Part shown: positions 1 through 43,160 of the stretch, piece by piece
Layout: the number at the start of each line of letters is the position of its first letter
Position numbering within the stretch: position 1 is the stretch's first letter
Assembly (NCBI GenBank): GCA_964014485.1
Contig: CAXHAT010000050.1
Location: 1 to 43,160, forward strand
Length of the DNA stretch: 43,160 bases
DNA from: an uncultured Deferribacteres bacterium
Lineage (GTDB): Bacteria > Zhuqueibacterota > Zhuqueibacteria > Zhuqueibacterales > Geothermadaptataceae
Reading direction: 5' to 3'
Position numbers and translations under genes: made by a program
Notes under the pieces: generated by a model
What the model was told of the DNA's origin: nothing
What the model saw: only the letters and a program-made list of their open reading frames with translations
Database searches by the model: none

Positions 1-37
1 CCTCATCCACCTTAACTTCTCGTAAAAACTGTCTTGA

Positions 38-391
38 CATTGGGGTCCACTTCAGAAAGCTTATTGTTCTACGGTGTTGCTAACATTTCAAGGCTTTGTC
101 AATAGTGGATGGGTTTTCCAATCTCCACCGTTGCATCGTGCTAAATCCAATATTGAACAAGGAGCGCGCGAGATATATAAAATTGATTTGATTTCAGGAG
201 AAGTTTGGGATAATGATTTGCTAAAACGACTTGAGGTTATTATTGATTTTATAAAAGAAGCGATAAATGTTCTTGACAAGAAGGGTGTGCCGTTGAAATT
301 GAGAATGAAAGTTGATAGTAATCATGGGCCGAGTATTTATTATGATTATATAGCAGAATTGATGTTCAATGTCATAAGTAGTTATCAATAA
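38..391 (+). pseudogene. Fragment of an AT-rich hypothetical protein gene, cut at its 3' end by IS630
   Basis: Frame 2 is open from 38 to 391 (HWGPLQKAYCSTVLLTF...YIAELMFNVI). Its last codons and the stop (SSYQ*) come from the IS630 inverted repeat starting at 377, and there is no convincing native start. Confidence 0.55.
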
Positions 392-396
392 ATTTT

Positions 397-995
397 TCAA
401 ACAAATTTCATTTTTTCTTCATCAATTCCCATTAAGAAGGAGAATTCAGCAAAAGACAGTTTTTCCAGCCATTCGACGACAGCTTTGGATAAAGTTTCCA
501 GTGAATCATAGAATTGGTTTTTCGTCATTTGTCCTCTCATGAATCTCCAGAGCCGTTCGATCAGGTTCACATGCGGACTATATGTTGGCTGAAACACAGG
601 TTCCATCGTTCCTTTATGCTTTTCCCAAAAATCGTTTAGCCGAGGGGTTGTATGGACTGAAGCGCTGTCCATGACGATAAAATAAAACGCCTTCGGATCG
701 AGTTCAACGAGATGCTCGATATGCGCTTGAACTTCCTGATGTCTCTTGCGCTCATGGATCGTATAAACGCCTTCTCCGCTTGGGTAAATGAGGCTGCCGA
801 ACAAAGCGTTCCAGGGATTTTCCAATCCGGGAGAAGTGATTTTCTTTTGTTGTCCGGCAACGACGTAACTGCTTCCAACATCCGGACACCAATGTAAGTC
901 CGTCGCGTCAAAGAAGACCAGGCGAGCCGGCTTGGCGGGAAGAGAAAAATCAGCGTTTGTGGCGTCATGACTGGTTAATCGTCCTTCAAAGGCTT
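397..995 (-). CDS. IS630 transposase, DDE catalytic part (OrfB, reached by frameshift)
   Basis: The frame is open from the A8 run (KKAFEGRL...LVFFDATDLHW...) through IVMDSASVH and PTYSPHVNLIERLW, the DDE_3 signature. Confidence 0.88.
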
Positions 996-1504
996 TTTTT
1001 TAACGTCTCGATCCGGGCGCGTTTGACTGTGTATAAGGGGTCGGGTGAAGTCACCGTGAGCTTGCCCCGATTCAAGCGCAGTCCATGTCTTTTCAACTGC
1101 ATTGAGATCGCGGATTGCCCGACCTGAACATCGTGATAGGCCGAAAAGTGTTTGACCAACAGAACCTGCGTCCAATTGCGGGCCCCGCTGTCTAATTTTT
1201 CAAATTGACAAGGACTCTGATGCAGCAGTTCTTCCCATTCGTTTTTAGTGAACTTTATTTTGGCCGGAGAGCCCGGACTATATTGCCGCCGAAGGGCGTC
1301 CAGACCGCCTGAGTTGAACCGATGAATGTAATTGCGGACGGTGACGCGAGAAAGTTTAAAATAGTCCGCCAATTTCGGAACCGACTTGCCCTCACCGGAT
1401 TGAACGATCACCATAAGACGGCGGTACCACTTCGCATCTTTGGTCAATTTAAATTCAGCGTCGAGGAGTTTGCGCGTCTCGGCATCAACTTGAGCGAAAA
1501 TCAT
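986..1504 (-). CDS. IS630 transposase, N-terminal HTH part (OrfA)
   Basis: HTH motifs (SVPKLADYFKLSRVTVRNYIHRFNSGGLDAL; WTQVLL...QSAISMQLKRHGL). The ORF ends at an A8 run (ETLKKSL*). Confidence 0.9.
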   Translation of the reverse strand: MIFAQVDAETRKLLDAEFKLTKDAKWYRRLMVIVQSGEGKSVPKLADYFKLSRVTVRNYIHRFNSGGLDALRRQYSPGSPAKIKFTKNEWEELLHQSPCQFEKLDSGARNWTQVLLVKHFSAYHDVQVGQSAISMQLKRHGLRLNRGKLTVTSPDPLYTVKRARIETLKKSL

Positions 1505-1586
1505 GATTGCCTTCCTAAATATCTATTATTCAGGAAGATAAGTCAAAATTCGATACAAGCGCAAGAAATTTATTGATAACTACTTA

Positions 1587-3610
1587 GTGTCCATCCGGAA
1601 ACGCTCTATTTTCGTTTCTTCGGCCTGTCCTGGATTAACCGGCCTTATGCTTTATCATCCTATTTTGTTGTGCTTAGTTCTTATTTCACGTCATTTTTGG
1701 CGTCAAAAGGCGCCTTTGGCTGTTTCATTGGCTTCGTAACTTGAAACAGAGCGTACGTCTGCCTTGCTCGTCGTGCTTGTTGCTTTTTCAGTTCATGTTT
1801 TTAACGACAAAACGTGCGATCACACGCAAGTTGAAAACGATGACGTTCCACAAGACGAATTTTTGGAAGGCTTGCCAGCCCTTCCATGTGCAAGTTCCTG
1901 CGTTGAGTCCACGTTTAAAATTCGAGATAGCCGCTTCAACGCCGGCGCGCCATTTTTTGAGCATGGTCTCCATTTTCTTGCTGGAGGCGACGTTTTTAAG
2001 CGCGCCCCTGACTTTATTGAAAACGACGTTTTTGACGCCCTTTGCCAGGGCGTAGTCTCTGTTTTTCAGGCTGGCAAAACCGCCGTCCGAAGCGATGGAA
2101 TCAGGGACAAGACTCAGGTTTTCTCTCAGGTTGTCGACGGTTTTAGTGTAAAGATCAACGTCGGAAGGATTGCCGCGCTCGATGATGCAGTCAAAAATAA
2201 AGTGACTGTCGCCAACGGTCAAATTGACTTTGTGGCCAAAGATCGCTTTTTGACCGCCTTTGCAAATACAGTCGGTGTGGTCTTCAAAAATTGAAAAGAG
2301 CTTTTCGGCGACCGGCACTTGTTCTCCGTCTATTTCGCGTCGGCGGGCGACGTCGCCGACTTGCTGCATTTTGGGCAGGAGCGCTTCGAGTTTTTGCAAG
2401 AGCCTTTGGCGCTTCCTTTCTTCAGTCTCGTCGCTCATGACGCAGCCTGAAAGCGCGGCGGCGGCTTCAACGACCTGATTTTCGCAGGCCTTGTGCGCTT
2501 TGAGCAGTCTCTTGAACAGCGGCGGGCGTTTCTGCTTGGCGTTTTTGCCGTTGGTGTTAACAATCTTGAAAAACAGTTTCTTCCCGGCTTTGCGATAGCT
2601 GCGAAAGCGGATTTCATTGAACAGGGCTTTGGCTTGCTTCAACAGAAGACACGAGACGCGCACCCCATCCCACAACAGCGAAGCGTTGGTCGGATAGTGG
2701 ATGTTGGTTTTGACGACTGTGGAGTCGGGACGCACTTTTTGGCCTGAATCGACGCCCAGTTCAAGAGCGCAAAGCGCAAGCGCCCGATCAAAGGCCGTGA
2801 GCGCTTCAAGCGTGACTTTCGAGATGTTTTCCTGCAGCGTTTGCGGAGAAAATTGCTTTCTGATCCCCATTTTCATAAAGGTGCGGCCGAGTTTTGAATC
2901 GGCTGCGGCCCGGCTCAATTCGGCGTAAGTCAGGCGGTTGTGCTGCTTGTAGATCGTGCAGCGAACCACTTGCTCAAGCGTCATGCCGTCGCGGCCGACA
3001 ACGCCGGTCGTTTCCGCTTTGGCGTTGGCAAAGCAAGGCTGAAACAAAAGGATCAAACTTTCTCGATTTTCCAAAATGTGGTGCATAATAAAAAGCGCCG
3101 GATCTAGGTCCCAATTGGCGTCGTCAAAATCGAAAGTTAACTGCTTTTTGAAAAGTTTCATCTTTTGCCCTTTAAGTTCCTGTTCTTTATTTGGTTAACA
3201 ACTTTAAAGAGGCTCTTCCGGTAAATGCGTACTTATTACTCTCAGGCTCGTACACAATCTGCTCCATTACCGTTTTCTATGCTCCAGGCTCGGCTCTATT
3301 TCAGCTCTTTGTCTTTCTTTTCCTTAGCGATCAGCATGTGGAGCGAGGAGCAAAGTCAAGACCGCAGCGATCCGCCAGGGAGCAAGCCGAAGGGGAGTCT
3401 TTACTTTGTCCGCAGCGGAACATATTTTTGAGCCAGCCAGAAAAGAAAAGACGAATTGCAGTCAAAGCAGCATTTCATAGAAAAGTACGCGTTAGTCGGA
3501 TGAACCTTTAAAGATAGAGCTTGAAGGGCAATTATTACAGCTTTTTCTGACGTTTGGAGAATATTTAATATATTGTTTATCATAGAGTTGAGAAAGCTAC
3601 GGATGGACAC
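1587..3610 (-). mobile_element. ISNCY / IS5-like insertion sequence
   Basis: Terminal inverted repeats TA|GTGTCCATCCG (1585-1597) and CGGATGGACAC|TA (3600-3612) enclose a 457-aa DDE transposase. Confidence 0.85.
1788..3161 (-). CDS. Transposase (ISNCY/IS5-like DDE)
   Basis: Motifs GRDGMTLEQVVR, DSTVVKTNIHYPT..SLLWD, FSIFEDHT, FGHK, ASDGGF and RAGVEAAIS (DDE triad candidates). The ORF appears intact. Confidence 0.9.
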   Translation of the reverse strand: MKLFKKQLTFDFDDANWDLDPALFIMHHILENRESLILLFQPCFANAKAETTGVVGRDGMTLEQVVRCTIYKQHNRLTYAELSRAAADSKLGRTFMKMGIRKQFSPQTLQENISKVTLEALTAFDRALALCALELGVDSGQKVRPDSTVVKTNIHYPTNASLLWDGVRVSCLLLKQAKALFNEIRFRSYRKAGKKLFFKIVNTNGKNAKQKRPPLFKRLLKAHKACENQVVEAAAALSGCVMSDETEERKRQRLLQKLEALLPKMQQVGDVARRREIDGEQVPVAEKLFSIFEDHTDCICKGGQKAIFGHKVNLTVGDSHFIFDCIIERGNPSDVDLYTKTVDNLRENLSLVPDSIASDGGFASLKNRDYALAKGVKNVVFNKVRGALKNVASSKKMETMLKKWRAGVEAAISNFKRGLNAGTCTWKGWQAFQKFVLWNVIVFNLRVIARFVVKNMN

Positions 3611-5742
3611 TAGATAGTTTTGACAGAAAAACCGAAACAATCACTCACTATGATGTTTTGGGTGGAATCAGCGGGAACGTAAAATCGGTTCGCGACATCT
3701 ATCGGGACTCAATGGGCGACTTATGGGCTGCGGTCGGCCCCAACGGCCTTAGCCGCTTTAACGACAAGACGGATGCATTCGAACGCGTAACATCGGATGT
3801 ATCTTCCTCCAATGTGATGTTCGAAGACCAGTTTGGCAACTTCTGGATCGCTGCCTTAGCAGGTGGACTTTTTCTCCTGGATCGCATCAGCGGGGAATAC
3901 TTCAGGTATCAATACGATCCCGATGACAAGAACGGTCTTGGCCAGAAGTTCGCAATCACCCTCTATATAGACAAGCGGGGACAACTGTGGGTGGGAGGCG
4001 AGAATGGGATCAGCGGGATGGTCGCAACACCAACTGAGCGGCTGAGCGGTTTTGTTGCGCGCAAACACGCTGCAACCGCCGGCTTCGTGAATTACTCCGC
4101 GCAGAGTTTGCGTTTTATTATGCACATGCTCGAAGACAGCCAATATCGCTTTTGGGTGGCCACATCAGGTAACGGCTTGCACTTATTCGATCGCGAGCAG
4201 GGCGTGAGCAAAGCTACTTACACCACAAAAGACGGTTTGGCCCATAACAATGTCCGTGCCATCATTGAAGACGACGCGGGGCTGCTGTGGCTGAGCACAG
4301 ACGAGGGCCTTTCACGCTTCGATCCGGAGACCGAGACCTTTGTAAATTTCTATACCGCCGACGGCCTTCCCAGCAACATTTTCCATGAGCACGCTCACTT
4401 CAAGAGTAAGAGTGGAGAAATATTCTTCGGCGGTGCGGAAGGCCTGATTTCCTTTTTTCCGGAAGATATCAAACCAAACGACTCCGCTCCGAAGGTGGTC
4501 TTGACCGGACTCCAGGTGTCGGGAAAGACTTTGCGGCCCGGTGAAGGAAGTCCATTACATACCTCCATTTCGTTTGCTGAAAGCATCACCCTGCCGCATG
4601 ATCAAAACAACCTGACACTCAGCTACATTGGCTTGCACTTTGTCAACACGGAGCAGAACCGTTACCAGTACTGGCTCGAAAACTACGACGAGGAATGGAT
4701 CGATGCTGGCTCGCAACGTTCAGCGCGCTATCCTCGCCTATCGCCCGGTGAATATGTTTTCCGGGTGAAGGCGGCCAACAGCAACGGCGTCTGGAATGAA
4801 GAAGGCGCGTCGCTCAAAATCACCATCACGCCGCCGTGGTGGCGAACTTGGTGGGCGTATGGATTCTACGGCCTGCTCTTTATCACAGGCATTGTTACGG
4901 TCGACCGCGTGCAGCGCCGTCGGTTGATCCGTAAAGAACGCGAGCAGTCGGAACTTCGCGAAACGGAACTGCGCGCCGAAGCGGCGGAATTGCAGGCGAA
5001 AGCATTGGAGGCGGAGAACGCCCGCAAAACGCAGGAGTTGGAGGCCGCGCGGAAATTACAGCTTTCGATGCTGCCCCAAACCGTTCCTCAACTGCCGCAT
5101 CTTGAAATCGCCGTTTATATGCAGCCAGCCTCCGAAGTCGGCGGCGACTACTACGATTTCAATCTCGCCAACGACGGCGCGCTGACCGCAGCCATTGGCG
5201 ACGCCACCGGCCACGGTTTGCAGGCGGGCACGATGGTCGCAACCGCGAAGGGCTTGTTCAATTCCCTGGCGCATGAACCGGATTTGGTGCAAATTCTGCG
5301 AAAATCCTCCGCCGCCATCAAGGCGATGGGCTTCCCGCGACTCTACATGGCGATGACGCTCGCCCGCTTCGACGGCAAGCAACTGCGGATCGCCGCCGCG
5401 GGAATGCCTTACGCGCTCCTTTATCACGCCCGATCCGAACAGGTGGAAGAAATCGTGCTCAAAGGCATGCCGCTGGGCAGCTTCCCGGATTTTCCGTATC
5501 AGCAAAAACACGTCGATCTTGAACCGGGCGATGCCGTTCTGCTGCTCTCGGACGGCCTGGAGGAAATGTTCAACGAAGAGGGGGAGATTTTGGGCGAGGA
5601 GCATGTAAAAACTTTGGTCGCGGAGGCGGGGAGAAAACCCGTGGAGGAAATCATTTCCCATCTGAAACAAGCGGGAGATGCCTGGGCGGGCGCACGTCCT
5701 CGCGCGGACGACGTGACGATGGTTGTAATGAAAATGAAGTGA
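3611..5742 (+). pseudogene. 5'-truncated two-component-regulator propeller / Y_Y_Y / TM / SpoIIE (PP2C, RsbU-like) sensor phosphatase
   Basis: Reg_prop repeats (DQFGNFWIA, DKRGQLWVG, DDAGLLWLST), Y_Y_Y (YQYWLE...PGEYVFRVKAAN), PPWWRTWWAY + TM, coiled coil and PP2C motifs (VGGDYYD, GDATGHG, SDGLEE, DDVT). The frame continues upstream of TTG 3658 right to the IS end (DSFDRKTETITHY), and there is no signal peptide. Confidence 0.85.
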
Positions 5743-5779
5743 CGGCGGGGCATGAATAAATTCAACAGTTTGTGATGAC

Positions 5780-6379
5780 TCAGGCCAAAAGCCGATGGAC
5801 CGGCATACTCCAAAGATGCGCTTCCGTGTCCAATTCTTCCACCTGATTTCCGCGCGTGATTACCATGCCGCAAAGCCACGCAGCGCCTAACTGTCGGGCC
5901 AAATCGCGCAATGGACGCAGGTCTTTTCCGGCGGCGTTTGCGCGGGATTTGATTTCACATCCGATAAAACCGTGGGGCGTTTCCAGGAGCAGATCGACCT
6001 CCATGCCGGAGCGTGTGCGGTAAAACCAGAGCCGTACGTCCTCGGCCATTGAATGCACCCACTTGTAAATTTCCGCCACGACAAAATTTTCGAACAATTC
6101 GCCGCCCGCTTCTCCCCAAAGACCTTGCAATTGGCGCACAATGCCGATGTCGAGCCAGTAAAGTTTTGGCGTTTTCACGACGGCGCTGCGAACCGTTCTG
6201 ACGAAGTCGCGATTTTCGGGCGCGTCCAGATTGATATAGTGCAAGCCTGCGTACTTTTTTTGCGCCAAAGTCGTTTTCCCCGTCTGGCGCGCGCCGGTTA
6301 AAATAACAAGCCTGCGTTGATCGTTCCGCGGCAATCGAGCGAAAAGCCAACGGAATTTCTGTAAATTTGGATGTGTCAT
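5780..6379 (-). pseudogene. AAA_14 ATPase / DUF4143 protein with a large in-frame internal deletion
   Basis: The Walker A region (LTGARQTGKTT...YINLD) is followed directly by the DUF4143 C-terminus (VVKTPKLYWLDIG, LFENFV, FYRTRSGMEVD, EIKS). There is no Walker B, and the protein is about half the usual family length. Confidence 0.75.
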
Positions 6380-6567
6380 GAACAAATTTACAGCATAATC
6401 GTGCCGGGTGCAACCATATTCTCAGAAAATAACCGCTGAAAAACAATCTCCCCAGTTTTTTCAAAAGTTGATAATTTGTTCAATCAATTTGTGCTTTGTA
6501 TCTCGGCGAGAATCGCTGCAAACGGCAATCAGCCAGATCATAAAATGCAGCGTTCGTTTCCTCGGGC

Positions 6568-8280
6568 TCATTTCGACTTAACGGTTAGCGTGACGCTTGC
6601 TTCTTCGCTTTCCTGGTAACCGTAACGCACGGCGCGCGTGCGTAAGTTCGTTCGTCCCGGAGAGAGGCGAATCGGCCCGGCGTACAAGCGCCAGTGCGGG
6701 TTTTCGCCGGAATCGGTAGAGTACGCGATGGATGCGCCTTGCGTGGGCGTAGACAGCGAAATTGTTGCAGGCGCGAAAATCGTGTCGCTCCCTGCGGAGG
6801 CTGTTGCGTTGCGGTTTCCGTCAGCGTTGACGATGATCATGGGCTTGGCGGTTTGCGGCTGCTTGCCGTTCGGCCACATTTGCGCCACCATTTCGGCTTC
6901 GGGAATGTCGCCCATATCCCCGGTTTCCTCACGCCAGTTTTCCAAAACACGCCGCATTTTTTCCAGCGTTTGTACAAAGTTCGGATCATCCGCAAGATTG
7001 TTGATTTCGTGCGGATCGGCTTCAAGATCGTACAATTCTTCCGGCGGACGTTGGTTACGGAGCCACAATTTTTGCGCGCCTTCCAGTTTGTCTTCAGCAT
7101 GTAAGCGGAGCAATTCCTGCATGGTTGCGCAGCGATTGCGGTAGGGAATCCAGAGTACGTACGGCTTGTGCGGGTAGAAATTGCGGATGTATTTGAATTT
7201 CTTGTCCCGTACGGCACGTACCATGTCGTAGGCTTCGTCGTGGCGGTCGCGGGCGGCGAAGATATAGTCGCGCGGTGAAGCTTTTTGCTTGCCCAGAAAC
7301 GCGCGGCCTTGCATGTGTTGCGGTACGGGAACGTCTGCGATGGAAAGTACGGTTGGCGCGAGATCAACAAAGTTGATCAAGTCGTCGTTCTCGCTGTTTT
7401 TTTCGATTTGACCCGGCCAGCGCACGATGAGCGGCACGTGCAGTCCGGAATCGTAGAGCCAGCGTTTTGCGCGCGGCAGCCCGTCGCCGTGATCGCTCCA
7501 AAAAAACACGACGGTGTTTTCCGCCAAACCGTCATTTTCAAGCTGCTGCAAAATCTCGCCGACGCGAGCGTCCATGCGAGCAATATTGTCATGCAAACGT
7601 CCCAACTCAGCGCGAACGGCGGGCGTGTCGGGATAATAGGGCGGCACTTCCACTGTCGCAGGATCGGTCACGGCTTCACGCCCCAGATTCGGCCAATTTT
7701 GCGATTCGTGCGTCATGGTGAGATTGATCACCGAAAAGAAAGGCTGATTTTTATCCGGACGATTGCGCCAATGGGCCTGACGGCTGCTTTCATCCCAAGC
7801 GGTTAATGGCTCGCGCGGATTGCGAATTGAAGCGAATTGGTAATCTGTTTTGACGTTGTTGGTCGTGTAGTAACCGGCGGCGCGCAGGTATTCGGTAAAC
7901 GCCTTGACGTAAGGCGGAGGCACGGCGGAGTAGGGAGTCGGCAAGCCCTCCGCGGCGTGCGATGTGCGCATGTGGTGCGTACCGATTGAAGTTTGATACA
8001 TGCCTGTAATGATGGCGGAACGGCTTGGAGCGCACACTCCGGCAGTCGTAAACGCCCGCGTGTACTTGACGCCGTCTCGCGCCAATTGATCGATGTTTGG
8101 CGTGCGCGCAACCTTGTCGCCGTATGCGCCGATGTGCGGGCTGACGTCCTCGACGGAAATCCATAAAATGTTTGGGCGTTCGGTTTTGCCGTCGGGCTGC
8201 GCAACAGATGGCGTACTCAAAAAAATCAGGAGAAAAGTGGCGACAATTGAGGGCGTGAGCGGATTGTTCTTTTTCGGCAT
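6568..8280 (-). CDS. Sulfatase (formylglycine type) with a C-terminal Fn3/chitobiase-like domain
   Basis: Signal peptide, PNILWISVED, CAPSR active-site motif, SDHG, and EELYDLEADPHE. The C-terminus reads TQGASIAY...LYAGPI...RYGYQES. The probable start is ATG 8280. Confidence 0.92.
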   Translation of the reverse strand: MPKKNNPLTPSIVATFLLIFLSTPSVAQPDGKTERPNILWISVEDVSPHIGAYGDKVARTPNIDQLARDGVKYTRAFTTAGVCAPSRSAIITGMYQTSIGTHHMRTSHAAEGLPTPYSAVPPPYVKAFTEYLRAAGYYTTNNVKTDYQFASIRNPREPLTAWDESSRQAHWRNRPDKNQPFFSVINLTMTHESQNWPNLGREAVTDPATVEVPPYYPDTPAVRAELGRLHDNIARMDARVGEILQQLENDGLAENTVVFFWSDHGDGLPRAKRWLYDSGLHVPLIVRWPGQIEKNSENDDLINFVDLAPTVLSIADVPVPQHMQGRAFLGKQKASPRDYIFAARDRHDEAYDMVRAVRDKKFKYIRNFYPHKPYVLWIPYRNRCATMQELLRLHAEDKLEGAQKLWLRNQRPPEELYDLEADPHEINNLADDPNFVQTLEKMRRVLENWREETGDMGDIPEAEMVAQMWPNGKQPQTAKPMIIVNADGNRNATASAGSDTIFAPATISLSTPTQGASIAYSTDSGENPHWRLYAGPIRLSPGRTNLRTRAVRYGYQESEEASVTLTVKSK

Positions 8281-8394
8281 TTCAACTCCCGGGGCGGTTC
8301 GTTCAGAAATGAAGATTAGGAAATATTTAGCATAACAATTCAGACTTGGCAATCACATTCTCTCTGAATTGCCGAGTTCATGATAACCGGAAAG

Positions 8395-8868
8395 TCACAA
8401 CCAACGCCGAACTTTGTTTTTGTATCGCAAGTACGATTCGCCGAACTTTTCTTCCAGATACGCTTCTTCATGTTGGATTACGGCGTGCTTCAGCAGCAAC
8501 GCCAGGACGAAAGTTCCGGCAAAAATAATGAGACTGTTTTTGCGCAATCCAACTCCCAGTGTGATGAGACACATTCCCAGGTAGATTGGATTTCGAGAAT
8601 AGGCAAATAAACCGCTCGTGACAATTCGCGTCACCGGCCCTCGCGGGTCAATGCTCGTGTTCGCGCGGCTGAGGGAAAATTGGGCGGTAAACACCATCAC
8701 AACCCCGGCAACGGCGACCGCGCCGCCTATATATTCGAATGCAGCGAGGCCGCCTAATCCAATTGGCTGGATTTTGTGTGTGGCGGCTGCGGCAATCAGA
8801 CAAAAAAGAAAAATCAGAGCGGGATGAAATTTCGTTGATGCTCCTTTTACGTCGCTGCGTTCCGGCAT
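8395..8868 (-). CDS. Isoprenylcysteine carboxyl methyltransferase family (Ste14) membrane protein
   Basis: IVTSGLFAYSRNPIYLG and EEAYLEEKFGESYLRYKNKVRRWL signatures. Confidence 0.9.
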   Translation of the reverse strand: MPERSDVKGASTKFHPALIFLFCLIAAAATHKIQPIGLGGLAAFEYIGGAVAVAGVVMVFTAQFSLSRANTSIDPRGPVTRIVTSGLFAYSRNPIYLGMCLITLGVGLRKNSLIIFAGTFVLALLLKHAVIQHEEAYLEEKFGESYLRYKNKVRRWL

Positions 8869-8901
8869 TCAGTTCCAAGAAGATTTTATGCGTTAAACGG
8901 A

Positions 8902-9258
8902 TTAAGCCTTCCATTCACACCAAGCTTTGACGACCGCTTCAATAGCAGCCGTTTTTTCAGCAACATCGGCGGCGTTTGCAAATTTCATCGTTCGCACCAA
9001 ATTGGCGTCTCCTTGCAGTAAAGGATGGTCACCGGGAATCTCGGAGCCGCGATGAAACATCAGGCTGACAAACTTTTTGGCGGCCGGATTGATGCTTGCG
9101 AGATTGCCCTTAAAAACAAAAGTCGGCGTTTTCCATTTGATGCACTCCGCCATGCGCGAATCGGCGTTGAGAATGGCCTCACGCAACGCTTGCATGGTTT
9201 CCTTTTGCGGATGTTTCAAGTCTTTAAACCAATTGTCCACTTCTTCTTTGCCGGTCAT
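8902..9258 (-). CDS. DUF1801 (YdhG-like) protein
   Basis: LREAIL...ECIKWKTPTF...LMFHRG pattern. Confidence 0.85.
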   Translation of the reverse strand: MTGKEEVDNWFKDLKHPQKETMQALREAILNADSRMAECIKWKTPTFVFKGNLASINPAAKKFVSLMFHRGSEIPGDHPLLQGDANLVRTMKFANAADVAEKTAAIEAVVKAWCEWKA

Positions 9259-9276
9259 AGTTTTTCTCCTGAGTCA

Positions 9277-9481
9277 CCTCGACATGACACTTTTTTGTAA
9301 ACTGCATTTTCGAGCCATCGAAAAGCCTCGTTTTGTCATTCTGTAAGAATCTTTGTTATCGCCCAGTACAGATCATGCTCAAACGTTCAAGGGTTCGGAT
9401 CAAAAAAAATGCTTCCAACATGACAATTCCGGCCTTTTTCGCCAGTTTTAGAAGCCTATACAAAAAATGTCAGGTAGTGAA
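9277..9481. mobile_element. MITE-like element, family A copy 1 (~205 bp)
   Basis: Imperfect TIRs (CGACATGACACTTTTTTGT ... ACAAAAAATGTCAGGTAG) and flanking 9-bp direct repeats CCTGAGTCA (9268-9276, 9482-9490). It is homologous to 19435-19780 and 33671-33874. Confidence 0.85.
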
Positions 9482-9546
9482 CCTGAGTCATCTTAATCAC
9501 TGACGATGATCAATAATCGTATTCGGCGGTCTCGTAAAGGTGATGC

Positions 9547-10107
9547 TCAAATATTCAGTTTTTTCAAAATCTCATCGACCACTGCTGCAGGCGATTTGTC
9601 TGCGGTGTAAATGACGGATTTTGCGAGTTCGAAAAATGTATTGTCCTTAAAATAAAGCGCGTTTAGATCATCCCGGCCTTTGTTCAATTTTTGACGTTTG
9701 CGCAGGAATTTCAAGGATTGATCGATTTCAGGATAAGGCATAAGCAAGAAGATGTTTTTGAATGGCGAAAGCGCATTGTTGACGCGCTGCTGGTTCGCTC
9801 CGGCTGGCAAAACTGGATGCCCGCCGCCCAATTCGAGCACACCCTCCTGATGATCAGAAAGAAATTGGATGACCGCTTCTTCGAAAAAACTGCGGCGATA
9901 TTCGTAGTAGGGAAATAAGCCTTCAGAATCGGCGAGACGCATGGCATGCGCATGATTATAGCCAAGCGGTCGCGTGTAATCTTGCTCAAGATCGTCCAGC
10001 GAAGTAAATGAACAGCCCAATTTTTTTGCGAGCAACTTTCCGGTCGTCGTTTTGCCGATGCTGACCGGGCCCATGAGAATGATAGTTTCTTTGCCGGACG
10101 GATTCAT
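9547..10107 (-). CDS. Shikimate-kinase-like P-loop kinase
   Basis: GPVSIGKTT P-loop, SLDDL and LELGGG motifs. It is divergent from the operonic aroK at 30674. Confidence 0.7.
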   Translation of the reverse strand: MNPSGKETIILMGPVSIGKTTTGKLLAKKLGCSFTSLDDLEQDYTRPLGYNHAHAMRLADSEGLFPYYEYRRSFFEEAVIQFLSDHQEGVLELGGGHPVLPAGANQQRVNNALSPFKNIFLLMPYPEIDQSLKFLRKRQKLNKGRDDLNALYFKDNTFFELAKSVIYTADKSPAAVVDEILKKLNI

Positions 10108-10121
10108 TTCACAATAGCTTG

Positions 10122-10149
10122 GTAGAGACGCGATGCATCGCGTCTCTAC
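10122..10149. repeat. GTAG-type REP palindrome, copy 1
   Basis: Perfect palindrome GTAGAGACGCGATGCATCGCGTCTCTAC, identical at 16574 and 30073. Confidence 0.9.
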
Positions 10150-13100
10150 GACTGTTTTTTGGGCGGATTAAATGATTTATCCGGATGCGGCGGGGCGGGG
10201 GGGATTTCGACCGGCTTTTTCTTGATTAATTTCTGTAAGTGCGAAATTGCAGCGTCGAGTTGCGCGTCTTGACCTTTAAAAGTCGCGTGCGGCGCATTGT
10301 CAACTTCAATGTCCGGATCAACGCCGTGCCCTTCCACCAGCCATTCGCCTTCAGGGCCGTAAACGCCGATTTCCGCCGCTGTCGCCATGCCGTTGTCGGC
10401 CAACCAGCCGCGCGCCGCCAGCCAGATTTCTCCGCCCCAGGAACGCTTGCCGATAATTTTCCCGAGGCCAAGACGCCGGAAACCGTCGGCGAACGCTTCG
10501 CCGTCCGAAGCGGTTTTTTCATCGATCAACACGACCATGTGACCGTGAAAAGCGTACTGCATGCTCCAATATGGCTTGCCGACGCGGGGCTGCCAGTAGA
10601 ACCAGGGCTTGCGCAAAAGCTTTTCCAAAATCCAACTGTCAATGTTGCCGCCGCGATTGTGCCGCACGTCAATGATCAAGCCGTGACGATTGAAGACCGG
10701 GTAATATCGGCGCACCCACTCCGAATAATTTTCTCCGCGCATCGCGCGTAAATGAACATATCCAAGCGCGCCTTTGCTTTTCTCTTCGACATATTGCAAG
10801 CGCGACTGCTCCCAATCGTCGTAGCGCAAATCGTAGAGCCGCCAGCCGCTCATTGGCTGAACGACGATCTCGCGCGCATCGCCGCCTTTCTCCGGCTTTA
10901 CGCGCAGCAACGCCTGATTTCTTTCCTGATTTTTGAGCAACGGGGGCAAGTGCTTCACTTCCGAAAGCTTGACGCCGTTGACGCTCTCAATAATATCGCC
11001 CTCGCGAACACCCGTTTCCGGACGCTGCAACGGGGAAATTCGCGTCAAATAATCCATGTCGCCGCGATAGATTTTGTCAATGCGGAAACCGCCCGCTTTT
11101 TTGTCCCGTTTTAAAAGTGCGCCAAGCGATGCGGGCGTGACATAGTCATCGCCGGAGCGGAGATCGCCTGCGCGCACAAAAGTATGCAGCGCTGAAACCT
11201 CACCCAGCATTTGACCAAGCAAATCGTTCAACTCGTCACGGTCCGTCACCCGATCCAGCAGGGGAGAGTGTTGGTCGAGCAGCTTTTGCCAATCGACGCC
11301 GTGCATGTTCGGCGCGTAAAAATAATCGCGCTGCATGCGCCAGGCTTCAACAAACATTTGCCGCCACTCTTCGCGCGGATCGATTGTGAAGGACCAATTG
11401 TAAAGATCGACGCGATTCTTGAACACTTTGTCTGAAGATTCAGCGCCGGAATCGCAGACATAGATCAAACGCCCCTTGCGCACGAGCATTTTTTTAAGGT
11501 CGTGCGACAGTTCAAAACTGCGAACGTCTTCCGCGAGCGTTTTAGGCTCAATATCTTTATTCTTTACCTCAAGACTCATGAGTTTTTTCTTGCCGCGGTC
11601 GGAAACGTCATGCTCGATCCAAAGCAGGTGCTTGTTACTCAAGGCCAGGCTGGAATAGTCTCCGGCGACGACGGGAATTTCATAAAGCCTTCCGCCGACA
11701 TCGTCCCAATTGACCGGTTCAGACGGTTTTTCTTCTTGTTTATCTTCCTTGTTCTCCGCCTTGCCATTTTCATTTTTGTCGCCGTTGTTTTCCTTGACTT
11801 CTTCCTTTTTTGCCAAGTGCAGCTCATCGTCTGGAAGAAAGGGGAAACGGTCGCCCTCGTAAAGTGAGAGCGCATAGATTTTGCTGGTTTTTTCGAAATA
11901 CGGCTCCGGCTGCCTCGGCCCCCAAGGGCTCGAAACGACCGATGAAAAATGGCGGTCGGAAAGAAAGCACAACCAGCGCCCGCCCGGGCCCCAGCACGGC
12001 GAATAACTGTCAACCCGGTCACTCGTCACAAAGAAAATTTTGTCGTTTTCAAGGTCGAAAACACCGATGCGGGCGTTCAGGTTTTCCTCCGTTTTCACAA
12101 ACGCGAGCCACTGGCTGTTGGGCGACCAGGCTAAGCCGTAAAAACCATACCGCTGATCGGAGGTTGCGATAACGCGGCTCTCGTTTTTTTCAATCTCGTG
12201 CAGCCAGAGCCTGAGATTTTTGTCGGTGAAGGCGAAATGTTTGCCGTCCGGAGAAATGACGCCGGCATGACGAAAAACGTCAGCGTCTTTGGTCAATTGT
12301 TCGGCTTTGCCGACCCCGTTGGCCGGGAAACGCCAAAACTCGATTTCGCCGCTCTCGTCCGACTGCGCAAGCACGGACTTGCCGTCCGGCAGGAACCTGG
12401 CGTTACGATAGCGCACGCCCCTTTGCGGCACAACGTCCACCGTGCGTCCGTGGCCTGAAGAAGACGGCGTTACGAAAATGCGGCCGCGCGCCGTCAGAAC
12501 AACGCGGTCGCCGTCCGGGGAAATATGCGCTGAAGTCAGGTAGCGCAACGGATCGTTGACCCATTTTTCGCGTCGTTGGTCAAAATCAGAAACGAGCGTA
12601 ATTTCCACGCAGCGACTTTCTCCGCTTTTGAGGTCGAGCAAGTACAGGTCAGCCCCGAGCTGATAAACGACGCGCCCTTTGTGCATCGACGGGGATTTCA
12701 CGTCCCAGCCTTCGTGGAAAGTGTGCTGTTTTAAATCCTTGCCGCTTTCGTCCATCGACCAGAGATTCATGCTTCCGCCTCGGTCGCTGGCAAAAAAAAT
12801 CCGATGTTCGAACCACATCGGATTTCTGCTTGTTCCTGGATAATCTTGCGTTAACGGGAGGGCTTCGTCATCCCCGTCGGAGAAGCGCCAAATTTGCTCA
12901 ACCGAGCCGCCTTTGTAACGTTTGGTGTGACTGCCCTGAAACGGCAGGCGGGTAAAAAAAAACGTCTTGCCGGTTGGGTCAAAAACGCCGTCGCTGGCCT
13001 GGTTGAGCGGAAGCAAAACGGCGTCGTCGGTTTCCGTATCCAGGATTGCCAGTTGCGTGTTCGGCAGCGTCGAATAGTAACGCGTGCTATAAATGATTTT

Positions 13101-13424
13101 GCCCTCGGGCGTCCAGCCGCGCACCAGCGCTTGCTCGCCTTCGTAGGTTCTGCGCGTCGGCAAGCCGCCTGCCGCGGGCATGGTATAGACTTCGGTCGGG
13201 CCTTCATACTCGCCGGAAAACGCGATGGTTTTGCCGTCTGGCGAAACGGCGGCGTACGATTCAAGCCCATGATGGCTTGTTAAGCGAACGGCCTGGCCGC
13301 CTTCAACGCCGGCGCGCCACAAATCCCCCTCAGCAGTAAAAATAATGAAGTCTTCGTGGATGATTGGAAATCGATAGTAGCCTTGGGTCGGAGAGTGTCC
13401 GTTTGCGCCGCCCGCTGGTGTCAT
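10146..13424 (-). CDS. Tricorn protease (peptidase S41)
   Basis: N-terminal propellers (FTAEGDLW, SPDGKTIAF), EWRQMFVEAWR, PDZ, GYVHLRAM, IDVRHNRGG, catalytic ASDGE and EGHGVDPDIEV. Confidence 0.95.
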   Translation of the reverse strand: MTPAGGANGHSPTQGYYRFPIIHEDFIIFTAEGDLWRAGVEGGQAVRLTSHHGLESYAAVSPDGKTIAFSGEYEGPTEVYTMPAAGGLPTRRTYEGEQALVRGWTPEGKIIYSTRYYSTLPNTQLAILDTETDDAVLLPLNQASDGVFDPTGKTFFFTRLPFQGSHTKRYKGGSVEQIWRFSDGDDEALPLTQDYPGTSRNPMWFEHRIFFASDRGGSMNLWSMDESGKDLKQHTFHEGWDVKSPSMHKGRVVYQLGADLYLLDLKSGESRCVEITLVSDFDQRREKWVNDPLRYLTSAHISPDGDRVVLTARGRIFVTPSSSGHGRTVDVVPQRGVRYRNARFLPDGKSVLAQSDESGEIEFWRFPANGVGKAEQLTKDADVFRHAGVISPDGKHFAFTDKNLRLWLHEIEKNESRVIATSDQRYGFYGLAWSPNSQWLAFVKTEENLNARIGVFDLENDKIFFVTSDRVDSYSPCWGPGGRWLCFLSDRHFSSVVSSPWGPRQPEPYFEKTSKIYALSLYEGDRFPFLPDDELHLAKKEEVKENNGDKNENGKAENKEDKQEEKPSEPVNWDDVGGRLYEIPVVAGDYSSLALSNKHLLWIEHDVSDRGKKKLMSLEVKNKDIEPKTLAEDVRSFELSHDLKKMLVRKGRLIYVCDSGAESSDKVFKNRVDLYNWSFTIDPREEWRQMFVEAWRMQRDYFYAPNMHGVDWQKLLDQHSPLLDRVTDRDELNDLLGQMLGEVSALHTFVRAGDLRSGDDYVTPASLGALLKRDKKAGGFRIDKIYRGDMDYLTRISPLQRPETGVREGDIIESVNGVKLSEVKHLPPLLKNQERNQALLRVKPEKGGDAREIVVQPMSGWRLYDLRYDDWEQSRLQYVEEKSKGALGYVHLRAMRGENYSEWVRRYYPVFNRHGLIIDVRHNRGGNIDSWILEKLLRKPWFYWQPRVGKPYWSMQYAFHGHMVVLIDEKTASDGEAFADGFRRLGLGKIIGKRSWGGEIWLAARGWLADNGMATAAEIGVYGPEGEWLVEGHGVDPDIEVDNAPHATFKGQDAQLDAAISHLQKLIKKKPVEIPPAPPHPDKSFNPPKKQS

Positions 13425-13656
13425 TTGCGCCTCCCTACGCAGATTCAGAAGTCGTTGAAGTGACGAGATGTTCGCTCAAAATAAACGCGCCAATATAAGC
13501 GGAAACACAGCTCTCACCTAATAATTTCTGCCGATTTTGCTTGCCGTCGAGTTTGGGCGCGCTACGTTGGCTACTTCTTGTTTCTTCTCTCTGTCTGTCC
13601 CAAATTCCTAGTCTCGCTAACTTTTCCGAATGATCATTATTTGTGGAGCACTCTTA

Positions 13657-15018
13657 ATGCGCACTGGTCGAAAATTGTTGCTCATACTCGCTGTTCTTTC
13701 GGCCGTGTCTTGCGTCGGCGGCGAAGAGAGAAAACTGATCGGATATTATCCTTATTGGATGCGCGGGACGCTGCCGGTCGAGAATATTCAGTTTGAGCAT
13801 TTGACGCACGTTATCCATGCATTCGCCTGGCCGGATGAAGACGGCAATATTGCAGAACCGGAGAATTTCCCTTTTCCAGAACTTATTGACGCTGCGCACG
13901 CCGCTGGACGCAAGGTATTGCTTGGTTTGGGCGGCTATGGGCAATCGGATGCTTTTCCTGGCGTGGTCGCTTCGCCGGAGAAACGCGCCATTTTTATTGA
14001 AAACCTCGAAGCGCTTTTGCTCGCCGAAGAATATGACGGCGTTGACCTCGATTGGGAATTTCCGCGCAATGCGACGGATCGCGCCAACTTGACGCTTTTC
14101 GTTGAAGAACTGCGCGCTGCGTTTGACGCCATCGATCCAGATTGGTTGATTACCATGGCGGTCAATCCCGGCAATTGGGTTGGACAGTGGTTTGATTTCC
14201 CGGCGCTGGTTGAGCACATCAATTGGTTTGGCGAAATGGCCTACGATTTTCACGGCGGCTGGACGGATCACGCTGGGCATAACGCGCCGCTGTACCAGCC
14301 CGCAAATGATTTTGACGGATCGGCGCAAACGGGTCTTTCTTATCTCCACAAAACACGAAAAATCCCGAAATCGAAAATCGTGTTGGGCGTGCCGTTCTAC
14401 GGACGAGAATTTAACGCCGGAGGACTGTACCAAAAGAGCACCGGCGGCGACAAAGCTTACCGGTACAGCGAAATTCTTGGCTTAATAGAAAACGGCTGGC
14501 AAATGCACTGGGATGATTTTTCGAAAGTACCCTGGCTGCTCAATCCGACTGGCGATAAACTGGTGACCTACGACGATCCCATGTCGGTGCAATTAAAATC
14601 AGAATTTGCAATCGCTGAAGAGCTTGCGGGCGTGATGATTTGGTCGCTTGGGCAGGATGTTTTGGCTCGCGGCGAGCAACCATTGCTGCAGCGCATCGGT
14701 GAAACGCTGCAGAATGCAACCACTGTGAATGAAGCGAATGCACCGCTTCCAGACGAATTTTCGCTTTTGCAAAACCATCCCAATCCGTTCAATCCTTCCA
14801 CGACCATCGCTTTTCGTTTGCCAAAGAACGAAAAAATTACGCTAAAGATTTTTGACGCCGTCGGACGAGAAGTTGCGGTGCTTGCTCAAAAGAGGCTTTT
14901 TGCACGCGGGGAACATTCCCTTGAATTTGACGCCAAAGATTTAGCTTCCGGCGTGTACATTTACGTGCTCGAAGCTGATGGACTCAAGCATACAAAGAAG
15001 ATGGTTTTGTTGCGATAA
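13657..15018 (+). CDS. Glycoside hydrolase family 18 (chitinase-like) with a C-terminal secretion sorting domain
   Basis: DGVDLDWEFP (DxxDxDxE), MAYDFHG, GVPFYG, GVMIW, and C-terminal QNHPNPFNPSTTI...SGVYIY...KKMVLLR. The probable start is ATG 13657. Confidence 0.93.
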   Translation: MRTGRKLLLILAVLSAVSCVGGEERKLIGYYPYWMRGTLPVENIQFEHLTHVIHAFAWPDEDGNIAEPENFPFPELIDAAHAAGRKVLLGLGGYGQSDAFPGVVASPEKRAIFIENLEALLLAEEYDGVDLDWEFPRNATDRANLTLFVEELRAAFDAIDPDWLITMAVNPGNWVGQWFDFPALVEHINWFGEMAYDFHGGWTDHAGHNAPLYQPANDFDGSAQTGLSYLHKTRKIPKSKIVLGVPFYGREFNAGGLYQKSTGGDKAYRYSEILGLIENGWQMHWDDFSKVPWLLNPTGDKLVTYDDPMSVQLKSEFAIAEELAGVMIWSLGQDVLARGEQPLLQRIGETLQNATTVNEANAPLPDEFSLLQNHPNPFNPSTTIAFRLPKNEKITLKIFDAVGREVAVLAQKRLFARGEHSLEFDAKDLASGVYIYVLEADGLKHTKKMVLLR

Positions 15019-15031
15019 TATGGGAAGTTTT

Positions 15032-15066
15032 TAACCCTGACAGGGCTCAAAGCCCTGTCAGGGTTA
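15032..15066. repeat. Perfect hairpin (REP-like or terminator) after GH18
   Basis: TAACCCTGACAGGGCT-CAA-AGCCCTGTCAGGGTTA forms a 16-bp stem. Confidence 0.7.
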
Positions 15067-15127
15067 GCTTGTTATTCCAGCGAAATGTTTAACAGATGAT
15101 TATTGGATTTATTTTCGGGAGAGGGTC

Positions 15128-16570
15128 ATGAAATCGAAACTCGTTTTTCTCTTACTCATTGCTTCTACTGCTTTTTGTTATGCGCAAAAAAAGCCCAAAA
15201 TCAACGCCAACAAAAAAGCCGTCATTGCTTCGGTAGACGAAAAATACGCACAACTCACAGCTTTGAGCGACAAGATTTGGGCGCATGCCGAGCTGGCGTT
15301 TCGCGAAACAAAATCCGCCGCTGACTTAATTGCCTACGCCGAGAAAAACGGCCTGCGCGTCACCAAAAACGTTGCCGGAATTCCAACGGCGTTTACTGCC
15401 GAATTTGGAGAAGGAAAACCGGTGATTGGAATCCTTGGTGAATTCGACGCTTTGCCGGGGCTTTCACAAAAAGCGCAGCCGACAAAAGAGCCGGTCGTCG
15501 CCGAAGCGCCGGGACAAGGATGCGGGCACAATATGTTTGGCGTGGCTTCTTTAGGTGCGGCGATTGCGATCAAGGAATTGATAGAAGCCGGTAAATTGAA
15601 AGGCACGGTTCGATTTTACGGTACGCCATCCGAAGAGCGCTTTTTCGGGAAATTGTGGATGATTCGCGAGGGCGCCTTTGAAGACGTGGACATTTGCATG
15701 GATTGGCATCCCGGCGACGAAACCAAGGCCGCTGTGCAAAGCAGCCTCTCGCTGGTCGATTTTATTGTCGAATTTTATGGCGCGACATCGCACGCTTCCG
15801 GCGATCCCTGGCGCGGACGCAGCGCTTCGGACGCTCTGGAATTGTACAGTTCCGGGATCAATTACTATCGCGAGCATGTCAAGCCGACGGTACGGATGCA
15901 CTATCAAATTCAGGATGCAGGTAAAGCTGTGAATATCGTGCCGGATTACGCACGCATCTGGGTGCGCATTCGCGACACCAAGCGCGAAGGCATGACCAAG
16001 GTCTGGAAGCACGTTGAGCGCATGGCGGAAGGCGCGGCGATCATGGCGAACGTCGAACACAAAGTTACGTTGGTTTCCGGCTTGCATGAAATCCTGGTGA
16101 ATCGAACAGGCGGCGCAAGATTGCAAAAGAATTTAGAATACCTGGGCGACATTGAATACACGGAAGAAGAACAAACGTTTGCCAAAAACTTGCAGAAAAC
16201 TTTGGGCAAGGAGCAAGTTGGGATTGCGAGTAAAATTGAGCCTATGGAAGAAACTTTGGAGCACCCCGGCGGCGGCTCAACCGATGCAGGCGACGTAAGT
16301 TGGGTCGTGCCGACCATTCGCCTTTCCGCGACGACGGCTCCGAAAGATACGCCCTGGCATTCGTGGGCGGTGGTGGCGTGCGGCGGCATGTCTATCGGCC
16401 ATAAAGGGATGGGCTACGCCGCGAAAGCGCTGTCAATGACCATGGTGGACTTGTTTGAAGACGCCAAGTTGCGGCAAGCGGTCATCGACGAGTACAAAGA
16501 GCGCAAGGGCGATTACGTCTATAAAGGCATTGTCCCCGACGGCCCGCCGCCGTTGGATTATAAGAATTGA
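15128..16570 (+). CDS. M20 amidohydrolase (AbgB-like)
   Basis: ELAFRE, GEFDALPG, GCGHN, GTPSEE, DWHP, GSTDAGDVSW and PWHSW motifs, plus a signal-like N-terminus. Confidence 0.9.
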   Translation: MKSKLVFLLLIASTAFCYAQKKPKINANKKAVIASVDEKYAQLTALSDKIWAHAELAFRETKSAADLIAYAEKNGLRVTKNVAGIPTAFTAEFGEGKPVIGILGEFDALPGLSQKAQPTKEPVVAEAPGQGCGHNMFGVASLGAAIAIKELIEAGKLKGTVRFYGTPSEERFFGKLWMIREGAFEDVDICMDWHPGDETKAAVQSSLSLVDFIVEFYGATSHASGDPWRGRSASDALELYSSGINYYREHVKPTVRMHYQIQDAGKAVNIVPDYARIWVRIRDTKREGMTKVWKHVERMAEGAAIMANVEHKVTLVSGLHEILVNRTGGARLQKNLEYLGDIEYTEEEQTFAKNLQKTLGKEQVGIASKIEPMEETLEHPGGGSTDAGDVSWVVPTIRLSATTAPKDTPWHSWAVVACGGMSIGHKGMGYAAKALSMTMVDLFEDAKLRQAVIDEYKERKGDYVYKGIVPDGPPPLDYKN

Positions 16571-16573
16571 CTT

Positions 16574-16601
16574 GTAGAGACGCGATGCATCGCGTCTCTA
16601 C
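16574..16601. repeat. GTAG-type REP palindrome, copy 2
   Basis: Same 28-mer as 10122. It lies between convergent genes. Confidence 0.9.
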
Positions 16602-16621
16602 AAACATAAATCCAGAGAACG

Positions 16622-17887
16622 TCAAGAACCTTGCTTGACGTTGTAAGCCATCAAAGCCGTGCCGTGCCGCATGTAAAGGACGCCGTTGCGAATGACGGGA
16701 TGCGACCAATGGGGGCCGCTGCCTTGCGTAATGCGGAATGAACTCACCACTTTAAAATCTTCTGCGCTCGGATCAACCAGCGCGACGTTGCCGCGACGTT
16801 CTTCGTAGCAATACAACATGCCGTCGGCGTAAATGATCGAGCCTTTGGTATTCCAGGTCGTTTCGTAGAGCTTTTCGCCCGTTTTCCAATCGATGCTGCA
16901 CCAGTTGCCTGTGCGGTTGTTGATCCAATTCGCCCCAAAAATTTTGTCGCCGACGCGTACCACGCCGCCGATGTGCGTGTCCAAAGTCGTGTCCGTCCAG
17001 GCGACTGCGACGGAAGAAGCGTCGTCGGCAAGCTTGAACATGGCGCCGACATGGTTGTAACCGCTGGTGACGTAAATGTGGCCGTCTTTGTAAAGCGGCG
17101 TGTTGCAATTAATAAACGGCGCGGCGGGGTGAAACATTGGTCTTTGCACGTCGCTGTACCGGTAGCTCCACAAAATCGAGCCGTTGTCGGGATCAACGCC
17201 GAAAATGTTGTGCGCCAATAAATTAACAATCATCTTTTTGCCGCCGTGTTCAACCAGAATCGGGGAGACGTAGGCTGTCGTGTCATTCAACGACGGACTC
17301 TGCCATGCTAGAGCTCCCGTGCCTTTATTGAATGCCACCATCGTCGTTTTCTCACCGCCCGGGGTGAAAATAACATTGTCGTCGACAATGAGAAGGTTCT
17401 CCGCTACTCCCCAAATGCCTTGCCTGCCGCCAAACATTTCCGTGGCGTTTACCGACCACAGTTTTTTACCTGATTCAGCAACAAAACAAGCTAACGTGCC
17501 TTGGCCGCTGGTGACGTAGACTTTGCCGTCTTTAACAGTTGGCGTGCAGCGTGCCGGCGGATAATCGCCGTCCCAGGCCGGGCCGTAAGCGTGCCGCCAC
17601 AGGACATTGCCTTGTTTGTCGAGGGCCGTGATATAGTCCGTCGTGTCTTTCGTACCGGTGACGAAAATCGCATCGTCGGTAACGGCCGGGGAAGAATACC
17701 CGGCGTCAACTTGGTCGATGCTCCAAAGCAGGGGCGGACCGTCCTCCGGCCATGATTTCAGCAAGTTGGTCTCATTGTAAACGCCGTCGCGATTCGGGCC
17801 GCGCCATTGTGAAAAAGAGTCGGTTTTGGGAGGTTCAAGGAAAGCGAGGCATGAAAGAGCGAGAAGGAGAAAAAGCGCCTTTTTCAT
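16622..17887 (-). CDS. PQQ-binding-like beta-propeller protein (secreted)
   Basis: Signal peptide, QWRGPNRDG, WPEDGPPLLW, GYSSP, repeated DxxTGxxxW motifs, and WSHPVIRNGVLYMR. Confidence 0.88.
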   Translation of the reverse strand: MKKALFLLLALSCLAFLEPPKTDSFSQWRGPNRDGVYNETNLLKSWPEDGPPLLWSIDQVDAGYSSPAVTDDAIFVTGTKDTTDYITALDKQGNVLWRHAYGPAWDGDYPPARCTPTVKDGKVYVTSGQGTLACFVAESGKKLWSVNATEMFGGRQGIWGVAENLLIVDDNVIFTPGGEKTTMVAFNKGTGALAWQSPSLNDTTAYVSPILVEHGGKKMIVNLLAHNIFGVDPDNGSILWSYRYSDVQRPMFHPAAPFINCNTPLYKDGHIYVTSGYNHVGAMFKLADDASSVAVAWTDTTLDTHIGGVVRVGDKIFGANWINNRTGNWCSIDWKTGEKLYETTWNTKGSIIYADGMLYCYEERRGNVALVDPSAEDFKVVSSFRITQGSGPHWSHPVIRNGVLYMRHGTALMAYNVKQGS

Positions 17888-18007
17888 TGTGCATGTCCTT
17901 TGTTTTATTGCGTTTCAAGATTTGAAAGTTAAGGACAAAAGACGCTGTGCAAGTGTTGTAAAAGTAAATATCGAACTCTCTGCTCGACACTCTTCTGTAC
18001 CAAGGGC

Positions 18008-18092
18008 TTTACCACAGAATTTCACGAGTTTTCGAAAATCTCTTGAAGATCAGAAGAAAAAACCGTGAAGTTCTGTGTGACACTGTGGCAAA
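18008..18092. repeat. Imperfect inverted repeat (REP-like)
   Basis: CACAGAATTTCACGAGTTTT pairs with AAAACCGTGAAGTTCTGTG, and the outer TTTACCACAG pairs with CTGTGGCAAA. Confidence 0.5.
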
Positions 18093-18245
18093 AGAAAAGC
18101 GCCAGGCAGTGGAACGTCGCGTCTCGAATCGCAGAGTCTGGCAGAATAAATTCGGATGTAACATAATCGCCTGCGAATGCGTTCATTTTGCCGCCATCGC
18201 TAAAGAATCGTTGCAAAGTATCTCACTGAAGTTGAAGAGTCGTTC

Positions 18246-19424
18246 ATGAAAAAATCAAAAGCGTCTAAGATCATGTTCGCCGTAGTCGTTTTGCTGGCCG
18301 GATTATACGGTTTGGCCTACATGACCACTTCGTCATCGCTTTTATCCCGCATACTGGTCTGGCGCGACGCTGACGTCGATGATTACTTGAGGTTTCCTGC
18401 TCGCACCATTGCAAACGCCCCGCCCCGATTTAATTTTTCCCGCCCTGAGTCACAGGGAGCCTTTTTTGAAAAACTAAACCAACACGCACAACTGCCGAAA
18501 AACGCTGTAGGCGCTGATTTGGCGGAGTTTCTCGCCAAAACGCAAACAATGGCTTTTCTGATCCTCCGCAACGACACTCTGCTAACGGAAGAATACTTCA
18601 ACGGCTACAACGCTGAGTCAATTTGTACATCTTTTTCCATCGCTAAATCAATCACGTCGGTGCTTGTCGGCGTTGCGCTTGAAGAAGGGCGCATTAAAAG
18701 TCTGGAAGACCCGGTCACAAATTACATCCCTGAACTGCTGGAGCAAGACGCGCGATTTCAAGAGATCACATTGCACCATCTGGTGACCATGTCCTCGGGC
18801 CTGCAATACGTCAAAAGCGACAACCCGTTTGTCAGCGACGATCCCAAGACGTACTACGATCCCGACTTGCGCGCCCGTGCGTTGCAGGCCGTCGTTGAAG
18901 GTGCGCCGGGGGAGAAATTTCGCTACAACAATTACAATCCGTTGCTGGTCGGCATGGTGATCGAGCGGGCGACGGGGAAAAGCGTCTCGGAATATCTCTC
19001 CGAAAAAATCTGGCAACCCCTTGGCATGAGCGCACCCGCCACCTGGAGCCTGGACAGCGAAGCGAGCGGCTTCGAGAAAATGGAAAGCGGCGTCAACGCC
19101 AGAGCCATCGATTTCCTGAAATTCGGACGGCTTTTTCTGCACGAGGGCAATTGGAACGGCCGACAGATCATTCCGGCGGACTGGGTGTACGCCTCAACAA
19201 AACCGGATTCGCTGAACGACCCGGCGCGTTTCTATCAATATTTTTGGTGGGTGAACAGAAGCCGTGAACCGGACTACCACTACTACGGCGAAGGCAACAA
19301 AGGGCAGTTTATTTACATAGTCCCGAGTTCAAAAATCATTATCGCGCGCTTCGGCGTTGAGTACGGCCACGCCCGCTGGCCCGCCTATCTTGCTTATCTG
19401 GCTGATGAAATCTCAAAGTTATGA
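18246..19424 (+). CDS. Serine hydrolase (beta-lactamase class C / NylB-like family)
   Basis: SxxK (FSIAKS), LVTMSSG, YxN (FRYNN), IWQPLGM, and GNKGQ. It has an N-terminal membrane anchor. Confidence 0.9.
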   Translation: MKKSKASKIMFAVVVLLAGLYGLAYMTTSSSLLSRILVWRDADVDDYLRFPARTIANAPPRFNFSRPESQGAFFEKLNQHAQLPKNAVGADLAEFLAKTQTMAFLILRNDTLLTEEYFNGYNAESICTSFSIAKSITSVLVGVALEEGRIKSLEDPVTNYIPELLEQDARFQEITLHHLVTMSSGLQYVKSDNPFVSDDPKTYYDPDLRARALQAVVEGAPGEKFRYNNYNPLLVGMVIERATGKSVSEYLSEKIWQPLGMSAPATWSLDSEASGFEKMESGVNARAIDFLKFGRLFLHEGNWNGRQIIPADWVYASTKPDSLNDPARFYQYFWWVNRSREPDYHYYGEGNKGQFIYIVPSSKIIIARFGVEYGHARWPAYLAYLADEISKL

Positions 19425-19434
19425 TTTCGTATAT

Positions 19435-19780
19435 TTGCTACTTGATACTTTTTGTGAACTGCATTTTCGAGTCGGCGAAAGCCTCGTTTTGTCATTCTGA
19501 AGGAATCTTTCTTAGAGCGTATTTGGAAAGTCCCCGTTTTGTCATTCCGTAGGAATCTTTTTGGGTCGCCAGGTATGAACGTTCCGACAGTGGTTGTGGA
19601 AAAGTCTAAAAAAGATGCTTACAGCATGACAATTTAGGACTTTCCAAATATGCTCTTATCGCCCAGTACAGACCATGCCCAAAAGTTCAAGGGTTGGATT
19701 AATAAAGATGCTTCCAGCTTGACAGTTCCGGCCTTTTTCGCCAGTTTTAGAAGCCTATACAAAAAGTGTCACGTAGTAAA
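19435..19780. mobile_element. MITE-like element, family A copy 2, interrupted by a nested element
   Basis: TIRs CTACTTGATACTTTTTGT ... ACAAAAAGTGTCACGTAG. It is collinear with copies 1 and 3 except for a 141-bp insert plus a TTA duplication. Confidence 0.82.
19515..19655. mobile_element. Nested MITE, family B (IS5/PIF-like ends)
   Basis: TIRs GAGCGTATTTGGAAAGTCC / GGACTTTCCAAATATGCTC (18 of 19 match) are flanked by duplicated TTA (19512-14, 19656-58). The empty site GTTATC is seen in copies 1 and 3. Confidence 0.85.
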
Positions 19781-19800
19781 CTTCGCGTTTGCGACGCTTG

Positions 19801-20163
19801 TCATTTTTTCGCGTAAAGCCGCCGATCTAGAACATAAGAAACGAGCACGGTCACAATTGCGACGGCCGCAAGTCCGCCTGCGCCGTCTCCCGCCATCATG
19901 TGCGCCGTGAATGCCAGCGTTACGTCATAGAAAACGCCTGCGTAAGCCCACTCCTTGAGCACGGCGCTCTTTTTGGTCAAGATCGCCGCAACCGCCAGCA
20001 ATTTCACCGTGGCCGAAGGGTAGATGATCCAGGTTGGAAACCCCAGGTTCCGGTAAAATCCCGCCGCTTGTTCGTAGTTGAAAAAGTACATCCCCGATGA
20101 AAACAGCAAGATCGCGCAAAGAACCCCCGTCGCGATCCAGTAAATGATCTTTTGTGCTTTCAT
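19801..20163 (-). CDS. DoxX-like family membrane protein
   Basis: IYWIATG, LGFP and LKEWAYAG...AH signature, with four TM segments. Confidence 0.88.
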   Translation of the reverse strand: MKAQKIIYWIATGVLCAILLFSSGMYFFNYEQAAGFYRNLGFPTWIIYPSATVKLLAVAAILTKKSAVLKEWAYAGVFYDVTLAFTAHMMAGDGAGGLAAVAIVTVLVSYVLDRRLYAKK

Positions 20164-20413
20164 AATCTCGCTCCGTAGGTCGGGGCGCTCCTCGAAAAAT
20201 TTTGTAGGCGCATTTTTAGACGCTTCATCAAACGCGAAACTCCTTAAATCCCCCTTTCAAAGGGGCTGGGGAACATTGTACCAATTTTCTTAATTCTTTA
20301 TCCTTCTGAATGACAGGCAAGGAACAGAACCGAAATCAAGGAGAATATTATTAACTGATGTTACGCACGCGTCGTTTGGCACAAGCGGTCAGGGTCTGGG
20401 GGCAATTTTTGAT

Positions 20414-20547
20414 TCTCATTAGCTCCGCTCTTCAGAGCGGAGATTCTTGAAGACGGTTGTCCCATCTCTTCCGCCGCGCCAGAGCGGCGGAAGAGATGAA
20501 AATGAGCGCTTTGTGCGTCACTGGGCTGAAGCCCGGCGCTAATGAGA
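20414..20547. repeat. Multi-hairpin REP-like composite
   Basis: Outer stem TCTCATTAGC / GCTAATGAGA encloses hairpins CTCCGCTC-TTCA-GAGCGGAG, CATCTCTTCCGCCGC-GCCAGA-GCGGCGGAAGAGATG and GGGC-TGAA-GCCC. Confidence 0.65.
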
Positions 20548-20560
20548 CGATGTTTTAGAG

Positions 20561-20590
20561 CTCGTTCCCAATCCCGAGATTGGGAACGAG
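20561..20590. repeat. REP-like hairpin
   Basis: CTCGTTCCCAATC-CCGA-GATTGGGAACGAG forms a 13-bp perfect stem. Confidence 0.7.
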
Positions 20591-20626
20591 AATTTTGGGC
20601 GGTCTCGAAATTAGACCGGCGGCGTG

Positions 20627-20995
20627 TTACCGTCGTCGTTTGTTTTCCTTGTCGTCGCCTTCCACAACGACAAAGCCGAAGTTCTTGTTGGCGATGGTCA
20701 GGCCGACTTTTACCTTGCCCTTGATCCGCAGTTTGTCCCCTTTGAACGGCACCCGATCTTTCGGTTTTACCCAAATTTTTCCTGTCCCGTCGTCAATGCG
20801 CACGATGCTCTGGTTGAGGAACGGTACGGCGAATGTCTGCACCACTTCGCCGCGAACGCTCACGACTTTATTGTTGTAGCGGCTTGGATAATCGTGAATA
20901 TCCTGAATTTTTGTTCTCGAAGAACCGGCGCAAGCGGCGAAAATTAACGCAAGGGTCAGGATCAGCCATGTCGGCGATATTTTGGTAAAACGCAT
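20627..20995 (-). CDS. Small OB-fold lipoprotein (hypothetical)
   Basis: Lipobox FAAC, and an OB-like pattern (VSVRGEV...IDDGTGKIWV...GDKLRIKGKV). Confidence 0.7.
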   Translation of the reverse strand: MRFTKISPTWLILTLALIFAACAGSSRTKIQDIHDYPSRYNNKVVSVRGEVVQTFAVPFLNQSIVRIDDGTGKIWVKPKDRVPFKGDKLRIKGKVKVGLTIANKNFGFVVVEGDDKENKRRR

Positions 20996-21139
20996 TTTTT
21001 TCTCCCTTAAACAACAGAGGGTCAGGTTAAAATCAGAATTATGAACGTTTCAAAAAGTCGCGGCAAAATAAGACAGCGGCGGCGGAATCGCTATGCAAAT
21101 CTTGCCGAGCGCGGGAAAGCAAAAGTGTGCGCTTGCGCT

Positions 21140-23761
21140 TTACTCTGACGCTTGCTCGCACGGCAGCGTGATGATAAATTCCGTAAAACCTCCCTCCTCC
21201 GATTCCACGCGCAGTTCGCCGCCATGGCCTTTTACAATCGTGTCGTAGCTGATGGACAATCCCAGCCCGGTGCCCTCGCCCGATGGCTTTGTGGTGTAAA
21301 ACGGCTCGAAAATTTGCTTGCTGACTTCTTCGGGCATACCAGTGCCGTTATCGCGGATCCTGATCTCGGCTTTTTCACCCATCTTTTTCGTCTTGAGCCA
21401 AATCGTAGGCTCGTACATTGAACCGTTCTCGGCGGTCGCTTTTTTGTTCGTCGCGTAGCAGCCGTTGCCGATGATATTGAGAAAAACGCGGCTGACGTCT
21501 TGCGAGATGAGTGAAATCGGCTCCAGCGTTTCGTCGTATTCTTTCTCAAACGTGATGTTGAAACCGGTTTGGCGCGCCCTCATGCCATGATAGACCAGAT
21601 TGGCGCTCTCGTCGAGCAAATCGTTCAGATCGGTCGGTTGCCGCTCGCCCTTTCCGGTGCGCGCATGTTCCATCATGCTTCTCACAATACCGTCGGCGCG
21701 CTTGCCGTGCTCATTGATTTTTTCGTTGAGCTGTTGCAGGCGCTCGAGATTCGATTGGATGCCGGATAACTCTTTTTCTTCAAAAGCGTCTTGCCGTTTC
21801 TCCAAATCTTGTGCTAGTTTTTTGGCGAATTTGCTGGAAAGCTGGGCGAAATTATTGACGAAATTGAGCGGGTTTTTGATTTCGTGGGCGATGCCGGCGG
21901 TTAACTGGCCGAGCGAAGCCAGCTTTTCCTGCGTAACGAGCTTTTCTTGCGCGCGCAAAATCTCCTGATTTTTGAGCTCAAGCTCGCGGTTTTTTTCGTC
22001 CTGCAACAAGTTGATCGCCTGCAATTTTTCCCGCTCTGCGCGTTCTTGCACAATCGCCTCCTGGAAGCGAATTCGAGAGACGGCGTTGGCTGTTTCGGCG
22101 ACGAGCATGGCGACCAATTCAATGTCTTCTTCCGAATATTTTGCGCCGGACAATTTTTGTCCAAGCAATAGCGCGCCGTACTCATCATCCGATGTCAACA
22201 TCGGGAAAAACAACGCCCAGCCGTAGTTCGACAACGGCTGCTCGAGCCTTAAATGCCCGCCGCCGGTTTGAGTTTTAGCGCCGTCAAGAGCTTCGTTTAA
22301 AAATGCGGCGATCTCCTTCGACTCAAGCTGCATTTTTTCGGCTTGATAAATCTGAAAACCGTAGAGCATCGAAAACTCACGGTTTTGCTCATTCAGCACA
22401 GCCAACTTTTCCAACGGCAACGCTTCACGAACATATTCTGAAAACAATTCCAACGCTTCTTGCTGTGTGCGCGTGGTAACGACTTGTTGTCCAAAATCTT
22501 TGGTGACCAAGCGGTAATTGTATTTGATACGGTAGAAAGTCCGGTCGACAAAATGCTGTATTTTTTGTTTGGCGGGATGAAAAAGAATCGCCGCGACGGC
22601 AGTGACGAGAATGGTGACCGTACGGTTGGTTTCCGGACTCATGGAAAGCAAAAGGTGCCCGGCCAAGCCAGAGATTAGCGCATAGCCGCAGACGACCAGG
22701 CCGGTCAGGATTGCGTAGACCAAGCTCCGGTTTATGACAAGATCGACGTCCAGAATGCGATAGCGGACAATGGCGACGGCCACGCTGACGGGCGCGATTA
22801 GCAATGCCAGCGCCGTGACTTCTTCCGGAACGAGCGGGCGCAGTCCAAAAGCTTGCGGCAGCGTCCAAAGAACGATAAACGGCGCGCAGCCGAGAGCAAT
22901 GCCCCAAAGAATCCATCGCACTTTGTCTTTTTCGCTTCGCGCGCTTGCGGTTATGAGAGAATGCAGCAATGCGGCGAGAGCGCCAAAAAAGAAGAGAATG
23001 ATATAAATTCGGTGGAAGTTCAATCCCTGATAGTAAAGCTCGAGAAAGCTCGAATCTGATTTTAACAAGACCGGAATCTGTGCGATTTGCAGCCATAGTA
23101 TAAAAACGACGGCGGGCAGATAAATAAAAAACGTCTGCAATCGCGCCGGGCGCAAGAGCAGTTTTTCCTTGGGGAAAATCGTAGCGAAACGCAGAAAAAA
23201 TGCCGGGAAGAGCGGGTAGATGAACCAATAAACAAGCGGCGGGATCATGTTCCAAGGCCATGGTCCCGCCGGAAGTCGCGAGGTTGAAATCAGGATCGAC
23301 AAGGCGAGCGTCAAGGTCAGCCCAAGGAAGATGCGCGCGGATTGATCGTCCGGTTTATTCAAAAACACCCATCCGCCAACGGCGATCATAAAAAGCCCCA
23401 GCGTTAGGTTGACAAGCGTTACGAGCCACGTTGCGTGTCGCGCCAAAACCGCCTGAATGCTCAACTCCCGCCCGTCGCGGCGAACCAGCATGGTCACACG
23501 ATCACCTGCTTGCGCGCCGTCGAGCGCATAATTTATATCGCTTCTTTTTCCAATGGCGACTTCTCCAATCCGAAGCACGACGTCCCCGACCGCAGCTTCG
23601 CCCCGACCGGCGGGCAGTTCCGAGACAATAACCTCGCCGGTTTTATCCGACCATTTGAACGGCGTCGCAGCGCGAATCCAACTGTTCCAAACGCCCCAGA
23701 CGCCGAGAATCACGCTTAAAATAATGACAATGATCCCGCCAAGCTGCGTCAGTTTTCTCAT
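21140..23761 (-). CDS. Multi-pass membrane sensor histidine kinase with a periplasmic PDZ-like domain
   Basis: PDZ-like segment (VGDVVLRIG...AGDRVTMLVRRDG), many TM helices, VRYRILDVDLVINRSLVY, a GAF-like segment, H-box GIAHEIKNPLN, and N, G1 (DNGTG), F and G2 (GTGLGL) boxes. Confidence 0.92.
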   Translation of the reverse strand: MRKLTQLGGIIVIILSVILGVWGVWNSWIRAATPFKWSDKTGEVIVSELPAGRGEAAVGDVVLRIGEVAIGKRSDINYALDGAQAGDRVTMLVRRDGRELSIQAVLARHATWLVTLVNLTLGLFMIAVGGWVFLNKPDDQSARIFLGLTLTLALSILISTSRLPAGPWPWNMIPPLVYWFIYPLFPAFFLRFATIFPKEKLLLRPARLQTFFIYLPAVVFILWLQIAQIPVLLKSDSSFLELYYQGLNFHRIYIILFFFGALAALLHSLITASARSEKDKVRWILWGIALGCAPFIVLWTLPQAFGLRPLVPEEVTALALLIAPVSVAVAIVRYRILDVDLVINRSLVYAILTGLVVCGYALISGLAGHLLLSMSPETNRTVTILVTAVAAILFHPAKQKIQHFVDRTFYRIKYNYRLVTKDFGQQVVTTRTQQEALELFSEYVREALPLEKLAVLNEQNREFSMLYGFQIYQAEKMQLESKEIAAFLNEALDGAKTQTGGGHLRLEQPLSNYGWALFFPMLTSDDEYGALLLGQKLSGAKYSEEDIELVAMLVAETANAVSRIRFQEAIVQERAEREKLQAINLLQDEKNRELELKNQEILRAQEKLVTQEKLASLGQLTAGIAHEIKNPLNFVNNFAQLSSKFAKKLAQDLEKRQDAFEEKELSGIQSNLERLQQLNEKINEHGKRADGIVRSMMEHARTGKGERQPTDLNDLLDESANLVYHGMRARQTGFNITFEKEYDETLEPISLISQDVSRVFLNIIGNGCYATNKKATAENGSMYEPTIWLKTKKMGEKAEIRIRDNGTGMPEEVSKQIFEPFYTTKPSGEGTGLGLSISYDTIVKGHGGELRVESEEGGFTEFIITLPCEQASE

Positions 23762-23766
23762 AATCT

Positions 23767-24153
23767 TCAGTTGAGAATGTTCAGAATTTTTTCCTTCAAA
23801 CCTGAAAAATCGATTGGTTTGGTGATATAATCGTCGCAGCCCAGGTTGTGCGCTTTGGCGCGCGTCGCTTCGTCACCATAGGCGGTGACCATCATCACGC
23901 TAATCTCAGGATATTGATTTTTGAGTTTCCCAAGTAATTCCAGGCCGTCCATGTCAGGCATGTTGATATCGGAAAGGATGAGCGCCAGATCGGTCTTGTT
24001 TTGCGCGTTCAACCAGTTCAGCGCCTCATCGCCGGAAAGCGCGAAGTGAAACGCCATCTCGCCGTTTTCGATTTCATCTTCGAAATGTAGCTCAAAAAGC
24101 AATTGAACGTCGTGTTCATCGTCGACGATCAATACAGTCATAGTCGCTGGCAT
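23767..24153 (-). CDS. Single-domain response regulator (CheY-like)
   Basis: IVDDE, SDINMPDMDG, VTAY and TKP motifs. It lies 5 bp upstream of the kinase gene. Confidence 0.95.
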   Translation of the reverse strand: MPATMTVLIVDDEHDVQLLFELHFEDEIENGEMAFHFALSGDEALNWLNAQNKTDLALILSDINMPDMDGLELLGKLKNQYPEISVMMVTAYGDEATRAKAHNLGCDDYITKPIDFSGLKEKILNILN

Positions 24154-24348
24154 AAAACGTTTGTCCTATCGGGGTTCCTTTGTGTACCCGCGCATTGAAA
24201 TAAAATATTGGATGGTTGGAACTTCAAGCCCAAGAAGCCAACATTCCACTAATCCGGGACGAGTCGCCCGTAATTGTCGATGATTTTTTGTGAGCGTCTT
24301 GATTAAATCTTAGGTCAGCGGAGAACATAAGTGGCGGGAACTTAAAAT

Positions 24349-25011
24349 TCAATTCATCTGTTCCGAGCAGCCCGTCATCGGCACAAAACGGACTTTCGCC
24401 AGCCGTCTTTGGGAAATTTCCCCAAACATCGATTTTGAGTATTCGATAATATCCTGCTCATAAATCCCGACCGGGGCCAGCATTTTGCCGCCGTAGGCCA
24501 ATTGCTCAAGCAAATCGTTCGGCACGGAAGCGGGCGCGGCTGTGACGATAATGCGATCAAACGGCGCTGCGTCTCTCCAGCCGAACGTGCCGTCGCCAAG
24601 CTTAAAGTAAATGTTTCCATAGCCCAGTTGGCCCAAGAGCCTTTTTGCCTGGACGAAATGGAAAGGCACAATTTCAACGGTGTAGACTGACTTCGCCAAC
24701 CCGGCCAAAACCGCCGTCTGGTAGCCGGAGCCCGTGCCAATTTCCAGAACGCGGTCATTTTCGCGGACGTCCAGGAGTTGACTCATAAAAGCCACGATGT
24801 ACGGCTGGGAAATGGTTTGGCTTTCTTCAATGGGCAAGGCGCAATCTTCGTAGCTTTGGGCGCGCATAATCAGTGGGACGAAAAGGTGGCGGGGGATGGT
24901 AAGCATCTGCTTAATCACGCGACGGTCGACGATTTTCCGCGTCAGCAATTGGTCTTGCACCATTTTCTTGCGCAGCGCGGCGTATTCGCTTGCCGAATTT
25001 TGTTTTTTCAT
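24349..25011 (-). CDS. pcm: Protein-L-isoaspartate O-methyltransferase
   Basis: PRHLFVP, QTISQPYIVA, VLEIGTGSGY, PFDRIIVTAA and VRFVPM motifs. Confidence 0.95.
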   Translation of the reverse strand: MKKQNSASEYAALRKKMVQDQLLTRKIVDRRVIKQMLTIPRHLFVPLIMRAQSYEDCALPIEESQTISQPYIVAFMSQLLDVRENDRVLEIGTGSGYQTAVLAGLAKSVYTVEIVPFHFVQAKRLLGQLGYGNIYFKLGDGTFGWRDAAPFDRIIVTAAPASVPNDLLEQLAYGGKMLAPVGIYEQDIIEYSKSMFGEISQRRLAKVRFVPMTGCSEQMN

Positions 25012-25032
25012 CGTCGCCTCCTGTCAGGCTTT

Positions 25033-25965
25033 TTAGGCGGCCAGAACTTCGACGTGTTTGAGAACAGAGTTTGAAAGCCCGGTCAAATCATAACCGCCTT
25101 CTAAAAACGAAACAACGCGATTTTGCGCGTGAACGTTTGCGAGATCGAGTACGATTTGGGTCAGCACTCCAAAATCGTCATCCTGGAGTCGGAGTTCCGC
25201 CAACGGATCTCGCGCGTGTGCGTCAAATCCAGCGGAAATGAGTACAAACTCGGGTTTGAAACGCGAAAAAATTTCTTCGATGTTTTTTTGAAATTCAGGG
25301 ATAAATACACGACCGTCAGTCTGCGGCGGAAAAATAATGTTCCGATTAAAGCCTTTTCCTTTTCCCGCGCCGGTCTCTTCCGGCCTGCCGGTACCCGGAT
25401 ATAGCGGCCATTGGTGCAAGCTGACGAAGTAAACGGACGGATCGTCATCAAACGCAGCCTGCGTGCCGTTGCCGTGATGCACGTCCCAATCGATGATCAG
25501 CACGCGCTCAACGCCGTGATTTTTTTGCAAAGCGCGCGCGGCGACGGCGATGTTGTTGAACAAGCAAAATCCCATGGCGGTATCCGGCTCTGCGTGATGC
25601 CCGGGCGGTCGAACGCAACAAAAGGCGTTGCGCAATTCACCCGCCATAACGGCGTCTGTTGCCGCCAGACCAGCCCCTGCGGCGAGCCGCGCGGCGTCAT
25701 AAGATTTCGTCGAGACGACGGTGTCAGGGTCAAGGCCCATCGGCGCTCTTTCGCACGCTTCGATGATGTTGTCTACGTAACCGCCGGGATGGACGACTTG
25801 AATTGCCTCAACCGGCGCCGCTGAGTCAATTGACTTGAGTGCAGCATTTTCGGGTAAATTCTCCCGCAAAACGCGCATCACACTCCTCAGCCGATCCGCG
25901 CGTTCCGGATGCCCGGCTCCGGTGTTGTGCTCTAAAAAGAGATCGTCGTAGTAGATTCCTGTCAT
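25033..25965 (-). CDS. Histone deacetylase family protein (acetylpolyamine amidohydrolase-like)
   Basis: HPERADRL, RPPGHHA, GFCLFNN, DWDVHHGNGTQ, SAGFDAH and LEGGY motifs. Confidence 0.95.
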   Translation of the reverse strand: MTGIYYDDLFLEHNTGAGHPERADRLRSVMRVLRENLPENAALKSIDSAAPVEAIQVVHPGGYVDNIIEACERAPMGLDPDTVVSTKSYDAARLAAGAGLAATDAVMAGELRNAFCCVRPPGHHAEPDTAMGFCLFNNIAVAARALQKNHGVERVLIIDWDVHHGNGTQAAFDDDPSVYFVSLHQWPLYPGTGRPEETGAGKGKGFNRNIIFPPQTDGRVFIPEFQKNIEEIFSRFKPEFVLISAGFDAHARDPLAELRLQDDDFGVLTQIVLDLANVHAQNRVVSFLEGGYDLTGLSNSVLKHVEVLAA

Positions 25966-25994
25966 TCGTTTTTCTCTTGAAATTTACTCTTATC

Positions 25995-26405
25995 TCAAGG
26001 ACGGTATCGTCCGGCTGCTATTTCTTCTCTACGAATTGCAACCGCTAGAAGTCGATTCATCGCCAAAGAAATAACCGTTGCTCTACCTTTAGGCGATTTG
26101 CCAAAAATATGACCGTCATCCACCTCGAAGTGATTGCTCCACTCGTTTTTTCGAGGGTTATAGAAACTGACCTTTGCTCCGGTTTCAGGATCGATCGCGT
26201 CCCGTCGGGCAGCCTTCCGAAGTGAACAAGAGACGCAAGCCAAGGCTAAATTTTCAAGAATCGTCTGACCGCCCGCAGACTTCGGTTTTATATGGTCAAT
26301 ATGAAAGGCCGCCTCCTGATTAGCTTGTGACAATCGGCAATATTCGCAACGGGATTCGGCTCTCACAACAACCCTTTGCCGCATTTGCGCCGGGATATAA
26401 CTCAT
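25995..26405 (-). CDS. HNH endonuclease
   Basis: RAESRCEYC, FHIDHIKPKSAGG, NLALACVSC, FYNPR..WSNHF and GRAT motifs. The probable start is ATG 26405. Confidence 0.88.
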   Translation of the reverse strand: MSYIPAQMRQRVVVRAESRCEYCRLSQANQEAAFHIDHIKPKSAGGQTILENLALACVSCSLRKAARRDAIDPETGAKVSFYNPRKNEWSNHFEVDDGHIFGKSPKGRATVISLAMNRLLAVAIRREEIAAGRYRP

Positions 26406-26406
26406 G

Positions 26407-26634
26407 TCAATTTGAACTTGCTTGCGAAGCTTTACGAGCACGCAGCTTTAATAATGAGAGCAAATCGGCTAAATCTACAAGCCCTTCGGCTTCTTGTCTC
26501 TCAGACTGAGATAAGTTTTGACCTTGTTCTTGCTTATCTAACAGAAATTGTAATCTTTCATTGACGGCTTCCGGCAATTTAAACTGCTCTAAATCCGCTG
26601 GCATATCCAAGTCAACCAGAATGCTTTGCGACAT
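26407..26634 (-). CDS. Small helical protein coupled to the HNH gene (putative antitoxin-like partner)
   Basis: 75 aa (RLQFLLDKQ..G..LS..ERQEAEGLVDLADLLSLLKLRA). Its stop is 1 bp from the HNH start. Confidence 0.7.
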   Translation of the reverse strand: MSQSILVDLDMPADLEQFKLPEAVNERLQFLLDKQEQGQNLSQSERQEAEGLVDLADLLSLLKLRARKASQASSN

Positions 26635-26638
26635 AATT

Positions 26639-26929
26639 CTACCCTCGATCTACAGTACCGTTCGTATCAGTAATTTTCTTTTCCAGCAGTTTAATCGCAA
26701 TCGCATAATGCTCCCACTGAAGCCACACTTTGTTATCTCCGAGCTTCCCTCGATTAAACTTTTCAATGAAGCTTGATGTGCTCATATTATTCAATTTTTC
26801 AAAATTTGCGGCTTTCGAGCGATAGGCTTCCAGTTTTTTTTGCAAAATTTGTTTGCCGATATCGATGCTCTCCCGCACACTCGTCAAAGCGTCTTTTTCA
26901 ACAAGAACTTTTGAATAGCCTGACATCAT
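26639..26929 (-). CDS. Small hypothetical protein, antitoxin-like
   Basis: Motif FEK..NMSTSSFIEKFNRGKLGD...W resembles small proteins usually paired with DUF6516 toxins (from memory, unverified). Confidence 0.55.
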   Translation of the reverse strand: MMSGYSKVLVEKDALTSVRESIDIGKQILQKKLEAYRSKAANFEKLNNMSTSSFIEKFNRGKLGDNKVWLQWEHYAIAIKLLEKKITDTNGTVDRG

Positions 26930-26945
26930 TCACACGCTTTTATGT

Positions 26946-27464
26946 TTAATTTTTGACGTCGTATTCCAAGCTGACGATTCCCGACGGATAAGTCTTTTGT
27001 CCCTTCAATTCCAGCTTGACTTGCGGGGCTGGCGGCGGGAAAAGCGGAACACCGCCGCCGAGCAAAATCGGAATCACAGCGACTTCGACCGCATCGACCA
27101 AACCAGCTTCGGCGAGCGATTTAAAAAGCAATCCGCCGCCAAACAGCCAAATGTCCTTGCCTGCCTTTTCTTTAAGTGCGGAAGCGGTCTTCACTGCATC
27201 GGCGTTCACAATGGTGACTTTCGGATAACCTTCCTGACGCAGTGAGCGACTGACAACGACAATTTCTTTGCCTTTAAATGAATCATCCTGGTCCGAATTC
27301 GCCATTGGCGCGAACGTCCTGCGACCCATCAACAAAGTATCAAATTGCGCAAAAATAGCGTCGAAATCAATGGCCGGATCCATGATAATCCAATCGTATT
27401 CGCCGTTCGGGCCGGCGATGTAGCCGTCGAGACTGGCGGCTACGGCGTAGCGGATGCGTCGCAT
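26946..27464 (-). CDS. Dihydrofolate reductase / RibD C-terminal domain protein
   Basis: ASLDGYIAG, LLMGRRT, DIWLFGGG and PILLGGGVPLF motifs. Confidence 0.92.
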   Translation of the reverse strand: MRRIRYAVAASLDGYIAGPNGEYDWIIMDPAIDFDAIFAQFDTLLMGRRTFAPMANSDQDDSFKGKEIVVVSRSLRQEGYPKVTIVNADAVKTASALKEKAGKDIWLFGGGLLFKSLAEAGLVDAVEVAVIPILLGGGVPLFPPPAPQVKLELKGQKTYPSGIVSLEYDVKN

Positions 27465-27467
27465 CGA

Positions 27468-27884
27468 TTAACCGCCGGTTTTGAACTCGACGTCCTGCTC
27501 GATGACCTTATCTCGGGCAAAGCATCTGACCTGGTACACGCCGTATTTTTCAACGGAAATGGTAAATTTCTCTTCAAACTTGACCAGCATTTGGATCGCC
27601 ACGATATCCGGATTGAAAGAAGCCAACGGCGTAATTTTAATGGTCTTGCCGCTCACCTTTACGTCGATCTTTTCCAGTTTATAGGCCGGGCTGGGGAGGT
27701 TGCCCGTCAGCGTCACTTCAATCTCTTTTTTCCCTTCAATTTTTTCAGGAAGATCGAAATCCGTGAGATAGACTTTTTCTTTGCCTTCCGCCATGCTTGC
27801 TTCCGCCACAGCACCTTCCTTTGCCGTCTCCGGCGAGCACGATACGCCGAACATCACAACGATGATTGTTAAAAAATATGACAT
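27468..27884 (-). CDS. Hypothetical lipoprotein
   Basis: Lipobox GVSC after a hydrophobic stretch, RBS AGGAG, and a beta-rich body (GNLPSPAY). Confidence 0.7.
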   Translation of the reverse strand: MSYFLTIIVVMFGVSCSPETAKEGAVAEASMAEGKEKVYLTDFDLPEKIEGKKEIEVTLTGNLPSPAYKLEKIDVKVSGKTIKITPLASFNPDIVAIQMLVKFEEKFTISVEKYGVYQVRCFARDKVIEQDVEFKTGG

Positions 27885-28004
27885 GGGTTTCTCCTGTATT
27901 TCAAACGAATTTTAACGTTTCCATTAGTTTTTATACGATTCTCCATTGTTTCATTCAAGAAGAATTTTCAAACCTGAAACAAACGACCAGGTACACCAAT
28001 TCCG

Positions 28005-30107
<2,103 letters not shown>

Positions 30108-30227
30108 TTATGCGCTTTTTACTGCTGTTCAAGGAAAAACGCACCATCATCAAACGGGGTAAGATTGCATTTGCTTTTCGAAAAAGCAGCGTCTACATTT
30201 TGGTTGTAAAATGTAGGGAGAAACCTC

Positions 30228-30677
30228 ATGAAAATCGCAGTCGGCAGCGATGAAAGAACGCACTTAACCGACGTTGTGCTCGATGAGCTGAAAAAGCGCG
30301 GTCATGAAGTCACGGCCTACGGCGCGTTGACGGACGGCAAGATCAAAATGTGGCCGAAAGTGGCGGTCGCCGCAGCGAAAGACGTAGCGGACGGCAAATT
30401 CGATCAAGGGGTTTTGTTTTGCTGGACAGGCACGGGAATCAGCCTGGCGGCCAATAAAGTCAAAGGCGTTCGCGCCGCGCTCTGCCAGGATGCTGAAACG
30501 GCACGGGGCGCAAGAAAATGGAACGACGCTAACGTTTTGGCGATGAGCCTTCGCGCCGTTTCTGAACAAGTCGCCAAGGAAATCCTTGACGCATGGTTTA
30601 GCTCAGCGCCAAGCACGGACTCGGACGACGCTGCGTGCCTGGAATGGTTGGAAAAAGCTGAAGCAGAGCTTCTATGA
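30228..30677 (+). CDS. rpiB: RpiB/LacA/LacB family sugar-phosphate isomerase
   Basis: MKIAVGSDE, FCWTGTG, ANKVKGVRAALC and WNDANVL motifs. This is the SDE/CWTGTG variant, so the substrate is uncertain. Confidence 0.85.
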   Translation: MKIAVGSDERTHLTDVVLDELKKRGHEVTAYGALTDGKIKMWPKVAVAAAKDVADGKFDQGVLFCWTGTGISLAANKVKGVRAALCQDAETARGARKWNDANVLAMSLRAVSEQVAKEILDAWFSSAPSTDSDDAACLEWLEKAEAELL

Positions 30678-31204
30678 TTTATCGCAGCAACATCTATCTC
30701 GTCGGCTTCATGGGGAGTGGCAAATCCCGGCAAGGGCAAATTTTAGCGTCCAGAATCGGCAGAACTTTCATTGACACGGATCAAGTGATCATCGCTGAAA
30801 AAAGCATGTCGGTCAATCAGATTTTTGAACAACACGGCGAGGCCTTTTTTCGCGATCTTGAGCTCGAAACGGTGCGTGAAATCAGCGAAGTTGAAGAATT
30901 GGTTGTTGCGCTCGGCGGGGGAACGCCAACCATTGAGGCTGTCTGGCCGCTGCTCAAAAATACCGGCAAAACCGTCTACATCAAACGTTCACCGGAGCAA
31001 ATTCTTCGGCAGTTGCATAGATACGACAACAGGCCGTTGCTAAAGCATTTGCGTCGCAGTGAAGCGCCGGAATTCGTTCGAAAAATGCTCGCGGAACGCA
31101 CGCAATTTTATGACCGCGCCGACATGATTCTCGATTGCCAAGACGGATGGGACAAAGATGAGACGTCGAAGGCGCTGCAAAATCTTCTGGAGAAAAATCT
31201 TTGA
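30674..31204 (+). CDS. aroK: Shikimate kinase
   Basis: LVGFMGSGKS, FIDTD, GEAFFRDLE, ALGGG and RPLL motifs. It overlaps the rpiB stop (ATGA). Confidence 0.93.
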   Translation: MIYRSNIYLVGFMGSGKSRQGQILASRIGRTFIDTDQVIIAEKSMSVNQIFEQHGEAFFRDLELETVREISEVEELVVALGGGTPTIEAVWPLLKNTGKTVYIKRSPEQILRQLHRYDNRPLLKHLRRSEAPEFVRKMLAERTQFYDRADMILDCQDGWDKDETSKALQNLLEKNL

Positions 31205-32070
31205 AAAAAATTCTCGTTCTTCACGGTCCAAATTTGAACTTGCTGGGGCTTCGTGAACCGGAAATTTACGGCCGTCAGACTTTGGACGAACTCAACCATT
31301 TTGTTTGGGAAAAAACACAGCCCTACAAGCTTGATCTGCAATTTTCGCAATCCAATCACGAAGGCATAGTCATCGACAAAATCCAGGCTGCGGACGGTGA
31401 ATTCGACGGAATTGTGATCAATCCCGCCGCGTTCACGCATTACAGCATTGCCATTCGTGACGCCATCGCCGCTCTAGAAATTCCCGTTGTTGAAGTCCAC
31501 CTTTCCGATATTGCCAAGCGCGAAGAATTCCGCCGAATTTCCATGTTGAAAGACGTTTGCTTTGACCAAATTAGCGGCTTCGGCGCGGAAAGTTACGTTT
31601 ACGGCATTGAAGCGCTGGTTGGCGCAGGCGTGCTGAAAAATTTGCAAAAACAATCGCCGGACACGGCTAAAAAAGTCAACACACAAGTTGTCGACGCGCT
31701 GCACGACGCTTTTCCCAAGTACGACTGGACGGGAATTTACATGGTTGACGGTGACGAACTTTACGTCGATTATTTTCGCGGCGCGCCTACGCCGCATGAG
31801 CGCATTCCCATCGGCCACGGCATTTGCGGCGCCGCCGTCGCCGACGAAGAAACGATTGTCGTCGCGGACGTTAACGCCGATCCGCGCTACCTGGCTTGCA
31901 GCATCGAGACGAAATCGGAAATCGTCGTTCCGATCTACGTCGGCGAAAAAATCGTCGGGGAAATTGACATTGACAGCCATCAGGTCGAAGCCTTTCGCCA
32001 GCATGATCGGCGCTGCCTGGAAAAAATCGCCGCCTGGATGGGACAAGCTTTTAAAGGAGTTGCTTTCTGA
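31201..32070 (+). CDS. aroQ: Type II 3-dehydroquinate dehydratase fused to a C-terminal GAF (fRMsr/YebR-like) domain
   Basis: LHGPNLNLLGLREPEIYG, QSNHEG, NPAAFTHYS and EVHLS motifs, followed in frame by DWTGIY...GICG...YLACS..TKSEIVVP...GEIDIDS. Confidence 0.92.
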   Translation: MKKILVLHGPNLNLLGLREPEIYGRQTLDELNHFVWEKTQPYKLDLQFSQSNHEGIVIDKIQAADGEFDGIVINPAAFTHYSIAIRDAIAALEIPVVEVHLSDIAKREEFRRISMLKDVCFDQISGFGAESYVYGIEALVGAGVLKNLQKQSPDTAKKVNTQVVDALHDAFPKYDWTGIYMVDGDELYVDYFRGAPTPHERIPIGHGICGAAVADEETIVVADVNADPRYLACSIETKSEIVVPIYVGEKIVGEIDIDSHQVEAFRQHDRRCLEKIAAWMGQAFKGVAF

Positions 32071-32078
32071 GCGGGAAC

Positions 32079-33593
32079 TTGGCGCCGGAAGCGCAATGGC
32101 TTGTCGGACTCTATCTTTTAACCACCCTTTTCATCGGCCTTCGCGCGGGTAAGCGAGCGAAGAAATCTTTGAGCGATTATCTCGTCGCCGGGCGCAGATT
32201 GACCATGCCCGCTTTTGTCGCTTCACTGGTTTCAACATGGTACGGCGGCATTCTCGGCGTGGGAGAATTCACCTGGCGTTACGGCGTTTCAAATTGGCTG
32301 GTTTTTGGCGTTCCGTACTATCTTTTCGCCGTTATTTTCGCGCTTTTTCTGGCCAAAAAAGCGCGCCGTTCCGAGCATTTCACTATTCCCGACCAGCTTG
32401 AAGCGGCATACGGCAAGCGCACCGCCGTCGCTGGCGCGGGGTTTCTTTTTTTGCTCACCCTGCCTGCGCCCTACCTGCTGATGATCGGCGTATTGCTCGC
32501 CTTGTTTTTTCCAATCCCATTGTCCCTTGCCGTCGTTTTTGCGGCCATATTTTCCTTTGTATACATTTATCGCGACGGCTTGAACGCCGTTGTGCGCACA
32601 GACGTTTTGCAATTCGCGCTCATGTTCGCCGGATTTCTGCTGGTCGTCGGCTATGCAGTTTTTCAGCACGGCGGTTATGGATTTCTAGTAGAAAACCTGC
32701 CCGAGTCACACCTGACCTGGCACGGCGGCAATTCGGTGCAGTACATTCTCGTTTGGTACTTCATCGCGGCGAGTACATTGGTCGACCCCAATTTTTATCA
32801 ACGTTGTTTTGCGGCGAAAACGGAAAACGTCGCCCGGCGCGGCATTTTGATTTCGGTTGTCCTTTGGTTTTTGTTCGACTTTTTGACAACGACGACCGGG
32901 CTGTACGCGCGGGTTCTTTTGCCTGATCTTGCCAATCCGGTTGAAGCGTTTCCCGGATTAGCCGAGGTTGTTCTTCCTCCTTTGGCGCACGGCTTTTTTC
33001 TCGTTGCTTTGCTTGCGACAATCATGTCCACGCTCGACAGTTTTTCCTTTGTCTCGGCCGTAACGCTGGGGCGAGATATTTTGGGAAAAATGAAATTCGG
33101 CCGCGCTTTTCTTGAATACAAAAAGCGCTTGACTCCATCATCACCTCACGCTTTGTCATTCCCGCGCAGGCGGGAATCCAGGGATCGTGCTCATACGATG
33201 GATTCCCGCCTGCGCGGGAATGACGGATCGGATGGCGTGGCGAAGGATTTAGACCAACGAAGAATTATTGTCGGGCTGGCGGTTTCTTTGACGCTCTCCA
33301 TTATCCTGGCCTTGACCGTCGATTCGGTCATCGATCTCTGGTACCAATTCGGCAGCGTTGCAACGCCGGCATTGCTCGTTCCTTTGGCTTCAAGCTTTTC
33401 CAGGCGCTGGCGCCTGAGAAGGAAGACGGCGTTTTGGAGTATTCTCTTCTCCGGTTTAACAGCATTGATTTGGTTGATCGCCGGGCTTTTGACAGTCACG
33501 CCGTTTGGAAACATTGAACCTATTTTTCCCGGTTTGGCCGTTTCAATACTCATTTTCATTTTTGATCTTAGCCGGCGGAAATCGCCTGAATAG
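32079..33593 (+). CDS. Sodium:solute symporter family protein with an in-frame REP insertion
   Basis: YLVAGRRL, TWYGG, TDVLQF, YQRCFAA and TIMSTLDS motifs, with about 13 TM segments. Confidence 0.92.
   Translation: MAPEAQWLVGLYLLTTLFIGLRAGKRAKKSLSDYLVAGRRLTMPAFVASLVSTWYGGILGVGEFTWRYGVSNWLVFGVPYYLFAVIFALFLAKKARRSEHFTIPDQLEAAYGKRTAVAGAGFLFLLTLPAPYLLMIGVLLALFFPIPLSLAVVFAAIFSFVYIYRDGLNAVVRTDVLQFALMFAGFLLVVGYAVFQHGGYGFLVENLPESHLTWHGGNSVQYILVWYFIAASTLVDPNFYQRCFAAKTENVARRGILISVVLWFLFDFLTTTTGLYARVLLPDLANPVEAFPGLAEVVLPPLAHGFFLVALLATIMSTLDSFSFVSAVTLGRDILGKMKFGRAFLEYKKRLTPSSPHALSFPRRRESRDRAHTMDSRLRGNDGSDGVAKDLDQRRIIVGLAVSLTLSIILALTVDSVIDLWYQFGSVATPALLVPLASSFSRRWRLRRKTAFWSILFSGLTALIWLIAGLLTVTPFGNIEPIFPGLAVSILIFIFDLSRRKSPE
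33155..33224. repeat. GTCATTCCCGCGCAGGCGGGAATCCA-type REP doublet (intragenic)
   Basis: Two inverted 26-bp arms, translated as SFPRRRESR...MDSRLRGND within the symporter. The arms are identical to those at 34401-34471. Confidence 0.92.
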
Positions 33594-33670
33594 ACAGCAA
33601 AAAGATTTGCTTCCGATTGCAGATTTACATAAAATGCCGCCCGTTTTTCTGGAGAAACCGGTGACGGAGC

Positions 33671-33874
33671 TCTCTACCTGACACTTTTTTGTAAACAGCA
33701 TTTTCGAACCGTTGCAAGGTCCCGGTTTTGTCATTCTGAAGGAATCTTTGTTATCGTCCAGTGTAGATCATGCTCAAAAGTTCAAGGGTCGGATTAAAAA
33801 AGATGCTTTCAGCATGACAATTCCGACTTTGTTCGCCAGTTTAGAAGCCTAGACAAAAAGTGTCAGGTAGTGAA
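33671..33874. mobile_element. MITE-like element, family A copy 3 (~204 bp)
   Basis: TIRs CTACCTGACACTTTTT / AAAAAGTGTCAGGTAG and flanking 9-bp direct repeats TGACGGAGC (33662-70, 33875-83). Confidence 0.88.
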
Positions 33875-33926
33875 TGACGGAGCCAGTCCAAAAGACTTTC
33901 ACATTATTTTTCAAACGAATTCGATT

Positions 33927-34352
33927 ATGGCAAAAGGCAACTTCAACTGGGTGAGCATGATCGTGCGGTTTCTCGGCGCGATGGCACTTGTTTTACTAAC
34001 GTTCAATCCTGACGGGAAATTCTCATACTATCACTGGTTTCGCATCTCGCTTGAAACGCAAAATATCGAAGCGATCATGGTTTTTTCCGGTGTGATTCTC
34101 ATGATCGGCTGGGCGGTTTTTCTGCGTGCGACAAAGCTCTCGCTCGGATTTTGGGGGCTGATTCTCGCCGCAGCGTTTTTCGGCACGCTATTGTGGCTGA
34201 TTATTGATGTCGGTCTTATCCCCAAAGACAGCCGCCGCACGATGACCTACGCCATTCTTATTGCGATTGCCGGTATTCTGGCGGTCGGCATGTCGTGGTC
34301 GCACGTGCGAAAACGCATGTCCGGCCAAGCTGACGTGGATGAGATTAACTGA
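33927..34352 (+). CDS. Small integral membrane protein (DUF6524-like)
   Basis: RF..A..LVLLTFNP..SYYHW...RAT..SLG...GMSWSHVRKRMSGQADVD pattern. The probable start is ATG 33927. Confidence 0.75.
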   Translation: MAKGNFNWVSMIVRFLGAMALVLLTFNPDGKFSYYHWFRISLETQNIEAIMVFSGVILMIGWAVFLRATKLSLGFWGLILAAAFFGTLLWLIIDVGLIPKDSRRTMTYAILIAIAGILAVGMSWSHVRKRMSGQADVDEIN

Positions 34353-34400
34353 TATTTGATGTGACGCGCCAGCTATGAAGTCAAAGAAACTCCTGTTAAA

Positions 34401-34471
34401 GTCATTCCCGCGCAGGCGGGAATCCAGGGGCTGCGCACGATTGACTGGATTCCCGCCTGCGCGGGAATGAC
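34401..34471. repeat. GTCATTCCCGCGCAGGCGGGAATCCA-type REP doublet (intergenic)
   Basis: The inverted arms are identical to those at 33155-33224, with a different spacer. Confidence 0.92.
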
Positions 34472-34587
34472 GTAAAAGCGACGTTTCTCTGGTGCTGCTT
34501 GAGAAATTTTCAAGAGTGCGCAACATCAACTGATATGAAAAATTTTGAACAACGACTGGCTTTCATTAACAAAAACCAGGAGGAAAC

Positions 34588-35292
34588 ATGGGGTTAGACG
34601 GTTTAGCACTCGGCGTTGTCTGGTACGTCGTTTTTGTTTTTTCACTGACGTGCCACGAGGCGGCGCACGCATTCACGGCGCACAGACTTGGCGATGACAC
34701 GGCTTACTTGGGCGGGCAAGTGACGCTCAACCCGATTCCGCACATGCAGCGTTCGCCGGTTGGGACAATCGTCGTTCCGATCCTTACCTTTTTCTTTACC
34801 AATTTTCAGTGGATGATGGGCTGGGCCAGTGCGCCGTTCGACCCAATGTGGCAGCAACGCTACCCAAAACGCGCCGCATGGATGGCTTTGGCGGGGCCTC
34901 TGGCTAATTTGGCGATTGTGCTTATTACAGCGGCCATCATGAAAATCGGTATGGCGGCTGACGTTTTTGAACCGCCGATCCGCAGCAGTTTTGCCACGAT
35001 TGTCGTCGCGACTGAAAGCGGCTCCCCCGCGATTGCGACTTTCCTGAGCATCATGTTCGCGCTCAATCTTTTACTTTTCGTTTTTAACCTCATCCCGGTT
35101 CCGCCGCTCGACGGATTCTCCGTCGCCGGGCTGTTTATGCGCGAAGAGACCATGCTAAGATTTATCAATATGTCGCACAACCCGACATTTTCGTTACTCG
35201 GAATTCTTGTCGCCTGGAACGCGATCAAGTTTGTTTTTCCGCCCGCCTTTTTCTTTTCATTACGCCTGCTCTACGCCGGTCACGCCTTCTAA
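34588..35292 (+). CDS. Site-2 protease family (M50) membrane metalloprotease
   Basis: HEAAH, TLNP, ALAGPLAN and FNLIPVPPLDG motifs, with RBS AGGAGG. Confidence 0.95.
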   Translation: MGLDGLALGVVWYVVFVFSLTCHEAAHAFTAHRLGDDTAYLGGQVTLNPIPHMQRSPVGTIVVPILTFFFTNFQWMMGWASAPFDPMWQQRYPKRAAWMALAGPLANLAIVLITAAIMKIGMAADVFEPPIRSSFATIVVATESGSPAIATFLSIMFALNLLLFVFNLIPVPPLDGFSVAGLFMREETMLRFINMSHNPTFSLLGILVAWNAIKFVFPPAFFFSLRLLYAGHAF

Positions 35293-35644
35293 AAACGTTC
35301 TTTTCGCGAATTTGAAACGAACGAAGTTGTAATTGTCCCATGACGGGATTGGCTGCGTTTCGCCCGTTGCTTTAACTTTGCAAAAATTTCACAGACTGCT
35401 TTGTAAGCTCAAAACCTTACTTCCAAAGACTTGGGTTTTGGTCAATCCTTTCCAATTTCAAATTTCGTTTTCAGCCGGAACGCTGTTTGCCAAAAACGAT
35501 CTCCGGAAACGCCAACCACAATTTTCGTAATTCTTTTCGGAATTGCTTTCGAATCTGACGATTTCAGAGAAGTTTTTCGAACGCGGCGTTTCAAAAGTGC
35601 AATTCCCCATCAATCAATCAGGACGAACAACAGGAGGCGCAAGG

Positions 35645-36910
35645 ATGCGATCCCCATTTTCTACGCAATCCGTCACGAGACTTTTATTCCTTATCTTACT
35701 TGCCGCCGGCGTTGCTTCAGCGCAGCCCGGCAGTCAGACCCCGACCAATTTGAAAATCGCTTTTATCGGCGATCAAGGTGCGAGCAAGGATTCGAAACGC
35801 GTGCTCGATCTCATCGTTTCTGAAGGCGCGGACGCTGTCGTTCATAGCGGCGATCTCGATTATGACGACGATCCGCAAGGCTGGGAAGAGATGATCAACG
35901 ACAAGCTCGGACCAAACTTTCCGTACTTTGTTTCAATCGGCAACCACGATGAAAAAGCCTGGGACGGCGGCGACGGCTACCAAGCCAGACTCGAAGCGCG
36001 TCTCAATAGAATCGGTCTGCCGTGGGACGGCGATCTTGGCGTCAATTCATCAGTAAAATTTCGCGGTCTCCAAATCATCCTCGTCGGCCCGGGCGTGATG
36101 GGAAAAAATCACGCGGAATACGTCCGCGACGTCCTCGCACAGGACAAGTCGGTCTGGAGCATCGCCAGTTGGCACAAAAACATGAAAGACATGCAAGTCG
36201 GCGGCAAGGATGACGACGCAGGTTGGGACGTGTATCGCGAATCCCGATTGGGCGGCGCGATCATCGCCACCGGACACGAGCATTCTTACAGCAGGACGCA
36301 TTTGTTGAGCAATATCGAAGATCAAAGCGTCATCGACACTTCCGACACTTTGCGCGTTTCAATGGGCGAAACGTTTGTTTTCGTCAATGGGCTTGGCGGC
36401 AAGAGCATCCGCGAGCAAAAAAGATCCGGCGCCTGGTGGGCGAGTATTTACACTGAAGACCAAGACGCGAAGTCCGGCGTGCTTTTCGGCGTCTTTAACA
36501 AAGACGGTAACGAACGTCTGGCGGATTTTTATTTCAAAAACATCGACGGCGAAATCATCGACCAATTCCAGGTCGTTTCCGAAGTTGAAGACGCCGTCAC
36601 CAGCGTTGGCGAATCGGGAGAGATCGTTCCTTCTGATTTCGCGCTTGAGCAGAATTATCCCAACCCCTTCAACCCGGAAACCGCCATCCGTTTCCGCGTG
36701 CCAAAAACGATGGAGGTGAAATTGTACGTCACAGACTTGCTGGGCCGCAGGGTCAGGACGTTGGTGGACGGTACGTCTCCCGCCGGACGCCGCACGGTCG
36801 TTTGGGACGGCAAAAACGCTCTTGGCAAAGCGCTGTCTTCCGGGCAATACCTTTACACATTGGAAGCGGGCGGACTTGTTTTGACGCGCAAATTGACCTT
36901 GCTGAAGTAA
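35645..36910 (+). CDS. Secreted calcineurin-like metallophosphoesterase with a FlgD/C-terminal sorting domain
   Basis: GDQG, HSGDLDY, IGNHD and GHEHSY motifs, and C-terminal QNYPNPFNPET...VVWDGKN...SSGQY. The signal peptide begins at ATG 35645. Confidence 0.9.
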   Translation: MRSPFSTQSVTRLLFLILLAAGVASAQPGSQTPTNLKIAFIGDQGASKDSKRVLDLIVSEGADAVVHSGDLDYDDDPQGWEEMINDKLGPNFPYFVSIGNHDEKAWDGGDGYQARLEARLNRIGLPWDGDLGVNSSVKFRGLQIILVGPGVMGKNHAEYVRDVLAQDKSVWSIASWHKNMKDMQVGGKDDDAGWDVYRESRLGGAIIATGHEHSYSRTHLLSNIEDQSVIDTSDTLRVSMGETFVFVNGLGGKSIREQKRSGAWWASIYTEDQDAKSGVLFGVFNKDGNERLADFYFKNIDGEIIDQFQVVSEVEDAVTSVGESGEIVPSDFALEQNYPNPFNPETAIRFRVPKTMEVKLYVTDLLGRRVRTLVDGTSPAGRRTVVWDGKNALGKALSSGQYLYTLEAGGLVLTRKLTLLK

Positions 36911-36971
36911 TCGAGCAATTCGTAGGAGGGCCGCCCAAAAACATGGTCTCTGGATGAAAGGCATACCATAT

Positions 36972-36999
36972 GTAGGGGTTCAAAATCTTGAACCCCTAC
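36972..36999. repeat. GTAG-type REP palindrome (second sequence family)
   Basis: GTAGGGGTTCAA-AATC-TTGAACCCCTAC, 28 bp. Confidence 0.75.
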
Positions 37000-37193
37000 G
37001 AAATATTGTGCGCCGCCTTGAAAATATTATATTTTGAGACAGCCCTTTACAGCCCCTCGTTTCAATTAAAACCCGTTTATGCGATTGTTCGATTTGGCGA
37101 GTAAGTATTGAGGTCAAATATGAAGGATTGAACGCCGACCGGACTTTTCGTTTTATGTAAAACCCGGCTCGGATTACTTGGCCGAAGGGTTTT

Positions 37194-39002
37194 ATGAAAA
37201 ACAAAAAACGATCTCGCTTCATGTACATTCTTGGGGGATTTGTTCTGCTCGGCAGTCTCGGCGGATTTGCCGTCATCACGCAAAAACAAGCCGTTAAAAA
37301 TTTTGTCAAACAGCACGATTTTCTCTACAAGCCGTTAAAAAAAGTGCAGGGCTATATCCAAAGCGGCGGCGGTGAGCAGGCGGCCCCCAAGCCGAAGTTC
37401 AGCGCCAAACGCGATTGGCGGCTGGTGTTTGACGCCGGTCAAAGCCTGGGAAAATTTGACCGTTTCTGGGGGAATCTCGGAGCGGAGTCTTACCTGCAAG
37501 GCTTCATTTTTTCCCCAAGCTATGAATTCTTTCAAATGGTGAAAGAGACGAACCGCCGAAATCCGGGTACATTTCGCTATTTTCGCGCGCACAATCTCTA
37601 CAGCAACGGCAAGCCGCCCTATGGCGAAGGCTGCAATATTTATCACGAAGACGAACAAGGCAACCTGGCGCTCAATTGGGCCATCGCCGACACGGTTTTC
37701 GACACGATCTTGGATTGCGGCATGAAACCCATCGTCGAGTTTGGCTTCATGCCCGACAAGCTCGCATCTCTCCCCGACTATCGTCAACGCTGGGGGAAGG
37801 GCAATATTTCTGCGCCGCGCGATGAGCGGAAGTGGGCGGAATTGGTCTATCGCACCGTGCTGCATTTTAAGGAACGCTACGGCGAAGAAGAAATTAAGCA
37901 GTGGTATTTCGAAGTGTGGAACGAGCCGGATTTGAGCCTGTTTTGGCAGCAGAATCCAAAACATCCGCACATGGGAGACATGGAGGCGTACTACCGCCTG
38001 TATCGCATTACCGCCGCGGCGGCGAAGAAAGCGTGTCCATCAATTCGCGTGGGCGGGCCGGTGACGGCGGGCGGTGACGTCAAAGAATTTCTCGAAGCGA
38101 TGCTTTTGGACGACGAAGCGAACGGCGCCAAGCCGCCGGTTGATTTCATCTCGACGCACGCCTACGGTTTGGTTGGCGGCAGCGCAAATGATACGCGCAA
38201 AGACGGCCTCGTCGGCAAGATAAAATGGAAAGCGCGCTTTGCCGCTGAACATGACGACGCGCGTGTTCGCGGAGCAATGGAAAACCTGCCTTTCCTCATT
38301 ACCGAAACCGGCATGAGCGGCCGGAAAGTCTTTTTTAACAACAACCGTTTTGCCGCCGCCTGGGCTGCAAAATTGATTGCCGGGGGATTTTTTATCGAGT
38401 CGGCGTTGGGCGGGGCGTACAAACCGGCGGAATTTGTTTACTGGTCCGGCGAGCAAGTGACGCGGTATTTTGAAGAGCAAGGCGGCTTGGCGAGCTACCT
38501 AAAATTGAACGAAGAACGCGTTATTTTTAAACGTCCGATTTATCACGCCTTCGAAGCGCTTGGTTATCTGGGCGACGAGCGCATCGCGTTGAAAAGCGGC
38601 AGTCAATTCGGTGAATTCCTTCACGGCGTCGGCACAAAAAACGGCGCGGAGTCCGTCACTTTGGCGCTCTACCATCTCGACGAATACAAAAGCCTCGAAA
38701 CGCCGATTGACTCGGTCAACATCGATTTGTCCGTCGAATCGCTGCCGTTTGAAAACTATGAAGTCGAAGCCTTTCTCGTGGACGAGACGCATTCAAATCC
38801 TTACGGTTACTGGCACAACATGCAGCGTCCAAAACGCATTTCGCAAGAGCAGTACGAGACATTGCAAGCGCACAACAAATTGGAACTTTTGAAGCCGCGC
38901 TGGCAAGAAGCTTCAGCGGATCGCGCCTTCCGTTTTCAATACAAAATGCAAAACAACAGCTTGCTGGTAATTCGTCTGACGGCGAAAATGAATAGCCGTT
39001 AA
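37194..39002 (+). CDS. Glycoside hydrolase family 39 (beta-xylosidase-like), membrane-anchored
   Basis: YFRAHNL, PIVEFGFMP, FEVWNEPD (acid/base), RVGGP, DFISTHAY, ITETG (nucleophile) and DETHSN motifs. Confidence 0.9.
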   Translation: MKNKKRSRFMYILGGFVLLGSLGGFAVITQKQAVKNFVKQHDFLYKPLKKVQGYIQSGGGEQAAPKPKFSAKRDWRLVFDAGQSLGKFDRFWGNLGAESYLQGFIFSPSYEFFQMVKETNRRNPGTFRYFRAHNLYSNGKPPYGEGCNIYHEDEQGNLALNWAIADTVFDTILDCGMKPIVEFGFMPDKLASLPDYRQRWGKGNISAPRDERKWAELVYRTVLHFKERYGEEEIKQWYFEVWNEPDLSLFWQQNPKHPHMGDMEAYYRLYRITAAAAKKACPSIRVGGPVTAGGDVKEFLEAMLLDDEANGAKPPVDFISTHAYGLVGGSANDTRKDGLVGKIKWKARFAAEHDDARVRGAMENLPFLITETGMSGRKVFFNNNRFAAAWAAKLIAGGFFIESALGGAYKPAEFVYWSGEQVTRYFEEQGGLASYLKLNEERVIFKRPIYHAFEALGYLGDERIALKSGSQFGEFLHGVGTKNGAESVTLALYHLDEYKSLETPIDSVNIDLSVESLPFENYEVEAFLVDETHSNPYGYWHNMQRPKRISQEQYETLQAHNKLELLKPRWQEASADRAFRFQYKMQNNSLLVIRLTAKMNSR

Positions 39003-39050
39003 TGCTTCATTCATGTTATGAATCGCCCAAACCCCGAAACATTGGTTGTG

Positions 39051-39121
39051 GCCATTCTCGTGGAGACGGGAATCCAGAAAATGGTGTCCAATCCCTGGAT
39101 TCGCGCCTCCGCGGAAATGCC
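39051..39121. repeat. Degenerate GTCATTCCCGCG-type REP doublet
   Basis: GCCATTCTCGTGGAGACGGGAATCCAG ... CTGGATTCGCGCCTCCGCGGAAATGCC, between convergent genes. Confidence 0.7.
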
Positions 39122-39175
39122 GTAAAAGCAATGCTTGAACCATACGCTGCATGACTTGCGAGTGTGTTACATGAG

Positions 39176-39970
39176 TTACTTTTCGGCGTGAATGTGGGCG
39201 ATGGCGAGGTAGGGATCGCTCGTCATCCCCGCGAGCCAGTTTTCAACTTCCTGAACTGCCGCCTGATCCCAAACTTCCGGGCAGGTAAAATGCAGCGTTC
39301 GCGCCGTAATCGAGACCGCGCGGGAAAAGGACTCCCGTCCTATCGTCGCCGGAGAAAGCAAATTGACGGAAACGTTGATTTCTCGAAATCCCGCCTTTGA
39401 AAACATTTTCGCGGCTGATTTCGGTACGTTTGGCAAACTGCCCCATTTTGCGTACACCGCGAGCATTCGTTCCCGAAACATTCGCCAGACCTTGTCTTCT
39501 TCGCCGCAATCGTAATAATCGTAAATCGGCTCAAGGCAGAGAAAAACACCGCCCGGCTTCAGCGCTTTTAGAACGCCATCTAAAAAATCGTCCGGTTGAT
39601 CGACGTGCTGCAACGTGAAGCGCGCTAAAACTGCGTCATGAACCCGAGTATAACCGGAATCAAAATTGGCGCATTTCAGCGCGACGTTGGGCATGTATTT
39701 TTTTTGAAAACGCCGCTTTGCGAATGCGATCAACTCTTCGTTTTGCTCGAGGCCAAGATAGCGAATTTCCGGCGTTGCTTCGGCGAGTTTCATCAAAAAA
39801 GAGCCGTCGCCAATACCGACGTCCAGCACGTCTCTTGCGCCTTCGCGAACAAGCTTGTCTTGCAGCAGCGGAACGTCCACGGCGCCGTAAATCTCCGTTT
39901 GCATTTCCAACGAATGCGCGATGATTTCCATCCGATTCGCAGCAGTTTTTTCTGTAAAAAGCGTTCCCAT
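39176..39970 (-). CDS. Class I SAM-dependent methyltransferase
   Basis: VLDVGIGDG, ARFTLQHV and LKPGGVFLCLE motifs. The true start is likely ATG 39970; the longer ORF call overlaps the MarR-GNAT gene out of frame. Confidence 0.88.
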   Translation of the reverse strand: MGTLFTEKTAANRMEIIAHSLEMQTEIYGAVDVPLLQDKLVREGARDVLDVGIGDGSFLMKLAEATPEIRYLGLEQNEELIAFAKRRFQKKYMPNVALKCANFDSGYTRVHDAVLARFTLQHVDQPDDFLDGVLKALKPGGVFLCLEPIYDYYDCGEEDKVWRMFRERMLAVYAKWGSLPNVPKSAAKMFSKAGFREINVSVNLLSPATIGRESFSRAVSITARTLHFTCPEVWDQAAVQEVENWLAGMTSDPYLAIAHIHAEK

Positions 39971-39986
39971 AATTTCTCCGTCGGGT

Positions 39987-40937
39987 TTAAAATTCCGGCT
40001 TTTGCGCGCTAAAATCCAATTCCCAAATTTCTCCGAATTCAGCTTCGCCAATGCGGCTCTCCGAATTCTCTTCCACCAGCACAAAGCCGGCGTTAGCGTA
40101 GAGCCGACGGGCGGGAAGCAAATTGCTCTGCGTCCAAAGCCTGATTTTTTTGTAGCCCGCCCGCCGCGAAAAGGTGACGCACTGCTCGACCAGTCGTTTC
40201 CCCACGCCCAACCCGCGCGCTTTCGGCTCCACGAGCATGAGCCTGAGCTGCGCCACATTTTCGCCTGCATCGACAATCATCACCGAGCCGATGCGCTCGC
40301 CGTCCAGCTCCGCCACCCAGAAACGCTCGCGCTTGGGATTGTGGTCGTTGGCGAATGCCGCCGCAATTTTCGCCACCAGCGCTTCGAACGATTCGTCGTA
40401 ACCCTGCTCTTCGGCGTAGAGCACGCCGTGCCGATAAATCAGCCAGCCAATATCGCCGGTTTCGTGCTGGCGCAGCAAAAACGGACGCTTCGATCTGGAC
40501 GATTCCGCCAGAACGTCTTCTATGGTCTGCATGGCGTGCAGGAGCCGTTTTCTGTTCTCGGCGGAAAGCCGGTGCAAAATCGATTCGGCTTCTTTTTTGG
40601 AGCGCGCATTGAGCTCGGCAAACGCTTTTCGGCCTTCATCAGTCAATGACAGCTCGCGTTTCCGGGAATCGTTTTCGGCGCGCGTCTTGGTCAAAAGGCC
40701 GTCTTTCTCAAAAGCGGTTAGAACGCGGCTGAGATAGCCCGGGTCAAGGTTGAGTTCCTGGAGCAGTTCCTTCGCGGTCGTCTTTTTGTGCTGCGCCAAT
40801 TCATACAAGACGCGCGCTTGCGTCAACGGGAATCGCGTTTTGAGCAAGCCCTTGCCCAGCAGACCGATTTGCTTGGTATAAAATCGATTGAAACGCCGAT
40901 ACGCTTCGACGCTTTGAGGTAGTGATGGAATCGTCAT
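39987..40937 (-). CDS. MarR-family regulator fused to a GNAT acetyltransferase
   Basis: RRFNRFYT, ARVLYELA, LDPGYLSR, LTDEGR, then AQLRLMLVEPKARGLGVG and ARRLYANAGF. The start is ATG 40937. Confidence 0.93.
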   Translation of the reverse strand: MTIPSLPQSVEAYRRFNRFYTKQIGLLGKGLLKTRFPLTQARVLYELAQHKKTTAKELLQELNLDPGYLSRVLTAFEKDGLLTKTRAENDSRKRELSLTDEGRKAFAELNARSKKEAESILHRLSAENRKRLLHAMQTIEDVLAESSRSKRPFLLRQHETGDIGWLIYRHGVLYAEEQGYDESFEALVAKIAAAFANDHNPKRERFWVAELDGERIGSVMIVDAGENVAQLRLMLVEPKARGLGVGKRLVEQCVTFSRRAGYKKIRLWTQSNLLPARRLYANAGFVLVEENSESRIGEAEFGEIWELDFSAQKPEF

Positions 40938-40979
40938 AAAACGCCCTCGCTGAAATTTATGTGCGAAGATCATGTTTTA

Positions 40980-40996
40980 ATTTGACAAAGTCAAAT
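40980..40996. promoter_or_regulatory. Palindromic candidate operator for the MarR-GNAT regulator
   Basis: ATTTGAC-AAA-GTCAAAT lies in an AT-rich promoter region about 45 bp upstream of the start and overlaps TTGAC -35-like hexamers. Confidence 0.6.
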
Positions 40997-41023
40997 AATT
41001 TTTATTTAAACAATCTCAAGAGC

Positions 41024-41261
41024 GGAGTGCAAGGCTTGCCTTGCTTTTCAAGACAGGCTTTGACTGAGCCCCGCGTTTCGCAACGCTCTTGACCGTGTTT
41101 TCAGTAGTTGAGAGGCAAAGCAAGCTTTGCACTCCAATGCCTTTTCCGGAGTGCAAGGCTTGCCTTGCTTTTCATGACAGGCTTTGACCGGATCCCCTAC
41201 GCTTCGCAATGCTCGTGACCGTGTTTTCGGCGTTTGAGAGACAAAGCAAGCTTTGCACTCC
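41024..41261. repeat. Two tandem ~112-bp REP-doublet units
   Basis: Units 41024-41135 and 41148-41261 each read GGAGTGCAAGGCTTGCCTTG ... CAAAGCAAGCTTTGCACTCC, with homologous spacers. Confidence 0.88.
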
Positions 41262-41319
41262 TGAGATTATTTTCGTATCGTTATTCTCAAAATTCGCATC
41301 ATTTAACTCGGGGAATGTT

Positions 41320-41655
41320 ATGAACTGGCTTTCCAATCTGCCGCTCTGGCAAATCATCCTGCTCGCCGCGCTTGCCGTGGGCCTCGCCATCTTGGCCGTC
41401 TGGCTGCTCCGCCGCAAATTCGATTTTGCCGGGATCACCCTCGGCGCACCGTTCGTCTCAGCGAAATTCGACGTGAAAAAAGACGATGCGGAAGACGAAC
41501 CGCCCGCCGGAATCGCGCAAGACATGACCGCGACCAACGACGGCGAAATTGACGACGCCGCGCAGGACGCCGAGGGCGAAAACATCCGCCAGAACATGAA
41601 AGCCGACGGCGGCAAAATCAAGGGGGCGCGGCAAAATGCCCGATCAAACGATTGA
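41320..41655 (+). CDS. 111-aa membrane protein with two C-terminal pseudo-repeats (candidate amyloid-motif effector/adaptor)
   Basis: N-terminal TM helix (WQIILLAALAVGLAILAVWLL-RRK), acidic linker, and repeats IAQDMTATNDGEIDDAAQDA and IRQNMKADGGKIKGARQNA. ATG 41320 follows GGGGA; the longer ORF call starts inside the REP. Confidence 0.8.
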   Translation: MNWLSNLPLWQIILLAALAVGLAILAVWLLRRKFDFAGITLGAPFVSAKFDVKKDDAEDEPPAGIAQDMTATNDGEIDDAAQDAEGENIRQNMKADGGKIKGARQNARSND

Positions 41656-43160
41656 AACCCGACCGCCGATCAGCGACGTTTACCGCGAACGCCTGAGCTA
41701 CTTTGTCGGGCGGAAAAGTCAGCGCGCGGCCTTCGACGCCATGTGGACGCAAAACGAGGCCTGGCTCATGGCCTATATTGGCGCCAGCGGCCACGGCAAG
41801 TCTTTCCTGCTCAATTATCTCGCGGAATTTCACTGCAAGCCGCAGAAGATTCCCTTTGTGCTCATCGATCTGCACTCCCCGATTTTGCACGGCGACCCCT
41901 TCGCGCTGGCCGCCCGACTTGGCGCGGAATTGCGCCCGTTTTTGAAGGACAAGAACTGGCGCGCCTTTGAAAAACAGCGCAGAGCCGTGCAAAGCGATCT
42001 TGCCAACCGGCGCGCACAAATTACACAAAATATTCACGCTGAGGGGAGCGGGCGAATTGAAAATGTGGCGCAGAACGCCCGTGTTATGCTCGAAATTGAA
42101 GACGTCGCCTACCACCGCCTCGCCGACGTACTGCTGGAATGCGCCGCCGACCTGCCCGACGAGCGCATGGTTTTCTTTTTTGACACCTACGAAATGATGC
42201 AGCGCTCCGGCAACGCCGCCCTCTCCGGCTGGCTCTGGGATCGCGTTTTTGAAAACCTCTGGCTTGATAAACCGGAAATACGCGTCGTGCTCGCCTCGCA
42301 AGACGCGCTGGAATCCGACGCGCTCAAAACGATCACTCCCGCCGCCGTGCCGGGATTTTTGCCCGAGGAAACCCGCGCCCTGCTGCAAAAGCACCGGGTT
42401 GAAGAACAAAAACTCACCGACGCCATCCAGCGTTTTACCGGCGGCCACCCTTTGTTGGTGGAAATGGCCGGGCAAGAGGCGCAGGCGGGACGCTTGCAAG
42501 CTCACGAAATTGAAAAGGCGATTTTGGCAAAAAAGGAAGCGGACGAATGGCTGTTTGCGCACGTGATGGAGCGCCTGCCGAAGGCCTTGCAGCAGGCCGC
42601 GCAATGGGCCGCCCTTCTGCGCGGGTTTAACCACGACAGCCTGAGCCGATTGCTCGAACCCTTTGAAATTAAGCTCGACGAACCGCAGTTCCGCCGCCTT
42701 GAACGCATGAGTTTTGTCCTGCGCGACGCCGGGCGCTTCCGCTGCCACGACCTGATCCGCCACATGCAGCACCGCCGCCAGAGTGAACGCCGCCCGGAAA
42801 CCCTGCGCGACTTTTACCAACGCGCCAAAGCCTACGCCGAGGAACGCACCCGCGGCGAAAACGGCCAACTTGACGCCATGTACTACAATTTTGTGCTGGA
42901 GGAAGACCAGGCTCACGGCGTTTGGCAAGAGGCGGTGGACGACGCGCAGGGCAACTGGCGGCGGGAACGGTGGGGGCAATTGATTGGCGTTGGCAAAGAC
43001 GCGGGGCCCTTGCTGCGGCGGGCGACGCACGCCGATATTCAACACCGGCGAGGAAAATACCTCTATTATCAAAACCGTTGGAATGCGTCGCTGGAAGCGC
43101 ACAATGCGGCCCTCGCGCTTTTTCGCGCCGTCGGTGATCGCCTCGGCGAAGCCAACACGC
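41636..43160 (+). CDS. STAND/NLR-type P-loop NTPase with TPR repeats (runs off window; absent from the ORF track)
   Basis: Manual translation of frame 2 is open to the window end: FVGRK, Walker A GASGHGKS, Walker B VFFFDTYE, RVVLAS, GxP motif TGGHPLL, MHD-like CHDLIR, and TPR start ALALFRAVGDRLGEANT. Confidence 0.92.
   Translation, partial: MPDQTIETRPPISDVYRERLSYFVGRKSQRAAFDAMWTQNEAWLMAYIGASGHGKSFLLNYLAEFHCKPQKIPFVLIDLHSPILHGDPFALAARLGAELRPFLKDKNWRAFEKQRRAVQSDLANRRAQITQNIHAEGSGRIENVAQNARVMLEIEDVAYHRLADVLLECAADLPDERMVFFFDTYEMMQRSGNAALSGWLWDRVFENLWLDKPEIRVVLASQDALESDALKTITPAAVPGFLPEETRALLQKHRVEEQKLTDAIQRFTGGHPLLVEMAGQEAQAGRLQAHEIEKAILAKKEADEWLFAHVMERLPKALQQAAQWAALLRGFNHDSLSRLLEPFEIKLDEPQFRRLERMSFVLRDAGRFRCHDLIRHMQHRRQSERRPETLRDFYQRAKAYAEERTRGENGQLDAMYYNFVLEEDQAHGVWQEAVDDAQGNWRRERWGQLIGVGKDAGPLLRRATHADIQHRRGKYLYYQNRWNASLEAHNAALALFRAVGDRLGEANT

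What the first reader, a model, noticed from the sequence alone, without database searches (positions are those of the whole stretch)
42020..42079. The matching motif lies inside the NTPase domain, between Walker A and Walker B, not at the NLR N-terminus
Seen in the sequence: only about 22 residues precede FVGR, so there is no N-terminal effector or motif. R0 occupies residues 129-148, flanked by helical-looking segments (WRAFEKQRRAVQSDLANRRAQ and EIEDVAYHRLADVLLE). That would put it at the tip of a helical-hairpin insert. In the amyloid-signalling NLRs I know of, the motif is N-terminal. Inference: inserts from each ring subunit would converge on the oligomer axis and stack into a nucleus, which would be a different display geometry. 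I cannot confirm from sequence alone that this is undescribed.
Basis: partly seen in the sequence, partly recalled or inferred. Interest (0 to 1): 0.82.

Follow-up and report, generated by a model that had tools for sequence, protein, structure and literature searches.

The report
Partner-matching motif inside NLR ATPase domain
A bacterial immune-type sensor carries, inside its ATPase engine, a copy of the 21-residue tag that its small membrane-protein neighbour carries twice, which suggests a new way for such sensors to switch on a cell-killing partner.

Summary
Bases 42020-42079 encode residues 129-148 of a STAND/TPR NTPase. They lie between Walker A (49-56) and Walker B (179-186), and an in-frame stop 12 codons above the start rules out any N-terminal domain. 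The gene overlaps by 20 nt a 111-aa protein that has one membrane helix and two 21-residue tail repeats, both matching this segment.

This is a family trait. About 94 cluster representatives carry a Gln/Asn/Ser/Ile-rich segment at the same site. Their Walker A-to-B spacing is about 131 residues, against about 65 in the nearest solved relative.

A profile built only from NLR inserts, run over all 82,112 ORFs of the genome, finds the small neighbour first and the NLR second. Nothing else scores below E 1. Eleven of 14 receptor/partner pairs from two phyla match significantly, and cognate pairs beat non-cognate ones.

AlphaFold puts the segment at the lower-confidence tip of a long helical hairpin. 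This is topologically the position of the Apaf-1 ISM hairpin, which lines the apoptosome pore.

Best reading (about 0.5): an NLR/effector pair coupled by amyloid-like templating, with the receptor motif displayed from inside the NOD. The published sources I read place that motif at the NLR N-terminus. Amyloid formation and axial convergence remain inferred.

The parts
41320..41655 (+). Partner gene: 111-aa protein with an N-terminal membrane helix and two 21-residue C-terminal repeats. Its last 20 nt overlap the NLR start.
   Evidence: ORF and translation. Orthologues of 110-112 aa stand immediately upstream of the NLR and overlap its start in three related genomes.
41344..41427 (+). Predicted transmembrane helix of the partner (residues 9-36).
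   Evidence: AlphaFold2 helix 9-36, block pLDDT 94-97. Only weak Pfam hits, to membrane-region families, all below cut-off.
41512..41574 (+). Repeat R1 of the partner (residues 65-85), net charge -7.
   Evidence: First domain hit of the NLR-derived profile. Q67 and Q82 are invariant in four orthologues.
41581..41643 (+). Repeat R2 of the partner (residues 88-108), net charge +5.
   Evidence: Second domain hit of the NLR-derived profile. Q91 and Q105 are invariant. It gives the best local alignment to NLR 129-149.
41636..43160 (+). STAND (NLR-like) NTPase with a TPR sensor, cut by the contig end after residue 508. A near-identical full-length protein has 671 aa.
   Evidence: Foldseek matches to PH0952 (6mfv), MalT, Apaf-1, NRC, CED-4 and Avs3 at E 2e-7 to 1e-4. 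The C-terminus continues on contig C213, reverse strand.
41780..41803 (+). Walker A (P-loop), residues 49-56.
   Evidence: G49, G52, G54 and K55 are invariant in 67 aligned family members.
41948..42043 (+). First arm of the helical hairpin (residues 105-136).
   Evidence: AlphaFold2 secondary structure.
42020..42079 (+). R0: the internal copy of the partner's repeat (residues 129-148). It spans the end of arm 1, the loop 137-143 and the start of arm 2.
   Evidence: Q131 and Q146 are invariant among the closest relatives.
42065..42145 (+). Second arm of the helical hairpin (residues 144-170).
   Evidence: AlphaFold2 secondary structure.
42170..42193 (+). Walker B strand, residues 179-186 (Asp183).
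   Evidence: D183 is invariant in 67 sequences. Strand 178-183 in the model.
42443..42451 (+). GxP motif of the helical domain (G270-H271-P272).
   Evidence: G270 is invariant; H271 and P272 are nearly invariant.
43031..43160 (+). Start of the TPR array (from about residue 466).
   Evidence: TPR_12 scores 79.4 bits against a cut-off of 30.1 on the full-length twin, residues 466-538.

Best explanation
This is a two-gene receptor/effector module of the NLR kind, most likely a cell-death or abortive-infection device.

The components:
- The receptor is a STAND NTPase with a TPR sensor and no N-terminal output domain.
- The effector is a 111-aa single-pass membrane protein. Its cytoplasmic tail is two 21-residue repeats: R1 is acidic and R2 is basic.
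- The receptor carries a third copy, R0, at the tip of a long helical hairpin. The hairpin is inserted between strand 2 and the Walker B strand of the NOD. This is the topological position of the ISM helix-loop-helix that lines the central pore of the apoptosome.

Proposed mechanism:
- At rest, R0 is held as a loosely structured hairpin tip, and the partner's tail is disordered.
- Ligand binding to the TPR array and nucleotide-driven ring assembly bring the hairpin tips of neighbouring subunits together around the ring axis.
- The clustered R0 copies adopt a beta-rich, amyloid-like stack. This stack templates the R1-R2 tail of the partner.
- The partner then polymerises and damages the membrane.

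Shown here: the shared motif, its internal position, its conservation across the family, its co-variation with the partner, the operon layout and the predicted hairpin.

Inferred: ring formation, axial clustering, the cross-beta state and membrane damage.

My odds: about 0.75 that R0 is the receptor-side coupling element for the partner, and about 0.5 for the whole amyloid-templating mechanism.
For: (1) Position. R0 (129-148) lies between Walker A (49-56) and Walker B (179-186), and no N-terminal extension is possible.

(2) Family trait.
- 97 of the 151 stored homologues have Walker A starting within residues 26-60, so they have no N-terminal domain.
- 93 of 94 rows carry at least 15 residues in the R0 slice.
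- The Lys-to-Asp spacing has a median of 131, and 85 of 87 values fall in 120-148. It is about 65 in PH0952/6mfv and 83 in Apaf-1.

(3) Composition of the insert against the rest of the NOD: Q 2.2x, N 2.0x, S 1.7x, I 1.6x, L 0.5x, P 0.5x. Dyrka et al. report largely the same bias for bacterial amyloid signalling sequences.

(4) Conserved positions in the family profile are spaced by two: hydrophobic, x, hydrophobic, x, Gln, x, hydrophobic, x, Ala; then a Gly-Gly turn; then Ile...Ser, x, Gln, x, Val, x, Ala. The information-content power is 2.87 at period 2 against 1.73 at the helical period.

(5) Partner.
- All three close orthologous loci in the same order (G159, G150, G148) have the same upstream membrane protein with two repeats, overlapping the NLR start.
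- In Anaerolineae, partners of the same design stand upstream of NLR homologues.

(6) Specificity. The NLR-derived R0 profile finds only the partner and the NLR among 82,112 ORFs of the genome. Among 845 ORFs of 22 loci, all 23 hits at E of 1 or less are either NLR inserts (12) or upstream partner ORFs (11).

(7) Co-variation.
- In 11 of 14 cognate pairs, at most 6 of 1000 shuffles reach the observed score.
- With one representative per lineage (9), the cognate sum is 333 against a permuted mean of 231 (sd 26). Only 6 of 20,000 permutations reach it.

(8) Structure.
- The NLR model has mean pLDDT 91.8. The hairpin is helices 105-136 and 144-170, with the tip at block pLDDT 63-72.
- The partner's tail is non-helical and of low confidence, with a short beta hairpin at 81-92. 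This is as expected for a tail that is disordered until templated.

(9) Complex test. I folded three partner tails plus NLR residues 116-162. The verdict was 'weak support': score 0.43, best of 3 controls 0.01.
- The mark was reached by 116 of 157 solved complexes and 2 of 215 mismatched pairs.
- At 0.60 or under it was reached by only 18 of those 157 solved complexes, and by both mismatches that passed.
- The runs agree in at least 91% of contacts, and the partner's pLDDT is at least 56.
- My own alignments were used, and the job is unlike the calibration set.

(10) Geometry precedent. The Apaf-1 ISM hairpin between Walker A and B forms the ring around the central pore (PMC5050015, passages).

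(11) Functional precedent. Bab/Agp in E. coli pairs a 109-aa protein with a sensor protein. The small protein has an N-terminal hydrophobic helix and a C-terminal amyloid motif. The pair acts in abortive infection (preprint 10.1101/2024.11.07.622273, abstract and one section).
Against: - AlphaFold models part of R0 as helix (129-136 and 144-148), not as strand, although with lowered confidence.
- Hydrophobicity periodicity is equivocal: 8.59 at period 2 against 7.90 at the helical period.
- Two loci have an adjacent upstream ORF with no significant match: L028, 589 of 1000 shuffles; L030, 756 of 1000. One more is marginal: L029, 50 of 1000.
- For four homologues (loci L048-L051, which include the L028 and L030 genes) I found no matching ORF within the 6-18 kb fetched, yet they keep an insert at this site. 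The insert may therefore also have a partner-independent role.
- The NLR-derived profile misses 5 of 16 candidate partner ORFs at E of 1 or less.
- Subunits of a ring are related by rotation, not by the translation of an amyloid stack. A beta-annulus or plain docking would fit the geometry as well.
- The complex prediction gives only weak support.
- No fibril, toxicity or expression data exist.
- I chose the partner ORFs for the 14-pair test by eye, because they carried tail repeats. This could inflate the match rate, though not the cognate-versus-non-cognate contrast.
Confidence: 0.5

Rival explanations
1. Homotypic docking without amyloid. The partner's two repeats imitate the hairpin tip and bind the receptor by ordinary protein contacts. 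These could be beta-augmentation, a beta-annulus at the pore, or helical packing against the hairpin. Binding could recruit the membrane protein to the assembled ring. Alternatively, it could hold the receptor at the membrane in the resting state. In this reading there is no templated, self-propagating fold.
For: - R0 is modelled partly helical inside a well-folded hairpin.
- Ring symmetry favours closed assemblies over open stacks (inference).
- The complex prediction places the NLR piece against the partner tails but gives no fold type.
- The hydrophobic periodicity does not separate helix from strand.
Against: - The partner's tail is not predicted helical.
- The conserved positions are spaced by two residues, with Gln pairs and a Gly-Gly turn.
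- The Q/N/I-rich, L/P-poor composition and the 21-residue double repeat are hallmarks of known amyloid signalling motifs.
Confidence: 0.3
2. The insert is first of all a structural element of this STAND clade: an elongated ISM-like hairpin used for oligomerisation or regulation. The partner's tail merely descends from it by duplication, or binds it as a regulator. The similarity then has no role in signalling to an effector.
For: - The insert is present in nearly all family members, including some for which I found no matching partner.
- The ISM hairpin has a structural role in the apoptosome.
Against: - Co-variation of R0 with the partner repeats across lineages and phyla argues for selection on the match itself.
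- The match is kept in all three repeats at the same conserved positions.
- The partner always carries a membrane helix or a helical domain with a hydrophobic N-terminus, as effectors do.
Confidence: 0.12
3. The resemblance is a chance or compositional effect between two Gln/Gly-rich stretches, and the small ORF is not a gene.
For: - The motif is short.
- The whole-protein shuffle test is only moderately significant: 26 of 2000.
Against: - The genome-wide profile search singles out exactly these two ORFs among 82,112.
- The small ORF is conserved with the same architecture in two phyla.
- Its membrane helix is modelled at pLDDT above 90.
Confidence: 0.03

Closest known systems
HET-S / NWD2 of Podospora anserina (HRAM-type amyloid signalling)
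   Same: - The effector carries two pseudo-repeats and the NLR encoded by the adjacent gene carries one; one search says this of HRAM motifs, and the 21-residue repeat length in HET-s is recalled.
- The effector has a membrane-targeting N-terminal part.
- The tail is disordered until templated (the HET-s side of this point is recalled, plus the passage).
- R1 and R2 carry opposite charges in the four closest systems. This recalls the salt-bridge ladders of the HET-s solenoid (recalled).
   Different: - The receptor copy is not at the N-terminus but inside the NOD, at a hairpin tip between Walker A and B.
- The linker between R1 and R2 is 2 residues, against 6-15 in HRAMs.
- The NOD is of the AAA_16/MalT-like kind with TPR, not NACHT-WD.
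- No sequence relationship to HRAM was tested.
Bell-domain / NLR gene pairs with BASS1-10 (Dyrka et al. 2020, preprint 10.1101/2020.01.06.895854; outline and sections 7, 9 and 20 read)
   Same: - Collinear, often overlapping gene pairs.
- A motif of about 25 residues at the effector's C-terminus.
- Q/N/G/V/I-rich and L/P-poor composition.
- Some motifs occur as two pseudo-repeats on the effector and once on the NLR.
- NB-ARC/TPR-type receptors.
   Different: - Their screen compared Bell C-termini with NLR N-termini of Pfam NB-ARC/NACHT proteins only. An internal motif in a NOD that fails those Pfam models would not have been seen.
- The window's partner is a bare membrane helix plus tail, not a Bell domain.
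- The phyla here are Zhuqueibacterota-like and Chloroflexota. That paper emphasises Actinobacteria and Cyanobacteria.
Bab/Agp (BASS11) abortive-infection system of E. coli (Ibarlosa et al. 2024 preprint; abstract and one section read)
   Same: - A small effector of about 109 aa with an N-terminal hydrophobic helix and a C-terminal amyloid motif.
- A TPR-containing sensor is encoded by the adjacent gene.
- The role is cell death on phage infection.
   Different: - Agp carries its motif at residues 2-25 and is not a STAND NTPase (TPR-GreA/B-C-PIN).
- Here the sensor is a STAND NTPase and the motif is internal.
- A defence role is not tested here.
ISM (initiator-specific motif) helix-loop-helix of Apaf-1 and other STAND/AAA+ initiators
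   Same: - A helix-loop-helix between Walker A and Walker B.
- In the heptameric apoptosome these hairpins form a picket fence, and the connecting loop lines the central pore (PMC5050015).
   Different: - The hairpin here is much longer: arms of 32 and 27 residues, and about 45 more residues between the Walker motifs than in Apaf-1.
- Its tip carries a conserved Gln-rich motif shared with another protein.
- Structural equivalence was not tested by superposition.
PH0952 (PDB 6mfv) and MalT: STAND NTPases with TPR-type sensors
   Same: - Best fold matches: 6mfv_A at E 1.9e-7 and MalT 8bob_C at E 4.3e-7.
- 6mfv is the only solved relative found by sequence (E 5.3e-5).
- Same NOD-TPR layout, and the NTPase starts near the N-terminus.
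   Different: - In 6mfv the spacing from Walker A to Walker B is about 65 residues, against 128 here.
- These proteins lack the long insert.
- No motif-sharing partner is known for them (recalled).

Membership tests
STAND NTPase (NLR-like NOD) | Walker A GxxxxGK[ST] and Walker B hhhhD | tested here: met
   Residues 49-56 and 179-183. G49, G52, G54, K55 and D183 are invariant in 67 aligned members.
STAND NTPase (NLR-like NOD) | NBD, helical domain (GxP motif) and winged-helix fold like solved STANDs | tested here: met
   G270 is invariant, H271/P272 nearly so. Foldseek probability is 1.00 to 6mfv, MalT, Apaf-1, NRC2/3/4, CED-4 and Avs3, at E 2e-7 to 1e-4.
STAND NTPase (NLR-like NOD) | C-terminal repeat sensor | tested here: met
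   TPR_12 scores 79.4 bits (cut-off 30.1) on the full-length twin P0004.
Pfam AAA_16 / AAA_35 / NB-ARC / NACHT | Score above the family's gathering threshold | tested here: not met
   AAA_35 18.5 bits (cut-off 27). AAA_16 17.5 bits (cut-off 32.6). No NB-ARC or NACHT hit for the window protein. An orthologue reaches 31.9 bits for AAA_16, still under the cut-off. NCBIfam has no family.
NLR-associated amyloid signalling motif pair (BASS/FASS) | A short motif (about 20-25 aa) shared by the products of adjacent collinear genes | tested here: met
   The genes overlap by 20 nt.
NLR-associated amyloid signalling motif pair (BASS/FASS) | Effector-side motif at the C-terminus | tested here: met
   R1 is residues 65-85 and R2 is 88-108 of 111.
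NLR-associated amyloid signalling motif pair (BASS/FASS) | Receptor-side motif at the N-terminus of the NLR, upstream of the NOD | tested here: not met
   R0 is at residues 129-148, between Walker A and Walker B. Only 22 residues precede the NOD, and an in-frame stop lies 12 codons above the start.
NLR-associated amyloid signalling motif pair (BASS/FASS) | Composition enriched in Q, N, G, V, I and depleted in K, P, L | tested here: met
   Insert against the rest of the NOD in 87 members: Q 2.24, N 2.00, I 1.64, V 1.21, G 1.10, L 0.51, P 0.50. K is not depleted (0.99). The reference bias is quoted.
NLR-associated amyloid signalling motif pair (BASS/FASS) | Forms amyloid fibrils or behaves as a prion-forming domain | not testable with these tools
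   Indirect hints only: period-2 conservation, a non-helical low-confidence partner tail, and a weak-support complex.
BASS1-11 sequence families | Match to one of the published motif profiles | not tested
   No BASS profiles are on hand. The logos are figures, and the preprint's supplements were not available to me.
HRAM (HET-s-type) organisation | Two pseudo-repeats on the effector and one on the NLR | tested here: met
   The profile finds two domains in 10 partner ORFs and one in each NLR. The repeat period is 21-23 residues. Sequence homology to HRAM was not tested.
Bell / HeLo-like effector domain | A helical execution domain of about 100 aa with a conserved hydrophobic N-terminal helix | not tested
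   The window's partner has only one membrane helix and a linker. No Bell model is in the libraries. A second partner class in Anaerolineae has a helical domain of about 100 aa. The leads to Pfam HetE-N are weak: E 0.069, below cut-off, and an Atlas cluster in which 12% of members carry it.
ISM-equivalent hairpin of STAND/AAA+ initiators | A helix-loop-helix between strand 2 and the Walker B strand that lines the ring's pore | tested here: inconclusive
   The topological position is met: strand 74-78, helices 105-136 and 144-170, strand 178-183. Superposition on Apaf-1 and the pore location in an oligomer were not tested.

The most novel reading that the evidence does not exclude
In a whole clade of bacterial STAND/TPR receptors, the prion-like nucleation site has moved from the N-terminus into the ATPase domain. 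An elongated ISM hairpin, the element that lines the central pore of NLR rings, carries the templating motif at its tip. Ring closure itself would then build the amyloid seed on the ring axis, and the seed would convert the tail of a membrane effector. This would be a new display geometry for amyloid signalling. It would also tie seed formation mechanically to oligomerisation of the NOD.
Probability: 0.4. Interest if true: 0.85.

Novelty: new variant of a known kind. Interest (0 to 1): 0.72.

Why it matters
Amyloid signalling between NLRs and their effectors has so far been sought and described with the receptor motif at the N-terminus. Genome screens looked only there.

If this reading is right, several things follow.
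- A clade with about a hundred 50%-identity clusters displays the motif from inside the NOD. Such systems are invisible to existing screens, so the known range of amyloid-type signalling in bacteria is an underestimate.
- The range would extend to new phyla. The close relatives here include a Candidatus Zhuqueibacter record and Anaerolineae MAGs.
- It gives a direct structural hypothesis for how oligomerisation creates a seed: pore-lining hairpin tips are brought together. This is hard to study with flexible N-terminal tails.
- The system is small, two genes with a 111-aa effector, so it should be tractable for reconstitution.

Tried and rejected
A closer alignment worked and gave 5 loci. Two of these were Streptomyces proteins matching only residues 178-435, and I did not use them further.
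It gave one useful locus (L034, NLR cut after about 70 residues) and two ABC-transporter false positives.
- A profile search of 401 sampled Actinomycetota genomes found nothing at E of 1e-30 or less. The tool notes that an empty answer shows nothing.
- NCBIfam has no family for either protein.
- PADLOC gave only a generic TPR model and a weak mad8 hit (E 0.0043) for the NLR, and nothing for the partners.
- Pfam on the partner proteins gave only sub-threshold hits.
- I looked for partners of four homologues in wider flanks and found no ORF with a matching tail.
- Sequencing runs: no RNA holder is listed. I did not lay reads.
- The search of earlier findings found nothing for this place or these sequences. 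The word search returned only N-terminal-motif cases in other genomes.
- Three literature searches for the ISM/apoptosome point returned nothing before a fourth found PMC5050015.
- The model's coordinates are not readable in the script box. I could not measure solvent exposure of the tip or superpose it on Apaf-1.
- A programmed-frameshift fusion of the two ORFs was considered and rejected. The genes overlap in the four closest systems but are separated by 17 to about 420 nt in Anaerolineae.
Full report
**What is at the coordinates**

Window 42020-42079 (+) encodes 20 residues. These are residues 129-148 of an ORF that starts at ATG 41636 and runs off the end of the window. The window is a whole contig, C50, of an 8.4-Mb draft genome.

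The protein has a Walker A motif at residues 49-56 and a Walker B strand at 179-186 (Asp183). It has a GxP motif at 270-272 and TPR repeats from about residue 466. Twenty-two residues precede FVGR. The reading frame opens only 12 codons above the ATG (ORF name), so there is no room for an N-terminal domain or motif.

A near-identical full-length protein of 671 aa exists in the protein collection. Its C-terminus is encoded at the end of contig C213. The assembly therefore broke inside the TPR array. The complete protein is NOD plus TPR (TPR_12, 79.4 bits) with no further domain.

**The partner**

A 111-aa ORF (41320-41655) ends 20 nt inside the NLR gene.

AlphaFold2 gives it one confident helix, residues 9-36 (block pLDDT 94-97). 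The rest is a non-helical, low-confidence tail with a short beta hairpin at 81-92.

The tail holds two 21-residue repeats: R1 at 65-85 (net charge -7) and R2 at 88-108 (net charge +5). Both align best to the same NLR segment, 129-149. For the whole small protein, 26 of 2000 shuffles reach the score. For R1 alone, 0 of 2000 do.

The three copies share two glutamines 14-15 residues apart: Q131/Q146 in the NLR, and Q67/Q82 and Q91/Q105 in the partner. These are invariant among the closest relatives.

**A family trait, not a local oddity**

An exhaustive phmmer search found 515 cluster representatives at E of 0.001 or less. Of the 151 homologues I stored, 97 have Walker A starting within residues 26-60. 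The clade as a whole therefore lacks an N-terminal domain.

In their alignment every member shows a Gln/Gly/Ser-rich segment at the same place. Of 94 rows, 93 have at least 15 residues in the slice.

The distance from the Walker A lysine to the Walker B aspartate has a median of 131, and 85 of 87 values fall in 120-148. It is about 65 in the closest solved relative, PH0952/6mfv. It is 83 in Apaf-1, from K160 to D243.

Compared with the rest of the NOD, the segment is enriched in Q (2.2x), N (2.0x), S (1.7x) and I (1.6x). It is depleted in L and P (0.5x). Dyrka et al. report largely this bias for bacterial amyloid signalling sequences.

In the family profile the conserved positions alternate with period two on both sides of a Gly-Gly turn. 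The information-content power is 2.87 at period 2 against 1.73 at the helical period. Hydrophobicity alone is equivocal, at 8.59 against 7.90.

**Partners elsewhere**

A profile search of the 167 genomes of the window's phylum gave 12 with a match at E of 1e-10 or less. Only G000 and three genomes of the same order (G159, G150, G148) have the full N-terminal NOD.

All three carry the same 110-112-aa membrane protein with two repeats, overlapping the NLR start. Public records place these relatives near Candidatus Zhuqueibacter, and one further homologue in an Anaerolineae MAG.

Samples of Chloroflexota gave 8 of 401 genomes, and samples of its class Anaerolineae gave 12 of 401, with matches at E of 1e-30 or less.

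In these loci I found upstream partners of the same design. L019, L027, L038, L039, L040 and L041 have one or two membrane helices. L029, L037 and L042 have a soluble helical domain of about 100 aa with a hydrophobic N-terminus. A metagenome locus, L034, has the membrane-type partner, but its NLR is cut.

**Tests of the match**

(a) I built a profile HMM from the insert slice of 93 NLR representatives, excluding the window's twin and its two nearest relatives. I ran it over all 82,112 six-frame ORFs of 50 aa or more in the genome.
- The small upstream ORF ranks first (E 0.029, two domains that equal R1 and R2).
- The NLR ranks second (E 0.074).
- Nothing else scores below E 1.

(b) I ran the same profile over 845 ORFs of 22 loci.
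- All 23 ORFs with E of 1 or less are NLRs hit at the insert (12) or upstream partner ORFs (11).
- Ten of the partners have two domain hits.
- It misses 5 of 16 candidate partners: L028, L029, L030, L040 and L042.

(c) I scored the NLR slice against the last 56 residues of the partner for 14 pairs.
- In 11 pairs at most 6 of 1000 shuffles reach the score.
- L029 is marginal (50 of 1000).
- L028 and L030 show no match (589 and 756 of 1000).
- With one representative for each of 9 lineages, the sum of cognate scores is 333 against a permuted mean of 231 (sd 26). Only 6 of 20,000 permutations reach it.
- Lineage-specific variants of the second half of the motif appear in both the receptor and its own partner (printed).
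- Caveat: I picked the partner ORFs by eye. Close relatives are not independent, which is why I used the one-per-lineage test.

**Structure**

The AlphaFold2 model of the 508-residue window protein used 67 aligned sequences. It has mean pLDDT 91.8 and pTM 0.88.

Its best Foldseek matches are STAND NTPases: PH0952 6mfv (E 1.9e-7), MalT 8bob (4.3e-7), Apaf-1 1z6t (8.7e-7), then NRC2/3/4, CED-4, Sr35 and Avs3.

Between strand 74-78 and the Walker B strand 178-183 the model has short helices at 82-102. It then has a long hairpin: helix 105-136, loop 137-143 and helix 144-170. R0 spans the last 8 residues of arm 1, the loop and the first 5 residues of arm 2. It has the lowest confidence of the folded part, with block pLDDT 63 and 72 against above 90 on either side.

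The segment is not modelled as strand.

In the human apoptosome the helix-loop-helix between Walker A (157-162) and Walker B (D243/D244) is the ISM motif. The seven copies form a picket fence, and the connecting loop (residues about 204-222) lines the central pore (PMC5050015, passages read). The insert here is at the same topological place but is about 45 residues longer. That its tips gather on the axis of an oligomer is an inference. I could neither superpose the models nor fold a ring.

**Complex test**

I folded three copies of the partner tail (58-111) with NLR residues 116-162. The verdict was 'weak support': score 0.43, best of 3 controls 0.01.
- The mark was reached by 116 of 157 solved complexes and 2 of 215 mismatched pairs.
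- At 0.60 or under it was reached by only 18 of those 157 solved complexes, and by both mismatches that passed.
- The runs agree in at least 91% of contacts, and the partner's pLDDT is at least 56.
- My own alignments were used, and the job differs from the calibration set.

This raises my odds that R0 and the tail touch. It says nothing about the fold they adopt.

**Interpretation**

The layout matches the known NLR/effector amyloid-signalling design (HET-S/NWD2, Bell/NLR BASS pairs, Bab/Agp) in these respects:
- adjacent, often overlapping genes;
- an effector with a membrane-targeting N-terminus;
- a C-terminal double repeat on the effector and a single copy on the receptor;
- Q/N-rich composition with period-two conservation.

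The exception is the place of the receptor copy.

My best reading is that oligomerisation clusters the hairpin tips. The clustered R0 copies then template the partner's tail, and the partner polymerises and damages the membrane. I put 0.75 on R0 being the coupling element and about 0.5 on the full amyloid mechanism.

The main rival (0.3) is homotypic docking without a self-propagating cross-beta fold. The partly helical model of R0 and the rotational symmetry of a ring both allow it.

A second rival (0.12) is that the insert is mainly a structural ISM-like element. It draws on four homologues with an insert but no matching partner in 6-18 kb of flank.

Chance is excluded for practical purposes.

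**Comparison with the literature**

Dyrka et al. (2020 preprint) screened C-termini of Bell proteins against N-termini of neighbouring Pfam NB-ARC/NACHT proteins (sections read). The NOD here fails those Pfam models, so the screen could not have found this arrangement.

A 2025 methods paper and an August 2026 review both state that the motifs sit at NLR N-termini and effector C-termini (passages).

My searches found no description of an internal receptor-side motif. These were, plus passages from two comparative-genomics papers and a 2026 Avs preprint. The preprint's supplementary tables were not available to me and could list such pairs among unclassified ones.

I therefore rate this a new variant of a known kind. 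It is of clear interest to people working on NLRs and functional amyloids, with the mechanism still to be shown.

Noticed in passing
window 41024-41137 and 41148-41261: Two tandem copies (88% identical) of a palindromic element of about 114 bp lie just upstream of the partner gene. Each folds into a long hairpin as RNA (-56.6 and -39.7 kcal/mol). BLAST finds 35 and 30 full or partial matches across many contigs of the genome. This looks like a REP/MITE-like repeat family.
   Followed up: partly
contig C213 of G000, reverse strand, just after the NLR stop: If C213 follows C50, as the full-length twin protein implies, the next two ORFs look by eye like a nucleotidyltransferase/HEPN-type pair. 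I ran no family scan on them. Such pairs often sit in defence islands.
   Followed up: no
L029 (partner rc 990-1457), L037:2-373, L042:509-1060: A second class of partner replaces the bare membrane helix with a soluble helical domain of about 100 aa that has a hydrophobic N-terminus, followed by the same two tail repeats. There are only weak leads to Pfam HetE-N: E 0.069, below cut-off, and an ESM Atlas cluster in which 12% of members carry HetE-N. Similar 150-aa hypothetical proteins occur in Chloroflexota, Cyanobacteriota and Actinomycetota clusters. It may be a Bell/HeLo-like execution domain.
   Followed up: partly
L033, L043, L045, L046 (Anaerolineae NLR homologues): Sister subfamilies carry a different, longer insert at the same site between Walker A and B (spacing 156-162 residues in the three measured, L033, L043 and L046; L045 was judged by eye). 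It is rich in Gly, Leu, Val and Ala and has no Gln-rich motif. I saw no motif-sharing partner, though L033 has only about 200 nt of upstream sequence. The site may be a general display platform in this clade.
   Followed up: no
L038 (oriented 814-1092, 1096-1374, 1378 onward): The first 282 bp or so of the NLR gene, with its upstream leader, is present three times in tandem. The first two copies end in a stop after the P-loop. The two-helix partner gene lies upstream of the triplication.
   Followed up: no
L042/L047 (G575:C168): The NLR homologue is split into two frames right after the start of its insert. This is a frameshift or an assembly error. Its helical-domain partner upstream is intact.
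   Followed up: no
L031/L048 (G351:C235): Two NLR paralogues of this family stand in tandem. Each has its own insert sequence, and I found no partner on the 6.3-kb contig.
   Followed up: partly
window R1 41512-41574 and R2 41581-41643; L001, L003, L004, L027: R1 is acidic (-3 to -7) and R2 basic (+2 to +6) in all four Zhuqueibacter-type partners; L027's first repeat is acidic (-3) and its second looks basic by eye. In several Anaerolineae partners the charges are near neutral, and in L034 they are reversed. Opposite charges at stacked positions would fit a two-layer solenoid with salt-bridge ladders.
   Followed up: partly
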